The notes: generated from the letters alone by a model not told the origin. Positions 1 to 64,000 are shown, counted from the first letter of the stretch. The stretch is DNA of 64,000 nucleotides from Gemmatimonadota bacterium (GCA_039588295.1 JBDHAB010000011.1:13676-77675), one strand, 5' to 3'. Made by a program: numbers and translations.

Positions 1-1527
1 GTCGCGTCCGAAGTCGTAGGGGTCGGCCATCCCTTCGAGCGAATCACCGATCCGAAGCGCCTCCTCCCGGTCCCCGCGCCGCGCCGCCACAACACCGAGA
101 TACCCTTGAACGTTCACGTCACCCGGTGCCGCCGACGCCACCTCCTGGAACAGCGTATGCGCCTCGTCCCACCGTTCTGCCAGGTACAGGTTGGCAGCCA
201 GGCCGGCCTTGTAGCCCGTGGTCGCCCCCTCCTCCGGCGGACGGGAGCGGTACCAGCGCAGCGCCCGCTCCGCCACGCTAAGCGACGCGTCGCGGAAGCC
301 GTGCGCACGAAGCTCCGCCGCGACCTCTCCCATGACGCCCACTGCCGCCACGCCACCCTCCGGTGGCAAGAGCAGGCTCTCATCGAGACCTCGGTCGACC
401 TCGTCAAGCCTCCCGAGCGCCGCCAGCGCGCGCAGTTCGCTGCCGAGCATCAGCAACCGATCGGGATAGGCCTCGCGGGCGCGTCGCGCCTCGACCAGCT
501 CCCGCGCATAGTCTCCCACCATGTGAAGCGCGTGCAGGAAGTCGCGCCACTTGAAGTAGAACTCCGGGAGAGGCTCCATACCCGAGAGGATCTCGATGGT
601 CTCGTGCGGGCGGTTCGACCTCAGTGCCTCGACTGCCACGTCCAAACGCTCACCCCGGGCACGCGCGGCCTGGAGTGCTCCGACCCGGTCTCCACGGAGT
701 CCCGCGATGAGCCAGTCGAGAAAGGCACGCTGTTGAGGGCTGAATCGCGACCGGAAGGGAACCAGGAGCTGCGCGTTTGAATCGGCGGCGCGGCGCTCGC
801 CCAGGTTCGCGTGGGCCAGGATAATGAAGAATCGGGGATCGGCAAACGCGGAGTCCAGCTCGACTGCCCGATACATGAACTGGAGTGCCTCGCGCATCCG
901 TAGCGGAACACCATGATAGAAGGCGCGATGCCCCTCGAGGTACGCGCGGTACGCCTCTAACGACGGCGGTTGGCTAGAGGCGGTCGATGGCAAGAGACGG
1001 CGATCCAGCTCTGCTGCGACCGTTGCTACCACGCGACGGCGCAGTGAGTCCAAGACCGCGCCCGACGCGGCGGTGGGTGCCGAGATAGGCGCTACCGCAC
1101 GCAACAACCGCTCTTCGGTCGCATCGATGACCTGGGCCTGGAACTCGAGCGAGTCACCCCGCCGATAGTAGGCCCCAGCGACGACCGTTCCGGCTCGCGT
1201 TGCTACCCCTACTGATCGTGCGGTACCCGGTTCCGACGCTCCCGCAAGGCTCGGGACGTCCGGGCCGGGTTCGATTGACGTGGCCGTGGGCACGACATCG
1301 ATCACGTCGATCTCTTGCAGTCCCTGCGCGATCCAGTCGGCTGCCATGTTCCCCAACAGGGCCAAGGCCGTGTCGCCCGTTCGGTTCTCGAGCGGCACGA
1401 CCACCACCCGGTTCCGGTCGAGGGCGGGTATCCAGTTCGTCCGATCTTGACTCAATCCGATGATGATGGCCGCGGTGACAAGGAGCGATGTCGGTACGGC
1501 AATGAGCACTGCGATCCTTCGGCGCAC
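1..1527 (-). CDS. C-terminal part (TM helix, TolB-like domain, TPR-like helices) of the BTAD-kinase gene, in a different frame; runs off the left edge
   Basis: Manual translation from GTG at 1527 gives VRRRIAVLIAVPTSLLVTAAIIIG (TM), then RVVVVPLENRTGDTALALLGNMAADWIAQGL (TolB-like) and SLEAYRAYLEG. No stop seen before position 1, which is why the ORF track omits it. Confidence 0.8.
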   Translation of the reverse strand, partial: MRRRIAVLIAVPTSLLVTAAIIIGLSQDRTNWIPALDRNRVVVVPLENRTGDTALALLGNMAADWIAQGLQEIDVIDVVPTATSIEPGPDVPSLAGASEPGTARSVGVATRAGTVVAGAYYRRGDSLEFQAQVIDATEERLLRAVAPISAPTAASGAVLDSLRRRVVATVAAELDRRLLPSTASSQPPSLEAYRAYLEGHRAFYHGVPLRMREALQFMYRAVELDSAFADPRFFIILAHANLGERRAADSNAQLLVPFRSRFSPQQRAFLDWLIAGLRGDRVGALQAARARGERLDVAVEALRSNRPHETIEILSGMEPLPEFYFKWRDFLHALHMVGDYARELVEARRAREAYPDRLLMLGSELRALAALGRLDEVDRGLDESLLLPPEGGVAAVGVMGEVAAELRAHGFRDASLSVAERALRWYRSRPPEEGATTGYKAGLAANLYLAERWDEAHTLFQEVASAAPGDVNVQGYLGVVAARRGDREEALRIGDSLEGMADPYDFGRD

Positions 1528-3170
1528 CCGGAGGCGATGTCACGCGCCAGCGCCTCGACGAAGGCGGAGGCGGTGCGGAACCGATCCGCTGGCGTCTTTG
1601 CCAGGGCCTGCGCGATGGCTGCCGACACGTTCTTTGGCACGGAGGGCCGAACGTCGGTGATGGGACGCGGCGCCGTGATCAGGTGCTGTCTCGCGATGCT
1701 CTCGGCGGTCGGTCCCGTGAACGGCGGCTCTCCGCCGAGCATCTCGTACAGCACACACCCGAGACTGTACACATCGCTCCGGCCGTCCACCTCACTTGCA
1801 CCGGCGGTCTGCTCTGGGCTCATGTAGGGCGGCGTGCCAACCGCCATCCCGGATTTGGTTAGGCGAGATTCTCTGGCGACCGAAAAGGCACGGGCTACGC
1901 CGAAGTCCGCCACCAGTGCATGGCCACCCGACAACAGGATGTTCTCGGGCTTGATGTCCCGATGGACGACGCCCTGGCTATGCGCGTGGCCCAGGGCATC
2001 GGCCACCTCGCGGGCAATGCCGAGTGCCTCGCCGAGCGGGAGCTGCCCCTCGCGTTCCAGTCGGTCCCGCAACGACTCACCTTCGATGTACGGCATGACG
2101 TAGTAGAGCTGGCCGTCGGCGGAGCCGGAGTCGTACACCGGCACGATGTGGGGGTGGGTCAGATTGGCCGCGATCTTGATCTCGCGCAGAAAGCGCTCCA
2201 ACCCCAAGTATGCCGCCAAGTCGGGATGCATCACCTTCACCGCCACGTCCCGCTCATGTCGGAGATCGCGCGCCAGGTAGACGGTGGCCATGCCGCCCGC
2301 CCCGATCTCTCTCTCAATGCGGTAGCGGTCAGCCAGCGTGTTCACGGCGCTCGGCTCATGAGCAGTCCGGTGAGACGAAGGGAGCAGCGAGTCGTCCGGT
2401 GACTCAGCGATCTCCGGCGGTGACGCCTGCGCTTCCGCTCGAACAACGTCGTTGCGCGCCCGGACGTCCTCGATCAGCGCTCGGGTCTCCGGTGCCGGCT
2501 CCAGCTCCAACTCGTCCGCCAGCCGCCTGGCGAAGGTCTCGTACTCGCGCACGGCCCCCGAACGATCGCCGAGGCGATCCAGGAGTTTGATGACGCGTCG
2601 CAGCAACCGCTCGTCCAGGGGGGCGAGATCCCTCGCGCGCCGGCTCCAGGTACCGGCAGCCCGAGTCATCCTCCGCGCCGCCTCCTGGTCCGCCAACTCC
2701 CACGCCGCGGTGGACGCCAGCTGCCTGAGCTGCTTGCGCCGCTCGTCGATCCAGCGCTCGAACTCCGGGGCTTCCGGCACGTAGAAGCCTTCCAGCAGGT
2801 CACCCCGGTAGAGATCTAGCGCCGCCTCCCGGTCGCCTCCGCTGAGAGCTTCCTCGAACGCTCGGACGTCGGACCAGAACTCGGTTTCCGACACCGCGAC
2901 CTCATCGTCCCCCCGCGTCACCACCACCCCTTCGCCCAGAAACAGGCGCAGCCGGTAGAGCGACTGCCGCACGGCGCTGCGCGCCCGACCCTGGTCCAAC
3001 TCCGCCCAGAACACGCCGATCAAGGAGTCCCGACGGTGGAAGCCGCGGCTCGCCCCGACGGTGAGGAACGCCAGGAGGCCCAGCAGCTTGGATCGGGCCA
3101 GGACGGCCCGCGTGTCAGCACCCTCGGGACCCACGAGCTCGGCCGGACCGAGCGCTCGGAACTCGATCAT
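1452..3170 (-). CDS. BTAD (SARP-like) domain fused to a Ser/Thr protein kinase; frameshifted near 1530
   Basis: N-terminus MIEFRALG, FWAELD, LYRGDLLEGF, PLDE, ELEPAPET (BTAD). Kinase motifs GAGGMATV, VAVK, HRDIKPEN, DFG, GTPPYMSPE. Start taken at ATG 3170. Confidence 0.88.
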   Translation of the reverse strand: MIEFRALGPAELVGPEGADTRAVLARSKLLGLLAFLTVGASRGFHRRDSLIGVFWAELDQGRARSAVRQSLYRLRLFLGEGVVVTRGDDEVAVSETEFWSDVRAFEEALSGGDREAALDLYRGDLLEGFYVPEAPEFERWIDERRKQLRQLASTAAWELADQEAARRMTRAAGTWSRRARDLAPLDERLLRRVIKLLDRLGDRSGAVREYETFARRLADELELEPAPETRALIEDVRARNDVVRAEAQASPPEIAESPDDSLLPSSHRTAHEPSAVNTLADRYRIEREIGAGGMATVYLARDLRHERDVAVKVMHPDLAAYLGLERFLREIKIAANLTHPHIVPVYDSGSADGQLYYVMPYIEGESLRDRLEREGQLPLGEALGIAREVADALGHAHSQGVVHRDIKPENILLSGGHALVADFGVARAFSVARESRLTKSGMAVGTPPYMSPEQTAGASEVDGRSDVYSLGCVLYEMLGGEPPFTGPTAESIARQHLITAPRPITDVRPSVPKNVSAAIAQALAKTPADRFRTASAFVEALARDIASGCAEGSQCSLPYRHRSLSPRPSSSD

Positions 3171-3628
3171 CTCTGGCAGGAGGTAGTGCTCATTCGACGG
3201 ACCCTCCCGGGAGACGGAGGGGAGACGGTATGGAGACGCAGTACGCCTAGCTTGTCGCAAAGGTAGACCGGCCGCGAACGGCGGGCAAACTGGCGCCCCG
3301 CCTCGGACGCAGATCCTGGAATCGAAGAACCGCTCGATTGTCCGGCCGGACGTGATCGAAAGACTTCAAGGAGGACACGATGCAGCGGATACGCACCATC
3401 CAGGCGGCCTCGAGACGGATGTTCCGGTTGGCCCTGACGCATCTCTCCGATGCGCAAGGTCACGGCGCCACACCGGTGGATCTCAGAGACCTCTACCCCG
3501 ACATCAGAGCCGGCATGGCCTTTCTCCGCAGCTGTTGCAGAAGGATTCGACATCAGCGTCGCGGATCTCGAAGCACGGCCCTTCGGCCGCATGACCGTTT
3601 ACCTCAACTGAACACCATGGAGGCTACC

Positions 3629-4480
3629 ATGAGACGGATTGCCACGGGCGTAACTGCCCTCGCGATGGCCTGGTCGATGGCGTGCGGCGACGTCAACATC
3701 AGTGGACCAAAGTGGCCCGATTGGCCCAATTGGCCACCCCCGGACGACACCACCGGCCAGGTCCGAGTCCCGTTCGAATGGCGCGGACACGTCACACCGG
3801 GCAAGCAGATCGAGATCAAAGGGTTGGCAGGAGACATTCGTGCCGTCGCGGCGTCGGGCAGCGACGTAGTGGTCACCGCAACCAAGATCGGTCAACCGAA
3901 CGACGTCGCCGCAGTGGACATCGAGGTCGTATCACACGCCTTTGGTGTCACGATCTGCGCTGTCTATCCCGATGTCGCAGGACAACTTCCCAACACGTGC
4001 GAGCCCGGCGACGGCGGTAACATGTCGACGCGGGACAGCGCTGGAGGCGGGGTCAAGGTCGCGTTCACGGTGCAGGTGCCGGACGGGGTGGCCTTTGTCG
4101 CCAGGAGCATGATGGGTGATCTCGAGGCGACCGCCATCCGGAGCAACGCCTTTCTGAACAGCGTCTTCGGCGACGTGCGCGTTTCCACCACGCAACTGGC
4201 AACCGCCAAGTCGTTATGGGGATCGATCAACGCCTCCGTCGGTCTGCCCGACTGGGACCGCGATCTCGAGTTCTCGACGATGACCGGTGACATTGCGGTA
4301 ACCATTCCCGCCGCGACCAACGCGCAGGTTCGGGCAACCGTCCAGTCGGGGCGCATCACGTCGGACTTTCCGCTCACCCAGGTCTTCCCGGGAGGCATGC
4401 AAGGCACGATTGGAAGCGGCGGGCCGACCTTGAGGCTGGCGACCACGAACGGTACCATCACCCTGCGAAAAGGGACCTAG
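3629..4480 (+). CDS. DUF4097-like beta-strand repeat (adhesin-like) lipoprotein
   Basis: GGAGG RBS before ATG 3629; signal peptide ending WSMAC; repeated T/S-x-x-G-x-I motifs and C-terminal GSGGPTLRLATTNGTITLRK. Confidence 0.75.
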   Translation: MRRIATGVTALAMAWSMACGDVNISGPKWPDWPNWPPPDDTTGQVRVPFEWRGHVTPGKQIEIKGLAGDIRAVAASGSDVVVTATKIGQPNDVAAVDIEVVSHAFGVTICAVYPDVAGQLPNTCEPGDGGNMSTRDSAGGGVKVAFTVQVPDGVAFVARSMMGDLEATAIRSNAFLNSVFGDVRVSTTQLATAKSLWGSINASVGLPDWDRDLEFSTMTGDIAVTIPAATNAQVRATVQSGRITSDFPLTQVFPGGMQGTIGSGGPTLRLATTNGTITLRKGT

Positions 4481-4852
4481 CTCAGCTCTGCGAGGAACGC
4501 GGTCCCGCAGCCACGGCCGAACACGGCGCCCCCCGACGCAGCGACCGGGGCGCTGATGCCAGGGCCCCACTTGTCGGGCCCTGGCGGCACGTATTCCGCG
4601 CTTAGAGATGGCACAAAGTGCACGCTGGGCCGGCCGCGGGGGCGACTGGTGGGTCGGGAATCGTCCATACGCAATCGGCAAGCGACGCCCAGCGCGGCCC
4701 CCATCCCGTTCCGATGCCGCATGCCAGATCCGCCAGCGAACGGATCGGGTATTGGCCCGCCGGATTGAGCACTAGCGCTGCGTTGGCTGACCGCCAAGAC
4801 ACCCTCGCCCTCGATACAGCCTGACGGGAATGGTTTCCAAACTGGGTGTGGC

Positions 4853-4870
4853 TGCAACTCCGCTGTTGCA
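4853..4870. promoter_or_regulatory. Inverted repeat TGCAAC-N6-GTTGCA, candidate enhancer-binding-protein site
   Basis: Perfect 6-bp inverted repeat about 85-100 bp upstream of the sigma-54-like element. Confidence 0.35.
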
Positions 4871-4953
4871 CTGACGCAACACTTGAAGACCAAGCAGTCG
4901 GTCGGGAAGACGAGTCAGGGTCGCGCTTTCGGGGCTCGGCGATCCCTAGGTGC

Positions 4954-4969
4954 GGGCACTCAAGTTGCT
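4954..4969 (+). promoter_or_regulatory. Putative sigma-54 (-24/-12) promoter
   Basis: GGGCACTCAAGTTGCT has GG-N10-GC spacing with GGCAC and TTGCT, about 85 bp before ATG 5055. Confidence 0.5.
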
Positions 4970-5054
4970 CAGTCCGCGTTCGTGCACAATCATCTGGCAA
5001 CCGTGAAGGGTCGCGGTGCCGATTCCCTCACACCGAAGCGGCGGACACGAGCTG

Positions 5055-5633
5055 ATGTTCGACACTATTCGCAGGGATGTGCGTCGGGCTTGCTTGATGA
5101 ATCAGGATGGCCAAGTTGGCGTGCAAGACGTCATACGTGAACTGTTTAATCCGGGGACGGAAGCGATCCTTGTCCATCGCTTTGGGTATTGGGCGGACAA
5201 TTTACGCTTTCGGCCACTCCGTTTCGTGTTGCGCTACTTCCATTTTCTGGTGCAGTACCTGTTCTCATGGCGTGTCGGGGTGTTCATCCCCGTGAAGGCA
5301 CGAATCGGTGCGGGCCTCGTGATTCATACCTGGGGTGGTGGGGTTTTCTTGCCGTGCGCCCAGATTGGCCGCGACGTCACAATCGTCGGAGGTGGCATCC
5401 TGATGGACTACAACGTTCGACAGATTGGCGACGAGGTTCAGATTGGAGCGGGCACCAAAGTGATGGGCAAGATCCGCATCGGGAACCGGGTCCGGACGGC
5501 TCCCAATGCCGTGCTGCAGACCGACATCCCGGACGATTGTGTCGTGTTTGGGAATCCAGCTCGCGTTATCGGACCAGTCCCCCGCCTTCGCGACACGGCC
5601 GCGCGGAGTGCGCCGCCTGCAGCCGACACATAA
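5055..5633 (+). CDS. Serine acetyltransferase-like (CysE/WcaB-type) left-handed beta-helix acyltransferase
   Basis: Hexapeptide repeats ARIGAGLVIH and QIGDEVQIGAGTKVMGKIRIGNRV, plus DIPDDCVVFGNPARVI. Confidence 0.85.
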   Translation: MFDTIRRDVRRACLMNQDGQVGVQDVIRELFNPGTEAILVHRFGYWADNLRFRPLRFVLRYFHFLVQYLFSWRVGVFIPVKARIGAGLVIHTWGGGVFLPCAQIGRDVTIVGGGILMDYNVRQIGDEVQIGAGTKVMGKIRIGNRVRTAPNAVLQTDIPDDCVVFGNPARVIGPVPRLRDTAARSAPPAADT

Positions 5634-5658
5634 CCCGAAGAACACCGTCAGAGGCACC

Positions 5659-6813
5659 ATGGACTTCCAGTGGAGTGCCGAGCATCTCGAGCTGCGCGAG
5701 GCCGTGCGGGACTTCGCCGCAAGGACGCTTGCGGCACCGCCCCGCGACCCCGATCTCCCCTACGGATTCCGCCGGGATCTCTGGGCGCGGTGTGCGGAAT
5801 TCGGCATACTGGGTCTCCCAGTGCCACGTGTGTACGGGGGCGGTGAGACGGACGTGATGGGCACCACGTTGGCCATGGAGGCCTTGGGTTACGGCTGCCC
5901 CGATCACGGGCTGCTCTTCTCGATCCACGCGCACATGTGGGCGGTGACCACCCCGCTCCTCGCGTTTGGCACAGAGGACCAAAAGCAGGCCTATCTCCCC
6001 GGACTCTGCGACGGTCATCTGATCGGGGCACACGCCATGAGCGAGCCCGATTCCGGATCGGATGCGTTCAGTCTGCGCACCCGCGGGCAGCTGGACGGTG
6101 ACGACTACGTGTTGAACGGGGTCAAGACATTTGTCACAAACGCGCCCGTCGCCGACGTGTTCGTCGTGTTCGCCAACGTCCGGCCGGAACGGGGCATGTG
6201 GGGCGTAACAGCATTTCTCCTCGAGCGCGGAATGGCCGGTCTCGAGGTCTCCAAGCCCATCCGCAAGATGGGGCTCAAGGGATCCCCGATGGCGGAGGTT
6301 GTGCTCACGGACTGCCGAATGCCGGTGTCGGCCCGCCTCGGAGCGGAAGGACAGGGCGCCACCGTGTTCAATCATTCGATGGGGTGGGAACGGGCATGCA
6401 TTCTGGGAAGCCAAGTGGGTCGGATGGAGCGCCAGCTGGAGATGTGCGTGGAGTATGCGCGGGAGCGCCGGCAGTTCGGGCGGCCCGTCGGAGACTTCCA
6501 GCTTGTTGCCGCCAAGCTGGCCGTAATGCGCATGCGCCTGGAAACGTCCCGCTTGCTTCTGTACCGTGCTGCGTGGGCCCAGCACACGGGCGAGGAGGTG
6601 GGACTGTACTCGGCCATGGCGAAACTGCACATCAGCGAGGCTGCGGTGGCCTCTGGTCTCGACGCACTGCAGGTGCACGGGGGCTACGGCTACATGGAGG
6701 AATTCGCTGTGGAAGAGCAGTTGCGTGATGCTATCGGCGGCAGGCTCTACTCCGGCACGTCGGAGATCCAGCAGCTCGTGATCGCACGGCACCTCGGCTT
6801 CTCACCCCAGTAA
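5659..6813 (+). CDS. Acyl-CoA dehydrogenase family, L-prolyl-PCP dehydrogenase-like (PltE/RedW type)
   Basis: AHAMSEPDSGSDA, LNGVKTFVTNAP, RRQFGRP, QVHGGYGY, YSGTSEIQ; adjacent to an A domain and a carrier protein. Confidence 0.85.
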   Translation: MDFQWSAEHLELREAVRDFAARTLAAPPRDPDLPYGFRRDLWARCAEFGILGLPVPRVYGGGETDVMGTTLAMEALGYGCPDHGLLFSIHAHMWAVTTPLLAFGTEDQKQAYLPGLCDGHLIGAHAMSEPDSGSDAFSLRTRGQLDGDDYVLNGVKTFVTNAPVADVFVVFANVRPERGMWGVTAFLLERGMAGLEVSKPIRKMGLKGSPMAEVVLTDCRMPVSARLGAEGQGATVFNHSMGWERACILGSQVGRMERQLEMCVEYARERRQFGRPVGDFQLVAAKLAVMRMRLETSRLLLYRAAWAQHTGEEVGLYSAMAKLHISEAAVASGLDALQVHGGYGYMEEFAVEEQLRDAIGGRLYSGTSEIQQLVIARHLGFSPQ

Positions 6814-6824
6814 CGGTGGCGGCC

Positions 6825-8441
6825 ATGCGATACTTGCTGTGGCAGCTCGCTGCCGAGAGCACCGAACGCACGCCCGACGCAGTCGCGGTCAGCGATCTCG
6901 GGGAGGTGCTGGCGTACGGCGCGCTCGACCGCGCGGCGGCTTCGCTCGCGGGCTGGCTCGCGATGCACGGCACCGGGCGTGGCGAGCGAGTGGGCTTGCT
7001 CGCGCCTAAGGCGGCCCGCAACGTGGCCGCGATGCACGGGGTGCTACGAGCAGGCGCAGCCTATGTCCCGGTTGATCCGGCGGCGCCGGCGGTGCGGGCC
7101 GGATTGATTCTTGGCAACGCCGGCGTCCGGACCCTCATCACAACGTCGCGGCTGGCGACGGCACTGTGGGACGTGAACCCGGCGGCTCTTCAGACGGTGC
7201 GGGCGGTCCTGCTCGTCGACGACCCACCTGCGCCGCCCGAGCTTCCGGGCACGCCCGAGGTCTGTACCTGGCGCGAGATGCTTACCCTGGCGCCGGTGGA
7301 AGCCGTGAAACAGGCGGTTGAGACCGATCCCGCCTACATCCTCTATACGTCCGGCTCGACTGGCACGCCCAAGGGCGTGGTGATAAGCCATCGGAACGCC
7401 CTCACCTTCGTCGAGTGGGGGATCGCGACCGTCGGCGTGGGGCCGTCGGATCGGTTGTCAGGCCACGCGCCGTTCCACTTCGACTTGTCGACGTTCGACC
7501 TCTATGCGGCCCTCGGGGCAGGAGCTTCCGTACATTTGGTGCCGGACCGCGTTGCGCCGTTCGCCGTCGAACTGGCCCGCTGGATCCACACTCAGCGGAT
7601 CACAGTATGGTACTCCGTACCCTCAGCACTCATCCGGCTGCTGCGGCAGGGACAGCTTGAGCGGTTTGACTACACGGCCCTGCGGACCGTGCTGTTTGCC
7701 GGAGAGGTGTTTCCTGTGAAGTATCTGCGGGACGTGATGGAGCGGTTTCCTAGCGCCGCCTTCTACAACTGGTACGGCCCGACCGAGACCAACGTCTGCA
7801 CGTCATATCGCGTGCCCAGGCCCTTACCATCAGGCAACACCGACCTGCCGATCGGTCGGGCCTGTGCCAATATCGAGGCGTTCGCGCTCACGCACGACGG
7901 GCGGGTCGCGCGTCCTGGTGAAGAGGGGGAGCTGCTCGTTCGGGGGCCATGCGTGATGCTCGGCTACTGGGCGCTGCCCGAGCGCACGGCGGAGTCGCTC
8001 GACCAGCACCCTCTGCACCGCGACTACGCCGACCCGGTGTACCGGACAGGCGACATGGTACGCGTGCGGGACGACGAGGGTGGCTTCACGTTCTTGGGCC
8101 GGCGCGACCACATGGTCAAGACGCGCGGCTACCGTGTGGAGCTCGGTGAGATCGAGCACGTCTTACACGAGTGCCCGGCGGTGCGAGCCGCGGCCGTCGT
8201 CGCGCTGCCGGATCCAGTAATCGGCGCCCGAATCGTCGGTGCGTACGTTCCCGAGCCGGACGTCACGACGTCGCCCTCCGATGTACTTGCCTTTTGCGGG
8301 ACACGACTGCCACGCTACGCGGTGCCCGAACACCTCACACAGCTCGATGAGCTTCCCGCGACGTCCACCGGCAAGGTGGACCGTCCCACCCTTGGCCGAC
8401 TGCTCACCACGGCGGTTAACCTTCAGGAATCCCAGTCATGA
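6825..8441 (+). CDS. Stand-alone amino acid adenylation enzyme, L-proline--carrier protein ligase-like (PltF/RedM type)
   Basis: YILYTSGSTGTPKG, FDLS, YGPTE, YRTGD, GRRDHMVK, TGKVDR. Specificity residues read by eye as DLFYLAWVCK. Confidence 0.85.
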   Translation: MRYLLWQLAAESTERTPDAVAVSDLGEVLAYGALDRAAASLAGWLAMHGTGRGERVGLLAPKAARNVAAMHGVLRAGAAYVPVDPAAPAVRAGLILGNAGVRTLITTSRLATALWDVNPAALQTVRAVLLVDDPPAPPELPGTPEVCTWREMLTLAPVEAVKQAVETDPAYILYTSGSTGTPKGVVISHRNALTFVEWGIATVGVGPSDRLSGHAPFHFDLSTFDLYAALGAGASVHLVPDRVAPFAVELARWIHTQRITVWYSVPSALIRLLRQGQLERFDYTALRTVLFAGEVFPVKYLRDVMERFPSAAFYNWYGPTETNVCTSYRVPRPLPSGNTDLPIGRACANIEAFALTHDGRVARPGEEGELLVRGPCVMLGYWALPERTAESLDQHPLHRDYADPVYRTGDMVRVRDDEGGFTFLGRRDHMVKTRGYRVELGEIEHVLHECPAVRAAAVVALPDPVIGARIVGAYVPEPDVTTSPSDVLAFCGTRLPRYAVPEHLTQLDELPATSTGKVDRPTLGRLLTTAVNLQESQS

Positions 8442-8686
8442 CGCTTTCCGATCAGCTGCTCAGTTTCATTCGCACGAACCTCCTCCGCGACGAGGGCGCA
8501 CAACTGACGCCTGACGACTCACTCCTTGACCGTGGACTGATTGACTCGATTGGCCTCATTCAGATCATGGCGTTTCTCGACACCCAGGCAGGCGTGCAGA
8601 TTCCCGACCACGCTGTAACACCGGACAACTTCGAGACCGTGAGGGCGATCGTGGCGCTCGTCGAGCAGGTCCGCAGCGGCGGGTGA
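8438..8686 (+). CDS. Acyl/peptidyl carrier protein
   Basis: 82 aa, acidic, GLIDSIG phosphopantetheine motif, PDNFETV; ATGA overlap with the A-domain gene. Confidence 0.9.
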   Translation: MTLSDQLLSFIRTNLLRDEGAQLTPDDSLLDRGLIDSIGLIQIMAFLDTQAGVQIPDHAVTPDNFETVRAIVALVEQVRSGG

Positions 8687-8740
8687 CGCCTCCCAACCTC
8701 CGGTTCACCCCCGGAGACACTTGGGGAGACAGGCGAGCCC

Positions 8741-9079
8741 GTGACTGGCAGCTCGCAATGGTACAGGGGGGATCGCCTTGCCGCCCTCGAGGCCGTGCGC
8801 GTGTTGGGCAGCACCTTGAACGTGGGCGCCGAGGCGCGGAGAGCCAACTACATCCATGAAGCGGTCGACGGGCTGAACGGCGTGGAGGAACTCTCCGCGT
8901 GGCACTTCCAGGGACTCAGCTTGATGGAAGCCTACCGCATGCTGGGCGAGTACCAACGTGAGTTACCAGAGGCGGAGGGCGGGTGGGAAGTGTGCCAAGC
9001 AACCCCCTCCACGACTATCCGCCGTTTCAGGTGTTCATCACTCCAAGGGGATCAAGCTCCTACGTGGCGCTCTAGTTGA
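8741..9079 (+). pseudogene. Fragment of a TPR-like region paralogous to the gene at 1-1527
   Basis: RGDRLAALEAVR..LNVGAEARRAN..HEAV..MLGEYQRELPEA aligns without gaps to RGDRVGALQAAR..LDVAVEALRSN..HETI..MVGDYARELVEA encoded at about 485-700 on the minus strand. Confidence 0.6.
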
Positions 9080-10409
9080 GCCCCAGCCAACCAGCTCTGC
9101 CGCTGGGACCCTCTACGTAGAGGAATTCTCCGAAGGCGCCCAGCACACCGACTTCCACCCCGGCCGCGACACTGTCGACGGTTACCGCCGTGGAAGCCGG
9201 CTCGGTCAGGAGCTTGGCTCCCGTCGCCACGATCTCACTGCGGACCGGGGAGCCTACAGGCTCCGTGAGCGTCGTTGCCACGAACCCGATCGTGCCGTCG
9301 GGCAGGGCGACCCGAAACCACTCACCGGTTCCCGCGTCCACCCGCACGGGGGTGTGGAGCGGCAACTCTGCGAGAACATCAGCACTGGTGGACGGCAGCG
9401 TGTGAACGCGAGCCCGGTCGAGGCTCACGCGAACCAGGCGACCGATGAGCCCCGCATCACCGGTGAAGTCTTCGGTCCGCGTCGGGGGCTCATACAGCGC
9501 CGGATACGGATCGAACGACCCCCGCGCGTAGATGCCGAAGTGCAGGTGCGGCCGGGTGGTGCGCGCGTTGCCCGAGTTGCCGACGAATCCGAGGGTGTCA
9601 CCAACGCGGATCCGGTCACCGCGGCGAACGATGTGGTGGTCGAGGTGGGCGTAGTAATGCGAGCGGTTGAGCTGGTCGCGGAGCCAGACCACGTTGCCAC
9701 CAAGGTTGTTCGGCCGGGTGCTCCGCACGACACCGTCCGCTGCAGCGACGACGGGGGTCCCTCTGGGAGCAAAGATGTCGAGTCCCTCGTGACGTCGACG
9801 CCCTCCGTCACGGGCCGCACCGTACCAGCTTCGGATCGCCGTGGTGTCGTGGCCGGAAACCGGAAACTGAAGGGATGGACGGACCACGATGCTGATAGCG
9901 TATCGCCCACCGCGGAGCAGCTCCGGCTGGATGCGAATCAGGTAGTTCCCATCACGCCGCGCGACGTGGTCCAGCCTGCGCTCGAGACTGTCGGCACTCG
10001 CCAGACGTCTCGGTGGGGCGGCCGACCCTCTGGGAATCATGAAGAGATCGAGAAAGACCCGGTAACTGCCGTCGGGTTCGCTTTCGAACATCACCTCGAC
10101 GCGCTGGCCTCGTCGCAGCGACACCCGGTACCCCGATGCCATCGCCCGCCTTGGATCGAGATAACTCTCTTCGCGGTACGGAGCCGATACGGCGAGGGAA
10201 CTGTCCAGGGCATCGCTCGCCGCCGCGAACCATTCCCGGCCCAGGGCGGTCTGGTCGAGTCCAACATCCTGCAACCGCTGCTCGTACCGCTCGTGCGGGG
10301 TGGAGGTGTCGAACAGCTCCCGCAGCGACTCCCCGCTGCAACCGCACACTCCGAGCAGCAGTGACAAGCTGCCAAGCGGGACCCAGTTCCTCGCGACGTA
10401 ACGCTGCAT
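9072..10409 (-). CDS. M23 family peptidoglycan endopeptidase lipoprotein with C-terminal SH3-like domains
   Basis: HEGLDIF (HxxxD), YYAHL, VGNSGNA, PHLHF (HxH); lipobox-like GVCGC. Confidence 0.9.
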   Translation of the reverse strand: MQRYVARNWVPLGSLSLLLGVCGCSGESLRELFDTSTPHERYEQRLQDVGLDQTALGREWFAAASDALDSSLAVSAPYREESYLDPRRAMASGYRVSLRRGQRVEVMFESEPDGSYRVFLDLFMIPRGSAAPPRRLASADSLERRLDHVARRDGNYLIRIQPELLRGGRYAISIVVRPSLQFPVSGHDTTAIRSWYGAARDGGRRRHEGLDIFAPRGTPVVAAADGVVRSTRPNNLGGNVVWLRDQLNRSHYYAHLDHHIVRRGDRIRVGDTLGFVGNSGNARTTRPHLHFGIYARGSFDPYPALYEPPTRTEDFTGDAGLIGRLVRVSLDRARVHTLPSTSADVLAELPLHTPVRVDAGTGEWFRVALPDGTIGFVATTLTEPVGSPVRSEIVATGAKLLTEPASTAVTVDSVAAGVEVGVLGAFGEFLYVEGPSGRAGWLGLN

Positions 10410-10735
10410 GTCCCTCAAGTATCGTGATCCAGAGCCTTTTGTTCCCGTGCTCCATACCGGCCTGAGCTATAAGCAGTCATCATCTCTACATGACGTACCC
10501 GGCTACGAGACGTTTCATCGGCCGTGCCAAGCGTATGGATCAGGCGAAACGTGCGCGAAGGGACGAGGACGGCTCCATAGAACAGCAATTTTCGAGCCGC
10601 AACCCCGAAGAGCTCGCTCGCAAACAAAGACGTTGCACACTGGCGGCCAGACGGCATTTTGGCAGGAACCGCGTTCCACCGGAGGTAGGGGAAATCGGTG
10701 GATCAGACTGGGAGCAACTCCCGCGGAGGTGACCG

Positions 10736-11305
10736 ATGATACGTGCGATTGCGGTTGCTGGCTTCTCCCTGCTCGTGTGGAGCAGTTCAGCCATCGGGCA
10801 GGACAGACATGTTCATGACGGTTTCTGGATTGGCTTTGGCCTGGGAATCGGCATGAACGTCACCGAGGAGCTGGACAACGATCGGCTCATCGGCGGTGCC
10901 GGCTACCTCCGGCTCGGCGGCACACCGAGCCAGCGGGTACTGCTGGGGGGCGAAGCCGTGGGATGGGCGAGGGGCCAAAGTAACGAGGTCGTCTCCCGCG
11001 GGAACGGAATGTTCGTCGCCATGTTCTTTCCCAGTGAGAACGGCGGCTTCTTCCTCAAAGGCGGCATCGGCGGCGCGTGGGTGTCACGGGTCGTCGTGTC
11101 GGGCACGACGACCGTCGAAGTCCGGGCCAATGGGGGACTGGGAACCACGGCCGGGGTAGGGTACGATGTGCGTCTCGCACGCAACCTGTATCTGACACCC
11201 AACGTCGACTGGATTCTCCAAGTGTTCGACCAAGATCCGCTCTTCGGAAGCGCCGCCAGTACGAACTCGATCGTCATCTTCACGCTCGGCCTGACGTGGC
11301 ATTGA
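10736..11305 (+). CDS. Small outer-membrane beta-barrel protein
   Basis: Signal peptide, alternating Gly/aromatic beta-strands, C-terminal FTLGLTWH; GGAGG RBS. Confidence 0.7.
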   Translation: MIRAIAVAGFSLLVWSSSAIGQDRHVHDGFWIGFGLGIGMNVTEELDNDRLIGGAGYLRLGGTPSQRVLLGGEAVGWARGQSNEVVSRGNGMFVAMFFPSENGGFFLKGGIGGAWVSRVVVSGTTTVEVRANGGLGTTAGVGYDVRLARNLYLTPNVDWILQVFDQDPLFGSAASTNSIVIFTLGLTWH

Positions 11306-11390
11306 GGTAGGTGGTAGGTAACAGGTGGTAGGTGATCGGACGAGGGAGTTGTCCACCTTATCACCTACCACCCAGCACCTAACACTTACT
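11306..11390. repeat. Inverted array of 7-bp tandem repeats (GGTAGGT-like x4, ACCTACC-like x4)
   Basis: GGTAGGT GGTAGGT AACAGGT GGTAGGT at 11306-11333 and ACCTACC ACCCAGC ACCTAAC ACTTACT at 11363-11390. Confidence 0.75.
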
Positions 11391-11566
11391 TCGGACCCCC
11401 CAACCTTCCGTTTCACAATCGACCTCCAAGAAATTCGGGACAGACGCTGAGGTGCGTGAAACGGCAGCTCCCGCCCAAACGTAGTGTAAGTAGATCTGTC
11501 TCGGGTGGTTCTACGCACGGGCCATACCCGGACGATGGGACGGACGATCCGAGAGTGGAGGGCTGT

Positions 11567-12607
11567 ATGACTCTCTACAAGCTCTTCCCAGAGGTCCGAC
11601 GCGACTCGACACGGACGCCCGTGCCGCGTGGCGCGCGCCCATCCCCAGGAGCTGGCACTCGCAGCAGCGTGTTTGACTACTGTGCTGAGGAGGTCGAGCA
11701 GATTCGCTCGCAACTCGCAGCACAGACCATTCCGCTCACCTGTCCCGCCTGTCACGCCACGCTCCTGGTCGACGGACGCCTGGAGCTCGAGCAAGACCCG
11801 TTGGTGGTTTGGGTGGTCGCCTGCAGCAGGTGCAAACGCAACCTTGTGCTCCGCGAGGGGCCGCACGAGCCAGTCAGGGTCGCGGTGCTCGGGCGACTGG
11901 TGGAGTCGGACCGCCGCGGCCGCCGAGACGTGCGCGGGGCGGCCGGTGGACTGTTCTTTTCGACGGTGCTCCAAACGGCGGTCATCGGCGCGGCGGTGAT
12001 GGCGACCGTGGGGGTCGCGGCGAGAGACGCACCGGTGGCGGTCGACACCGTCATGCTGGCGCTGGACGACCCAACGCAACAGGCCGAGGCGGAACCCGAG
12101 CCGCAGGACGCACCGCCGATCGTCACCACCCTCTCGGCACCCAAGGGCTTCCAGGTCCTCGAAGCGCCGATCGACATCCCGACCACCATCCCACCGGTGG
12201 ATCTCACCCAACGCTTCGATCCCCGAGACTATTCCGGTCGTGGGACCGAGGGCGGGGTGTTCGCGGGCGTGGAGGGCGGTACTCCGACGGTTGACCTGGA
12301 TCAGGTCTTCGACGCCGTCGCGGTAGAAGAACTACCGGAACAGATCTACGCGCCGCCGCCAACCTACCCGAGCGCGCTCCGCAGGGCGAACATCGAAGGG
12401 TACGTCGAGGTCGAGTACGTGGTTCGTGCAGACGGAACGGTCGACCCCGCGACCGTCACCATCGTCGAGTCCAGTCATCGCCAGTTCGAACAGCCGGCGG
12501 TCAACGCGGTCAAACAAGCGCGCTTTCGGCCGGGGCGGATGCGCGGCAAGCCGGTGAGCGTGCTCATCCGGCAGCGGTTCAACTTCTCCATGGCTGTCGG
12601 CGGATGA
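11567..12607 (+). CDS. TonB family protein with an N-terminal Zn-ribbon-like extension
   Basis: CPAC and CSRC pairs, TM segment, Pro-rich linker, TonB C-terminal domain (YPSALRRANIEGYV..F..ARFRPG). Confidence 0.8.
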   Translation: MTLYKLFPEVRRDSTRTPVPRGARPSPGAGTRSSVFDYCAEEVEQIRSQLAAQTIPLTCPACHATLLVDGRLELEQDPLVVWVVACSRCKRNLVLREGPHEPVRVAVLGRLVESDRRGRRDVRGAAGGLFFSTVLQTAVIGAAVMATVGVAARDAPVAVDTVMLALDDPTQQAEAEPEPQDAPPIVTTLSAPKGFQVLEAPIDIPTTIPPVDLTQRFDPRDYSGRGTEGGVFAGVEGGTPTVDLDQVFDAVAVEELPEQIYAPPPTYPSALRRANIEGYVEVEYVVRADGTVDPATVTIVESSHRQFEQPAVNAVKQARFRPGRMRGKPVSVLIRQRFNFSMAVGG

Positions 12608-12772
12608 CCCTCCACCATTCGTAGCGCAGGCCCGTCGGTCGAACGAGGAGTCCACTCCTCACCCCCCAGTGACCCAGGCCGCCCCCAGCCCAGCCAGTTG
12701 CGATCCGTTTCTTGACCGATCGTTGAAGAATAGGTAGATTCGCTGCCCATTATCCCAGCGAGGGGCTTTGCC

Positions 12773-13345
12773 ATGCCGGCCATTCCATATCTCGAGCGTG
12801 AAGACGCGAGCCCGGGAGCCATCGAGCTGTACGACAAGGGCGAGGAGCGGTTCCAGATGCTGCTCAACATCTTCAAGGTGTGGGGCCACGCGCCGGAGCT
12901 CATGAACCCATTCATGGACTTCATCCTGCAGATCCTGCGCGACGGCCGAGTGGACTGGAAGACCAAGGAGCTGCTGATCCTGAAATCGACCCGGCTCAAC
13001 GAATGCCACTATTGCGTCGTCCAGCATGAGACGCTGGCCGACCGTCTGGGGATTCCGCAGGGCAAGATCGCAGACCTGTACGGCGAGCGGTACCGCACCA
13101 GCGAGCACTTCACGGAGGGGGAGCGGGCCATCCTCGATCTGACCGTGCAAATCTGGAAGGACGCCAACGCGGTGAGTCCCGACCTGTGGAGCCGCGTGCG
13201 CGAGCACTACGACTCCGGCCAGATCATGGAGATCGTCGCCACCATCACGGCGTACATCATGGTCAGCAAGCTGGGAGACGCCCTCGGCGTGCAACTGGAG
13301 CCGGTCTTCTCGGACATCGATCCCATTCTCTTCCGTCACGGGTGA
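12773..13345 (+). CDS. Carboxymuconolactone decarboxylase / AhpD-like protein
   Basis: KELLIL..NECHYCVVQH motif and FTEGERAIL. Confidence 0.85.
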   Translation: MPAIPYLEREDASPGAIELYDKGEERFQMLLNIFKVWGHAPELMNPFMDFILQILRDGRVDWKTKELLILKSTRLNECHYCVVQHETLADRLGIPQGKIADLYGERYRTSEHFTEGERAILDLTVQIWKDANAVSPDLWSRVREHYDSGQIMEIVATITAYIMVSKLGDALGVQLEPVFSDIDPILFRHG

Positions 13346-13366
13346 GCGCGACCGTCGACGGTCGAT

Positions 13367-13948
13367 ATGGCGAGGACACTGGAGTTCGACAAGGACCAGG
13401 CGCTGGACCGGGCCATGCACATCTTCTGGCGCCGCGGGTACGATGGCACCTCGGTTGACTATCTCGAGCGCCGATTGGGGATCAATCGCGGCAGCCTGTA
13501 CAACACGTTCGGTGGCAAGCGTCAGCTGTATCTCGCCGCACTGGACCGCTACATGGACGGCTTCGTCGCCGATCGGATGGCGACCCTCGACCGGCCGGGT
13601 TCCAAGATCGCGGCGATTCGCGCCGTGTTCGAGGACGTCGCCGCGTTTTCAGTTGGCAAGGGCCGTGGCATCGGCTGCTTTCTCACCAACTCCGCGGTGG
13701 AGCTGGCACCCGCCGATCGGGCCATGGTTCGCAAAATCGAACACGATTTCGCGACCATGGAGGACCGGTTTCATCACGTCCTGATCGCGGCTCAGCAACG
13801 CGGTGAAATCAACCGCTCGAGAGACCCACACGCCCTTGCGCGCTTCCTTATGAACAGCCTTCATGGTCTGCGGGTGATGTCCAAGGTGAGCCCTGACCCC
13901 GCCGGCTTGCGGCAAATCGTGGACGTGACGGTGGCCGCTCTTCAGTAA
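13367..13948 (+). CDS. TetR family transcriptional regulator
   Basis: FWRRGYDGTS..GINRGSLYNTFGGK helix-turn-helix; GCFLTN C-terminal motif. Confidence 0.92.
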   Translation: MARTLEFDKDQALDRAMHIFWRRGYDGTSVDYLERRLGINRGSLYNTFGGKRQLYLAALDRYMDGFVADRMATLDRPGSKIAAIRAVFEDVAAFSVGKGRGIGCFLTNSAVELAPADRAMVRKIEHDFATMEDRFHHVLIAAQQRGEINRSRDPHALARFLMNSLHGLRVMSKVSPDPAGLRQIVDVTVAALQ

Positions 13949-13957
13949 CGGCGGTGT

Positions 13958-15589
13958 TCACACGATCTGCACCTGGCGGTCTTCGATGTCACCCCTTCTG
14001 CGGGGGGCCGGCTGGTGGAGCTCCCACCATTCGCGCGCGCGCTCGGGTGTCCACGGCACCGTGGTTTCACACGCAGCTAGCAGCCCGTAGAGCGCATCAG
14101 CGTTCTGGGGTCGCCGACTGGGATCCTTTTCCAGACAAGCCAGGATCACATCCTCCAGCGTGCTAGGTATGGTGAGTTCCGTACGCTGTGACGGACGTAC
14201 CGGCCTGGACTGCAGATGGTGGGACATCATTTCCATCGGGGTCTTGCTGCGGAACACGAGCTGTCCCGTCACCAGCCAATAGGCCACGCAGCCAACCGCG
14301 TAGATGTCTGTGCGCGCGTCGACCGCCTCGCCGCACGCCTGCTCCGGCGCCATGTACGCCGGAGTCCCTTCGGTAACGTGATCGGCAGTGAGCCGGACGT
14401 CCTTCGATCCCGACTGCTGCCGCGGTTTGACGAGTCCGAAGTCGAGCACCTTCACGAAGTCGACATGACGGCCTTGGCAGCAGAGATAGACATTCGCCGG
14501 CTTGATGTCGCGGTGGATGAGGTCATGCTCGTGAGCTTCCACGAGTGAATCGCACATCTGCCGCAACAGATACACGGCTCGCTCCGGAGGCACGGGGCCG
14601 AAGCGCTCCACGAGCGTCTCGAAATCGAAGCCGTTGAGGAGTTCCATCACATAGTAGAAGGTGCCGTCGGCCGTGACCCCGAAGTCGTAGACATCGATCG
14701 TGTGCGGAGAGGCCATGAGCGCCGTCGCCTGCGCCTCGCGCTCGAAGCGCTGCTGCAGCGTGAGCACGCTCTTCGGGTCGTCGCCGCCCAACTTGTCTTG
14801 CCGGATGAGCTTGATCGCCGCCGGCCGAGCCAGCATGCGGTGCTTCGCCCGCCACACCTCACCCATGCCACCACCACCGAGGCGTTCCGTGAGCCGATAG
14901 CTCCCCATCTCGCGGGCTCGCGTCACCGCGGTTCCGAGCTTGAATACGACGCGCGCCCCAATGTACGCCGTAACCACGATGAGGAAATACGGTACGAGGA
15001 ACATGGTGACGAACCGGCTCGGCGTCACCTCGATGGACGTCCCTCCAAACTCGGTGCTGAGGAGGAAGGTGATCGGAACCGCGCTGCCAGCCAAGATCGC
15101 GGCCAGCAACGCGAGCCGTGGCTTGTTCGGCGCGACGATCGTGAAGAACATGATCCACGGCGCCACAAAGGACAGTCCGAAGATCTCCAGGTGCTCGGGC
15201 TGGTGTTCGAGTCCCTGGTAGACCCCCCAGTACGTGCTGGCAGCAATACCGTACGCCCCGATGACCTCGAACACGAGCCCGATGTTCATGAGCGTTGGCG
15301 GAGCGATGCGCCGGCTGTGGGCCAGGGCGGCCACGACCAGTGCTACGGTGATCGATATCGCGCCAGGTCCCCAGCCGTAGAATTGGGTGTACTGAGCCCT
15401 TTGAGCGGGATCAAACGCTATCGCCGTGAGGTCGCCCACCAGAAATCCAGCGGCAAAGATGAGCGCGATCACACGGAGTCGCCGCGCGGAATCGCGCAGC
15501 AGGTCTTCAGGGAGTCCCAGCGTCCGGCTGCGCCAACTGGAGGTGGACGGGCGCTCCAGACGCGTGACCAACGACGGTTCGCTTTGCAT
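13958..15589 (-). CDS. Ser/Thr protein kinase with an N-terminal multi-TM sensor domain
   Basis: About six hydrophobic helices, then GGGGMGEV, AAIK, HRDIKPAN, DFG, GTPAYMAPE. Confidence 0.92.
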   Translation of the reverse strand: MQSEPSLVTRLERPSTSSWRSRTLGLPEDLLRDSARRLRVIALIFAAGFLVGDLTAIAFDPAQRAQYTQFYGWGPGAISITVALVVAALAHSRRIAPPTLMNIGLVFEVIGAYGIAASTYWGVYQGLEHQPEHLEIFGLSFVAPWIMFFTIVAPNKPRLALLAAILAGSAVPITFLLSTEFGGTSIEVTPSRFVTMFLVPYFLIVVTAYIGARVVFKLGTAVTRAREMGSYRLTERLGGGGMGEVWRAKHRMLARPAAIKLIRQDKLGGDDPKSVLTLQQRFEREAQATALMASPHTIDVYDFGVTADGTFYYVMELLNGFDFETLVERFGPVPPERAVYLLRQMCDSLVEAHEHDLIHRDIKPANVYLCCQGRHVDFVKVLDFGLVKPRQQSGSKDVRLTADHVTEGTPAYMAPEQACGEAVDARTDIYAVGCVAYWLVTGQLVFRSKTPMEMMSHHLQSRPVRPSQRTELTIPSTLEDVILACLEKDPSRRPQNADALYGLLAACETTVPWTPERAREWWELHQPAPRRRGDIEDRQVQIV

Positions 15590-15628
15590 CGCTCTCCTAC
15601 CGCTCAGCATTGCGCTGTGGCGAATACC

Positions 15629-16882
15629 TCAACCCCGAGGACGCACCGGCTGCGTCCATGCCACCTCCGTCTCACCCGCGCGATAGGGGTTCACCTTCGG
15701 TCGCGACGACGCAACTTTGGCACGCACGTAGAGTTCATCGCCTGCGAACTCATAGGTCGCCGACGTGCCCTCGACCTCCGCCAGTACTTCACCGATCGCG
15801 TCACTGTAGCGGTATCGAACGGATGCCCTGCGGCCCGGCTCGGCGATCCGCTCTGCCGGAGGATAGCCCCTTCGGGTTCCGATGAATTGGATCGTGTAGG
15901 TCACACCCTCCTCAGCATCGACTACGAGGGAGACATCCTCCTCATTCACCGTGACCTCGTCCAACTCCACGCCCGTCGAGCTGTAGAAATCGCCTCGTTC
16001 CAGCGCGGCAACCAGCGAATCCGCCTGCAGCGCTGACGTGCGCACCACGACCCATCCTCGTCCCGGATTGCTGTGCTCCGAATCCAACGCTCGATAATGA
16101 TGAGCGTCATCGACCGCCACCCCGTACATCAACTCTCGCCCCGCGGTCAACCGCTCCGCGAGAATGATGTCCCAGAGGCGTTCGGCGCTCGGGTGCAGCG
16201 CATCTCCTTCGTTACGCACCGCCGGATGACCGTTGTATACCTCGAAGAACTTCTCCCGCTCTAACCAGATGAGATCCTCTGCCGTCATCGCCCACCCGTA
16301 GTTCGGGTGGTTGATGTGCGGGAACATCGCCTGCCCCAATCGTTGACGCTGTTCCAGCACCGCGTCCACATTGTTCTGCATGACCTCCAGAACACTGCCC
16401 CCACCCAGCGGCTCGATCAGTTCTGCGAGATTCGTGGCGTTGACATGGATCGGCTTTGACTCAAACCGATCGCTGATTTCCTCACTCTGTAGCACGAGGA
16501 ACTGACTCGGTTCTTCGAAGAGGACGCGATACTCGCTCAAGGTCTTGAGGCGCACCGATCGACGACCCTGCTCTTCCCTTTGCTCTACCCATTCACCACC
16601 GAAGCGGACAACATAGGCTTCGAGGTTCGTCAATCCTCCCGAGCGCTCCGATACCTCCACCCACTTCTCGCCGGCCGCCAGCACATTGTGATCAGACAGC
16701 GCGATGAAGGCATAGCCGTGCCGCTTGTACCAGTCGACCACCATTTCGGGGTAGTCGTCTCCATCACTCCACAGGGAATGTGTGTGAAGATTGCCCTTCC
16801 ACCACTGGGGCGCCGCTGCGCCGTCGCACGAGATACCGACCCAAGCAACGACGGCGAGAACCGCGCGACGCCATGTGATCAA
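15629..16882 (-). CDS. PHP-domain metallohydrolase lipoprotein (CehA/McbA-like)
   Basis: KGNLHTHS, SDG, SDHN, NHP, EVYNG, DDAH; lipobox GISC. Confidence 0.8.
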   Translation of the reverse strand: MITWRRAVLAVVAWVGISCDGAAAPQWWKGNLHTHSLWSDGDDYPEMVVDWYKRHGYAFIALSDHNVLAAGEKWVEVSERSGGLTNLEAYVVRFGGEWVEQREEQGRRSVRLKTLSEYRVLFEEPSQFLVLQSEEISDRFESKPIHVNATNLAELIEPLGGGSVLEVMQNNVDAVLEQRQRLGQAMFPHINHPNYGWAMTAEDLIWLEREKFFEVYNGHPAVRNEGDALHPSAERLWDIILAERLTAGRELMYGVAVDDAHHYRALDSEHSNPGRGWVVVRTSALQADSLVAALERGDFYSSTGVELDEVTVNEEDVSLVVDAEEGVTYTIQFIGTRRGYPPAERIAEPGRRASVRYRYSDAIGEVLAEVEGTSATYEFAGDELYVRAKVASSRPKVNPYRAGETEVAWTQPVRPRG

Positions 16883-17547
16883 GGCAGCTCCGTTACATAG
16901 ATGTTCCTGAAGTACACGGGACTCCGGTCATCGTGGTTCTGCAATCCGATGTAGCCGCGTTGTGCAAAATCCTCCACCTTGCCGCGCGGCTCCGCCAGCC
17001 AATCGGTCACCTGTTTGCCGTTCAGCTCGACCGCGATGCGATTCCCCCTGAAGGTGATCCTGAACTGGTTCCATTCGCCGGGCTGGTTGGAAGCGGACTC
17101 ACTGGGCGCTTCGGCATCGTACACCCCCGCGGTGTGGTGAATGCCCTCCCCCGCATCGTAGATCTGGACTTCGAAGCTGTGATAGATGTAGTCGTTACTC
17201 GTCGGTACGTCCGGCACGCGCAGAAACACTCCGGAGTTCGTGTGCTCATCCGCACACTTGTACTCGAGTTCGAGCACGAAGTCTCCGTACGGTTTGACGG
17301 TGTACCAGAGCAGACCCATGCCACCGTGCGACGTGAGAACGCCCGTCTCCGGATCCAACTCGAAATAGCCCGGACCATAGTGGTTCCAGCCATGTTTCGA
17401 GTACCTCCCGTTGCGCGACTGCAAGATCTGCTCGCGCTCGGACTGCATACCGGCTGCCGCCAGTGCTGTATCTTGCCCCTCACTGTTGGAGTATCCCCCG
17501 ACGAGGATCACCCCAGCAACACAACTGCAGATCGTGAGCCGTCTCAT
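16879..17547 (-). CDS. DUF1080 family 3-keto-glycoside hydrolase/hydratase, secreted
   Basis: YGDFVLELEY, NSGVF, EVQI, GEWN, GYIGLQNH, FRNI. Confidence 0.88.
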   Translation of the reverse strand: MRRLTICSCVAGVILVGGYSNSEGQDTALAAAGMQSEREQILQSRNGRYSKHGWNHYGPGYFELDPETGVLTSHGGMGLLWYTVKPYGDFVLELEYKCADEHTNSGVFLRVPDVPTSNDYIYHSFEVQIYDAGEGIHHTAGVYDAEAPSESASNQPGEWNQFRITFRGNRIAVELNGKQVTDWLAEPRGKVEDFAQRGYIGLQNHDDRSPVYFRNIYVTELP

Positions 17548-17585
17548 GAGTTCTCTCCACACTTCAGGTGATCGGTGGCGGTGAT

Positions 17586-18833
17586 TCACCGGCCTGGATT
17601 CCACTCCCCCCTCGCCACGGCCGGTACGAATGACCCCAGATCGGGCGGCGGGAACGCGATGGTCCGCCCTTGCTCGGCACTCATGTAGGCGGTCATGAGC
17701 AACTCCGTCACATTAAGACCGTCGCTGAAGTTCTCTTTCGGACGCGTGCCGGCCAAAAATGACTGCACCATGTGTCGGTTCTCACCCACGTAACCATACT
17801 CCGATTCCTCGTCACTCACGACCGGCATGAGCCCCATTTCCGCATTCTGCTTCTCCACGAGATCTTCCCCCGCCTCACCCGTCACCTGCCGGCTGAAGAA
17901 GACCTTCGGGCCGGCATCGAGCGTATTCACGGCGAGGGAGTACTCCGGCCCGAGCAATTCCATGGTGTGCCGCAGGCCAGCGCCCACGTAGCACCAGGAG
18001 GTGGTCGTTTCCACGATGCGCGCATTGCCGTGGGCATCGCGATACTCCACGAGCGCCCGGGCAAAATCCTCCGACGGCCGGTTCCGGTAGTCCGTCGAGC
18101 CGCCGCTCTGTGCCGCCAGCTGGTCCGCATAGTGGGGCTGCTGCCATTTCAGGCACGACGTATGCGCAGTGACCTTGACCGGTGTCAGGACGTCCCGCGA
18201 AGCGCCCGGAGGAGTGAGCAGGAAACGGGCGACCTCGACCGAGTGGCACATCATGTCGTTGAGCACGCCGCCACCCTGGAGCGACCCCTCCCAGAACCAC
18301 GGCATATGTGGGCCGCTGTGTTCCTCCGTCGCGCGGGCCAGGAAGGGTGCGCCGGTGAGGGCCGCCCCCCGGGACCAAAGGATCGCCTTGCCCCGCACCA
18401 CTGCGGGGGCGAACAGCTGATTCTCGAGGTAGCCGTCGAGCAGTCCGGCCCGCTCGACCAGTTCGAGCATCTGTCGCGCCTCCGCCGCATTCCGTCCGAG
18501 CGGCTTCTCGCACGCCACGCCGAGCAGCTCACCCTTCCCACTCTCGACGGCGTGCACGATCTCCTCCGTCACCTCGATCCGTGTGAAGTTCGGCGAACAG
18601 ATCCAGATGGCGTCCACCGCCGGGTCCGCAACCATCTCGCTGATGGACCTGAACGGCCTCGCATCGCCCACCCCGAGGGTGCACGCGAGGGCCGCAGCCT
18701 CCTCGGCCGTCCCGCTGCGCCCGACGACGCCACGGACGTCGCCGTCCCGCACGCCGACGAACGAGCGAATGTGGAACCGGGCCACGAACCCGCCACCCAC
18801 GAACCCTACGCCCAGTCGCTTCTTGCGCGCCAT
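17586..18833 (-). CDS. Gfo/Idh/MocA family oxidoreductase
   Basis: VGFVGGGFVA Rossmann motif, CEKP, GGGVLNDMMCH. Confidence 0.9.
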   Translation of the reverse strand: MARKKRLGVGFVGGGFVARFHIRSFVGVRDGDVRGVVGRSGTAEEAAALACTLGVGDARPFRSISEMVADPAVDAIWICSPNFTRIEVTEEIVHAVESGKGELLGVACEKPLGRNAAEARQMLELVERAGLLDGYLENQLFAPAVVRGKAILWSRGAALTGAPFLARATEEHSGPHMPWFWEGSLQGGGVLNDMMCHSVEVARFLLTPPGASRDVLTPVKVTAHTSCLKWQQPHYADQLAAQSGGSTDYRNRPSEDFARALVEYRDAHGNARIVETTTSWCYVGAGLRHTMELLGPEYSLAVNTLDAGPKVFFSRQVTGEAGEDLVEKQNAEMGLMPVVSDEESEYGYVGENRHMVQSFLAGTRPKENFSDGLNVTELLMTAYMSAEQGRTIAFPPPDLGSFVPAVARGEWNPGR

Positions 18834-18938
18834 GCCCGCAGCCACCTTTCGTGCGATGGGAGTCCTGGCCTTCGTACCCACGTCCCTACGCCTCCGCCCG
18901 CGCTTCCGGCCCCTCTTCCCCCCTGAAGAGCACCAACC

Positions 18939-20189
18939 CTACGTGGCCTCGTCGTCCGCCGCTTTGGCCCTGAGCTGATCGACCCGGTCGTAGAAGAGCA
19001 GGGCAAAGCCCACCATGACGACGGCCGCAAACGCCGCCGGGACGAGCCAGAATTGTCGCCACTGGCCGAGCGTCAGCGCGTCCGCATCGCCCAGGAAGGC
19101 GTTGAAGAGGTTGCCCGCCGCCTGAGCGCCGATCAGCATTCCAAGCCCGTAGGTGACCAGCACCAGCATCCCCTGCGCCTGGCCGCGAATCGCGGGCGTC
19201 GACTTCTTGTCGACGTAAATCTGGCCGGTGACGAAGAAGAAATCGTAGCAGATTCCGTGCAGCATGATGCCTACGATGATCATCCAGAAGACCTCGCTTG
19301 GCGCCGCGAGGGCGAAGAACACGTAGCGCAGAGCCCACGCCCCCATGCCGGCAACGAGCATCCACTTCACGCCAAGGCGGACAAAGAACACCGGCATCAG
19401 GAGCATGAAGATCACCTCGGACATCTGCCCGAGCGTCTGCGTACCGGCGATGTTCTGGAACCCCGTTGCCTCAAGAAAGAGCTGCGTGAAGTTGTAGTAC
19501 GCCGCGAGCGGGATCGAGATGAGCAGCGAGGCGCCGAGGAACACGTAAAACGGTCTGCTGCCCAGTTCCTTCAGCGCGTCGAGTCCGAGGATACTGCGGG
19601 GTGAGACCTTCTCTCCCACAGCCGGAGGCGGCGTGTGTGGCAACGAGAAGGCGTACAGACCCAAAACGACACTCGTCGCCGCCGCCGTGTAGAGTGGCAG
19701 CGGCGTCTGCTCGGGCAGACTCCCGCCCGCCACGAACAGTCTGAGCACCAAGCTGACAAAAAGACCGGCAACGATCCAGCCGATCGTGCCGAACACCCGG
19801 ATGAGCGGAAAGTGCTTTTCCTGGTCGGCGATGTTGTGAAACGCGAGCGAGTTCGCCAAGCCAAGGGTTGGCATGAAGCAGAGGTTGTAGAGCAGAAGCA
19901 GCAGCACGAACACCGCCGGTGCGCCGCTGAATTGCGGGACGGTCAACAACACCAGGCCGCCGAGGATGTGTAACACCCCCAGCACCTTCTCAGTCGAGAA
20001 GTAGCGATCGGCCACCAGCCCCAGAAAGAACGGCGCCACGATAGCCGCGATGGGATTGACTGTGAAGGGCCAGTGCGTCAGGTCGCCCATGCCCTCAGCC
20101 GTCATGTACACGGCGATAGACGTGTACCACGCCCCCCAGACGAAGAACTGGAGGAACATCATGATCCCGAGGCGGGTCTTGGTGCTCAC
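18939..20189 (-). CDS. MFS nucleoside:H+ symporter family (NupG/YegT-like)
   Basis: FLQFFVWGAW, ADRYFSTEK, IRVFGTIGW, GQMSE, LHGICYDFF. Confidence 0.9.
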   Translation of the reverse strand: MSTKTRLGIMMFLQFFVWGAWYTSIAVYMTAEGMGDLTHWPFTVNPIAAIVAPFFLGLVADRYFSTEKVLGVLHILGGLVLLTVPQFSGAPAVFVLLLLLYNLCFMPTLGLANSLAFHNIADQEKHFPLIRVFGTIGWIVAGLFVSLVLRLFVAGGSLPEQTPLPLYTAAATSVVLGLYAFSLPHTPPPAVGEKVSPRSILGLDALKELGSRPFYVFLGASLLISIPLAAYYNFTQLFLEATGFQNIAGTQTLGQMSEVIFMLLMPVFFVRLGVKWMLVAGMGAWALRYVFFALAAPSEVFWMIIVGIMLHGICYDFFFVTGQIYVDKKSTPAIRGQAQGMLVLVTYGLGMLIGAQAAGNLFNAFLGDADALTLGQWRQFWLVPAAFAAVVMVGFALLFYDRVDQLRAKAADDEAT

Positions 20190-20231
20190 GGCGGATCCTC
20201 GGTGGTTGAGAGGTTAAGCGGTTGAGCGGTC

Positions 20232-20272
20232 GGACGGACCGGCGGGAAGAGCTCCCGCCCGCCGGTCTGTCC
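20232..20272. other. GC-rich intergenic hairpin
   Basis: GGACGGACCGGCGGG pairs with CCCGCCGGTCTGTCC between two operon genes; no clear U-tract. Confidence 0.45.
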
Positions 20273-20284
20273 CATCCCGTCCTG

Positions 20285-21877
20285 CTACACGATCGTCCGA
20301 CGTACCGGGTCCCACTCCACCTTGCGACCTTCCTGGAAGGACCTGGTCGCCATGTGGCACGTAATCGCCTCCTCGAACGCCCGCTCGATGTTACAGCTCG
20401 TCACGCCACCGTTGCGGATGACGTCGAGCCACTCCGCGATGAGGAGGTGGTACGCCGATACCCTTCGCCCACCGCGGTAAGTGTACAACAGCCCCCGGCT
20501 TGCGAAATACTCCGCCGTCGCCGACGTGACGGCGTCGATTCCCTTGAAACCGGGTCGATACGTAAACATCGGCCGGGACGGGTCGATGATCTTGTCCTCG
20601 ATCTTCTTCTCGTACCGCGTGGACTCACCATCCGCCGTGACGGACAGACTTCCGCTCACCTTCATGGACGCGTCATGTCCCATGAACGTGAGGCCGCGGT
20701 AATTCCCGTTCGCGAGCGTGGCGCTGTAGACAAATGTGAGATCGCGATCGGGGTATTCGTACACGGCCTGGAACACGTCGGGCACGTCGCGACCGTCCTT
20801 GAAGTAGTAGATCCCCCCGGACGCTGTCGCCGATTTGGGAATCCCCAACTGCAGGATCTGGTTGACGCCGTCGTACTCGTGAGACAGCAGATCGCCGGAC
20901 AGTCCCGTCCCGTAGTCAAACCAGCAACGCCAGCGGAAGAAGCGCTCGAGATTGAAGGGCACCCGGTTGGGCGCCGGTCCCTGGAACAAGTCCCAGTCGA
21001 TCGTCTCGGGACTACCCTCCTCGTGGATATCCCAGACCCACGCCCCCCACGGCGTGTTCCGGTTGGTCGTGCCTTCGACCAATGTGATGGGACCAAGGAT
21101 GCCGGCGTCGATGACCTCGCGAGCCTTGTTGTGTGCCTCCGACTGGCGGTTCTGGTGTCCGAGCTGGAACACGATGTCCGAATTCGTCACGGCGTCGTAT
21201 GCGGCGTGGGCCTCCTCTTCGGTCCGCGTCATACATTTCTCGCAGTAGACATGGATGCCCTCGGCTGCCGCGTCAGCGGTCATCCGGGAGTGCCAGTGAT
21301 CGGGTGTCGCGATGATCACCGCGTCCACGTCGCCGCTCTGCAGCAGGTCTTGGTAGTGGCGATACCGCTTCGCGGCAGGAAACGGACCCCCAGCACCAGG
21401 TCGAATCTCCACCTGGGACGCTGCGATCGCCCGTTCCGCACGCACGTCGAACACATCGCACACCGCGGTGAACTGGACGTTCAGGTCCTGCTGGTCCAGG
21501 TACACCTCGAGCGCCTTGTGGCGCGGATCGTCTGCGACGTTCTGACGCTGTTCCTCGATCCAGTCGGGGTGCGCAAACCCGGCGTGCCGGACGAGCGCCT
21601 CACCTTCCCCGCCATACCCAATGATCCCGAGGCGAACGCGTTCGCCCGGTGGCCTTGAGATCGCATCCGGAATAACGGCGGGGCCGGTTTCACTCACACC
21701 GAGCTCGGACAGGATCTCTCGCTTCTTGAGATCGTCCGCCGCCTTCTTCTTGAAGAAACTGTAGAAGAAGGCTCCAAAGACGGGGATCGACACCAACAGC
21801 TCGAGAAACCCGCGCCGGCCGATACCGCCGCTGACCTCGCGACCCTCGACGCTCCGATTCTTAGTCTCGTCACTCAT
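20285..21877 (-). CDS. Tat/membrane-anchored Gfo/Idh/MocA oxidoreductase with a flavinylation-like motif
   Basis: GRRGFL followed by a hydrophobic helix; IIGYGGEG, ATPDHWH, YCEK, RWRCWFDYGTG; DAVTSAT near the C-terminus. Confidence 0.88.
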   Translation of the reverse strand: MSDETKNRSVEGREVSGGIGRRGFLELLVSIPVFGAFFYSFFKKKAADDLKKREILSELGVSETGPAVIPDAISRPPGERVRLGIIGYGGEGEALVRHAGFAHPDWIEEQRQNVADDPRHKALEVYLDQQDLNVQFTAVCDVFDVRAERAIAASQVEIRPGAGGPFPAAKRYRHYQDLLQSGDVDAVIIATPDHWHSRMTADAAAEGIHVYCEKCMTRTEEEAHAAYDAVTNSDIVFQLGHQNRQSEAHNKAREVIDAGILGPITLVEGTTNRNTPWGAWVWDIHEEGSPETIDWDLFQGPAPNRVPFNLERFFRWRCWFDYGTGLSGDLLSHEYDGVNQILQLGIPKSATASGGIYYFKDGRDVPDVFQAVYEYPDRDLTFVYSATLANGNYRGLTFMGHDASMKVSGSLSVTADGESTRYEKKIEDKIIDPSRPMFTYRPGFKGIDAVTSATAEYFASRGLLYTYRGGRRVSAYHLLIAEWLDVIRNGGVTSCNIERAFEEAITCHMATRSFQEGRKVEWDPVRRTIV

Positions 21878-21891
21878 CGTTTTCGCTCCCC

Positions 21892-22410
21892 TCAGGCGTG
21901 AGCCTGCTTCAGGGACGTGTTCGAAGGGCTGCGCCACAGGGCAATCAACCGGTCGACTCCAAAGACCTTCCCGGTCGGAAACGCGAGCAGAGCGACCAGC
22001 GCCGCCAGCTCGATCATGATCTTGTTGACGATCAGATAGCTCCCTTCCGCAGGCATAGCGTACTCATAGCCGACAAACGGTGGAGCGGCGATGTAATAGA
22101 GAACCAGCAGCGCCATGCCAGCAACCGTAGCGACGCGCGTCAACGCTCCCAGCATGAGCCCCAGTCCAATGAGGATGAGCCCCCAGATGTTGACGTAGTC
22201 CACCACGGTCAGGAGCGACGGATTCGCGGCCACGCCGAGGAACAGATCTTTGAGCCACCATTGGGACTCCGCGAGATAGCCGGCCGACGTCCAGTACTCG
22301 TTCGTGAGCTTGGCGAGACCCTCGTAGAAGAAATGCCAACCGATGAGGATCCGCAGTGTGACCAGGCCAATTGCCTGGAAGCGGGTGTACTGCCCTGATT
22401 CATGCATCAT
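21892..22410 (-). CDS. DoxX family membrane protein
   Basis: LRILIGWHFFYEGLAK, four TM helices, IVNK, FGVD. Confidence 0.85.
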   Translation of the reverse strand: MMHESGQYTRFQAIGLVTLRILIGWHFFYEGLAKLTNEYWTSAGYLAESQWWLKDLFLGVAANPSLLTVVDYVNIWGLILIGLGLMLGALTRVATVAGMALLVLYYIAAPPFVGYEYAMPAEGSYLIVNKIMIELAALVALLAFPTGKVFGVDRLIALWRSPSNTSLKQAHA

Positions 22411-23450
22411 GCCTCCGCCTCTTCTCCGTTGACGCAGGGCGCACTCCGCCAGCCCCCTGTCCTCCGCTGCGTTCCATCCCTCTCAATGAGCAGACATTCA
22501 CAGCCGGGCAGCGCATCGACGAACGCGATCCCGGCCTTTGGCTCCATCACGAACAACCCAGTCGCCAGTGCGTCAGCGGCCATCGTCGTTGGGGCAACCA
22601 CCGACGCACTTCTGGTGAGGTGGGGAGAGACTCCCGATGTCGAGTTGACAATGTGGTGGAACCGCTCGTCGCGGTCGAAGTAAATCTCGTAGCTGCCCGA
22701 CGTTGCCACCGCCCCGCCGCTAGGATGGATCGTGTCGGGAAACCTGCCGGCCTTTTCGGGGTCTTGCACCGCGACGGTCCACGGGAGCTTCCGCTCCTTG
22801 GTCCCAGCCGCACGGATGTCACCACCCGCATCGATCAAATAGCGTCCGATTCGGTGTCGCTCGAGTTCCCGTGCCATGCAGTCGACGATGTAGCCTTTGG
22901 CGATCCCGTCCAAGGTGACCCGCATACCGGACCTGCGGAACCGGATCTGTCGCTGCGACACCTCGAGATGCTCGATCCCTACGAGTTCCAGCGCCTCCCG
23001 GACTTCGCCTCGCTCCGGCGTCGTGCCGTCGAGCCGGTCCCGGAACAGGTCGATCACGGGTGCGACCGAGATATCGAAGGTCCCGCGTGTCACCTCGTGG
23101 AACTGTTGAGATCGCGAGATGACGTGGGCGAGCTCGGGTGGTGCGCTGTCCAGCCGACCCGCGTGGTTGAGCTGACTCAGCGCCGAGCCGCTCTCGTACC
23201 GACTAAACACGGCGATCAGCCGGTCCATCTCCTCGAGCGCCCGTCCAATAGCCTCCTCCGCCCGCTGCTGCGACCGTGCCAGCGCCGAGACCGACACCAG
23301 GGTGCCCATGGCCAGCTTCGTCCTGGTGACTTTGTGCGTCTTTCGGTCGATACGGAGGGCTTGGGTGGTGACGGGGACACAATCGACGCGCTCGAGGCCC
23401 AGCTGCCGGAGGGCAGACAGCTTTCGGGCAATTCGAGCGGCCTCGTGCAT
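22407..23450 (-). CDS. apbE: FAD:protein FMN transferase
   Basis: AMGT, FDIS, LDGIAKG, DAGGD, ATSGSY, HHI, ADALAT; no N-terminal signal peptide visible. Confidence 0.9.
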   Translation of the reverse strand: MHEAARIARKLSALRQLGLERVDCVPVTTQALRIDRKTHKVTRTKLAMGTLVSVSALARSQQRAEEAIGRALEEMDRLIAVFSRYESGSALSQLNHAGRLDSAPPELAHVISRSQQFHEVTRGTFDISVAPVIDLFRDRLDGTTPERGEVREALELVGIEHLEVSQRQIRFRRSGMRVTLDGIAKGYIVDCMARELERHRIGRYLIDAGGDIRAAGTKERKLPWTVAVQDPEKAGRFPDTIHPSGGAVATSGSYEIYFDRDERFHHIVNSTSGVSPHLTRSASVVAPTTMAADALATGLFVMEPKAGIAFVDALPGCECLLIERDGTQRRTGGWRSAPCVNGEEAEA

Positions 23451-23491
23451 GCGACCTCGGGTTCTCGGCTCGTAGGAGACGAGCGAATATA

Positions 23492-24487
23492 TCAGCCGGT
23501 GGCCAGGGACAGCCAGTTTCGCTGGATTTCGTCCGCCGGCTTACCGATACCCGCGGCCCGATACTCCTCGTCTAGTCGAGTGCGCGCCCGCTCGAGCAGC
23601 GCCAGCGTTGCGCGGATTCCGTCGGGTTCGCTCAGCTGGCTTCCCTCGTACTCGATGCCCACGTAGCCGCGGTACCCGGCATCGAGCACGATCCGAAGCA
23701 TGCGCAAGTAGTCAGTCCGTGTCTCGTTCCCGTGTTCGTCGAACTCGTTCGCCTTGGCACTGACCGCCTTGGCGAACGGCATCAGCTGCGCTACGCCGTC
23801 GTAGCGATCGTACCACTCGCCCTCTCGAATACGGAAGTTGCCGAAATCCGGCAGCGTTCCGCAGCCGGGATGACCCACGGCACGCATCACGCTCGCCAGC
23901 CACGCGCCGTTCGACGACAGGCCTCCGTGGTTCTCCACGATGACGTTGATTCCCCGATCGGTGGCGAACTCGGTGAGTCGCCGAAGGCCATCGGCGGCCA
24001 GCTCCCGCTGTTCCTCCGGTGAGCCCTGCGATTGGGCATTGACGCGAATCGAGTGACAGCCGAGGTGCGTCGCAGCATCGACCCAACGGTGGTGATTCTC
24101 GACCGCCTTCGTGCGTGCGGTGTCGTCAGGATCGCCAATCGCGCCCTCGCCGTCGCACATGATGAGAAGGCTCCGAACACCATGGTCTGCTGCTCTCTGC
24201 CTCAGCTCGTTCAGATAGCCCAGATCCTCCGCCTTGTCCTTGAAAAACGAGTTGACGTACTCGACGGCATCCAGTCCATAGTCCATTCGGGCGGTCGCCG
24301 GGAAATCGAGGTTGTCCAGGTCGCCGGCGTACAAGGTGCGGTGGAGCGACCACTCCGCTAACGAGATTTGAAAGAGAGGGGCGGATGGCCGCACGCGTGA
24401 GAGACGCGAGGGCGAGGCACACGCTGCCGCCGGAAGCGCGGCAAGCGCGGATTTGACGAACACGCGGCGGCTGATGGAGTGTAGCAT
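23492..24487 (-). CDS. Sugar phosphate isomerase/epimerase (xylose-isomerase-like TIM barrel), Tat lipoprotein
   Basis: [39 protein letters not shown]. Confidence 0.88.
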
Positions 24488-24678
24488 GGTTCTCCGACGG
24501 CTGACGTTGGTCTAAGATATGAAGCCCGACACAAGCAGGCCAGATGCGGACGGTTTCGCCCGTCGCTCACATCCTTGCCACCATGGACCCCGGGCGTACC
24601 TTGTACGAGCACACCAATCCCCAGGTGTCCCGCCAACTTCGCTGTCGGTCTTTCCACCGAGCCCTGCGGGGGGGTCGC

Positions 24679-25119
24679 ATGCCTGAGCTCTCGATGGTCT
24701 CCCGAGTGAGTCTCTATGTGCTGGTAGCCTCGATCGGTATCCTTGCCCTCATCATCTGGTCGGTCCAGGTTGGTGTGCTCAACGGCAGGGCATTCAAGAA
24801 CCCAGATGGATCGGTGGACGATTGGCACGAGCAGAAGCTGTTCTACGGGATCTCCTTCGCGGACGTGTTCGTTGCGTGTCCGGCCAGCGTTGCTGGGATC
24901 ATCCTGGTACTTGTGGCTCCGCGGTGGGGATGCTACGTGCTGGCTCTCGTGAGCTTCTGGCTCGTCTGGACAAACATCATGACCACTGCGAGCAGTCTTC
25001 GCTTCGAACAGCCACGGATCACCCTCATGTGGTTCATCGTGTTCCCTCTCGGGGCGCTCGTGGGCCTCGCCTACATTGCGTGGACCATCGTGCACTTCGA
25101 CATCATCTACTCATTGTGA
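24679..25119 (+). CDS. Hypothetical membrane protein (about 4 TM helices)
   Basis: Hydrophobic helices separated by a polar NPDGSVDDWHEQ loop. Confidence 0.7.
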   Translation: MPELSMVSRVSLYVLVASIGILALIIWSVQVGVLNGRAFKNPDGSVDDWHEQKLFYGISFADVFVACPASVAGIILVLVAPRWGCYVLALVSFWLVWTNIMTTASSLRFEQPRITLMWFIVFPLGALVGLAYIAWTIVHFDIIYSL

Positions 25120-25263
25120 ACTTCACGGGTAGCTTACAGTACTGCGCACCTGTCTAGACGGTCTTCATACTCATCTAACGGTACCTTCACGAGGGATGTC
25201 CCTAAGCGTCTGTTCATGCAAGACGCGGTCAACACGCGAACCGAATCTCATGGAGAACCTATC

Positions 25264-25431
25264 GTGGCAACAATAGCTCAAGTCGTCGAGAGGCGTCACA
25301 AACTCATCATCTCGTTGCTCGTGCTCGTGATTCTCGTGATGGTGACGTCCTGTCTATTCCATGACATCATCCCAATCTGTCACTGGCTGTTCGGATGTGA
25401 CCATCAGATGCATGTTGCCGCCGCTCCATAG
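25264..25431 (+). CDS. Small single-TM protein with a Cys/His-rich C-terminus
   Basis: GGAG RBS before GTG 25264; TM helix then CLFHDIIPICHWLFGCDHQMH. Confidence 0.5.
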   Translation: MATIAQVVERRHKLIISLLVLVILVMVTSCLFHDIIPICHWLFGCDHQMHVAAAP

Positions 25432-25645
25432 GCCCGGCGTTGAAAGCGTCGGCGTACGGCTCGATTGGCGGCTCGCCCCGAGGGAAGCCAACTCGCGGAC
25501 GAGAACGCTATGCGGAACTGAGGGGATGTTGAGGCCGGCGTGAGCAGAGGGGCGGGACGTGGAACGCCGTGGACGTCCCGCGCGACTCTTTCGAACAGGA
25601 TCCAGGCGGCGAATACACCTCAAGACGCCGCAGCAGGAGGTAGGC

Positions 25646-25872
25646 ATGGCTGCAGACCGCGTTGGCATCTATGGCACCGACGCGTGTCCGTATACCGCAA
25701 CCGCTCGTAAGGACTGTGCCGAGCGGGGTTTGAGGTCACGTACAACGATGTCTCATCGGGTCCTGCGAAGCTCGATGAGATGCTGGAGCTAGCTCAGGGA
25801 CGGAGAGAGCAGCCGGTTATCGTCGAAGACACACGTGTGACCGTCGGGTTTGGCGGAATCTGAGGAATCTGA
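25646..25872 (+). CDS. UXX-star-type glutaredoxin-like selenoprotein (frameshift near 25728; UGA-Sec at 25861)
   Basis: AGGAGG RBS; IYGTDACPYT; after a -1 shift FEVTYNDV..EMLELAQGRREQPVIVEDTRVTVGFGGI-TGA-GI-TGA. Confidence 0.75.
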
Positions 25873-25893
25873 CTGCGGCCGGTCGGCCGCAAG
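25873..25893 (+). promoter_or_regulatory. Putative bacterial SECIS element
   Basis: Hairpin TGCGGCC-GGTC-GGCCGCA starting 10 nt after the in-frame TGA, with GT in the apical loop. Confidence 0.65.
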
Positions 25894-25930
25894 TGGGGCC
25901 GGGGAATGCCCACGGCATTCCAAGTCGACC

Positions 25931-26734
25931 CTACGGCTCGTAGGTGATCACCAACTGGCCCGGGACCCGTCTGCCAGAGCGAGTGCGAGCGGGATAGAAG
26001 GTCCACGAACGCATGCGCTCGAGCAACGCCTTGCGGAACGCGGAGTCCTCGATCTTCGGCTCGATCTCGACCTTCGTTACCCGACCGAGCGCGTCGACCC
26101 AGAACCGGATATTGAACTGCCGACCCTTAACAGACGCCGGAGGTTCCTCGAAGGGATAGATGATGGCGCGCGGTTCCGGCGCAACAAACACCTCGTCCCC
26201 ACCCCCCGAACCCGGACCGATCCCACTTCCCACCCCGGACCCGCGCCCGGTTCCCACTCCACCACCACTTCCCGACCCGGCACCAGGTCCTCCACCCGTA
26301 CCCAACCCGGGGCCGAGCGTTTCAACGCTCGCGGGACGAGCGGGCTCAGTCGGCAACGCGATCGCGGAAACCAAGGTCGTCGGGTCCGGTTCGGGAATGA
26401 CCAGCTCTTGCATCGGAGGCTCGACTTCAGGTACCGGAACCGTGAGCTCCGGCCGTTGCGCCTCGACGGGCGGCTGCTCCACCTGTGCCAGGGAGGCCGC
26501 CACGGGGGCGGGTGGGAGCTCGATGTAGCGGATCGCCCTCCCCCCGCCCCCTCCGCCACCGCCCCCGACCGGGCCCGGTCCCGTGCCACCACCGACGAGC
26601 TCGTCGAGCACCCCACCCATCGCGATGGCCACCACGGCGAGCGCGTGGACCACGGCGGCCAGGACAACGCCGGTGCCATACCGGCGGTCGGACCGCGGCA
26701 GTCGCCCGGTCGGGTACCGCTTATGTCTTCTCAT
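25931..26734 (-). CDS. TonB-like protein (TM helix, Gly/Pro-rich linker, TonB_C-like domain)
   Basis: LAAVVHAL TM helix, poly-Gly tracts, FWVDALGRV..WTFYPAR. Confidence 0.7.
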   Translation of the reverse strand: MRRHKRYPTGRLPRSDRRYGTGVVLAAVVHALAVVAIAMGGVLDELVGGGTGPGPVGGGGGGGGGRAIRYIELPPAPVAASLAQVEQPPVEAQRPELTVPVPEVEPPMQELVIPEPDPTTLVSAIALPTEPARPASVETLGPGLGTGGGPGAGSGSGGGVGTGRGSGVGSGIGPGSGGGDEVFVAPEPRAIIYPFEEPPASVKGRQFNIRFWVDALGRVTKVEIEPKIEDSAFRKALLERMRSWTFYPARTRSGRRVPGQLVITYEP

Positions 26735-26842
26735 CGTCTCCTATTACCACAACACACCCGGAATGCTCCTGGTTCACCTGGCGAGCCAGGCCGAGAACCA
26801 GTGGGGTACCGAGTAGCCGTGAGCGAGAGTGCCTCTCAGTCC

Positions 26843-27979
26843 CTAGTGGTGCTGGATCTGCTCGCGGATACGTCGGAACACGGCAGGATCCAGATCGTAC
26901 ACTCGCTCGAATGCGGCGACGGTCGCGCTCTCTTCCGCGCCGACCGCGTCGAGAAACACCCGCCGGTAGCGTGCGACCTGCGCAGGTGCATAGAACTCAA
27001 GGAGCAGCGCACCGCAACGGACCGCGGCTCTCCTCCGCAGATCCTCTCGCTCGTCGACGGTCGCGGCTTCCTCCTCACCCGGCAACGCATCGTCGAGAAG
27101 GAGGAAGCACAGCTCCTTCACGAAGGCAAACACGGCTGCATCCGGTCCCGTTGCAGACAACGGTTCCTGGACCGCAACCACCTGGTCGCTCGGATCCAGT
27201 GCCGCGACATCCACGATCCGGCCCTCGGGCCCGAGCGCCGGGGACGGCATCACGATCCCCGCCGTCAGTCGACGACGCTCGAGGTAGTCCGCAAGCTGCG
27301 GCGCAACGGCCGAATCCCACATCTCCTGCATGGCATCCGACCGGGCTTCCGCCTCCGCCTGCCGCTCCTCCCAGTAGTCCCGGTAGAACACCTCCCACTC
27401 GCGCTCCATCACGTCAACCAAGGCCTCCAGCAGCCGGCGTTCGCTTCCCTTCTGCAGGGTCTGACCGACCACGAACGCGCCAAACTGCACTTCTCGTGCA
27501 GCCAACTGCTCGTCCCCGGTGCGACGCTTGGCCACCGCTCGCAGGGCACCCAGCATCTGCTCCGGCCCTGCCCTGGGGAAATACAGCGGTACGAAGTGGA
27601 GCGTCTCGAGGTTCCTTCCGTCACCGATGTCCGCTCTCAGCTTCGGGGCCAGCGAGTCCAAGGTAGTCGGGTAGACTCCACGCTCCTGTTTGACTTCGCG
27701 AATGTGCCGGGCGTAGTCGGCGCTATACAGGCCGAGCGGACCAGGTTGATCGGCCGCAATGACCGCCATCGCGTGGAACCAGAGGTTGGTCTGCGCCGCC
27801 GCCTGAAGCCGCCATCCGCCGTCCGGGTCCACGGTCGGTGCGGCGGGCACTTGGGGGGTTCTCGGCCTGCGTTGGGCCGTGACCGAACCGGGCCACATGC
27901 TTACCAGAACCATCCCGAGCGCGACCGCGACCGCAGCCCGTCGGAGAATACGACTCCCTCTGTGTTGCTTTGTGTTCAC
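26843..27979 (-). CDS. Hypothetical secreted protein
   Basis: Long ORF with a signal peptide ending near VTAQ and a helical, charged sequence; no family recognised. Confidence 0.7.
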   Translation of the reverse strand: MNTKQHRGSRILRRAAVAVALGMVLVSMWPGSVTAQRRPRTPQVPAAPTVDPDGGWRLQAAAQTNLWFHAMAVIAADQPGPLGLYSADYARHIREVKQERGVYPTTLDSLAPKLRADIGDGRNLETLHFVPLYFPRAGPEQMLGALRAVAKRRTGDEQLAAREVQFGAFVVGQTLQKGSERRLLEALVDVMEREWEVFYRDYWEERQAEAEARSDAMQEMWDSAVAPQLADYLERRRLTAGIVMPSPALGPEGRIVDVAALDPSDQVVAVQEPLSATGPDAAVFAFVKELCFLLLDDALPGEEEAATVDEREDLRRRAAVRCGALLLEFYAPAQVARYRRVFLDAVGAEESATVAAFERVYDLDPAVFRRIREQIQHH

Positions 27980-28283
27980 GGGTGCCTTCTACGAGTTCGG
28001 TGGTCGTCTCAATTCGCTCACGGATGGTGGAACCCGCCCGTCGGATCATGGTTCCGCAGTGTTGATGAAGTGGGAACCCGCCCGCCTAGGCGCGAGCCCT
28101 ACTGCGACCGCCAGCGGGCGAGACGAGCGTCAGCTCTTCTCGGCAGCCTTCAACAGTCTCTCGACGAGTCGTTCCTGGGTCTAGGGATGTTCGCACCGAT
28201 GGACCAGGCGTCGACCTAGCGTGGTGGGGCGGTACCCCGCCCACGCCGGCGAATGTCGCGCCCGCGACGGGAATCGCGCGACT

Positions 28284-29042
28284 CTACATGTCCATCGGGT
28301 CTGGTACGGCCTCCCAAATGACGTCGTCGTGGGCCGCGATCATCCTTCCCATGTCCGCCCACACGTCGGGATTCGCAGTCAACTGTGCCAAGAACCCCTC
28401 GAAGAAATCGTCCATGTCGTCCCACGCCTCGAACAGGTACAACACCTTCCGGTTGTACCTCCCACCCGTGTTGTGCCCCATCTCGACCCACCCCCCGAGA
28501 TGCTCATCTTCCATCCCCTGATTCATGCTTGGCGTGGCCACCTGGCTCCACAAGCGATTCCACTCGCCCAAGTCCGCAAAGCCGATCTGGAACCGGGAAT
28601 CGTAGAGGTACTGGACGTCGAGGCCGTCCGGCACGTTCATGTCGGTGATGTCCCAGATCTCATCGTAGTGCGCCATGATCATGGCCGTGCTGCGAGCCGT
28701 GGCTTCCGGAGACCGCTGATTCAGGCGCCCCAAGTACTCACTCCAGAACTCGTCGAATTGCGCCCATTCCGTGGCACGGACCGCAAACCGCCAGTTGTAC
28801 TCGCTGCCTGTGGAATGCTGCCACGCCCCCCAGCCCTGAATCACGCCCTCGTCGCGTAACTCCGCCAGGATGGGAACCGAATGTTCGTGATACAGGTTGA
28901 TCCACTCCCCCAGGTCGCCATAACCGATCTTGTAGTACGCGAGATAGACCTGGGTGGGTGTCTGCTCTTCCGCCTGCTGCGCAGCGAGTGTCGGCGCAAC
29001 GAGGAGAAGGATGATCGCGGCACGCACGAGAGGACGAAACAT
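28284..29042 (-). CDS. Secreted protein with an internal duplication (NIPSNAP/dimeric alpha+beta barrel-like)
   Basis: GGAGG RBS, signal peptide ending LAA-QQ; two units sharing IG(Y/F)xDLGEW..GW..HxTG..AHxDxIW. Confidence 0.75.
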   Translation of the reverse strand: MFRPLVRAAIILLLVAPTLAAQQAEEQTPTQVYLAYYKIGYGDLGEWINLYHEHSVPILAELRDEGVIQGWGAWQHSTGSEYNWRFAVRATEWAQFDEFWSEYLGRLNQRSPEATARSTAMIMAHYDEIWDITDMNVPDGLDVQYLYDSRFQIGFADLGEWNRLWSQVATPSMNQGMEDEHLGGWVEMGHNTGGRYNRKVLYLFEAWDDMDDFFEGFLAQLTANPDVWADMGRMIAAHDDVIWEAVPDPMDM

Positions 29043-29318
29043 GGAGAACCTCCGGGAGGTCGGGAACTGGCAGATAGTACGCATCAGTGTTCCAATGAGC
29101 AACCCGCTGCGGACCGGCGTCCGATCGTGGGACCCGCCGATCGGCGTGCCAGGCCACACCCCTGGCGCGGCCGCTTGTCCCCGGCCATTTTCCGCCGACG
29201 CTCTTCCTTCCGGAGTCTGCATGTGCTTCCGTGACTCGGCACCCGCATCCCACGATACGCGGGCAGCGACCGCCGTCGGCCGAGCTTCGGTGACGCCCGT
29301 AGCCGAATAGCATCCGTC

Positions 29319-32300
29319 ATGCAGTGTACCGCCTGTGGCTTCCGGAATCCCGATCGCATGAAGTTCTGCGGAGAGTGCGGGGCGCCCCTTCAGGCCGAGG
29401 CGCCGCGCTCGCGCGAGGACACTGCCGAACGACGCCAGCTGACGGTCATGTTCTGCGACCTCGCCGAATCCACTGCGCTCGCCGAGCGCCTCGATGTTGA
29501 GGAGCTGCGGGAGGTGGTCCGCGACTATCAGGAAGTGTGCGGGGACGTCGTGCAGCGATTCGGCGGCACGATCGCGCAGTATCTCGGCGACGGGCTGCTG
29601 GTGTACTTCGGATTCCCGGAGGCACACGAGGATGATGCGCGGCGCGCGGCGCGCAGCGCACTGGACATCACCGGAGCCATTGGGCACCTGAGCGAGCGGC
29701 TCGAATCGCAGCGCGGCTTTCGGCTTGCCGTCAGGACTGGCATCCATACCGGGCTCGTCGTCGCGGGGGAGGTGGGGGGCGGCGGGAAACGGGAGCAGCT
29801 CGCCCTGGGCCAGACTCCCAATATCGCCGCACGCCTCCAGGCGCTCGCGGAGCCCAACACCGTAGTCGTGAGCGGCACGGTCCTGCGCCTCATCGAGGAC
29901 TTCTTCGATTGCGAGTCTCTGGGGGAACGACAGTTGAAAGGGCTCACCCAACCCACGGCGGTGTACCGCCTGCTCGCCGAGCGAGTCGCTCCCAGTCGGT
30001 TCGAGGGAGCCGGCCGATTGAGCCTCGTCGGACGGGACCGGGAGATGGCGGCGCTCGTAAGCGGCTTCGAGCGTGCCAGTTCGGGTGAAGGACACGTGGC
30101 GCTGGTTTCGGGTGGCGCGGGGATCGGGAAGTCCCTGCTCACGCACAAACTCAAGGAGCACACGGCATCCGATCGCTGCACCTGGCTGGTCGCGCGGTGC
30201 TCGTCGTACTACGCCGACAGCCCGTTCGAACCGCTGATCGACCTCCTGCACCGCGCCCTCCCCGTCGACCCACGGGGTTCCCCCGACCGAAAGCTCCAGC
30301 AGCTGGAAACCGGCCTGGGGAGCGTCGGTCTTCGCGTCAAAGAAGCCGTACCGCTGTTCGCAGATTTCCTGTCGATCCCCCTCAGCAACGGTTACGTGCC
30401 TCCGGCAATGACGCCGCAACGGATGAAGGAGAAGACGCTCGAGCTGCTGCATGCGATGCTGCGTGCCCTCGCCGCTCGGGGACCCGTCGTGTTCGTCGTG
30501 GAGGACATTCACTGGGCGGACCCATCGACGCTCGAGTTCGTGGACCAGCTCGTCCAGCATGCGCCAGGCACACGGATGTTGGCGTTGGTCACCACGCGCC
30601 CACAGCTCGTCCCACCCTGGGTCGAGCAGCCACACGTAACCAGCATCATCCTCGAGCAGTTGACCGACGACCAAGTCCGCGATGTGGTCGAGGGAATCAC
30701 CGGGGGCAAGGCGCTCCCTGCGGAAGTCCTCCACCACATCACGGGGAAGACGGACGGCGTCCCGCTGTTTGTCGAGGAGCTCACCAAGGCGATCCTGGAG
30801 GCCGATCTGCTCCGCGAGACGGATCGGCACTACGAGCTGACCGGCCCCCTGTCGTCATTGGCTATCCCCACCACGCTTCAGGACTCGCTCATGGCGCGGC
30901 TCGATCGGCTGGCGACCGGGAAGGATGTCGCCCAGCTGGCCGCAGTGCTTGGCCGTGAGTTCACGTTCGAGCTCCTCAGCGCCGTCTCACCGGTCGCGGA
31001 CGAGGTGTTACGCCACTCCCTCGACCGGCTGGTCAGCGCACAACTCCTGGTCCAGCGCGGCACATCGCTCGACGCAACATTCGTGTTTCGCCATGCCCTG
31101 ATCCAGGACGCCGCCTACCAGTCGCTTCTCAAGGCCACGCGACAGCAGCATCACGGGACGGTCGCCAAGATCCTCGACGAACGTTTCCCCGAGGTGCGCC
31201 GAACACAGCCTGAGGTCCTCGCCTATCACTGCACCGAAGCTGGGCTGAACGAACCGGCGGTCGACAGCTGGATTCAGGCCGGCCGGCTCGCGGTGAGTCG
31301 CGGCACGAATCGGGAAGCCGTCCGGCATCTCCAGAGAGGGTTGGAGTTGATCGACGCCCTTCCGGCGACACCCGAGCAGCAACATCGGGAGTTGGTGCTC
31401 CAGAACACGCTGGGCGCCGCCCGAACACCCCTCTACGGCTACGCCGCCCCCGAGGTGGAACAGGCCTACGGGCGCGCAGGAGAGCTCGCCGAAGCGCTTG
31501 GCGACACGCCGCATCTGTTTTGGGTGCTCTGGGGGCTCTCAACGTTCCATGTCGTGCGAGCAAACCTGGACAAGTCACTCGAGCTCACCCAACGCATGGT
31601 CCGGCTCGCACGCCTCCAAGACGATCCGGTGGTGCGGCGCGAGGCGCATTCGGCGCTCGGAAGCACGCTGTACTTCCGCGGGGAGTTCGTCGCCGCGCAC
31701 GGCCACCTCGAGGCTGGACTTGCCGATGCCCTACCGGACGGCCACCTGGACCCCGACACAGAGCTTCCGACGCCGACGAGCGAGCATCTGGCCGGTGCGT
31801 ATCACGAGCTGGTGACGTGCCTGTGCACGGAATCGCTCGTGCTCTGGCACTTAGGGTATCCGGATCAGGCACTGGCCCGGTCCGACTCCGCAATCGCCGT
31901 CGCTCGGAAGACAATGAGCCCGCACAACCTGGGCTGGGCGCTGACGTACACGGCGCGGCTACACGCGTCGCGCGGCGAGCCCGATCTCAGCCGCGCGCGC
32001 GCCCAAGAAGTGATCGATCTCTCGCAGGAGCACGGCTTGTTCTGGATCACGCAGGGGAACTTCTTCCGGGGAAGAGCGCTCGCTGCAGCGCACCGACCGG
32101 AAGCCGACGAGGAGCCGCTTGCAGAAGCCTTCGCACTGATGCGCCTTGGCATCGACGGCTTCCGCACGCCCGGTGCCAAGGTGTCGCAGACCTACATGCT
32201 GGCGCAGCTCGCCGACGTCGACCTCAACCGCGGTGCCGTCGCCGACGCGGCACAGACGTTGGAGGAAGCCCACGCCGCCTTGAAGGCGACGGGCGAGCGC

Positions 32301-32582
32301 TACTGGGAAGCCGAGCTCCGCCGCCTGGACGGCGAGGTCGCGCTGGCGCAGGGCGACCGCAACGGCGCCGCGGTGGCATTCCAGCAAGCACTCGAAACCG
32401 CGCAAGCGCAGCGCTGCAAGGCGTTCGAGCTGCGCGCCGCGATGCGCCTCGGCCGGCTATGGACCGAGCAGGGGCGGCGCGACGAGGCCCGCCCCCTGCT
32501 CGGCGATGTCTACGGCTGGTTCGGCGAGGGCCTCGAGACCGTCGATCTCAAGCGGGCCAAGGCACTCCTGGAGCAGTGGTAG
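29319..32582 (+). CDS. Zn-ribbon, adenylate/guanylate cyclase, AAA ATPase and TPR domains (STAND-type protein)
   Basis: CTAC..CGEC; FCDL, YLGDG, PNIAARL; Walker A GGAGIGKS, Walker B VVEDIHWAD; FRHALIQDAAY. Confidence 0.92.
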   Translation: MQCTACGFRNPDRMKFCGECGAPLQAEAPRSREDTAERRQLTVMFCDLAESTALAERLDVEELREVVRDYQEVCGDVVQRFGGTIAQYLGDGLLVYFGFPEAHEDDARRAARSALDITGAIGHLSERLESQRGFRLAVRTGIHTGLVVAGEVGGGGKREQLALGQTPNIAARLQALAEPNTVVVSGTVLRLIEDFFDCESLGERQLKGLTQPTAVYRLLAERVAPSRFEGAGRLSLVGRDREMAALVSGFERASSGEGHVALVSGGAGIGKSLLTHKLKEHTASDRCTWLVARCSSYYADSPFEPLIDLLHRALPVDPRGSPDRKLQQLETGLGSVGLRVKEAVPLFADFLSIPLSNGYVPPAMTPQRMKEKTLELLHAMLRALAARGPVVFVVEDIHWADPSTLEFVDQLVQHAPGTRMLALVTTRPQLVPPWVEQPHVTSIILEQLTDDQVRDVVEGITGGKALPAEVLHHITGKTDGVPLFVEELTKAILEADLLRETDRHYELTGPLSSLAIPTTLQDSLMARLDRLATGKDVAQLAAVLGREFTFELLSAVSPVADEVLRHSLDRLVSAQLLVQRGTSLDATFVFRHALIQDAAYQSLLKATRQQHHGTVAKILDERFPEVRRTQPEVLAYHCTEAGLNEPAVDSWIQAGRLAVSRGTNREAVRHLQRGLELIDALPATPEQQHRELVLQNTLGAARTPLYGYAAPEVEQAYGRAGELAEALGDTPHLFWVLWGLSTFHVVRANLDKSLELTQRMVRLARLQDDPVVRREAHSALGSTLYFRGEFVAAHGHLEAGLADALPDGHLDPDTELPTPTSEHLAGAYHELVTCLCTESLVLWHLGYPDQALARSDSAIAVARKTMSPHNLGWALTYTARLHASRGEPDLSRARAQEVIDLSQEHGLFWITQGNFFRGRALAAAHRPEADEEPLAEAFALMRLGIDGFRTPGAKVSQTYMLAQLADVDLNRGAVADAAQTLEEAHAALKATGERYWEAELRRLDGEVALAQGDRNGAAVAFQQALETAQAQRCKAFELRAAMRLGRLWTEQGRRDEARPLLGDVYGWFGEGLETVDLKRAKALLEQW

Positions 32583-32598
32583 CGGACGGACGACCTGC

Positions 32599-33963
32599 TC
32601 AGTTTCGCCAGCCCGTTTCCACGAGATTCTTGAGGTCCTCGACGCTCGACGGGATGGTGAACTTCACTCCTTTCTCGTAGCCGTACCTGATCAGGTACTC
32701 GAGAAACCACCTGCTAATACCCACGTGCACGTCAGAGTCGACTCGTCCCCAGAACCGCGCCCACACGTGTGGGAACTCGAACAGGAGCTTCTTGAGCAGC
32801 ACGAATAGTGTGACCGGCCGCACCCCGATGCGGGCGCACCCCGTGTCGCCGATCAGCTGTCGCATGTAGATGCGTGGCACAAGCCGCACGGCTGGTCCAG
32901 GCACCAGCGGCCGCAGAAAGCGCGGGAAGATGTGCTGGATGACGACCCCGACCATCCTCACGTGTGCGTCGGCCAGTGCGACCCCGTCGGGGTTCTTTCC
33001 CTCCGAGACATCCCGCCAGCCGCGCGTGAAATCCCTCGCGCCCACGTAGTGCCGGCGGCGGTATGAGTCGTAGAACTCCTTCGCTTCCGTCAGATTCTTC
33101 GGCAGGTACTCGAGACTGTGCGGCTCTCCGGGCGGGTGAATACCGAACATCTGGCCAAAGGTCCGCCACACGTAGTAGTACGCTTCCTCGTCGTCGGAGT
33201 ACGGCCCCGTGCCCTCCGACCCCATTCTCACCCGTAGGATCTGCAGTCCGCGCACCACCAAGAGCGAGAACCCGATCAGGGTTCCGAGGACGTCCTCGAG
33301 GCTGATCGGTTCAGCGCGCATCTGCTTCTTGTAATCAGGGTAATCCGCCCATTTGGGAGCGATGTTGACACGGACGCCCGCGTGCAGCAATCGCACCTGC
33401 TGCAGCGTCACGATGCCTCGCCGGACCGTCCCCGGCTCGTGATCGTGAGAGGCATCGGTGTCGCTTGGGCACTCGAAACTGTGTGGGCTGCTCACATCAA
33501 TCAGAAACCGCAGCGTACCCATCAGGCGATGGTACGGGTTGTCCCTCAACTGGCCCGAGATGTTGAGCACCTTCGTCAGCGGGGGGGACGCGTAGCCCTC
33601 GGGAATGCTCTTCAGCAGCAACGCCAGCACGCTGGGGATCAGATGGGTCATGAACGCCGTCTGGCCTCTGTCGATGCGCTCGAGATCGGTGTTGGGCGGC
33701 ACGGTACTCGTCTGTCTGAGAAACTCCCGCAAGGGACTGAACTTAGGATCGGACTGGACTTCCGGTGGCAACGGATGGCCGTTTGCCTTCATCGCGGCGA
33801 AGATCTTCGATACCTCGCCCGTGGTTACGCCATTGGTGTTCAGCTTCCTCACACACTCGTCAGCCAGCGAATCGGTGTGGCCCCGAATCGTGTCGAGAAA
33901 ACTGTCGTCCGACCACTTCGTAGTCCGTCTCGTTCCGGCACTTGCCGACGTCGCGTCGCTCAT
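32599..33963 (-). CDS. MpaB/Lcp-like (DUF2236) heme oxygenase family protein
   Basis: RLMGT..F, QVRLLHAGVR (RxxH), PISLED..GT..GFS, WRTFGQMFG. Confidence 0.8.
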   Translation of the reverse strand: MSDATSASAGTRRTTKWSDDSFLDTIRGHTDSLADECVRKLNTNGVTTGEVSKIFAAMKANGHPLPPEVQSDPKFSPLREFLRQTSTVPPNTDLERIDRGQTAFMTHLIPSVLALLLKSIPEGYASPPLTKVLNISGQLRDNPYHRLMGTLRFLIDVSSPHSFECPSDTDASHDHEPGTVRRGIVTLQQVRLLHAGVRVNIAPKWADYPDYKKQMRAEPISLEDVLGTLIGFSLLVVRGLQILRVRMGSEGTGPYSDDEEAYYYVWRTFGQMFGIHPPGEPHSLEYLPKNLTEAKEFYDSYRRRHYVGARDFTRGWRDVSEGKNPDGVALADAHVRMVGVVIQHIFPRFLRPLVPGPAVRLVPRIYMRQLIGDTGCARIGVRPVTLFVLLKKLLFEFPHVWARFWGRVDSDVHVGISRWFLEYLIRYGYEKGVKFTIPSSVEDLKNLVETGWRN

Positions 33964-34099
33964 CGCGGTCTCCACCATTCATCCGTTACGCTACAGAGGC
34001 GGGGCTGGCGTGCATCACGAGCCTGGCCGACCTGACGCACCAGGCTATCGGGCGCACGCACGCCCGTTACTTTATGGCCATGTCCCATCCCACACGTCC

Positions 34100-35164
34100 G
34101 TGACCGAGCCGTTCCGCATTCTCGGCGCAGGACCGGCCGGCCTGACCGCCGCCATCACCCTGGCGCGCGCGGGGCATGCCGTCCAGGTGTTCGAGCGCGG
34201 TTCGGATTGCGGCGCCCGGTTCCACGGCGACCTCCAGGGCCTCGAGAACTGGACCGCACCAGGCGACGTCGTCGAGGATCTCGCCACGATGGGCATCGAG
34301 ATCGACTTCGCGTGCGATCCGTTCCACTCGGCGGTGCACACCAATGGACGGCGCGCCAGGACGCTGGTGTTCGACCGACCGGCGTTCTACCTCGTCCGGC
34401 GTGGCACGGCCGCCGACAGCCTGGACCAGGGACTCAAGCGTCAGGCGCTCGCGGCCGGCGCAACCATCCGTTGGGGCGAGACCCTGGCACCCGAGCAAGC
34501 AGACATCGTCGCCACCGGTCCCGACACTCGACGGCTCTTCGCGATCGACAAGGGAATCGTCTTCGAAACCGATGCCCCCGACATGGCGGTCGTGCTCACC
34601 ACCGAGCGCGCCGCCATCAAGGGATACAGCTACCTGCTCGTCTCGCGCGGACATGGATGTCTCTGCACCGTGTTGTTCGACCGGTTCCGTGAAGCGCGCG
34701 AGTGCTACGTCTACACCCGGGAAATGTTGCTTCGGCAATACCCCGTCCAGATCACGCATCCGCGGCCAGTCGGTGGCATCGGACACTTCTCGGGCCGAAG
34801 CCGGTTCCAGCAGGGGGCCACGCTGTTTGTCGGTGAAGCGGCCGGTCTGCAGGACCTCCTGTGGGGCTTCGGGATCCGCAGCGCCGTCACCTCCGCGCAC
34901 CTGGCAGCGCGCTGCCTCCTCGAGGGCCGCGACTATGAGGCCGCCGCGCAGGCCGCGTTCGGGAGCCACCTCCGCGCTGGCGTCGTGAACCGATTCTTGT
35001 GGGAGGCACTCCGCCACGGTGACTACAACCTCCTGATGTACATTCTGGCGCGCGGTGGTCTTGGTCTGCTGCACTCGTTCTACGGCTATAACTTGCTCCA
35101 GCGTCTGCTGTACCCGGGGGCGCGGCTCTTCGTGCAGCGGCGTTATCCGGCGCTCCACTTCTAG
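34100..35164 (+). CDS. FAD-dependent oxidoreductase (geranylgeranyl reductase-like)
   Basis: ILGAGPAGL, IVATG, VGEAAGLQD..GFGIRSA. Confidence 0.8.
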   Translation: MTEPFRILGAGPAGLTAAITLARAGHAVQVFERGSDCGARFHGDLQGLENWTAPGDVVEDLATMGIEIDFACDPFHSAVHTNGRRARTLVFDRPAFYLVRRGTAADSLDQGLKRQALAAGATIRWGETLAPEQADIVATGPDTRRLFAIDKGIVFETDAPDMAVVLTTERAAIKGYSYLLVSRGHGCLCTVLFDRFREARECYVYTREMLLRQYPVQITHPRPVGGIGHFSGRSRFQQGATLFVGEAAGLQDLLWGFGIRSAVTSAHLAARCLLEGRDYEAAAQAAFGSHLRAGVVNRFLWEALRHGDYNLLMYILARGGLGLLHSFYGYNLLQRLLYPGARLFVQRRYPALHF

Positions 35165-35174
35165 CGACCGTCCG

Positions 35175-37658
35175 TCAGGTCGCGGTCACCCCGGCCGCGA
35201 GTGTGCCGAACGTTCCATTCGCGCTGCCCGGTGCCCACACGCCACGCGCGATGTGCTCGCCGAGGGTCCGATATACCTCGAACTGCGCCTCCGTGAAGAA
35301 CTGGTCGGCGGTAGACTGGTGCGGAAACGCTGGATTGAGTTGTGCGAACTGGCGCAGGTCCTCGGGCTCGTCGCCGGTCGTCGACGACTTGATATAGAGC
35401 AGTTCACCCGTCTGACCGTTCCCGTACTCGATGCGTCCCACCGCCCAATGCGCTCGACTTAAGCCGTTCGCGTTCTTCCGCAACGGGTCGAGGTCAATGT
35501 CGATCTCGATGCCCAGATCAATTCGCGCGTAGCGCATCAGAACACTCAAGCTCCCGAACGTCATGTCTGGATCGGCCTCGCCATCCACGGCGATGATCCG
35601 CGCGCACCGTCGGCGCAGCAGCTGATAGACACCCAGATTCTCGATGTGGCCGCCATCGGACACGTTGACATACGAGCCTCGTGCATGCGTGCTCCCCATC
35701 GCTTCCTTCACGAGATAACTCGGGCCGGCGCCACGGAACACACGATTGTACCAGTGCCGACCTTCCACGCCGGCGGGGTTCGGCAGCCAATACCCGAGGC
35801 GGATGTTGAGCAGCGTCATCAGAAAGACGAGCTGCCCCATGGTAACCGTCCCCATATTCGGCGCGGCAGCAGCCGCGGAGATCGCCATCGCCGTGCCTAG
35901 GTCCAGGTGACGGTCGACCTCCTCCATCCGACCGGTGGGGCACCAGCCCGTCCGCTCGCTGCCAACGAAGTGTTTGCTGAACACGAAGAAGTCGGCGTTC
36001 CGGCCACGAAGGTTGGGATCGCCGCTGCCCTTGAGGTTGAGCGCCGCGTTGATGAGATGGTACGGGGCCGCTGACCCCTCAACATTGAGACTGGAGAGCT
36101 TCTGCTCATCGTTCGGCACGATCGCGCCGTCACGTTGCCGGATCAGGAACACCCGACTCAGCCGATCACGGTAGAACACGTGAGGTGACGTGAGATTGAT
36201 GTCGAGGAAACGGACGTTGAACCACAACAGCAGCACACCGACGACCAGAAACACGACACCCCTGGGATCTACCAGCGGCGGAACGACGTGCAAGTAAGCC
36301 TCGCTTTCAGTCGTATCCCGGACGGTTACGACGTACCAGCGACCCACGAGCGCGTTCAGGGCACGGTCGATCGGACCGACGGATTGGCCTCGCGGCGGCG
36401 CGTTGATATCCCAACGCCGGCCTGGCTGTTCGACGGACACCGTGACGGTCTGCGCCGCCAACTCATCTCCTGCATTCGTGAACGCGTCGGCGAGGGACTT
36501 GGGGACTCTTCCCATGTTCAGCGTGTCGACCGTCGCCGAATCGGAGATGCTCCCAGCAGATGGCACCTCGAACGCGGGGTTGATCTGCCACAGGCAGAGC
36601 AGCAGGTAGGTCACGAATACCACTGCTGGACCGGCCAGCCCGAGGAGCAGGGTACCGAGCCAGCGAAACAGCGCGGCGACGACGGCCGAGACCTGTCCGG
36701 CAACCACGAGGGCCACTGCGGCGACGACGACGCCGAGTCCTCCCAGCAGACCGTAGCTGAGCGGATTGAGAGGGCTCGATACGATGTTAGCCCACAGTTG
36801 GGCCGCCGTGTCCTCCACTGCGAGGTCGACGAGCCGAAGCAGGGGGATCAAAACGAGCACTGCGATCGAAACCAGGAACGCCGCGGCCAAGACCCGTTCG
36901 TACGTGTTTCGGTGCTGCCAGCGGAACCGAGTGCGGAAGAACTTCGTCACGAACGGGAACGTGACCACCATGACGGTGAACGCGCCCACCACGACAAGTA
37001 GTGGTGCGACCCAGGACGCCTGCTTGGGATCGACGCCGAACCACCCGCGTATCGCGTTCAGCAACAGATAGTACAGTTCCAACTCATGGGCGAGTGCGGT
37101 CAAGAACACTGCGATGAACACGTACGGGAGAATGAACACGAAATTGAGGACAATCCCGCGCAGCACCACGGTCGGGAGGCGGAGCTTGTCGAGGAATCCA
37201 CCCGGGCTCAGATAATTGCTGCCGTTGCGCAAATGTCGAAGGGGTGGGGGTTCTTCCGCGCCCGGCTCTTTGCGCAGCGGGAAGCGGTGCGCCTCCGGCC
37301 CCGTTCGACCATCGGGCTCGTTGAGCAGCGAGCTCAGCGCCGACCCGAGATACCCGCCGCCCGAGACCGTCGAGAGGTAATCGACCTTTCGCAGCACGCC
37401 GCGCTTCGCGAGTTCCTGGACGACGCCGAGACTGAGCGCGGCGGAACGAATGCCACCACCCGACAGTGCGAGGCCCAGGAGATCGAGCCCTGCTGCCGGA
37501 GCGCCGACGTGCTTCTCCGGCGGCTCGGCGTCGAGGCCGGCCACACGCCGGCGGCAAGCGATCTCCTCCAGCTCGGCGGGGAACACTGTACCGTCGAATG
37601 CACGCTGCGTATCCTCGGGAGACTGAATCGCCACCCGACGGGACAACCGTGGACCCAT
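35175..37658 (-). CDS. Patatin/cPLA2-like phospholipase with a multi-TM insertion
   Basis: GLALSGGGIRSA, YLSTVSGGG, SDGGHIENLG, FPHQSTADQFF; many TM helices in between. Confidence 0.85.
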   Translation of the reverse strand: MGPRLSRRVAIQSPEDTQRAFDGTVFPAELEEIACRRRVAGLDAEPPEKHVGAPAAGLDLLGLALSGGGIRSAALSLGVVQELAKRGVLRKVDYLSTVSGGGYLGSALSSLLNEPDGRTGPEAHRFPLRKEPGAEEPPPLRHLRNGSNYLSPGGFLDKLRLPTVVLRGIVLNFVFILPYVFIAVFLTALAHELELYYLLLNAIRGWFGVDPKQASWVAPLLVVVGAFTVMVVTFPFVTKFFRTRFRWQHRNTYERVLAAAFLVSIAVLVLIPLLRLVDLAVEDTAAQLWANIVSSPLNPLSYGLLGGLGVVVAAVALVVAGQVSAVVAALFRWLGTLLLGLAGPAVVFVTYLLLCLWQINPAFEVPSAGSISDSATVDTLNMGRVPKSLADAFTNAGDELAAQTVTVSVEQPGRRWDINAPPRGQSVGPIDRALNALVGRWYVVTVRDTTESEAYLHVVPPLVDPRGVVFLVVGVLLLWFNVRFLDINLTSPHVFYRDRLSRVFLIRQRDGAIVPNDEQKLSSLNVEGSAAPYHLINAALNLKGSGDPNLRGRNADFFVFSKHFVGSERTGWCPTGRMEEVDRHLDLGTAMAISAAAAAPNMGTVTMGQLVFLMTLLNIRLGYWLPNPAGVEGRHWYNRVFRGAGPSYLVKEAMGSTHARGSYVNVSDGGHIENLGVYQLLRRRCARIIAVDGEADPDMTFGSLSVLMRYARIDLGIEIDIDLDPLRKNANGLSRAHWAVGRIEYGNGQTGELLYIKSSTTGDEPEDLRQFAQLNPAFPHQSTADQFFTEAQFEVYRTLGEHIARGVWAPGSANGTFGTLAAGVTAT

Positions 37659-37664
37659 TACCGG

Positions 37665-38492
37665 TTAGCTCGCGCCCCGCGGAACCTGGCAGCCGTGCAC
37701 GAAGTCCAGCACTCGGCCGGCGAACGATGAGCCCAAGGGATCGCCGCAGTGCCCGACCATCTGAAACGCCACCCAGTAGGCAACGAAGATCCCGGCACCG
37801 GCGAGCACACCCAGAAGGATCAACCGGTCAACTCGGGCCCGTTCCGCACGCACGCCGATCCACACGAGCGGCAGGCAGCAAAGGAACTCGCCCACGATGA
37901 TGTACCACGGCGCGTTCTTCACCGCCATCGGTACGTGCACATAGATCCACCACTCCGCCCAGCGAGCGATCATCTCGTACACCGGGATGTTGATGCCGCC
38001 AATGAGGGCAGTGATAAGGGTCGCTTTGACCATCCCCAGACGGCCACGTAGCCACACGCCAAGCGCCATGATCTGCACCAGGACGCCAGCCCAGGCCAGT
38101 GGCATGTACGCGGGCGACTTCCAGATCTTGGGCATCTCGCCGTAGATCAGATTCCCCGTCTGCACTCCGTCGAGGATCGGACCGGCCCGCATGACCAGCC
38201 ACCAATCGGCAACGAGCTCGACGAAGCCCGCCACCACGACCACCACCAGCCAGCGGAGCAACTTCCAGTCGCGATAGCGCGCGGTGTACGCCGCGTACAG
38301 CGACAGGTTGAGGGCGACGGCGAAGACCGCCGACTTCCACCACTTGGTCGAAGGAATGAGGCTGGCCGAAATGTTCACGAAGAGCAACACGCCAATGGTG
38401 AACAGCACGAACTTGATTCGCCGTGCGTCGTTTTCGGCCTCGAGTGTCAGCGGATCGGGCGCGAGGTCGGCCCGCGTGGCGTCCGTCGTCAT
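37665..38492 (-). CDS. Hypothetical multi-TM membrane protein (DUF6989-like)
   Basis: ELVADWWLV, SPAYMPLAW, YEMIA..WW, PWYIIVGE. Confidence 0.7.
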   Translation of the reverse strand: MTTDATRADLAPDPLTLEAENDARRIKFVLFTIGVLLFVNISASLIPSTKWWKSAVFAVALNLSLYAAYTARYRDWKLLRWLVVVVVAGFVELVADWWLVMRAGPILDGVQTGNLIYGEMPKIWKSPAYMPLAWAGVLVQIMALGVWLRGRLGMVKATLITALIGGINIPVYEMIARWAEWWIYVHVPMAVKNAPWYIIVGEFLCCLPLVWIGVRAERARVDRLILLGVLAGAGIFVAYWVAFQMVGHCGDPLGSSFAGRVLDFVHGCQVPRGAS

Positions 38493-39469
38493 CGTGAGCC
38501 TCCCTCTGCGTCCAACCGACAGCGTGCACTCACCGCACAGGACACCCAGAGTCCGTCACCCTGCGGGCCGTACACCCATTGGGCTCGTGAGTAGTTCGCC
38601 CAGATCGGTGGCGTACCCAGGCGCCAGGGGTCGTCCGTCTCGAACGAGACCGGGCGGATGCGTGCGTCTGAGCCATCTCCGGCGACGATGATGGCGCGAG
38701 CCGTCCCGTCCTCGGGATTCAGACCATCGATCCAGAGGTAGTTCATGCCGGGAAAGAGTCCGAGCGGTGGGTAGCCCGCGGGGTCCGCGGGATCCACCCA
38801 GATCCGAGCGACGATACGACCCGTCCGTCCTCGACCCAGCGTGGCTGGCACGAGCACCACCGAATCGTTGAGGTATGCGTGCGGCTCAGGCCACACGCGC
38901 GCCAGCGGTCCTGGCCCGTCAGCCACGGTGAGCCGGTGCTCATCGGCGGGCGCCCCGTCTTCCTCGGCGAACAGCTGCTGGCCGTACGACGCGGCTGCGG
39001 TCCACTGCACCGGATCGCTGGCGTCCATCACGGCGTTGGGATTGAAGCGGTCGTCCACGACGCCCCACTTCGTCCACGGCGGGCGAGGCGCGGGCGCCGT
39101 ACCATTACCGATCAACCGACCGTGAAACCCGACACCGATGGCGGTGATCGCGATCAGCGACACTCCGGATTCGAGTCCGCCGCCGACCATTCCAATCATC
39201 ACCAACGCAATGACGACGGACGCGAGTCCCTGCGAACCGCTGACGATGCCAACAGTCAACCCCGTCAACAATCCCACCACCACCGTGCGGTGGGTCGGAC
39301 GGGGCGACGATCGGTCCCGCACGAGTCCCACGACCACGACGGCCGCAGACAGGATCCAGCAAAGATGAGCGAGAGGAAAGGGGCGCAGCGGCCCGGCGAG
39401 AAGGTGGGGCACCGTCGCAATGACAACATTACCCCATGCAACTAATAGCACGACGTGCGGAAACGACAT
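38489..39469 (-). CDS. Hypothetical membrane-anchored protein
   Basis: N-terminal TM helices, soluble C-terminal domain ending WVSCAVSARC; ATGA overlap with the next gene. Confidence 0.6.
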   Translation of the reverse strand: MSFPHVVLLVAWGNVVIATVPHLLAGPLRPFPLAHLCWILSAAVVVVGLVRDRSSPRPTHRTVVVGLLTGLTVGIVSGSQGLASVVIALVMIGMVGGGLESGVSLIAITAIGVGFHGRLIGNGTAPAPRPPWTKWGVVDDRFNPNAVMDASDPVQWTAAASYGQQLFAEEDGAPADEHRLTVADGPGPLARVWPEPHAYLNDSVVLVPATLGRGRTGRIVARIWVDPADPAGYPPLGLFPGMNYLWIDGLNPEDGTARAIIVAGDGSDARIRPVSFETDDPWRLGTPPIWANYSRAQWVYGPQGDGLWVSCAVSARCRLDAEGGSR

Positions 39470-39676
39470 GCGTCTCACATTGGCCTCCCGTGAGGGTCCG
39501 GGCCACGTCCCGGATGCCGGGCATCGTGGCGGCAGCTCCGGTCCCCGAGAGGGACCGGGAGGCTGGACAGGCAATGATGTCATTCGAACAGCCCTCGCGC
39601 TAGGTCCTGTTGCCGCGCATATTGCGTGGTCGCATTACCCTCCTCCCGATGACTGGTCCGAACAAAGGAGACTGGC

Positions 39677-42229
39677 ATGGGTGACGTGTTCGCAGCCGTT
39701 CCCCACCGCACGCTCGTGAAGCTCACTGCAATGCTCGTCATGGTCACACCGGCGGTCGTAGCCCAGGAACCGGGTTCGATCGTTGGCACGGTGCGCCGCG
39801 CGGATGACGCGAGTCCACTTCGTGGCGTGCTCGTGGTGGTTGCGGGCTCCGGCATCCGAACGTTCACTGGCGGGAACGGACAGTTCGCGCTGCTTCGTGT
39901 CCCCGCCGGCCAGCAGACGGTGCGGTTTCAGTGGCCCGGGTATCGACCGCACGAGGAATCCATCACGGTCACCACAGGCGGGACGGTGACCGTGGACGCC
40001 GTGATCGCGTTCCAGCCGGTGCTGTTGAGCGAGTTCGTGGTGACCGCGCCGTCCCGCGCGCCCGAGCGCGTGGTCGAAGCGCCCGCCGCGGTCTCGATCG
40101 TGGAACCGATCGTGGCGCGGGATCTCTCGAGCACCGCGCAGGTGCCGCTCGCCCTCGCCAAGCTCCCTGGTGTCGATGTGGTGCAGAACGGGGTAAACGA
40201 CTTCAACCTCAACACCCGCGGCTTCAATACCTCGCTCAACCGGCGCGTGCTCGTGCTGCAGGACGGTCGCGACGTCGCCATCGCCTTCCTCGGATCGCAG
40301 GAGTGGAACGCGTTCTCACTGCCGCTCGAGGACATGGGCCGGATCGAATTTGTGCGAGGCCCGGGCTCGGCACTGTACGGCGCGAACTCGCTCACCGGCG
40401 TGCTCAACATCACGACGCCGACCGCGCGCGAGGCCGTGGGCACGAAGCTCTCTCTGGCGGGCGGAGAGCTCAGCACGATCCGCGGCGACCTGAGACATGG
40501 TGGGGTAGTCGCCGACGGGCGCGTGGGCTACCGCCTGAGCGCCGGGTACGCGCGGAGCGAGAGTTGGACTCGATCCCGCACAAATATCGGCGATCTCGCC
40601 GCGGAATACAGCGAATCGGCAGATTCAGTCGAAACGCTGCTCAACACACCCGCGCCGGGGTTCGAACTGCGCCCACTCAACGGCCAGGTCAAAGCGGGAC
40701 CATTCGGAACACCGGGACCGGTCACCGGAGAGCCGGACGACCTGATCAATGTGTATGGAGCCGGGAGGCTGGACGTCTACTTGGACAACGGGTCCGTGGT
40801 CACCGCCGAAGGCGGAGCGACCCACATCTTGAATGAGACGCTCGTCACCGGTGCCGGACGTGTTCAGGTCAGCGACGCCTGGCGGCCGTGGGCGCGCATG
40901 GCGTGGGCGGCCGACCAGTTCAACATCACGGCGTGGTACACGGGCCGGAAATCAAAGAACGGGGCCATCCTCGCCTCCGCTGCACCGATCGACGAGGAGT
41001 CGCACGTCCTGCATGCCGAGGCGCAATACCACCAGACCTTCCTCGAAGGTCGCGGACGCTTTGTGATCGGTGGCTCAGCGCGCAACAGCCTGATCGACAG
41101 CAAACAGACACTGATTGCAGAGGCCGACGACGATCGGAGCGACTGGTACTTCTCCGGTTACGCCCAAGCCGCATTCTCGGTCAGCCCCCAGCTGCGCCTC
41201 GTCGGTGCAGCGCGATACGATGACGGAGAGCTCTTCAAGGGTCAAGTCTCACCGAAGGCGGCCCTGATTTTCAGTCCGAACCAGCGGCATTCGTTTCGTT
41301 TCACGGCCCAGCGGGCGTTCCAGACCCCCAATACGCTCGAGTACTTCCTCTCGGTCGTGGCCGGACCGCCGGCGGACTTCAGCCTGCTCGAAGCGGGACT
41401 CCGCGCTTCTCCGCTCGGCCCAGCACTCACCGGCGTCCCTGACGGGGAACTGTTCACGAACTCGGCTGCGATTCCTGTGCTCGGGCTCGGCAACCCGAAC
41501 CTCGACGTGGAGCACGCGACAACCCTCGAGATCGGCTATAAGGGGCAGATCGGGGATCACGTGTTCGTGACGGTCGACGGGTACTACAGCCGGTTCACGA
41601 ACTTCGTCACCGATCTCCTTCCGGGCGTCAACCCTACGTACGCGCCCTGGACCGCACCCGCCGCCGTGACCGACCCGGAAGCGCAGGTGGTGGAGACGGC
41701 CGTCCGCGACCAACTGTTTGCCGCGGGCGAGCCGTTGGCCGCGGCCGGGCTGACCCGGCTCCCCGATGGGACCACTGCCATTGTCGTATCGATTGGGAAC
41801 GCGGGCGAGGCGGACGCGTTCGGCATTGAACTGGGCACCGGGGTTTGGCTCACCCACGAGTTGCGGCTCGACGGCTCCTACACCCTGTTCACGTGGGATG
41901 TCGACTCCACCACGGTCGTTCCCGGTGACCAGATTCTCGCCGACACCCCGAAACACAAGGGGAGTGTGGCACTCTCGTACATCGGTGCCAACGGAGTCGA
42001 CGCGCGGGTGAGCGCCCAGATCGTGGACGACTATGAATGGGCATCCGGCGTGTTCGCCGGTCGCATTCCGTCACGCCAGACGGTAGACGCCAGCGTCAGC
42101 TATCAAATCAGTCGAAACCTCCGCGTGCATGCGGTGGCCACGAACCTGCTGGACCAGCGGCGTTATCAGCTGTACGGCGGGTCGATCGTCGGCCGGCGGA
42201 TCTTGGGGGGCTTTTCCGTCGTCTATTGA
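39677..42229 (+). CDS. TonB-dependent receptor with an N-terminal carboxypeptidase-regulatory-like domain
   Basis: VVTA, PGV, RGF, LQDG, RIEFVRGPGSALYGAN..GVLN plug; NLLD; terminal aromatic residue. Confidence 0.93.
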   Translation: MGDVFAAVPHRTLVKLTAMLVMVTPAVVAQEPGSIVGTVRRADDASPLRGVLVVVAGSGIRTFTGGNGQFALLRVPAGQQTVRFQWPGYRPHEESITVTTGGTVTVDAVIAFQPVLLSEFVVTAPSRAPERVVEAPAAVSIVEPIVARDLSSTAQVPLALAKLPGVDVVQNGVNDFNLNTRGFNTSLNRRVLVLQDGRDVAIAFLGSQEWNAFSLPLEDMGRIEFVRGPGSALYGANSLTGVLNITTPTAREAVGTKLSLAGGELSTIRGDLRHGGVVADGRVGYRLSAGYARSESWTRSRTNIGDLAAEYSESADSVETLLNTPAPGFELRPLNGQVKAGPFGTPGPVTGEPDDLINVYGAGRLDVYLDNGSVVTAEGGATHILNETLVTGAGRVQVSDAWRPWARMAWAADQFNITAWYTGRKSKNGAILASAAPIDEESHVLHAEAQYHQTFLEGRGRFVIGGSARNSLIDSKQTLIAEADDDRSDWYFSGYAQAAFSVSPQLRLVGAARYDDGELFKGQVSPKAALIFSPNQRHSFRFTAQRAFQTPNTLEYFLSVVAGPPADFSLLEAGLRASPLGPALTGVPDGELFTNSAAIPVLGLGNPNLDVEHATTLEIGYKGQIGDHVFVTVDGYYSRFTNFVTDLLPGVNPTYAPWTAPAAVTDPEAQVVETAVRDQLFAAGEPLAAAGLTRLPDGTTAIVVSIGNAGEADAFGIELGTGVWLTHELRLDGSYTLFTWDVDSTTVVPGDQILADTPKHKGSVALSYIGANGVDARVSAQIVDDYEWASGVFAGRIPSRQTVDASVSYQISRNLRVHAVATNLLDQRRYQLYGGSIVGRRILGGFSVVY

Positions 42230-42301
42230 CCCGCGGCGAGGACTCGTAGCAGACCGCACGCGGCGGCTCGAGCAGACTGCGTTCTCTGCCGGACGTGACG
42301 C

Positions 42302-44581
42302 CTACAGGCCCAACCGATCCACGATTGCCACGAATCGCGGATCGTCTCTCAGCGGGTCGAACGTGGGACGGACGTTGAGCCAAATCAAGTCGGTCGCGTG
42401 ACGCTCGTGCGCCTCCTGGAGGCGCGCGACTGCCCGATCGTTCTCGCCGAGCGCGAGCTCGACCTGCGCCAGCAGCACCGGTGACACGTAGCGTTCCTCC
42501 GACAGCGTCACGAGCTGCTTCAGCATGCGCTCCGCCTGGTCCCGCTTGCCGGAACTGGCGAGGACGTGTGCCAGCGCGGCTTGGGTCTCGCCACTGGCCG
42601 ACAGCGCCGCCGCACGCTCCAACGCCGCGGCTGCCTCGTCGTAGCTCCCCTGTTGCTCGAGCGCGAGCCCAAGAAAGTAGTGCGCCATCGCGAAGTGCTC
42701 ATCCAATCGCAGCGCCTCACGGCTGGTTGCAACCGTACGCTGAAAGTCACCCTCGTAGTAGCTGAGGGCCGCGAAGCTCACAGCGATACTCAGTGACAAC
42801 GGGTCGAGCACCTGTGCCCGTCGAAGCTCCTGGTGTCCCGCCGTGAACCGTTGGAGTGGAGTCAGGTGATTGATCGCGTACCATTGATGGCCGGTCGGAT
42901 ACTGTGGGTTCACGGCGATAGCCCGGGTGAAATGCTCTTCCGCCGCCCGCCAGTCCCACTCGTAGATGGCGAATACGCAGGCGCGGGCCGTAAGCGCCTC
43001 GGCCAGCGCATGGTCGATCGCGAGCGCGCGATCCGCGCTGGCCTTGGCGGCCGGCATCACCTCATCTGGCGCGGCGGTGCCGTACAGACCGAGCGTGACA
43101 TAGGCATCGGCCAGTGCCGCGTGGGCGAGTGCGAAATTGACATCGTCTTCGACGGCCCCCTTGAGGCACTCCACACTCTGCCAGAGGCCCGATTCAGTGC
43201 GCATGTTCCAGTAGTACCTCCCGCGGAGGTACTGCTCGTAGGTGGCGAAGCCTCGCGTTTGCTGTGGCCGCGAACCCGGCGCAGGCGGCGGTGCGCTGAC
43301 TGCCGCTCCGTCGGCGCTCAACAGGTCGTTGAGCGTCGCAGCGATGGCGGCGGTGATCTCGTCCTGTATCGTCAAGAGGTCATCCACCTGCCGGTCATAG
43401 CGTTCCGACCAGAGCTGATACCCGTCTCCCACGTCGATCAGCTGGGCCGTTACCCGGATCTTGTCGCCGGTCCGCCGGACGCTCCCTTCGACAACCCGGC
43501 GGACGTTGAGCCGCTCACCGATCGCGCGCACGTCGAGGTTCGAGCCCTTGAAGGCGAACGCGGACGTCCTCGCCACGACCCGCAGAGCACCGGTCCGCGC
43601 AAGCACGTGGATGAGCTCCTCACTGATGCCGTCACCGAGATACTCGTCGAGGGCGTCGGGGCTCATGCTCACGAACGGGAGCACGGCGACCGAGTTCACG
43701 GGAGTCTCGATGCGCGGTGGCTGCACGCTCCAGGTGGCAGAGGTCTGGTCGCGGTCCGGGGCGAGCGCTTCCACGAACTGCTGCACCGTGGCGAACCGCT
43801 CCGCCGGGGCGCTGGCGAGCGCCCGTCCAATCACGTGCTCGATTCGGCCCGGCACGGTATCGGGGGCCACGCGGAGCCGCGGGACGGTCCCCATCGCCTT
43901 CTGGGCGAAGATCGCCATCGCTGAGGGACCCTGGAACGCCGCTTCGCCAGCCAGCATCTCGTACAGGACACATCCGAGGCTGTAGAGGTCGCTGCGGCCG
44001 TCGACGTCCTGCCCCCACGCCTGCTCCGGGCTCATATAGACCGGCGTCCCGATGGCGAGCCCTGTCTGGGTGAGCTTGTCACCCCCCGCCGCATCGACCG
44101 CTCGTGCAATGCCGAAGTCGACGACGACGGCGTGGCCGCTCTCCAGGAGAATGTTCTCGGGTTTGACATCCCGATGGATCACTCCGCGCGTGTGTGCGTA
44201 GCTCAAGGCGTCCGCAACATTGCGCGTGATCTGCAACGCTTCGGCCAATCGGAGCCGCTGCTCGCGATCCAGCCGGTCGCGCAGCGGCTCGCCTTCAACG
44301 TACGGCATTACGTAGAAGACGAAATCGTCCGCCTCTCCGGAATCGTAGAGCGGCAGGATGTGGGGGTGGCGCAGGTTCGCGGTCGTGGTGATCTCTCGCA
44401 AGAACCGCTCGTGGCCAAGTGCGGCCGCGAGCTCCGGCTTGAGGACCTTCACCGCGACCTTGCGTTGGTGCTTGATGTCCTCGGCGAGATAGACCGTAGC
44501 CATACCTCCTGCCCCGAGCTGCTTCTCGATGGCGTAGCGGTCGGCGAGGGCGGCTGTCAGACGCTCGAGCTGGTCAGACAT
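42302..44581 (-). CDS. Ser/Thr protein kinase with TolB-like and TPR domains
   Basis: GAGGMATV, HRDVKPEN, DFG; SVAVLPF, ARTSAF, VEGSVR, WSERYDR; FDPLRDDPRF. Confidence 0.93.
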   Translation of the reverse strand: MSDQLERLTAALADRYAIEKQLGAGGMATVYLAEDIKHQRKVAVKVLKPELAAALGHERFLREITTTANLRHPHILPLYDSGEADDFVFYVMPYVEGEPLRDRLDREQRLRLAEALQITRNVADALSYAHTRGVIHRDVKPENILLESGHAVVVDFGIARAVDAAGGDKLTQTGLAIGTPVYMSPEQAWGQDVDGRSDLYSLGCVLYEMLAGEAAFQGPSAMAIFAQKAMGTVPRLRVAPDTVPGRIEHVIGRALASAPAERFATVQQFVEALAPDRDQTSATWSVQPPRIETPVNSVAVLPFVSMSPDALDEYLGDGISEELIHVLARTGALRVVARTSAFAFKGSNLDVRAIGERLNVRRVVEGSVRRTGDKIRVTAQLIDVGDGYQLWSERYDRQVDDLLTIQDEITAAIAATLNDLLSADGAAVSAPPPAPGSRPQQTRGFATYEQYLRGRYYWNMRTESGLWQSVECLKGAVEDDVNFALAHAALADAYVTLGLYGTAAPDEVMPAAKASADRALAIDHALAEALTARACVFAIYEWDWRAAEEHFTRAIAVNPQYPTGHQWYAINHLTPLQRFTAGHQELRRAQVLDPLSLSIAVSFAALSYYEGDFQRTVATSREALRLDEHFAMAHYFLGLALEQQGSYDEAAAALERAAALSASGETQAALAHVLASSGKRDQAERMLKQLVTLSEERYVSPVLLAQVELALGENDRAVARLQEAHERHATDLIWLNVRPTFDPLRDDPRFVAIVDRLGL

Positions 44582-44717
44582 AATACGAGGAGGCAAAGAT
44601 GTGTCCAGGTTCTCACGGCCGCGAGTGCACCACGCATTGACACCACCCCGCGAGGATATGAACCTAATCGGGCTACCAAGCTCGCGCCCCACCAAGAACC
44701 TCAAGAATGCGAAGATA

Positions 44718-45782
44718 ATGGCCGGCGACCGCAAACGCATGAACGTCTTCGAGCGCTATCTCAGCCTTTGGGTGGCGCTCTGCATGGTACTCGGCGTGGC
44801 GTTGGGCCGCCTGGTTCCGGGCCTGGTAGGGGCGTTTCGCGGCCTGGAGTTCGGCGAGGGGAGTCACATCAACGTTCCTATCGCCGTGCTCATCTGGCTC
44901 ATGATCTATCCGATGATGCTCAAGATCGACTTTGCTTCGATCAGGCATGTCGGAAAGCGCCCGAAGGGTCTCTTTGTCACCCTGTTCGTCAACTGGCTCG
45001 TCAAACCGTTTTCGATGGCATTCTTTGGCTGGCTGTTCTTCCGTCACCTCTTTGCCCCGCTCATCGGTGCCGAGCTGGCAAGTCAGTACATCGCCGGTGT
45101 GATCATACTCGCGGCCGCCCCCTGCACCGCCATGGTGTTCGTCTGGTCCTACCTCTCGGACGGCGACCCCGCGTACACCCTGGTCCAGGTCTCGGTCAAC
45201 GACTTGATCATGCTCGTGGCCTTTGCACCGATCGTGAAGCTCCTGGTGTCCGGTGCCTCAGGACTCGACGTGCCGTTCCAAGTTCTGCTCTATTCGGTCA
45301 TCATCTTCGTGGTGATTCCGCTGGCCGCCGGCTCCATCACCCGTCGCGTATTGATCGCTCGACGAGGCATCGAGTGGTTCAACACCCGCTACGTCGCGCG
45401 GTTCGCACCGGTCACGGTGCTCGCGCTCCTTGCGACCCTCGTGCTGATCTTCGCGTTTCAAGCCGAGAACATCACGACGCGCTGGTTCCACGTGCTGTTG
45501 ATCGCGATCCCGATCCTCATTCAGGTGTACTTCAATTCCTCCCTCACGTACGGGCTGATGCGGCTATTCCGGGTGGACTACGCCGTCGCGGCACCCGGTG
45601 CGTTGATCGGCGCGTCCAATTTCTTTGAACTGGCGGTCGCAACGGCTATTGCGCTCTACGGACCCGAATCGGGCGCGGCGCTGGCGACGGTGGTAGGGGT
45701 GTTGGTCGAAGTACCGGTCATGCTGTCGGTGTGCCGTGTCTGTGTGGCTACGCGGCACTGGTTCCAGCCCGAGCACTCGTGA
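44718..45782 (+). CDS. acr3: ACR3 family arsenite efflux transporter
   Basis: FERYLSLWV, NWLVKPF, APCTAMVFVW, GASNFFELA, GVLVEVP. Confidence 0.95.
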   Translation: MAGDRKRMNVFERYLSLWVALCMVLGVALGRLVPGLVGAFRGLEFGEGSHINVPIAVLIWLMIYPMMLKIDFASIRHVGKRPKGLFVTLFVNWLVKPFSMAFFGWLFFRHLFAPLIGAELASQYIAGVIILAAAPCTAMVFVWSYLSDGDPAYTLVQVSVNDLIMLVAFAPIVKLLVSGASGLDVPFQVLLYSVIIFVVIPLAAGSITRRVLIARRGIEWFNTRYVARFAPVTVLALLATLVLIFAFQAENITTRWFHVLLIAIPILIQVYFNSSLTYGLMRLFRVDYAVAAPGALIGASNFFELAVATAIALYGPESGAALATVVGVLVEVPVMLSVCRVCVATRHWFQPEHS

Positions 45783-45859
45783 CCGAATGCGCCGTGCGGG
45801 GCGCAGCCGCCCATGGGTGGAGTAGTACAACCACGGACATCCACCGTTACACTTGACCC

Positions 45860-47137
45860 ATGCGCACGCACCGCGTGGTGATTGTCGGCGGGGGGTTCGG
45901 CGGGCTCAGTGTCGCTCGGCGGCTTCGACGAGCACCGGTCGAGGTCACCCTCATCGATCGGCGGAACTTCCACCTCTTTCAACCGCTGCTGTACCAGGTG
46001 GCGACGGGTGGACTATCGCCGGGCGATATCAGCTCCGCACTCCGCTGGATACTCCGGCGGCAGCGCAACGTGCGCGTATGGCTCGGCGACGCGATCGGCG
46101 TCGACGCGACGGGCAGACGCGTCCTGCTTGCCGATGGGGAAGTGTCGTACGACACGCTGGTCATTGCGACGGGGGTCACACATCACTACTTCGGTCACGA
46201 CGAGTTCGAACGGCACGCGCCCGGCCTCAAGACGGTCGAGAACGCCACTGAGATCCGCACACGCATCCTGCGCGCCTTCGAGGCAGCAGAGCGCGAGCCG
46301 GACGTGGGCGAGCGCACCGCATGGCTCACATTCGTAGTGGTCGGGGCGGGACCGACAGGCGTCGAACTGGCCGGCGCCATCGCGGAGCTCACCAACCAAA
46401 CCATGAAACGGGACTTCCGTGCGGTTGACACGACCACGGCGAGCGTGCTGCTGGTGGAAGGCACCGAACGGGTCCTACCTAGCTATCCCACCGATCTCTC
46501 TGCCAAAGCGGACCGGTCACTCACCCACTTGGGCGTCCAGGTACGCACGCGATCGCTGGTAACCGACATCTCCGAACGCGGAGTGCAGTTACGAACGGAG
46601 AAGGCAACTGAATCCATACCGACCCGGACGGTGCTGTGGGCAGCCGGAGTCAGAGCATCACCGCTTGGGCAGGCCGTTGCGACCGCCACCGGGGCCAAAC
46701 TCGACGACGTGGGCCGGATCGTCGTGGAACCCGATCTCACCATTCCCGGCCATCCCGAGGTCTTCGTGCTCGGGGATCTCGCCAACTTCACGCACCAGAC
46801 AGGCGAACCGCTCCCAGGGGTCGCCCCCGTTGCGATGGCTCAGGGTCGCTACGTGGCCGCCGCAGTCAAGCGACGCCTGCGAGAAAAGCCTGTTCCGCCA
46901 TTTCGCTACCGGGACAAGGGACAGCTAGCAACCATCGGGCGCGCTGCCGCCGTGGCGGACTTCGGCCGGCTGCGCTTCTCTGGATACCCCGCCTGGCTGC
47001 TATGGCTCTTCGTACACCTCATGTACGTCGTCGAGTTCGAGAACCGCGTGCTCGTCTTCGTGCAGTGGGCCTGGAACTATCTGACGCGCCACCGCGGCGT
47101 GCGACTGATCGCTCACGGCGATACCCGTCGATGGTAG
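45860..47137 (+). CDS. ndh: Type II NADH:quinone oxidoreductase
   Basis: GGGFGG, FQPLLYQVATG, GAGPTGVELAG, WAAGV, GD, YRDKG..ATIGR. Confidence 0.92.
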   Translation: MRTHRVVIVGGGFGGLSVARRLRRAPVEVTLIDRRNFHLFQPLLYQVATGGLSPGDISSALRWILRRQRNVRVWLGDAIGVDATGRRVLLADGEVSYDTLVIATGVTHHYFGHDEFERHAPGLKTVENATEIRTRILRAFEAAEREPDVGERTAWLTFVVVGAGPTGVELAGAIAELTNQTMKRDFRAVDTTTASVLLVEGTERVLPSYPTDLSAKADRSLTHLGVQVRTRSLVTDISERGVQLRTEKATESIPTRTVLWAAGVRASPLGQAVATATGAKLDDVGRIVVEPDLTIPGHPEVFVLGDLANFTHQTGEPLPGVAPVAMAQGRYVAAAVKRRLREKPVPPFRYRDKGQLATIGRAAAVADFGRLRFSGYPAWLLWLFVHLMYVVEFENRVLVFVQWAWNYLTRHRGVRLIAHGDTRRW

Positions 47138-47205
47138 CGAAGTCGCCGGCGTCACCCCGCGCGCGGGATCACACCGCGTGGCTCACGGCGCCCAGACGGT
47201 CCAAC

Positions 47206-47691
47206 TCACGCGCCGTTCGCCAACGCCTTCTTCAGCATCGCGATTTGGCCCGTGTGATACGCGTCGTGTTGCGCGAGGCCGTGCAGCATGCCGTAGAACG
47301 AATCGGTGCGTCCGGCGACGGAAACTCCCTCGACCGGTTCGCTGAGCCGAGTCGGGGGAAACTCCCGGATGGCATCGCGCAGTCGACGGTGGGCCTCGAC
47401 CAACCGTGACCTCGCCTCGCTCCACGAGGCGTCGCCCATTTGCTGGACCCTCGGCCAATCCGCCTCACCCGTGAGGGGTCGCGCATCCTCCCAGAGGCGA
47501 CGTGTGACCTCGCCCGCCCAGGCGGACATGTGGAGCACGATCTCCCAGATCGAGTGGGCCCCAGGGATCGGCCGCGCTACGGCGTCGGACGCCGGGATCC
47601 CACTGAGAGCTTCCTGAATTGCCGGCCCATGCCACGCACCCCCGTGTGCCATCCGGTCCAGTTCATCGGCAATGAGCTCACTTTCCAACAT
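47206..47691 (-). CDS. DinB family protein
   Basis: HSIWEIVLH and QHDAYHTGQI His triad. Confidence 0.88.
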   Translation of the reverse strand: MLESELIADELDRMAHGGAWHGPAIQEALSGIPASDAVARPIPGAHSIWEIVLHMSAWAGEVTRRLWEDARPLTGEADWPRVQQMGDASWSEARSRLVEAHRRLRDAIREFPPTRLSEPVEGVSVAGRTDSFYGMLHGLAQHDAYHTGQIAMLKKALANGA

Positions 47692-47834
47692 GTGGACCTC
47701 CGTACTGAGCGTTCATGTGAAACCGATATAGCGTATCTTACTGGTTATTGTACCTCGAGGTTTATAACTTGTCAAGCCGTCAATGTGGGTTAGATTCTAC
47801 CTGAGGTTACCTCGCTGGGGGGGGATCTGGATCG

Positions 47835-48491
47835 ATGACCAAGACGGAGGGCTCTCAGCCGTTCAAATGGGTGGGTGAGTGGCTCTGCCTCGACTTCAAC
47901 AACACGGTCGATTGGGATCAGCTCGAGGCGAGCACGGGAGAGCGGCTGCCCGACTTCAGTCGCTTGGCGGCATGGAGCCACGAGGCCGGCTTGTTGTCGC
48001 CGCGGACCAAGAAGCTCCTGCTGTCGAAGGCCGAGGCGCGACCCACCGCAGCCCGGCGCGCGTTACAGGAGGCCTGGACGCTCCGCCAGACTATACACGC
48101 GATCTTTCTTGCCGTGTCGAACCGGAAGCAGCCTGCAACGCGGGCCCTGGAGGAGCTGAACCGTCGTTTGGCTGACGTTCCGGCTCAAGTGGAGCTCGCA
48201 TCTGCGACGCCGACCTTTGTGTGGGGGTGGCCGGCTCGGCGTGACGACTTGACCGCCATGCTGTGGCCTATCGCGTGGTCGGCGAGTCAGCTCCTCACCG
48301 CGCCGGCGCTCGCACGGGTGCGGACGTGCGCCAGCGAGGATTGCGGCTGGATGTTCATCGACTCCAGCCGGAAGCACAACCGTAAGTGGTGCGAGATGGG
48401 CGTGTGCGGGAACCGGGCGAAAGCGCGGCGCTTCTACGAGCGGAGAAAGCAACGGAACCGTGGCGGAGGCAGTCGGCAGCGATCAGAGTGA
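47835..48491 (+). CDS. ABATE / CGNR zinc-finger regulator
   Basis: LCLDFNNT; CASEDCGWMF..WCEMGVCGNRAKARR. Confidence 0.92.
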   Translation: MTKTEGSQPFKWVGEWLCLDFNNTVDWDQLEASTGERLPDFSRLAAWSHEAGLLSPRTKKLLLSKAEARPTAARRALQEAWTLRQTIHAIFLAVSNRKQPATRALEELNRRLADVPAQVELASATPTFVWGWPARRDDLTAMLWPIAWSASQLLTAPALARVRTCASEDCGWMFIDSSRKHNRKWCEMGVCGNRAKARRFYERRKQRNRGGGSRQRSE

Positions 48492-49316
48492 CTCGCGCGG
48501 GATCACCCCCACAATCCGCAGCGGCCCTCCGCTCCCACCCACGATCTTCATCGGCAACGCGACGACGTAGGCCCCGGTCGCAGGCATCTTCTCGAGCGCG
48601 GCCACGTTCTCGAAGGCCGGAACGTTCTCGGCGTAGAGAACTTGGTGACTCTCGAACAGCGTCGACTGCCCGTAGTCGATACTCGGGGTGTCGATTCCCA
48701 GTGCATCAATCTGCCGGTTCTCCACCAGCCAGCGGGCGGCATCGGGGTGGAGCCCGGGGAAGTGCAGCTCGGGTACGGCGTCGGCACCGGTCAGTGTAGT
48801 GCCGAGGTAGCGGCCGCGGTCGGGCCACCGGCTCCCCCAACCTGTGCGCAACAACAGCACGGCACCGCCCGGGATCGGACCGTGGCTCGCCTCCCACGCT
48901 TCGAGGTCGCTCACGCTGACTTGATAATCCGGGCTGGACACGGCGACGGCACTGACGTCGACCACCACCGCGGCGCCGACTACGCGATCGATCTCCACCT
49001 GATCGGCGGTGTGCCTGCCCTCGGCAAAATGGATCGGTGCGTCGAGGTGCGTACCGCCATGCTCGGCCACGCAAAAGTTGTTCGCCGCATAGTAGTACCC
49101 TCCCTCGGTCATGCCCGCCGCCACCACCTCAAGCTCGAACGGCTGTGCCGTGGGCCAGAACACGGTGGCTTCGTCGTAGGCGTAGCTGAGGTCGACCCAC
49201 TCGGCCCCTTGACCCGAGAACACCGCAGCCACGGTCTCACTGGTCGTAGGCTCGCCGGACTGGCATCCCCCGGACACGGACACGGCGATCACGAACACTA
49301 CGCTCGCATGTCGCAT
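48483..49316 (-). CDS. Cyclase family (kynurenine formamidase-like) metal hydrolase, probable lipoprotein
   Basis: HGGTHLDAP, RTGW, GIDTPSID, FEN, GGSGGPLR. Confidence 0.88.
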   Translation of the reverse strand: MRHASVVFVIAVSVSGGCQSGEPTTSETVAAVFSGQGAEWVDLSYAYDEATVFWPTAQPFELEVVAAGMTEGGYYYAANNFCVAEHGGTHLDAPIHFAEGRHTADQVEIDRVVGAAVVVDVSAVAVSSPDYQVSVSDLEAWEASHGPIPGGAVLLLRTGWGSRWPDRGRYLGTTLTGADAVPELHFPGLHPDAARWLVENRQIDALGIDTPSIDYGQSTLFESHQVLYAENVPAFENVAALEKMPATGAYVVALPMKIVGGSGGPLRIVGVIPRESL

Positions 49317-49480
49317 GTGGATCCTCCTCGCGATCCGCCCTGCAGTCACGGCGTCATGGACGCGGATGTCGTTGTCGATCCCGATCGAGTCGAGCGCGAT
49401 GGCAAAGGGCACCCCACTCCCGTTGCCGCGTGAGAACGTCACCGGCCGGTTAGGATGCTAACTCGTGGATCGCCTCACCC

Positions 49481-50368
49481 TCACGCTTCATCATTGTGCA
49501 CCGCCCGCCCGACAATGATGGTGATGTTGTCGGTGCCGCCATCGTCGAGCGCATCCTGGAGCAGTGCCTCACACACCTGTTTCGCAGAGGTCATCGTGCC
49601 GAGGCGTTCGGCGATCTGCTCGTCGGACACGTGCTTTGTGAGGCCGTCGCTGCACAGCAGACCGACGCTCTTCCACGATTGTCTGATCCGGGTCACGACT
49701 GGAGCCGCCTCGTGCCCGCCGATCGCGCTCGACAACACGTTGGCCCACCGCGAATTCATGATCTCCGATCGCTCGACCACCCCCTGGTCGACCAACGCCT
49801 GCGCCATCGTCTGGTCCCGGCTGATCTGCGTGAGCTGGCCGCCGTGAAACACGTAACAGCGGCTGTCACCCACCTGGAGGAGGTACGACCACGGCCACAC
49901 TCCGATCCACAACGTCAGGGTGGTCGCCATACCACGTCGGCTGGGATCTCCCTCTGCTCGGTCCAAGACCGTGCTGTGGCACTGCATGGCCGCTTCCTGC
50001 AGTGCATCGAAAAAGGACTTCTCGTCCCGTGAATCGGCCGTATAGTAGCAGCTCATCCCGTACGCCGCGTACTGCGACGCGACCTCCACCGTGAGCCGGC
50101 TTGCCTCTCCACCCTTCTCTCCGCTCCCCACCCCGTCCGCGACCATCGCGAGATACGCGAGGCGCTCGCCAGCAAGCGGAAGCTGCTCGACGTCAGGCAG
50201 GCTCGTGTAATGCACCTCCATGAGCTTGCGCAGCGAACCGATCAAGAAGTGATCCTGGTTCGTCTGCCGCACGAGTCCGGGGTGCGTCAGTCCGTACACG
50301 TCCACTTCGTCGTCGAGCGGCTTGCGGCTGAGCGTGCCAAGCACTGCGGCGACATCAGATGGTTTCAT
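49481..50368 (-). CDS. PP2C family Ser/Thr phosphatase
   Basis: RQTNQD, VADGVG, GMATT, VGDSR, LCSDGL, DNIT. Confidence 0.93.
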   Translation of the reverse strand: MKPSDVAAVLGTLSRKPLDDEVDVYGLTHPGLVRQTNQDHFLIGSLRKLMEVHYTSLPDVEQLPLAGERLAYLAMVADGVGSGEKGGEASRLTVEVASQYAAYGMSCYYTADSRDEKSFFDALQEAAMQCHSTVLDRAEGDPSRRGMATTLTLWIGVWPWSYLLQVGDSRCYVFHGGQLTQISRDQTMAQALVDQGVVERSEIMNSRWANVLSSAIGGHEAAPVVTRIRQSWKSVGLLCSDGLTKHVSDEQIAERLGTMTSAKQVCEALLQDALDDGGTDNITIIVGRAVHNDEA

Positions 50369-50559
50369 GTTGGGTCTCCAGCGCCCGGCTGCGAGCCTTA
50401 AGCCCGACTCACAGCTGGATGCCCGATCAGCGGGATTCCGTATTATGTAGCGCTGTCCGGAAACAGGCCAGGACGGGTGCGGGAGGAACTCCAGTCGTCC
50501 AGCGGTGTTTCTTCGTTCGCCCGCCGCAGACGCGACGGCAACTCACAGGAGGAACGACG

Positions 50560-51807
50560 ATGGACGGTACCCACCACGTAACGCACGCAGTACTCCTCTC
50601 CAGCCTCGCCCTGATCGCGAGCGTCGGCACCGCGCATGCGCAGGACCCCACGCTCGTCGAGCGGATCGGTCGCCGGCTGGAGCGCGTCCGCGGGGAACTC
50701 ATCGAGGTGCGTCGTGACATCCATCGGCACCCGGAGGTCTCGGGCCAAGAGGAACGGACGGCTGCGCTGGTTGCGGCCCGATTGCGGGCGCTGGGTCTCG
50801 AGGTCCAGACGGGAATCGGGGGACATGGAGTCGTGGGTCTCCTTCGAGGGGGCGAGCCCGGACCTGTCGTAGCCTACCGCGCAGATATGGACGCCGTGTT
50901 CTCGCAGGCACCGGATCCAGCGCCCTTCGCGTCGGAGAATGCCGGCGTCCGTCATATCTGTGGCCACGATATTCACACCACCGTTGGGCTAGGCATTGCG
51001 GAGGCGCTCACCGAGGTCAGGGATGCGCTCCCAGGTACGGTCAAGTTCATCTTCCAGCCCGCCGAGGAGAATGTGCGGGGCGCGTGGGCCATGATCGAAG
51101 ACGGCGTGCTCGAAGATCCCGCGCCCACGGCGATCTTTGCGGTCCACTCCGCGCCGCTCGAAGTCGGACAGCTCGGCAGCGTCGAGGGTCTGGCTCTCCC
51201 CGGTCTCGACCGCGTCGTGGTCACCGTCCGCGGCGAGGAGGAGCTGGCAGACGCAGCCGGGGCCTACGCCCGAGCCGTACGTTCCGCCAGCACTGGCGAA
51301 GAGGTCGCTCCGGAGGACTTCGTGATCGCCATGGTCGGCCGGCCACGGGCCGGAACCGAAAGCCGGGAGTGGGTCGTCGCGGGCATGGTGCGGGCCGGAA
51401 GCAAGGAAGCACGGGCCCGCGCGCGCCGGCAGATCGAGGAGCGCCTCGCCGCAATCCGCCGACCGGGGATCTCCTACGAACTCAGCTACGAGGATCTCGT
51501 ACTGCCCGACATGTTCAACGAACCGGAACTCGTCCGCTCGATGCTCGAGACGATCCGTTCGGTGGTGGGCCCGGAGGGATTGGTGGTATCCAACACGGTG
51601 ACGCCGTACTTCAGCGAGGACTTTGCCCACTTTCAGCAGCACATTCCTGGTGCCATGTACTGGCTCGGCGTCTCGAACGCCGAACTCGGATATGTCGGCA
51701 TGCCGCACAGCCCCGGTTTCATGGCCGACGAGCAATCGATAATCGTGGGTGCCCAGGCGATGGCGGCGGTGCTCCTCGCCTACCTCGAGGCGCAGAAATC
51801 ACCATAG
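50560..51807 (+). CDS. M20 family amidohydrolase with a signal peptide
   Basis: RRDIHRHPE, RADMDA, HICGHD, QPAEE, SEDF, PHSP; AGGAGG RBS. Confidence 0.9.
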   Translation: MDGTHHVTHAVLLSSLALIASVGTAHAQDPTLVERIGRRLERVRGELIEVRRDIHRHPEVSGQEERTAALVAARLRALGLEVQTGIGGHGVVGLLRGGEPGPVVAYRADMDAVFSQAPDPAPFASENAGVRHICGHDIHTTVGLGIAEALTEVRDALPGTVKFIFQPAEENVRGAWAMIEDGVLEDPAPTAIFAVHSAPLEVGQLGSVEGLALPGLDRVVVTVRGEEELADAAGAYARAVRSASTGEEVAPEDFVIAMVGRPRAGTESREWVVAGMVRAGSKEARARARRQIEERLAAIRRPGISYELSYEDLVLPDMFNEPELVRSMLETIRSVVGPEGLVVSNTVTPYFSEDFAHFQQHIPGAMYWLGVSNAELGYVGMPHSPGFMADEQSIIVGAQAMAAVLLAYLEAQKSP

Positions 51808-51858
51808 ATATGCTCAGTAATTTCCGCTCGGGGTGAAGCGTGAGAGCTGACTCCGGGG

Positions 51859-53193
51859 CTAGGCTTCGGTGATCCCGGCCTTCTGCGATCGACGAAGGGT
51901 CATCGCGAGAAGGAACACCACCGCCGTGATCGCCGCCGACAGGACAAACACGACCGCCCCCAACACTCCATAGAGCAACCCGCCAGCCAAGAGGCCCACA
52001 ATGCTCGCCACGGCCGCGCAGCTGCTGGCGAAGCCCTGCACCGCACCCTGCACGCGTTGATCGGTCGCCTTGGAGATGACGGCGAGGAGCGACGGCCACA
52101 TGACCCCATTGCCGAGCGCGAGAACGGCGGTACCGACGTAGATGGATAGCGTGCTCCGCGAGACGAAGAACAGGAAACTCGCCGCAAGCAGCAGGCTGCC
52201 GCCGAGGATCAGGAGCTGATCAGGCCACATCTTGGATGCGCGCTTGAGCACGGGTCCCTGCACCACCACCAGCATGAGCCCCATGGCCGAGAAGAAGATG
52301 CCGGTGTCGGTCAACGACCACTCCAGGGTGGTTGCGGCGTGGATGGGAAACGCGATGTAGAACAGATTGAAGGCCAGGAACACCAGGAAGTACACACTCA
52401 GGAGGAGCGGGATGGAGGGAAGGGCGAGTATCTGTCGCATGGAGAGCTTCGGTGCGCCCTTGAGCTGAAAGCACTCCTTCTGCTCCTGGCCCATCACCTT
52501 GCGCACGTTCGCGTGTTCCGGATCTACCTCGAGCGTGCAACGCTGCGTCTCGTGGAGCTTCAATGCAATGATCAAGCTCGCCACCACAGAGATGAGGAGT
52601 GCCGCCGTGACCGGGAGCACCTCACCCAGCACCGTGGCACCCAACGCGCCCGCAATGGCGGGCCCGAGCACGAACCCCAGGTTCGCGGACACGGCCATCC
52701 TGCCGAAGTTGGCGCTTCTCTCGTTGTCGTCGGTGATGTCGGCCAGATAGGCATTCGCAACCGACACGTTGCCGCCGGTGATACCGTCGAGCGCACGGGC
52801 AAAGAACAAGACCGCGAGGGGTAGCGTAATCGTGAATGCTCCGAGCAGCCGTGATTCCACCGCCAGCATCGGCGTAACCGGCAGTGCAAGCGCCACCAGA
52901 AAGATCGCCCACGACGTGAGCGTGCCGAGTTGGCTCAGGAGCAGGATGCGCTTTCTGCCGTACCGATCCGACCACCGGCCGAGGATCGGCGCGCCGATCA
53001 ATTGAAAGAAGGAATACGTGGCGCCCATGATGCCGTAGACGAGCGCGTTGCCGCCAAATCGAGTAACCAGAAACACGAGAAATGGCAGGACGATGCTGAA
53101 GCCCAGCGTGCCGACGAAGTTCACCGAGAGAATCGGATAGATCGACGGCTTCGGGGCAGCGGCGGTCGTCAAGCTAGCTCGTCTCCCTGCCAA
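51859..53193 (-). CDS. MFS transporter (TetA/DHA1-like)
   Basis: GRWSDRYGRK motif A, ARALDG, GPAIAG; about 12 TM helices. Confidence 0.9.
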   Translation of the reverse strand: MAGRRASLTTAAAPKPSIYPILSVNFVGTLGFSIVLPFLVFLVTRFGGNALVYGIMGATYSFFQLIGAPILGRWSDRYGRKRILLLSQLGTLTSWAIFLVALALPVTPMLAVESRLLGAFTITLPLAVLFFARALDGITGGNVSVANAYLADITDDNERSANFGRMAVSANLGFVLGPAIAGALGATVLGEVLPVTAALLISVVASLIIALKLHETQRCTLEVDPEHANVRKVMGQEQKECFQLKGAPKLSMRQILALPSIPLLLSVYFLVFLAFNLFYIAFPIHAATTLEWSLTDTGIFFSAMGLMLVVVQGPVLKRASKMWPDQLLILGGSLLLAASFLFFVSRSTLSIYVGTAVLALGNGVMWPSLLAVISKATDQRVQGAVQGFASSCAAVASIVGLLAGGLLYGVLGAVVFVLSAAITAVVFLLAMTLRRSQKAGITEA

Positions 53194-53554
53194 TCAGCTC
53201 CTCAACGAGTTGCTGTACCTCGTCCACGCCGTAGGGCTTTTCCAGGCGCCGCACGGCGCCCAGATTCTCCGCGGCTCGGAGCAGGTCGAGAGCCTTTCCA
53301 CCAAACGCCCCACCCGACATCGCAACGATCTTGGTGTCCGGAGTCTGGAGCATCAGTTTGGGAATCAGCTCAAGGCCGTCCATCCTCGGCATGAACAGGT
53401 CCACGAACGCCAATGCGAATGGCTGCGTCGTGACGGTGTTCAGCGCGTCCACGCCGTCCTTTGCCACTGCGACATCGTGACCCATCCGACCGAGGATCTT
53501 ACTCAAGGTCGCGCGTTGACGGGGATCGTCGTCAACTACGAGGATATGAGCCAT
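53174..53554 (-). CDS. Single-domain response regulator
   Basis: ILVVDDD, DLFMPRMDG, MSG, KP. Confidence 0.9.
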   Translation of the reverse strand: MAHILVVDDDPRQRATLSKILGRMGHDVAVAKDGVDALNTVTTQPFALAFVDLFMPRMDGLELIPKLMLQTPDTKIVAMSGGAFGGKALDLLRAAENLGAVRRLEKPYGVDEVQQLVEELIGRETS

Positions 53555-53633
53555 GGACTGCCCTCCATGCACTTCTGCCGGCCGACAGTCGGCGACCGCC
53601 GCCGTGCCATCATTACCTTGCCCCACTCCACAC

Positions 53634-54803
53634 TCACGTCATCAGATTACACAAGTAGGCCGTTGCGACACCCAAGTAGTTCCCCAGTGCGTAGCCGACC
53701 AGCGCCAACATGATCGAGATCGGCACCAACTCCTCGCGATGATACCCGGCAGCGACCGGTGCAGAGGCCGCGCCACCAACCGCGGCGACGCTCGCGACAG
53801 CTGCCATGCTCACATCAAGCCGAAACAGCCGGGCTCCAATGACGACGAAGACAAGATGAAATAGGATGCATACGAAGCCGGCAACGAGGAACCATTGCGC
53901 TCCACCGATGTTGCGTAGGTCGGCCTGTGCACCCAGCATCGTCATGTAGATGTAGACCAACCCCATGGCCAATGGCTCGGTGCCGGGCACGTTCTTGAGT
54001 CGCGTCGCAGAGAGAAGGATCCCAAACGTGGTAACGAGCAGAATGGCCCAGGTTCTCTCCGTGAACACCGGGGGAATCGCGGGCAGGACCGCTGCGAGTT
54101 GGTTCGCGGCAAGGATCGTGGTGAAGCCGAAGCCCAACAGCACCAGGACGTCGCGAAAGTGCACTTCATGAGACTTCTTCTCCACCTGCGCCTGGGTCTC
54201 GGTAATGTGATCGATGAGTCCCTGCGACACACCGGTGAACCGGTTGAAGCTCTTCGCCCAGCGCTTGCACGTCAGGATCAGCGGGAAGTAGAAGACGTAC
54301 ACGAAGTTGTCCACCAGCACGACCATCCCGACCATTTCGCCCGGCGTGTCGAGGCTCTCCGCCACCGCGGCTAAGTTACCGGTGCCGCCGATCCAGCTTC
54401 CGGCCAGCGCACCGTATCCTCTCCAGGTATCGGGCGGAAGACCGTTGCGGAATAGGTAAAACGAGATGGCCGCCCCCACGACGATGCCGATGGCCCCAAG
54501 CACCAGCACGCCGGCCCCACGCCACGCCACTCTGATCGCCTGCCGGATGTTGATGTCCAACAGCATCAGCACGATGAACATCGGTACGGCGAACGACCGG
54601 AAGGTCGTGTAGATGGGTGTAGATCTGGGGATGACGTTGAGGTTACTGAGGAAGATCGGGGTGAGGAAGATCCAGATGATGGCCGGGAGGATGTTGAACA
54701 CCTTCCACTTGGTCGTTCGCTCCAGCCAAAGGAAGAGGACCGGGATCATCGTGATCACGGCCATCACGCCGATGAGTTCGGTGAAGAAAGGTTCTGCGGT
54801 CAT
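53634..54803 (-). CDS. DUF819 family membrane protein
   Basis: GSWIGGTGN, VGGAASAP, GYALGNY. Confidence 0.85.
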   Translation of the reverse strand: MTAEPFFTELIGVMAVITMIPVLFLWLERTTKWKVFNILPAIIWIFLTPIFLSNLNVIPRSTPIYTTFRSFAVPMFIVLMLLDINIRQAIRVAWRGAGVLVLGAIGIVVGAAISFYLFRNGLPPDTWRGYGALAGSWIGGTGNLAAVAESLDTPGEMVGMVVLVDNFVYVFYFPLILTCKRWAKSFNRFTGVSQGLIDHITETQAQVEKKSHEVHFRDVLVLLGFGFTTILAANQLAAVLPAIPPVFTERTWAILLVTTFGILLSATRLKNVPGTEPLAMGLVYIYMTMLGAQADLRNIGGAQWFLVAGFVCILFHLVFVVIGARLFRLDVSMAAVASVAAVGGAASAPVAAGYHREELVPISIMLALVGYALGNYLGVATAYLCNLMT

Positions 54804-55056
54804 CGAGGCTCCTCACACGGTCTCGGAAACTCACCACTCGGCCGCCTGAGCACCAGCCAGGCCGCGTTGGGCCAAACGCTACCACGGTTGTACCGACTCG
54901 GCATTCGGATGTGCCCCTGGGGAGGAGGAACGGCCACCCGGGCCGGGGGTAGCTCCTGGTAGGGATACTGTTCACGGTGTTCTTCAACGGCGGTGACACA
55001 TGCCTTCCCGTCGACGGCGGCATTCGGATGGCGCTCTTCAGCGCCAACTTCGCTGG

Positions 55057-55884
55057 ATGGGCCCTCTTCTTCGATCGGCTCCCCTTGCGATCATCGCTCC
55101 ACTCGTACTGGCCTCGTGCGCCCGGCCCGGATCAGTCGTTCCGTTGGACGTCACCCTGCCCCAGCATGTGTGGAGCCCACCGCTCGCCTATCCACCAGCC
55201 ATGGTCAAGGCGGGCATCGAGGGCTCCGTGCTGCTCGAGGCCGTAGTCGATACCTCCGGCAACGTCGTCCCGGGCACGATCCGTGTGATTGCCTCGTCGG
55301 ACGACGCGTTCGAGCCTCCCGCCGTGGCGATGCTGCGGGAATCCCGGTTTAGGCCTAGTCGCGCCGAAGGCCAGCTCGCCCAGGTGCTCGTTCGAATCCC
55401 CGTAAAGTTCGAGCTTCAGCGCGACGAGGCCGTGACCTCGGCGGATAGCGCAGCGGCCGTCAGCCAGATGATGCAAGCAGAGCGTCTGGCGAGGGACGGT
55501 CACGTTGCCGAGGCGATGTCGGCATACCGAGACGCACAAGCCCTCGACCCGCGGCCTGCACGCTCCGCATCGTTTTGGCTACCGCTGTGCTGGTATGGAA
55601 GCCTCTGGGAGCAAGCGGCCGAGGTTCTTTGGACCTGCGACCACGTGGTCGCACTTGCTCCAAATCAGGGGTGGGCCAGGGATGCGCGCGGCGTCGCTAG
55701 AGCCTTGGCCGGCGATACCCAGGGGGCGATTGACGATCTGTCGGCCTTTGCTCGCTGGACGATGAGCAACCAGGAGCGGTCGGAACGTCTCGCCTGGGTA
55801 GCGTCACTGCGGGCGGGGCAGAATCCGTTCACGGCCGACGTGCTGGCCTCACTCCGCAGCAGAGAGCGGGGGGTCTTCCCCTAG
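55057..55884 (+). CDS. Lipoprotein with a TonB C-terminal domain and TPR region
   Basis: Lipobox LASC; YPPAMVKAGIEGSV..VD..F..RFRP; RDARGVARALAGD TPR. Confidence 0.75.
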   Translation: MGPLLRSAPLAIIAPLVLASCARPGSVVPLDVTLPQHVWSPPLAYPPAMVKAGIEGSVLLEAVVDTSGNVVPGTIRVIASSDDAFEPPAVAMLRESRFRPSRAEGQLAQVLVRIPVKFELQRDEAVTSADSAAAVSQMMQAERLARDGHVAEAMSAYRDAQALDPRPARSASFWLPLCWYGSLWEQAAEVLWTCDHVVALAPNQGWARDARGVARALAGDTQGAIDDLSAFARWTMSNQERSERLAWVASLRAGQNPFTADVLASLRSRERGVFP

Positions 55885-55894
55885 GCGATCGTTG

Positions 55895-57859
55895 CTAGCG
55901 CGGCCGCGCTCCGTTGCCGACCAGTTCCATGTAACTCTGCGCGTAGTGGAGCGCGAAGCCCGCAAACGACGAGTACCGCTGAAACTCAACGGCCGTCCCT
56001 TCCATCACGGCCTCCAGGCGTCGTGCATCGTGCCGCGCGAAGGTGATCTTGTCCGCCGGCACCTCCACACGCTTGCTGACCGGCCACCACCGGGCCACGT
56101 GCGGATCCAGTCCCTGACGCTCCATCCACTGGGTGATCGCCACGAGACCCGCGTCGCCCGGCTCCAAAGCGCCCGCCACATAGGCCACGTGGACGGAGTC
56201 GCGCGCAGGAGCGAGCACGACGAAATCTTCGGCCGGTGCGGTCTCGGGCAGGCCGCGTCTCGGCTCGCCACGGAAATCCAGCAGCACTTCGTCCGGCAAC
56301 TCGAATGTCTCGAGCGCGACGAACACCGGCTTGCCCAGCGCCGCGGCGTATTCGAGCTCACCGCTCGCGTGCCGGATGGTGCCATCCGCACCATAGGCCA
56401 CCGTGCGATAGTCCATGATCGCGACGTCATCCGCCAAATCGATGATGTGTTCGTTGACAGGCTTGTCGACCCCACGGAACTCCACCGTAACTCTCTCGTA
56501 CGTATCGTCTGACAGCGTATCATACCAGAAGGGAATGTCCGCACCGTAGGCAAGACCACCGGAGCGCGCGCGCGCGGCCGACTTCGCCGTGAGTTCCAGC
56601 AACCCCTGAAGCAGCACAGCGCGCCGAGGGCCGTGGAATGCCGGGAGCAGGTAGGGCTCGATGTCGTAGCGAATACCGTAAAAGCGCTCCTGCTCGGCCG
56701 ACTGCCGATTGTAGCGGATTACGTGGTCCACCGTCTTGAGCACGCCGTCATGAAACTCCGGCAGTGCATACGGCGCATACCCGTCGAGCGCGTACACGCG
56801 CATTCCCCGCCGATGGAATGCTGCGACCAGCGGCCGCATCGCCACGGCATCGATTTGCAGCTCACCGGGATCGCTCGGCTGGCCGGCGACGCCGGGAAGC
56901 TGGAGAAACACCCGGTCGAACCCGTCCCGCTCCAGAAAATCGAGCAACTCCGCCTGCCCATCGGAGTCGTCGAGCAGTTCCGCCGTATTCCACACCCATG
57001 TCGCCTTGTGCGGCACACGGACGGACTCCGCTGAGCGCTCGGGTTCCGGCAACGGCGGAAGCCCGTCCGGTTGCATGGAGAACGCAACGGGACCGAGGTC
57101 CACGCTGGAAGTCCCGGCAGCCGTGGCCTCGAACACAATCATTGCGAGCCTCGCCCGCTCAATTCGCGAGGGAAAACGGTCGACTGGAACGACGGCCTGT
57201 TGCCACACCGTGTCCACCCGTCCCGCGGGAAGAAACTCTGCCACGTCTCCCACCGGCAGCGCGTCTTCCTTCATCTCCCACTCGGCATCGGCCGCCTTGA
57301 GCTGGAGTCGCTCTCCGCCGCTGTGCCCGCGAATCCAGAAACTCACCGTGGAGAAGGCGCGGCTGTCGAAGTAGCGTCGAGCGTCGGGCGCCGCTTCAAA
57401 GTCGTACAGTTGAATCCACAGACCACAGAACCCCGCCGTCTCTCGTTGGCAGGTCAGCTCCAGGGCTCGTCTTCCGTCAGGCGACCGGCCGACCGTAGCC
57501 GCAGCGAGCGACGGCGGACGATGAAACGTGCCGAAGTACCCACCGAGTGGCGTTCGATTAGCACGCGCGAAATCGCCAACCACGAAGCTGTTGCCCGAAA
57601 ACGAGGGAGTCAGGCTCTGCATGCTGACTTGCGGAACGGTGGGAAGGATATCCCACAACCTCCGGACCTCGAGGCGAGGACCATCGGGGTCGGCAACCAG
57701 CGCCACACGGCCGAACCGCACGTCCCCCACGCTGCGGATGTCCCACTCCGCACGCGCCACCGTGTGCGTCAGCGCGTGCGGGGGCGTGGCCTGAGGCAGC
57801 GCATCACACGCGAGGAGCGCGGTGAGTAACAGCTGAGAGAGCACGAAGCGTCGCATCAC
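55895..57859 (-). CDS. Hypothetical lipoprotein with a CBM-like domain and a glycoside-hydrolase-like TIM barrel
   Basis: Lipobox LLAC; FWIRG..GGE..WQQ CBM-like segment; ATWVWN, GIRYDIEPY, DIPFW, IMDYR. Confidence 0.65.
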   Translation of the reverse strand: MMRRFVLSQLLLTALLACDALPQATPPHALTHTVARAEWDIRSVGDVRFGRVALVADPDGPRLEVRRLWDILPTVPQVSMQSLTPSFSGNSFVVGDFARANRTPLGGYFGTFHRPPSLAAATVGRSPDGRRALELTCQRETAGFCGLWIQLYDFEAAPDARRYFDSRAFSTVSFWIRGHSGGERLQLKAADAEWEMKEDALPVGDVAEFLPAGRVDTVWQQAVVPVDRFPSRIERARLAMIVFEATAAGTSSVDLGPVAFSMQPDGLPPLPEPERSAESVRVPHKATWVWNTAELLDDSDGQAELLDFLERDGFDRVFLQLPGVAGQPSDPGELQIDAVAMRPLVAAFHRRGMRVYALDGYAPYALPEFHDGVLKTVDHVIRYNRQSAEQERFYGIRYDIEPYLLPAFHGPRRAVLLQGLLELTAKSAARARSGGLAYGADIPFWYDTLSDDTYERVTVEFRGVDKPVNEHIIDLADDVAIMDYRTVAYGADGTIRHASGELEYAAALGKPVFVALETFELPDEVLLDFRGEPRRGLPETAPAEDFVVLAPARDSVHVAYVAGALEPGDAGLVAITQWMERQGLDPHVARWWPVSKRVEVPADKITFARHDARRLEAVMEGTAVEFQRYSSFAGFALHYAQSYMELVGNGARPR

Positions 57860-57916
57860 GGATTCGATAATATAGATGGTTGGCCGCCATTCATCAGTCG
57901 GTTCGCCGGCCCTACC

Positions 57917-58195
57917 ATGGGTACACTTTGGTATACTTCCGGTATCCCTAGCAGGGACTTACTGCTGAGTTCAGTCGCCTACAGAGGTTTCACCATTACG
58001 GCGCGCACGTTCCAGATCCGGGGCTCCGGACGTTGGACCCTCGATCTGGTCATTCGTCATCGACGGGGCTTACGCGCGTTCAGCGGCACGACCACCTACG
58101 CCACGGAGGAAGCGGCTGTCAAGGGTTGTTGTGATTATGGGCGGCGCATCATCGACGGGCAGGTACCGGACTGTTCGGTCGACGATCTGGCCTGA
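57917..58195 (+). CDS. Small hypothetical protein
   Basis: YRGFTI..GRWT..TEEAA..GRRIIDG compact domain; start uncertain. Confidence 0.55.
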   Translation: MGTLWYTSGIPSRDLLLSSVAYRGFTITARTFQIRGSGRWTLDLVIRHRRGLRAFSGTTTYATEEAAVKGCCDYGRRIIDGQVPDCSVDDLA

Positions 58196-58201
58196 GACGC
58201 T

Positions 58202-59035
58202 GTGCCGCGTCTGACGCGCATCACGCCCCCCGCCTTCACCGTCCGGAACCGCCGCGTGCGACAATCGTGTCTGACCCCCTCCCACAAGCGCTTGATTGCC
58301 CGCGTGGTAGTGCTCGTTGCGCTGCTTGGACCGGCCGGAGCGGCCGCGCAGCAACCCGAGCAGCCGTGGCTCCCCGTTGCCACGTTCTCCATCGTTGGGT
58401 TGGATCCCGCAACCGGTGAGGTTGGGGTTGCCGTTCAATCCCGCGTTTTCTCGGTCGGCAACGGCGTCATCTGGGGCGAGGCGGGCGTCGGCGTCGTCGC
58501 GACCCAAGCGATCGTCGACGTGAGCTACGGACCGCAGGCCTTGGCCCTGTTGCGCGATGGCGTTACCCCCGCGCAGGCTGTCGAGCGCGTTCTTGCAGAC
58601 GATCCCGATCCCCATCCGAACCGGTGGAGCAAGCTCGGCCGGCAATTCTCGATCATGAACGCCAAGGGCGAGGTCGCTACGTACACGGGGCCACGCGCGT
58701 CGGCGTGGGCGGGTCACAAGATCGGTCGGTACTGTTCGGCTCAAGGTAATATCCTTGCCGGACCGGAAGTGGTCGATGACATGGTGCGTGCCTTCGAGGA
58801 CGCGGAAGGCCATCTGTCCTTCCGCCTCCTGGCGGCGCTAGAGGCCGGGCAAGCCGCGGGTGGCGACCGCCGGGGCGTACAGTCGGCCGCGATGCTGATC
58901 GTGAAGGAAGACGGCGGCGAGTGGCTCAACAACGATGTCGTGCTGCGGCTCCAGGTCGACGATCACGCCGAACCGATTCGCGAACTCCGCCGGCTGGTGG
59001 AGAAGGCCGCAGCGCAGCACGAGCGGCGACGCTAG
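58202..59035 (+). CDS. DUF1028 family (Ntn-hydrolase-like) secreted protein
   Basis: ATFSIV, ATQA, YTG, QGNIL, GGDRRG-QSAA, VDDH; start may lie downstream. Confidence 0.88.
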   Translation: MPRLTRITPPAFTVRNRRVRQSCLTPSHKRLIARVVVLVALLGPAGAAAQQPEQPWLPVATFSIVGLDPATGEVGVAVQSRVFSVGNGVIWGEAGVGVVATQAIVDVSYGPQALALLRDGVTPAQAVERVLADDPDPHPNRWSKLGRQFSIMNAKGEVATYTGPRASAWAGHKIGRYCSAQGNILAGPEVVDDMVRAFEDAEGHLSFRLLAALEAGQAAGGDRRGVQSAAMLIVKEDGGEWLNNDVVLRLQVDDHAEPIRELRRLVEKAAAQHERRR

Positions 59036-59087
59036 ACTCGGCGCGACCGGCCGACGCGCCGGGCGCGACGTTCGGGGAACGACCGCT

Positions 59088-59510
59088 CTACTTTGCGAGC
59101 CGAAACTGAATCGGCACTTCCACGCGAACCCGAACCGCCTCTCCGTCGACAACCCCTGGTTCGAACCGGCTGTCCCGCAGCGCCTGGATGGCCGACTGCT
59201 CGAAGTCAGCGTGCGTGGAGCTCATCACCTCCACGGATCCTTCTTCAATCAGGCCATCCACGCCCACGATGCCCGCAAGCACGACCTTCCCCTCGACCCC
59301 CGCCTCTCGAAGCTCATTGGGATACTCGATCTCCCCACTCGAGAGCCGGCGCGGAGCTTGATCCACCACCGCTTCAGCGAATGTTGGCGCCTCGACCGCG
59401 GCGCTCGGCGGTTCCGACTCCGCCGCGATCGTGATCGGCTCGTCCCGGCACCCGAGCACCGCCGCGACCAGTACGATCGCGCGACCAATGCGCAAACCAT
59501 GCGACTGCAT
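59088..59510 (-). CDS. Lipoprotein consisting of a TonB C-terminal domain only
   Basis: Lipobox VLGC; YPNELREAGVEGKV..F..SRFEPG..PIQF; GGAGG RBS. Confidence 0.8.
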   Translation of the reverse strand: MQSHGLRIGRAIVLVAAVLGCRDEPITIAAESEPPSAAVEAPTFAEAVVDQAPRRLSSGEIEYPNELREAGVEGKVVLAGIVGVDGLIEEGSVEVMSSTHADFEQSAIQALRDSRFEPGVVDGEAVRVRVEVPIQFRLAK

Positions 59511-59697
59511 GATCACCCCTCCCGTATGAACCATGGTGTTGGAAGATTCAAAGTACGACGGCTTCGTTCCAGCCAGGTGACCGACACGTTACAAATCCCT
59601 AACACCCAAGCGCCGAAGAGGGCGCGGCCGCCATTCGATCCGCGACCGGGCCCACTAGCGTCTGAGCCGTGGAACCGTTACCTTTATGTTGCGTTAT

Positions 59698-59773
59698 GGC
59701 ACACGGAGTGCTGTGTGCCGAGTTTCGAGTGAACACCTGTGGGACCTCGCGACACGCGGGTCCCGCTTTTTTT
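59698..59773 (+). ncRNA. Candidate two-hairpin small RNA or leader ending in an intrinsic terminator
   Basis: GGCACACGG-AGTG-CTGTGTGCC, then GTGGGACC..GGTCCCGC followed by T7; no + strand gene ends immediately upstream. Confidence 0.4.
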
Positions 59774-59934
59774 GTTGTATAGCGAGCATTTTCGCCAGAT
59801 GGGAGCGGGCAAGATACCGCGACCTGACGGCAGCCCAACGCGGGGGTCAGTGACCGCGCAATCTGATGAACGATCGGTAAGTGCGGCACGCCCGGACTCC
59901 GACGCCATCAACACCACCATGAAGGAGTACGGGA

Positions 59935-60147
59935 ATGCGTACCAAAGGAACCGTGAAGTGGTTCAACGACGGCAAAGGCTTCGGCTTTATCACACGCGAG
60001 GATGGTGAGAAGGACTGCTTCGTCCACCACAACGCGATCCAGGGTGACGGCTTCAAGTCGTTGCGCGAGGGTCAGCGCGTGGAGTTCGACGTCGTGCAGG
60101 GCCAGAAGGGCCCGGCCGCGGAGAACGTCGCCGTGATCGACGGCTAA
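59935..60147 (+). CDS. cspA: Cold-shock protein (CspA family)
   Basis: GTVKWFN, KGFGFI (RNP1), FVHH (RNP2), GQKGPAA; paralog identity uncertain. Confidence 0.95.
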
Positions 60148-60172
60148 CGCCACATTTCACGGAAGTAACACT

Positions 60173-60210
60173 TTGGCCGTCCCGAAACTTCGGGGCGGCC
60201 AATTTGTTTT
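60173..60210 (+). terminator. Intrinsic terminator after the csp gene
   Basis: TTGGCCGTCCCGAA-AC-TTCGGGGCGGCCAA followed by TTTGTTTT. Confidence 0.75.
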
Positions 60211-60213
60211 CGG

Positions 60214-61428
60214 TCACCGCGGCGAGGCGCGCACCTGGGCGGCGAGCCGGCGCGCGAACCCACCGCGACGGCCGACCGAAACGGCGTCCAGACCGAGCCA
60301 GGCCGCCATGGTCCACAGCTCAGCCGCGAGGCTCGGGGCAACCGTGTCCGGCTCACAGCCACGCTCGATGTATGCTGCTTGCACCCACAGACGGCGTCCC
60401 GGCCGGTCGGCCTTGAGATCGACCCTGGCCACCAACCGATCACCGAGCAGGAACGGCAAGACGTAGTACCCCCAGGTCCGCTTCGCCCGTGGCACGAATA
60501 TCTCAATGCGATAGTCGAACTCGAAGAGCCGCGCGACGCGCGGTCGGTACCAGACGACGGGATCGAACGGCGACAAGAGCGCCGCCGCCGCGATGCGTCG
60601 TGGAGTGCGGGCCTCCACATGAAGGAAAACCGGTTCACGCCAGCCCTCTACCCGTACCGCACGTAGCGCTCCCGCCGCCACCAGCGCATCGAGGTGCGGA
60701 CGGGCGTCCCGGACGGACATCCGGTAGTAGTCCGCCAGGTCGCCGGCGGTGCCGACACCGTGGGCCCGCGCGGCCAGTCGCAGGAGCTCGCGCTCCGCCT
60801 CGGCGCGTCCCACCGTGCGGGCGTACTGCTCTGTCGGGAGCACGCGCTCCGCCAGATCGAACACCCGCGCAAAGTTGGATTGTCGATCGGCGACCGCCAC
60901 CTTACCCCGAACGAACAGTGACTCGAGCGCGACCTTCGGGAACGTCCAGCCCCACTCCCGACCCCTGCGCCCCTCCGCGCCCACGGGTGCCGGAATGTCA
61001 TCCGCCGTCACCGGTCCGCGCGCGCGCACTTCCCGCAACACGCGCTCCACATATCGCGGGTGCTGCTGCAGAAACGCCGACAGGGCACGTATGCGACGAT
61101 CCTGTGTCTCGGCCCGATAGCGCAACAGCGGCCACCGCTCCACCGGCACGATCGAAGCCTCGTGCGCCCACTGCTCCGTGAACTCCCGGCGTCGATAGAC
61201 GAGCGCGTCGAGACGAGTCCGATCATACGTGCCCAGCCGAGAGAACAGCGGCTGGTAGTGCGCCGGCACGAGCACATTGACGTAATCGATTTGCAGCAGC
61301 CCCAGCTGTCGGATCGTACGGCGAACGTGACGCGCGTCGACCCGCACGCTCGGCCGAGGACGGTCGAACCCCTGCGCCGCCAGGGCAATGCGACGTGCCT
61401 CGCTCAGTGAGAGATCTTCGCGGGACAT
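60214..61428 (-). CDS. ycaQ: YcaQ/AlkZ family interstrand-crosslink repair DNA glycosylase
   Basis: LLQID (QxD), SRLG, WAHEAS, LLSPFD, YRIE, GYYVLP. Confidence 0.9.
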   Translation of the reverse strand: MSREDLSLSEARRIALAAQGFDRPRPSVRVDARHVRRTIRQLGLLQIDYVNVLVPAHYQPLFSRLGTYDRTRLDALVYRRREFTEQWAHEASIVPVERWPLLRYRAETQDRRIRALSAFLQQHPRYVERVLREVRARGPVTADDIPAPVGAEGRRGREWGWTFPKVALESLFVRGKVAVADRQSNFARVFDLAERVLPTEQYARTVGRAEAERELLRLAARAHGVGTAGDLADYYRMSVRDARPHLDALVAAGALRAVRVEGWREPVFLHVEARTPRRIAAAALLSPFDPVVWYRPRVARLFEFDYRIEIFVPRAKRTWGYYVLPFLLGDRLVARVDLKADRPGRRLWVQAAYIERGCEPDTVAPSLAAELWTMAAWLGLDAVSVGRRGGFARRLAAQVRASPR

Positions 61429-61639
61429 CGGCTCTGTTTCAAGTATGTCGTTCCGACGGTGTCCACAGCGCTCGGGAAGAAGCGCCTCACTGTAGAATAG
61501 GATCCGAACAGACGGCATGCCACCCGGATACGCACTCGAGCCGGCCGACCACACCGCTGGTTTCCCGCTGTAGACCTCGACGGCACAAGCTTGTTGATTA
61601 CTATGCTTGTCACCGAGTCAGGAACGCAGACCGAGACCC

Positions 61640-62302
61640 ATGCACTCACCAACGACGGCGGCGCGTTATTCCGTGGCGGAGGAGATCGCTCACGCGATCA
61701 CGCATGGCCTCGGCTTGGTGTTGAGCGTCGTGGCGCTCGTCGTCCTCGTGGTGTACGCCAGCGTCCGCGGCGATACCTGGCACATCGTCTCGTGCAGTAT
61801 CTACGGAACGACACTGATCGTGCTGTACGCGGCGTCGACGCTTTACCACTCGATCCCGTCGCCGCGGGCAAAGGCCGTGCTGCGCGTACTGGACCACGCC
61901 GCCATCTATGGCCTGATTGCGGGAACGTACACACCGTTCACGCTCGTCAACCTCCGCGGAGGGTGGGGCTGGACGCTGTTTGGAGTGGTGTGGGGCCTCG
62001 CCGCGGTCGGGATCGTGTTGGAGGCGCTGGCCAAGCCCCGGACTCGAGTCCTGTCGGTGGCCCTGTATCTCGCGCTTGGCTGGCTGGCGGCGATTGCAGT
62101 GAAGCCGCTGCTTGCCGCCGTGGCTACGGGTGGGCTCGTTCTGTTGCTGCTCGGAGGCCTGGCGTACACCGGAGGCGTCGTGTTCTACGGTTGGCGCCGG
62201 TTGCCATACCACCACGCGATCTGGCACGTCTTCGTCATGGTGGGAAGTGTGAGTCATTTCTTCGCGGTACTGTTCTACGTGATTCCGCGGACCGGCGCAT
62301 GA
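61640..62302 (+). CDS. Hemolysin III / PAQR family membrane protein
   Basis: EEIAHAITH, STLYH, LDHAAI, AGTYTP, HAIWH..H. Confidence 0.93.
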   Translation: MHSPTTAARYSVAEEIAHAITHGLGLVLSVVALVVLVVYASVRGDTWHIVSCSIYGTTLIVLYAASTLYHSIPSPRAKAVLRVLDHAAIYGLIAGTYTPFTLVNLRGGWGWTLFGVVWGLAAVGIVLEALAKPRTRVLSVALYLALGWLAAIAVKPLLAAVATGGLVLLLLGGLAYTGGVVFYGWRRLPYHHAIWHVFVMVGSVSHFFAVLFYVIPRTGA

Positions 62303-62335
62303 AGCACCACCGCAACCGCCATACAGCCGGGAGGC

Positions 62336-63097
62336 ATCATCGTTAGCCACACACGCACGTCGCGAGGTGCCCACGCCGTCATTTGGGATTTCGACGGCAC
62401 GCTGGTGGACACGCGGCGGAAGAACCTGGCCGTAACGCGAGCGATCGTCGAGACGATCACCGAACGACCGGCTTCCGCATTCGATGCGCTTCGGTCTCAA
62501 GCCGACTACGACGCCGCGCTGGCGCGCACCGTCAACTGGCGCGCATTCTACGCGCGAGCGTTCGGCATGACCGAGCCGCAGGTCGACCGCGCCGGCGCGC
62601 TCTGGGGGGAGTATCAGCTACAGGACCAAACGGAAACTCCCGCGTTCCCAGGTATCGCCGAGGCGTTGGAGGCGCTGACGCATCTGCCGCACGGCATCGT
62701 ATCCCAAAACGGAAGGTCCAACATCTGGACCATCCTGGAAACCACCAACCTCGCGCACCATTTCTCCGCCGTGATCGGCTATGAGGAGGTGGACCTCAAA
62801 CGGCAGAAGCCGGCGCCTGAGGGGCTGCTGCAATGTCTCGAGGCACTCACGCATCTCGAGCCTGGCTACGTGTTCTACATCGGCGATCACGCAACCGATG
62901 CGCTCTGCGCGGCCGAGGCACGAGCGGTACTTGCTGAGCGGAAAGTGAAGGTGGAAGTCGTGAGCGTCGGCGCGTTCTATGGCGTAGCGCCGCAGGACAC
63001 CTGGGCTGTCACCCCAGATCATGTGGCGCGGCGGCCGGCAGACATTGTGGGCATCATCCACCGGTACACCGCTTCCCCGCCCAAGCACGACACCTAG
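62336..63097 (+). CDS. HAD family hydrolase (phosphoglycolate phosphatase-like); start codon uncertain
   Basis: AVIWDFDGTLVD motif I at about 62375-62410 begins upstream of the first GTG (62405); VSQN, KPAP, YIGD..D. Confidence 0.8.
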   Translation: MIVSHTRTSRGAHAVIWDFDGTLVDTRRKNLAVTRAIVETITERPASAFDALRSQADYDAALARTVNWRAFYARAFGMTEPQVDRAGALWGEYQLQDQTETPAFPGIAEALEALTHLPHGIVSQNGRSNIWTILETTNLAHHFSAVIGYEEVDLKRQKPAPEGLLQCLEALTHLEPGYVFYIGDHATDALCAAEARAVLAERKVKVEVVSVGAFYGVAPQDTWAVTPDHVARRPADIVGIIHRYTASPPKHDT

Positions 63098-63137
63098 CGA
63101 GCGGTGCTGGAGAACCAGTCCACGCTATCGATACCCC

Positions 63138-63170
63138 AAAAAGAAACGAGCCCGGCCGAAGCCGGGCTCG
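63138..63170 (-). terminator. Intrinsic terminator of the TBDR gene
   Basis: Minus strand CGAGCCCGGC-TTCG-GCCGGGCTCG followed by TTTCTTTTT. Confidence 0.85.
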
Positions 63171-63196
63171 CGACGAAGGTGAACAACAGGTAGCCG

Positions 63197-64000
63197 TCAG
63201 TTAAACAGATAGCGCAGACCCACCTGAATCTGCCAACGCGACAGGATGCTCGGATCCGGGACGAACGTCTCGGACGGTCCGGTGAAGTTGAAGTGCGGTA
63301 CACCCTGTGGGTCGTCCGCTGGCGACAATGTCATCGTGAGCGGCGATGTAGCCGCCGGGCTCGCCACCTTCCGCACGCCCCAGTTCGAGTTGATCAGATT
63401 CCCAACGTTCAGGATGTCCACGCTTAGCTGGAATCCGTGGCGGGTGCCCCCCGCTTGGATGGCGAAGTCCTGCAGAACCCGAAGATCGACCGTCTGGTAC
63501 GTCGGGTTGAGCGCACCATGCCGCTCGGCGATCTCCCCGCGGTGCGCGCTCAGGTATCTGTCCTGCTCGATGAACGCGTCGAACGCATCCCACTGCTGTT
63601 GCGGCGTGGCGCCGGTGTTCGGATTCGGATCGAAGATGATCTCGCTCTGGTCGGCGGGAATGTAGATCATGTCATTGCCGCCGTACCCGTCTCCGTTCAC
63701 GTCACCGGAATAAATGAACGAATACCGGTTGCCGCCGGCTCCCGCGAAGCGGTTCCCCTGCCCAATTTCCAGGAAGACGCCGATCTGCGTTCGAGCGTTC
63801 TCGGACCAGTCCTTCGAATAGGTTGCTCCGCCCACGATGCGGTGCCGCTGGCCGAACTCGGAGTGGGAGAGCAACGGGTTGTTGGGATCGCCCTGTACCG
63901 GCTGGTTCTGCCACAACACGCTCGCAATCTCGGTGGACTTGAGGTTGTTCTTCGCCTCCGTGAAGCTGTACGAGAGCTGCGCGCTGAGCCCGAACGTGAA
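63197..64000 (-). CDS. TonB-dependent receptor (Oar-like), C-terminal part; gene extends past the right edge
   Basis: YSGDVNGDG, DLR..QDF, DILNVGNLINSNWG, SRWQIQVGLRYLFN. Confidence 0.85.
   Translation of the reverse strand, partial: FTFGLSAQLSYSFTEAKNNLKSTEIASVLWQNQPVQGDPNNPLLSHSEFGQRHRIVGGATYSKDWSENARTQIGVFLEIGQGNRFAGAGGNRYSFIYSGDVNGDGYGGNDMIYIPADQSEIIFDPNPNTGATPQQQWDAFDAFIEQDRYLSAHRGEIAERHGALNPTYQTVDLRVLQDFAIQAGGTRHGFQLSVDILNVGNLINSNWGVRKVASPAATSPLTMTLSPADDPQGVPHFNFTGPSETFVPDPSILSRWQIQVGLRYLFN

Follow-up and report, generated by a model that had tools for sequence, protein, structure and literature searches.

A candidate flavinylated Gfo/Idh/MocA dehydrogenase encoded with ApbE and DoxX in a 3-keto-glycoside-type operon

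Results

An ApbE-DoxX-dehydrogenase trio

We analysed a stretch of 64,000 nt from a Gemmatimonadota genome (the window, on contig C11). At 20285-23450 it encodes an ApbE-family protein, a DoxX-family protein and a Gfo/Idh/MocA dehydrogenase, contiguous on the minus strand within an eight-gene operon of the 3-keto-glycoside type. Reading frames in this GC-rich DNA were filtered on third-position GC, greedy longest-ORF calling having given spurious frames. The genes and the features of the dehydrogenase are as follows.

23492..24487, minus strand: xylose-isomerase-like TIM-barrel protein with a Tat-type signal, the operon's first gene (PF01261, E 2.1e-27)
22407..23450, minus strand: ApbE-family FAD:protein FMN transferase, 347 aa (PF02424, E 1.5e-70)
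21892..22410, minus strand: DoxX-family small membrane protein, 172 aa (PF07681, 31.2 bits; cut-off 23.6)
20285..21877, minus strand: Gfo/Idh/MocA NAD-type dehydrogenase, 530 aa (PF01408, PF22725, PF02894, PF19051)
21752..21817, minus strand: twin-arginine motif RRGFLE and the following hydrophobic segment of the dehydrogenase, a predicted uncleaved Tat signal anchor
20459..20548, minus strand: clade-specific loop of the dehydrogenase, residues 445-474 (AlphaFold2 pLDDT <50)
20516..20536, minus strand: D-A-V-T-S-A-T, a flavinylation-like motif of the ApbE type (predicted FMN-bearing Thr codon at 20516-20518)
18939..20189, minus strand: MFS transporter of the nucleoside:H+ symporter family (PF03825, E 1.2e-100); downstream position conserved
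17586..18881, minus strand: second Gfo/Idh/MocA oxidoreductase, without a signal (PF01408 and PF22725); synteny conserved
16879..17604, minus strand: DUF1080 protein (3-keto-disaccharide hydrolase family) with a signal-like N-terminus (PF06439, E 1.6e-37); synteny conserved
15629..16882, minus strand: signal-peptide-bearing PHP-like protein, encoded at the end of the run (weak PF02811 match, 19.7 bits, below the cut-off of 26.4)

Gene calls and Pfam matches, all on the minus strand, confirmed the contiguity of the trio that had been claimed in the original prediction. The DoxX reading frame and the ApbE stop overlap by 4 bases, and the gap from the DoxX stop to the dehydrogenase start is 11-14 bases. 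The longest frame of the dehydrogenase extends to a GTG at 21937; the ATG at 21877 yields 530 aa, the length of an identical database protein (P0001).

The co-location of the DUF1080 hydrolase, the TIM-barrel protein and the second Gfo/Idh/MocA enzyme identifies the run as a cluster of the 3-keto-glycoside type, and these three together with the MFS transporter match that pathway type. The TIM-barrel protein matched PDB 4ovx, which has no assigned function, at E 1.1e-118, and synteny comparison placed its gene upstream of ApbE in many related loci. The transporter is predicted to import a pathway product and the second oxidoreductase to be cytoplasmic; a search of the latter's sequence for a flavinylation-like motif found none.

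The dehydrogenase and its membrane anchor

All four Pfam families matched the dehydrogenase above their cut-offs, describing an N-terminal NAD-binding Rossmann domain and a C-terminal alpha/beta domain, and a Foldseek search with its AlphaFold2 model assigned it to the Gfo/Idh/MocA fold (PDB matches numbering at least 500, best E 3.6e-18). Residues D330 and H334 are invariant among orthologues, and an E-K-C sequence occupies what we take to be the E-K-P site of the family. The best PDB matches of the protein were 8tdh and 8tdf (E 1.1e-26). Its best NCBIfam match was the equivalog BT_2158_fam glycoside 3-dehydrogenase (NF058561), at 127.4 bits against a cut-off of 750. The alignments with the PDB entries and with this profile span residues 165-379 only and leave the motif loop outside. 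At the profile level, the dehydrogenase is a relative of BT_2158_fam and not an equivalog.

Hydropathy in 19-residue windows marks a single hydrophobic stretch in the protein, at the N-terminus, GIGRRGFLELLVSIPVFGAFFYSFFKKK. Both arginines of R-R-G-F-L-E are invariant in 32 orthologues, which bears out the hydrophobic RR-FL anchor described in the original prediction. No Ala-x-Ala signal-peptidase site is visible in the sequence, and the genome encodes TatC (E 2.6e-65 in a profile search). From these sequence features the dehydrogenase is predicted to be a Tat substrate with an uncleaved signal anchor.

A flavinylation-like motif in a conserved loop

ApbE modifies proteins at D-x-x-[S/T]-G-A-[S/T]; in one model protein the Gly-to-Ala change retains ~50% flavinylation and Asp-to-Ala has a minor effect (PMC12052999, available portion). 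The reverse complement of 20516-20536, GAC GCC GTC ACG TCG GCG ACG, reads D-A-V-T-S-A-T, as had been reported for this segment; the remark that Ser stands in the usual place of Gly was also correct, and six of the seven consensus positions are matched. The pattern D..[ST][GS]A[ST] arose in 0.54% of 20,000 composition-preserving shuffles of the dehydrogenase, and the 4-mer [ST][GS]A[ST] in 8%. Among the eight operon proteins, the 7-mer is carried by the dehydrogenase alone. The T-S-A-T 4-mer recurs in the PHP-like protein, within E-G-T-S-A-T; this protein was set aside as an ApbE client, its gene having no match in any of the 80 related loci described below.

Conservation was assessed in 81 sequences, comprising that of the window and those of 80 genome loci at 59-84% identity from Gemmatimonadota, Aminicenantes, Neomarinimicrobiota and others. 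The pattern [DN]-x-[VIL]-T-[ST]-[AP]-[TS] was kept in every one (81/81), with a final T in 78 and S in 3, and the motif was likewise kept in 120/120 database homologues. Departures from the ApbE consensus were Ser or Thr for Gly and, in 12/81, Pro for Ala. The ~40 residues surrounding the motif are also conserved, so conservation of the motif does not single out the Thr. In the AlphaFold2 model the motif segment follows the final strands of the sheet, precedes the C-terminal helices and has pLDDT <50, and by this model the loop is not a packed core element. The dehydrogenase had no PF04205 (FMN_bind) match at E up to 0.01 and no Pfam match to DUF2271 or DUF3570.

Two forms of ApbE beside the dehydrogenase

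The ApbE protein matched PF02424 over nearly its full length (profile positions 1-265 of 266) and scored 122.7 bits with the NCBIfam ApbE model (cut-off 498). No 19-residue hydropathy window reaches 1.6, and there is neither a signal peptide nor a membrane segment; same-strand orthologues share the non-hydrophobic N-terminus. In this it is unlike the typical periplasmic lipoprotein form and resembles the cytosolic ApbEs known to exist (PMC12052999, available portion). An ApbE with no signal peptide would modify the enzyme in the cytoplasm, ahead of its Tat export, a point additional to the original prediction.

In the 60 loci with at least 1.7 kb of upstream DNA, ApbE was encoded within 2 kb in 54, adjacent on the same strand in 46 and divergently in 8 (seven genes and a further one truncated at a contig edge); no ApbE was detected upstream in the other six. 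The divergent ApbEs are only 74-99 bits similar to the same-strand type and carry lipoprotein signals that the same-strand type lacks, indicating recruitment of apbE on two occasions. All ten genomes checked among those without a nearby apbE encode ApbE elsewhere, in 1-3 copies (5/5 and 5/5 in two groups), a weak test given that ApbE was matched in 8/14 control genomes.

The loop and DoxX

Hydropathy suggests about four hydrophobic helices in DoxX. The protein carries invariant residues across orthologues, and the positive-inside rule, applied to the hydropathy profile, predicts that its conserved loops lie on the outer face. In 74 of the 75 loci with enough DNA, the gene immediately before the dehydrogenase is that of DoxX. 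In the remaining locus (L056) an indel merges the two frames; we discounted a natural fusion there, as the small insertion relative to locus L046 is most likely an assembly indel. DoxX was also considered as an ApbE client and rejected, its conserved Y-W-T-S-A-G having no terminal Ser/Thr; a few orthologues read S-S-A-S.

Genome searches supplied more distant homologues. In nine loci of a sister clade (45-51% identity), DoxX and the loop are both retained and no apbE lies within 7 kb; their motif has Glu for Asp and Ala for Gly. The loop was present in all DoxX-linked enzymes examined and lacking in all five aligned outgroup homologues without DoxX. Among the sequences compared, the loop follows DoxX more strictly than it follows ApbE. 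The original prediction had proposed comparing motif conservation in homologues with and without apbE, and the outcome was divided: the motif was kept in 81/81 with apbE near most, while the loop tracked DoxX the more closely. A buried motif, or one uncorrelated with apbE, had been named as counting against flavinylation; we found a low-pLDDT loop, and apbE beside most loci.

A second ApbE-linked family in the same genome

The genome has three ApbE genes. An RNF-type cluster that includes the sole FMN_bind gene precedes one of them, so that the only PF04205 match genome-wide (on contig C24) sits beside its own ApbE, and the window, as had been noted, contains no FMN-binding-domain gene. PF10029 had no match in the genome; PF03116 had one strong match on C24 and two weak ones on contig C36. 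The other two ApbE genes each adjoin a Tat-Gfo/Idh/MocA enzyme. Among 14 Gfo/Idh/MocA-like reading frames (~13 genes), [ST][GS]A[ST] was found only in these two ApbE-adjacent enzymes and in 0/12 others.

The second of these enzymes, encoded on contig C120, has T-S-A-T at the corresponding loop and represents a second Gfo/Idh/MocA family. Of 121 aligned sequences of this family, 120 end the motif in T or S, and 9 have the canonical T-G-A-[TS]. As in the first family, AlphaFold2 models the motif segment at pLDDT <50, after the final strands of the sheet and before the C-terminal helices. There is no DoxX gene in the 14.6-kb neighbourhood examined. Two same-genus orthologues have both the adjacent ApbE and the motif; in seven homologues at 34-37% identity the motif is missing, and no ApbE was found within 1.5 kb. 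The strict motif is absent from a third kind of Tat-Gfo/Idh/MocA enzyme next to an ApbE, in the sister family.

Discussion

We propose that ApbE flavinylates the dehydrogenase on the last Thr of D-A-V-T-S-A-T, and that this FMN would carry electrons from bound NAD(H) to DoxX and the quinone pool, a reading that we consider probable, if only just. Of its parts, the covalent flavin is likely, going by motif and gene neighbourhood, and the electron path to DoxX and quinone we infer. The wiring put forward in the original prediction gained from the presence of the motif in every orthologue examined, the low-pLDDT loop, the apbE neighbour at most loci in two independent forms and the confinement of T-S-A-T, among the Gfo/Idh/MocA enzymes of the genome, to the two that are ApbE-adjacent; it lost ground where the loop proved to follow DoxX more strictly than apbE.

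In the proposed sequence of events, the dehydrogenase would bind NAD tightly and fold in the cytoplasm, where the signal-less ApbE would attach FMN to the loop Thr; in relatives with a lipoprotein-type ApbE, attachment would come after export. Tat would then export the folded enzyme, and the uncleaved signal anchor would hold it beside DoxX. As the dehydrogenase oxidised a glycoside at C3, FMN on the flexible loop could take hydride from NADH and give electrons to quinone at DoxX. The 3-keto-glycoside would be split by the periplasmic TIM-barrel and DUF1080 enzymes, the MFS carrier would import a product and the cytoplasmic second oxidoreductase would reduce it. To our knowledge, no enzyme of the Gfo/Idh/MocA fold has yet been described in which bound NADH passes hydride to a tethered FMN.

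The close tie between loop and DoxX could also mean that the loop is a DoxX-docking, quinone or substrate-site element without flavin, that its likeness to an ApbE motif is fortuitous, and that ApbE serves another client or has a flavin-trafficking or FAD-hydrolysing role for the pathway. We think this unlikely. It would accommodate the tracking of DoxX in every case examined (5/5 outgroup homologues without DoxX lack the loop), the nine sister-clade loci that have DoxX and loop with no ApbE within 7 kb, the missing consensus Gly, and conservation that covers the whole loop and not the motif alone. It leaves unexplained, however, why two non-orthologous ApbE types were recruited beside the pair, why a second orphan ApbE lies beside a DoxX-less T-S-A-T enzyme of the same fold, and why relatives in that second family have the canonical T-G-A-T. 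Nor does another client present itself: no other operon protein has a conserved motif, that of DoxX lacking the terminal Ser/Thr, and the genome's known clients come with an ApbE of their own.

Somewhat less likely again is that the dehydrogenase is flavinylated but its flavin passes electrons to another periplasmic acceptor, or takes the place of free NAD turnover in a sugar-to-sugar ping-pong, with DoxX only an anchor, regulator or carrier. The second family, with no DoxX in 14.6 kb, indicates that flavin on this fold need not imply DoxX, and DoxX proteins are poorly characterised, one also sequestering a regulator (PMC10084136, available portion). Yet DoxX is translationally close to the dehydrogenase and stays paired with it in 74/75 loci as well as in the sister clade; its conserved loops are predicted to face outwards, and the one characterised enzyme of the DoxX family reduces quinone (PMC10084136, available portion). 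We regard as very improbable a cytoplasmic catalytic domain held by a plain N-terminal membrane anchor, modified by the signal-less ApbE and oxidising imported sugar. The absence of a signal peptide from ApbE, the K/R residues on both sides of the hydrophobic segment (five before and five after), the lack of a visible signal-peptidase site and the neighbouring MFS importer gene would all fit, but the twin Arg is invariant and its RR-x-F-L surroundings are those expected of Tat signals, the TIM-barrel and DUF1080 pathway partners carry export signals, relatives in other phyla pair the dehydrogenase with exported lipoprotein-type ApbEs, and Tat-exported relatives with bound cofactor are on record (PMC8121099, available portion).

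More tentatively, and with slightly more doubt than confidence, we suggest a whole class of Tat-exported Gfo/Idh/MocA sugar dehydrogenases with covalent FMN on a dedicated flexible loop. Such enzymes would form a wire from bound NAD through tethered FMN to quinone at DoxX and so respire periplasmically oxidised glycosides, with ApbE acting ahead of Tat export, in the cytoplasm, or, in other lineages, in the periplasm; the motif grammar would widen to [DE]-x-x-T-[GSTA]-[AP]-[TS]. Exported Gfo/Idh/MocA dehydrogenases with a locked-in nicotinamide cofactor occur in many bacteria, and the question addressed here is how that cofactor is re-oxidised without free NAD. A covalent flavin shuttling to DoxX would, if true, answer it directly. 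It would also add a new protein fold to the ApbE clients, with a wider accepted motif, assign a definite function to the DoxX family, which is poorly understood, and mean that periplasmic sugar oxidation can conserve energy in abundant soil and sediment phyla.

Zymomonas glucose-fructose oxidoreductase shares the fold family of the dehydrogenase; it recycles its cofactor by fructose reduction, is not known to have a flavin or a membrane partner, and has its signal cleaved off. That enzyme is Tat-exported with a tightly bound nicotinamide cofactor (PMC8121099, available portion). Also related are the BT2158-type glycoside 3-dehydrogenases (PDB 8tdh, 8tdf, 8tdi), Tat-signal Gfo/Idh/MocA enzymes whose genes likewise cluster with those for a DUF1080 hydrolase, a TIM-barrel protein and a second Gfo/Idh/MocA enzyme. 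According to the available portion of PMC8121099, BT2158 is a Tat-exported relative whose electron acceptor was not identified, its authors proposing a second sugar as acceptor, and the function of the DUF1080 family has been demonstrated for BT2157; compared with the BT2156-BT2159 cluster as described there, the operon here has ApbE and DoxX in addition.

The established ApbE clients are the FMN_bind domains of NqrC/RnfG, NqrB/RnfD and, through orphan apbE neighbourhoods, DUF2271 and DUF3570 (eLife 2021, PMC8238504). Like them, the dehydrogenase shares its gene cluster with a cognate apbE. Its short Ser/Thr motif matches the consensus at six of seven positions, with Ser for Gly, and is predicted to end, as theirs does, in the residue that is modified; transport of electrons over or beyond the membrane would be a further common trait. 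Here, however, the predicted carrier is a loop on a Rossmann dehydrogenase of the NAD type and not an FMN_bind, DUF2271 or DUF3570 fold, and the ApbE lacks a signal. The terms 'DoxX' and 'Gfo' are absent from the main texts of the two ApbE survey papers, as are PF01408, PF07681, GFO_IDH_MocA and DoxX from three small supplementary files of the eLife 2021 survey. Our literature search found no paper tying ApbE or DoxX to the Gfo/Idh/MocA family, in line with the original prediction, which knew of none, and no printed description of a route from sugar to respiration through a flavin-tagged exported dehydrogenase, which we take to be new.

For DoxX the nearest parallels are DoxD (thiosulfate:quinone oxidoreductase), which reduces quinone, and BtdS, the small subunit of the hydroxyhydroquinone dehydrogenase BtdLS. 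Each is a small, quinone-linked, four-helix membrane protein that partners a larger dehydrogenase subunit; their substrates differ, and no ApbE or flavin is reported for them in the available portion of PMC10084136. LacABC and ThuAB, as cited in the available portion of PMC8121099, likewise oxidise glycosides at C3 in the periplasm and pass the electrons to the respiratory chain, but these are FAD glucoside 3-dehydrogenases with unrelated folds and cofactors, and use cytochrome c instead of DoxX and quinone.

An orphan ApbE in an operon with DoxX and a probably exported dehydrogenase

The candidate flavinylated dehydrogenase lies in a tight run of eight genes inside the window, all on the minus strand:

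23492-24487 (-), xylose-isomerase-like TIM-barrel protein with a Tat signal
22407-23450 (-), ApbE (PF02424, E 1.5e-70)
21892-22410 (-), DoxX (PF07681, 31.2 bits against a cut-off of 23.6)
20285-21877 (-), Gfo/Idh/MocA dehydrogenase, here called the window's enzyme
18939-20189 (-), MFS transporter of the nucleoside:H+ symporter family
17586-18881 (-), second Gfo/Idh/MocA enzyme, without a signal
16879-17604 (-), protein of the DUF1080 3-keto-disaccharide-hydrolase family
15629-16882 (-), exported PHP-like protein, at the operon end

The coordinates bear out the contiguity of ApbE, DoxX and dehydrogenase in the original prediction: the ApbE stop and DoxX start overlap by 4 bases, and 14 bases separate the DoxX stop from the dehydrogenase ATG. 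Upstream of the operon, and divergent from it, lies a gene for a 191-aa hydrophobic protein (24544-25119, +) with no Pfam match.

The window's enzyme has the N-terminus GIGRRGFLELLVSIPVFGAFFYSFFKKK, and the 530-aa product from the ATG at 21877 has the same length as an identical database entry; residue numbers in our 32-orthologue alignment and AlphaFold2 model count from 21880 and are 1 higher than in the 530-aa protein. Pfam, PDB sequence matches and Foldseek on the AlphaFold2 model (mean pLDDT 75, pTM 0.76) assigned an NAD-type Gfo/Idh/MocA fold. The closest named kin are glycoside 3-dehydrogenases. NCBIfam BT_2158_fam scored 127 bits, far under its equivalog cut-off of 750, and PDB 8tdh and 8tdf matched with E 1.1e-26; all three alignments end at about residue 379, short of the putative flavinylation motif. 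Across the 32 aligned orthologues both Arg residues of the Tat motif, the first Thr of the flavinylation motif and the E-K pair of the family's catalytic site are invariant, and the motif's Asp, Ala and last Thr, as well as the Cys next after the E-K pair, are each at least 90% conserved. The genome encodes TatC. Localisation was called from motifs, hydropathy and the positive-inside rule.

The motif itself, D-A-V-T-S-A-T, is encoded exactly at 20516-20536, as had been claimed. It resembles the ApbE site D-x-x-[S/T]-G-A-[S/T] with Ser in place of Gly; a review of ApbE gives the motif together with its tolerance to substitutions (PMC12052999, in part). The pattern D..[ST][GS]A[ST] arose in 0.54% of 20,000 composition-preserving shuffles of the dehydrogenase, and the 4-mer [ST][GS]A[ST] in 8%.

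We confirmed that the window lacks an FMN_bind gene. The only one genome-wide is on contig C24 of the same genome (14000-19409), in an RNF-type cluster (RnfC, D, G, E and A-like) followed by its own ApbE, which has a membrane anchor. The RnfG-like protein of this cluster is the sole FMN_bind match and carries a canonical D-M-I-T-G-A-T; the single strong NqrB/RnfD-type match in the genome falls inside the same cluster, and no DUF2271 genes were found in the genome. As far as known clients go, the operon's ApbE, one of three in the genome, is thus an orphan.

Conservation of the motif, DoxX and apbE among orthologues

A scan of species-representative genomes yielded 80 orthologous loci (59-84% identity) from Gemmatimonadota, Aminicenantes, Neomarinimicrobiota and a few MAGs labelled otherwise. 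The predicted FMN-bearing position, the last residue of the motif, was Thr or Ser in all 81 sequences counted, and the motif was kept in 120 of 120 database homologues among the matches listed.

Motif variants among 81 sequences (related genomes are not independent samples)
DAVTSAT: 36/81
DTVTSAT: 13/81
DAVTTPT: 12/81
DAITSAT: 7/81
DAVTTAT: 3/81
DAVTSAS: 2/81
NAVTTAT: 2/81
DGITSAT: 2/81
DVVTSAS, DTVTTAT, DTITSAT, DALTSAT: 1/81 each

DoxX was directly upstream in 74 of the 75 loci with at least 520 bases of upstream sequence. At the 75th (L056:5044-7548), DoxX and dehydrogenase share one frame through a small insertion relative to locus L046; an assembly indel is the most likely cause, rather than a natural fusion.

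Sixty loci extend at least 1.7 kb upstream and served to score the proximity of apbE. The gene adjoined on the same strand in 46, was divergent in 8 at a distance of up to about 2 kb (a partial gene at a contig edge being one of these), and was not found upstream in 6. Of the genomes that lack a nearby apbE, five were checked, and all five carry one elsewhere. Same-strand ApbEs have in common an N-terminus that is not hydrophobic; divergent ApbEs have lipoprotein-type signals and similarity of just 74-99 bits. This low similarity, together with the different signals, indicates that two different kinds of apbE came to adjoin the DoxX-dehydrogenase pair.

Several further features were seen in these loci. 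An N-terminal extension of about 45 residues (R-I-A-R-K-L-x-A-L-x-x-L-G-F-E-R-V) precedes the ApbE fold and is conserved in the signal-less ApbEs (22407-23450, -, in the window; same-strand ApbEs of L001-L080). In loci of the Aminicenantes type, the lipoprotein ApbE, which is divergent, has a NusG_II-domain protein with it at L036:3400-5059 and abuts the DoxX-dehydrogenase pair directly at L040:4128-5090. The operon's PHP-like protein (15629-16882, -) also contains E-G-T-S-A-T, probably by chance, because its gene is missing from 80 of 80 related loci.

A sister clade retains the loop with DoxX

By the names of its nearest relatives the organism belongs to Gemmatimonadota. We searched 121 genomes of this phylum for remoter kin of the window's enzyme and distinguished three groups. 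Nine genomes, including that of the window, hold orthologues of at least 66% identity. A sister clade of 45-51% identity (L106-L114) is found in one family of the phylum, often as two tandem dehydrogenase copies; DoxX lies directly upstream, and a TIM-barrel gene is close by. Its loop, the clade-specific segment that holds the motif, reads G-K-G-[IV]-E-A-[IVL]-T-[SA]-A-T. In homologues of 31-42% identity, neither DoxX nor ApbE was nearby in 10 of 10 fetched loci, and the loop was wholly absent in 5 of 5 aligned.

The proposed correlation of motif with neighbouring apbE held among the orthologues, with the motif in 81/81 and apbE near in 54/60, and broke down in the sister clade, where 9 of 9 DoxX-bearing loci have the loop and no ApbE nearer than 7 kb. 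Five sister-clade genomes that we checked have 2-3 ApbE genes each, elsewhere. In four of these five (L130, L131, L133, L135), a signal-less ApbE divergently adjoins yet another Tat-Gfo/Idh/MocA enzyme, which has no strict flavinylation motif and a conserved D-Y-L-R-P-x-x-A-P-[TS]-H-G-D-D.

A second ApbE-linked family in the same genome

The third ApbE of the genome is a second orphan and carries a signal peptide. It lies outside the window, on contig C120 (461-2814; L081, L094), and the gene immediately after it encodes another Tat-signal Gfo/Idh/MocA enzyme. This enzyme has only 94 bits of similarity to the window's enzyme and reads G-V-H-T-S-A-T in the equivalent loop. The 4-mer [ST][GS]A[ST] occurs in 2 of the genome's 14 Gfo/Idh/MocA-like reading frames, just the two beside ApbE; in both, AlphaFold2 gives pLDDT <50 to the segment that holds it (residues 445-474 of the window's enzyme and 317-346 of the C120 enzyme), which falls after the last sheet strands and before the C-terminal helices.

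We aligned 121 members of this second family, counting the query, at 60-93% identity, and 120/121 end the motif in Thr or Ser. The residue preceding Ala is Ser, Thr or Gly, and 9/121 read canonical T-G-A-[TS]; because of this, Gly and Ser are interchangeable within one family at the very site that is non-consensus in the window's motif. The motif and an adjacent ApbE occur together in two same-genus orthologues; seven homologues of 34-37% identity have no motif and no ApbE within 1.5 kb. After the C120 enzyme comes a gene start with a DUF1080-like N-terminus and no Pfam match. At L105, from the same genus, the genes next in the run encode a further Gfo/Idh/MocA, a TIM barrel, a GHMP kinase and a nucleotidyl transferase, with no DoxX present.

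Flavinylation or DoxX docking

Across the groups compared, the loop with its motif accompanies DoxX or an adjoining ApbE and is missing where neither occurs; the ApbE-adjacent enzyme of the sister-clade genomes lacks the strict motif. The link between loop and DoxX is perfect in the loci examined, and that between loop and neighbouring apbE varies by clade. Such a distribution would be expected if a flavin linked the enzyme to DoxX, with the transferase possibly encoded in trans. It is also expected if the loop merely docks DoxX, a reading that gains from the perfect loop-DoxX link and from the sister clade, where DoxX and loop are kept without ApbE nearby. Docking fits less well with the recruitment of two non-orthologous apbE types beside the DoxX-dehydrogenase pair, and with the second family, which shows the ApbE-motif link by itself, without DoxX, and includes canonical T-G-A-T forms. 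The confinement of the last motif residue to Thr or Ser also favours a flavin, as does the lack of any other conserved motif-bearing protein in the operon. From these sequence comparisons, we consider it rather likely that the window's enzyme is flavinylated; the full path from flavin through DoxX to quinone is slightly likelier to hold than to fail.

A possible path from glycoside to quinone

We propose that the enzyme would fold with NAD in the cytoplasm, where the signal-less ApbE would attach FMN; cytosolic ApbEs are known (PMC12052999). Tat would export the folded enzyme carrying both cofactors, and the uncleaved signal anchor would hold it. There it may oxidise a glycoside at C3, with NADH re-oxidised by the tethered FMN, which would in turn reduce quinone at DoxX. 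The acceptor of BT2158 is unidentified according to its authors (PMC8121099, in part). In excerpts of PMC10084136, DoxD uses quinone, and the small subunit of hydroxyhydroquinone dehydrogenase is a DoxX/D-family protein. The main texts of two flavinylation surveys (PMC8238504, its supplement covered only in part, and PMC11334425) name neither DoxX nor Gfo, and in the full-text literature we found no paper joining ApbE, or DoxX, with Gfo/Idh/MocA.

The 3-keto-glycoside could be processed by the exported TIM-barrel and DUF1080 enzymes, a DUF1080 function having been shown for BT2157 (PMC8121099, in part). The MFS carrier may take up a product, which the cytoplasmic second oxidoreductase would reduce. 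The TIM-barrel protein (23492-24487, -) matches PDB 4ovx, a structural-genomics entry without assigned function, with E 1.1e-118.
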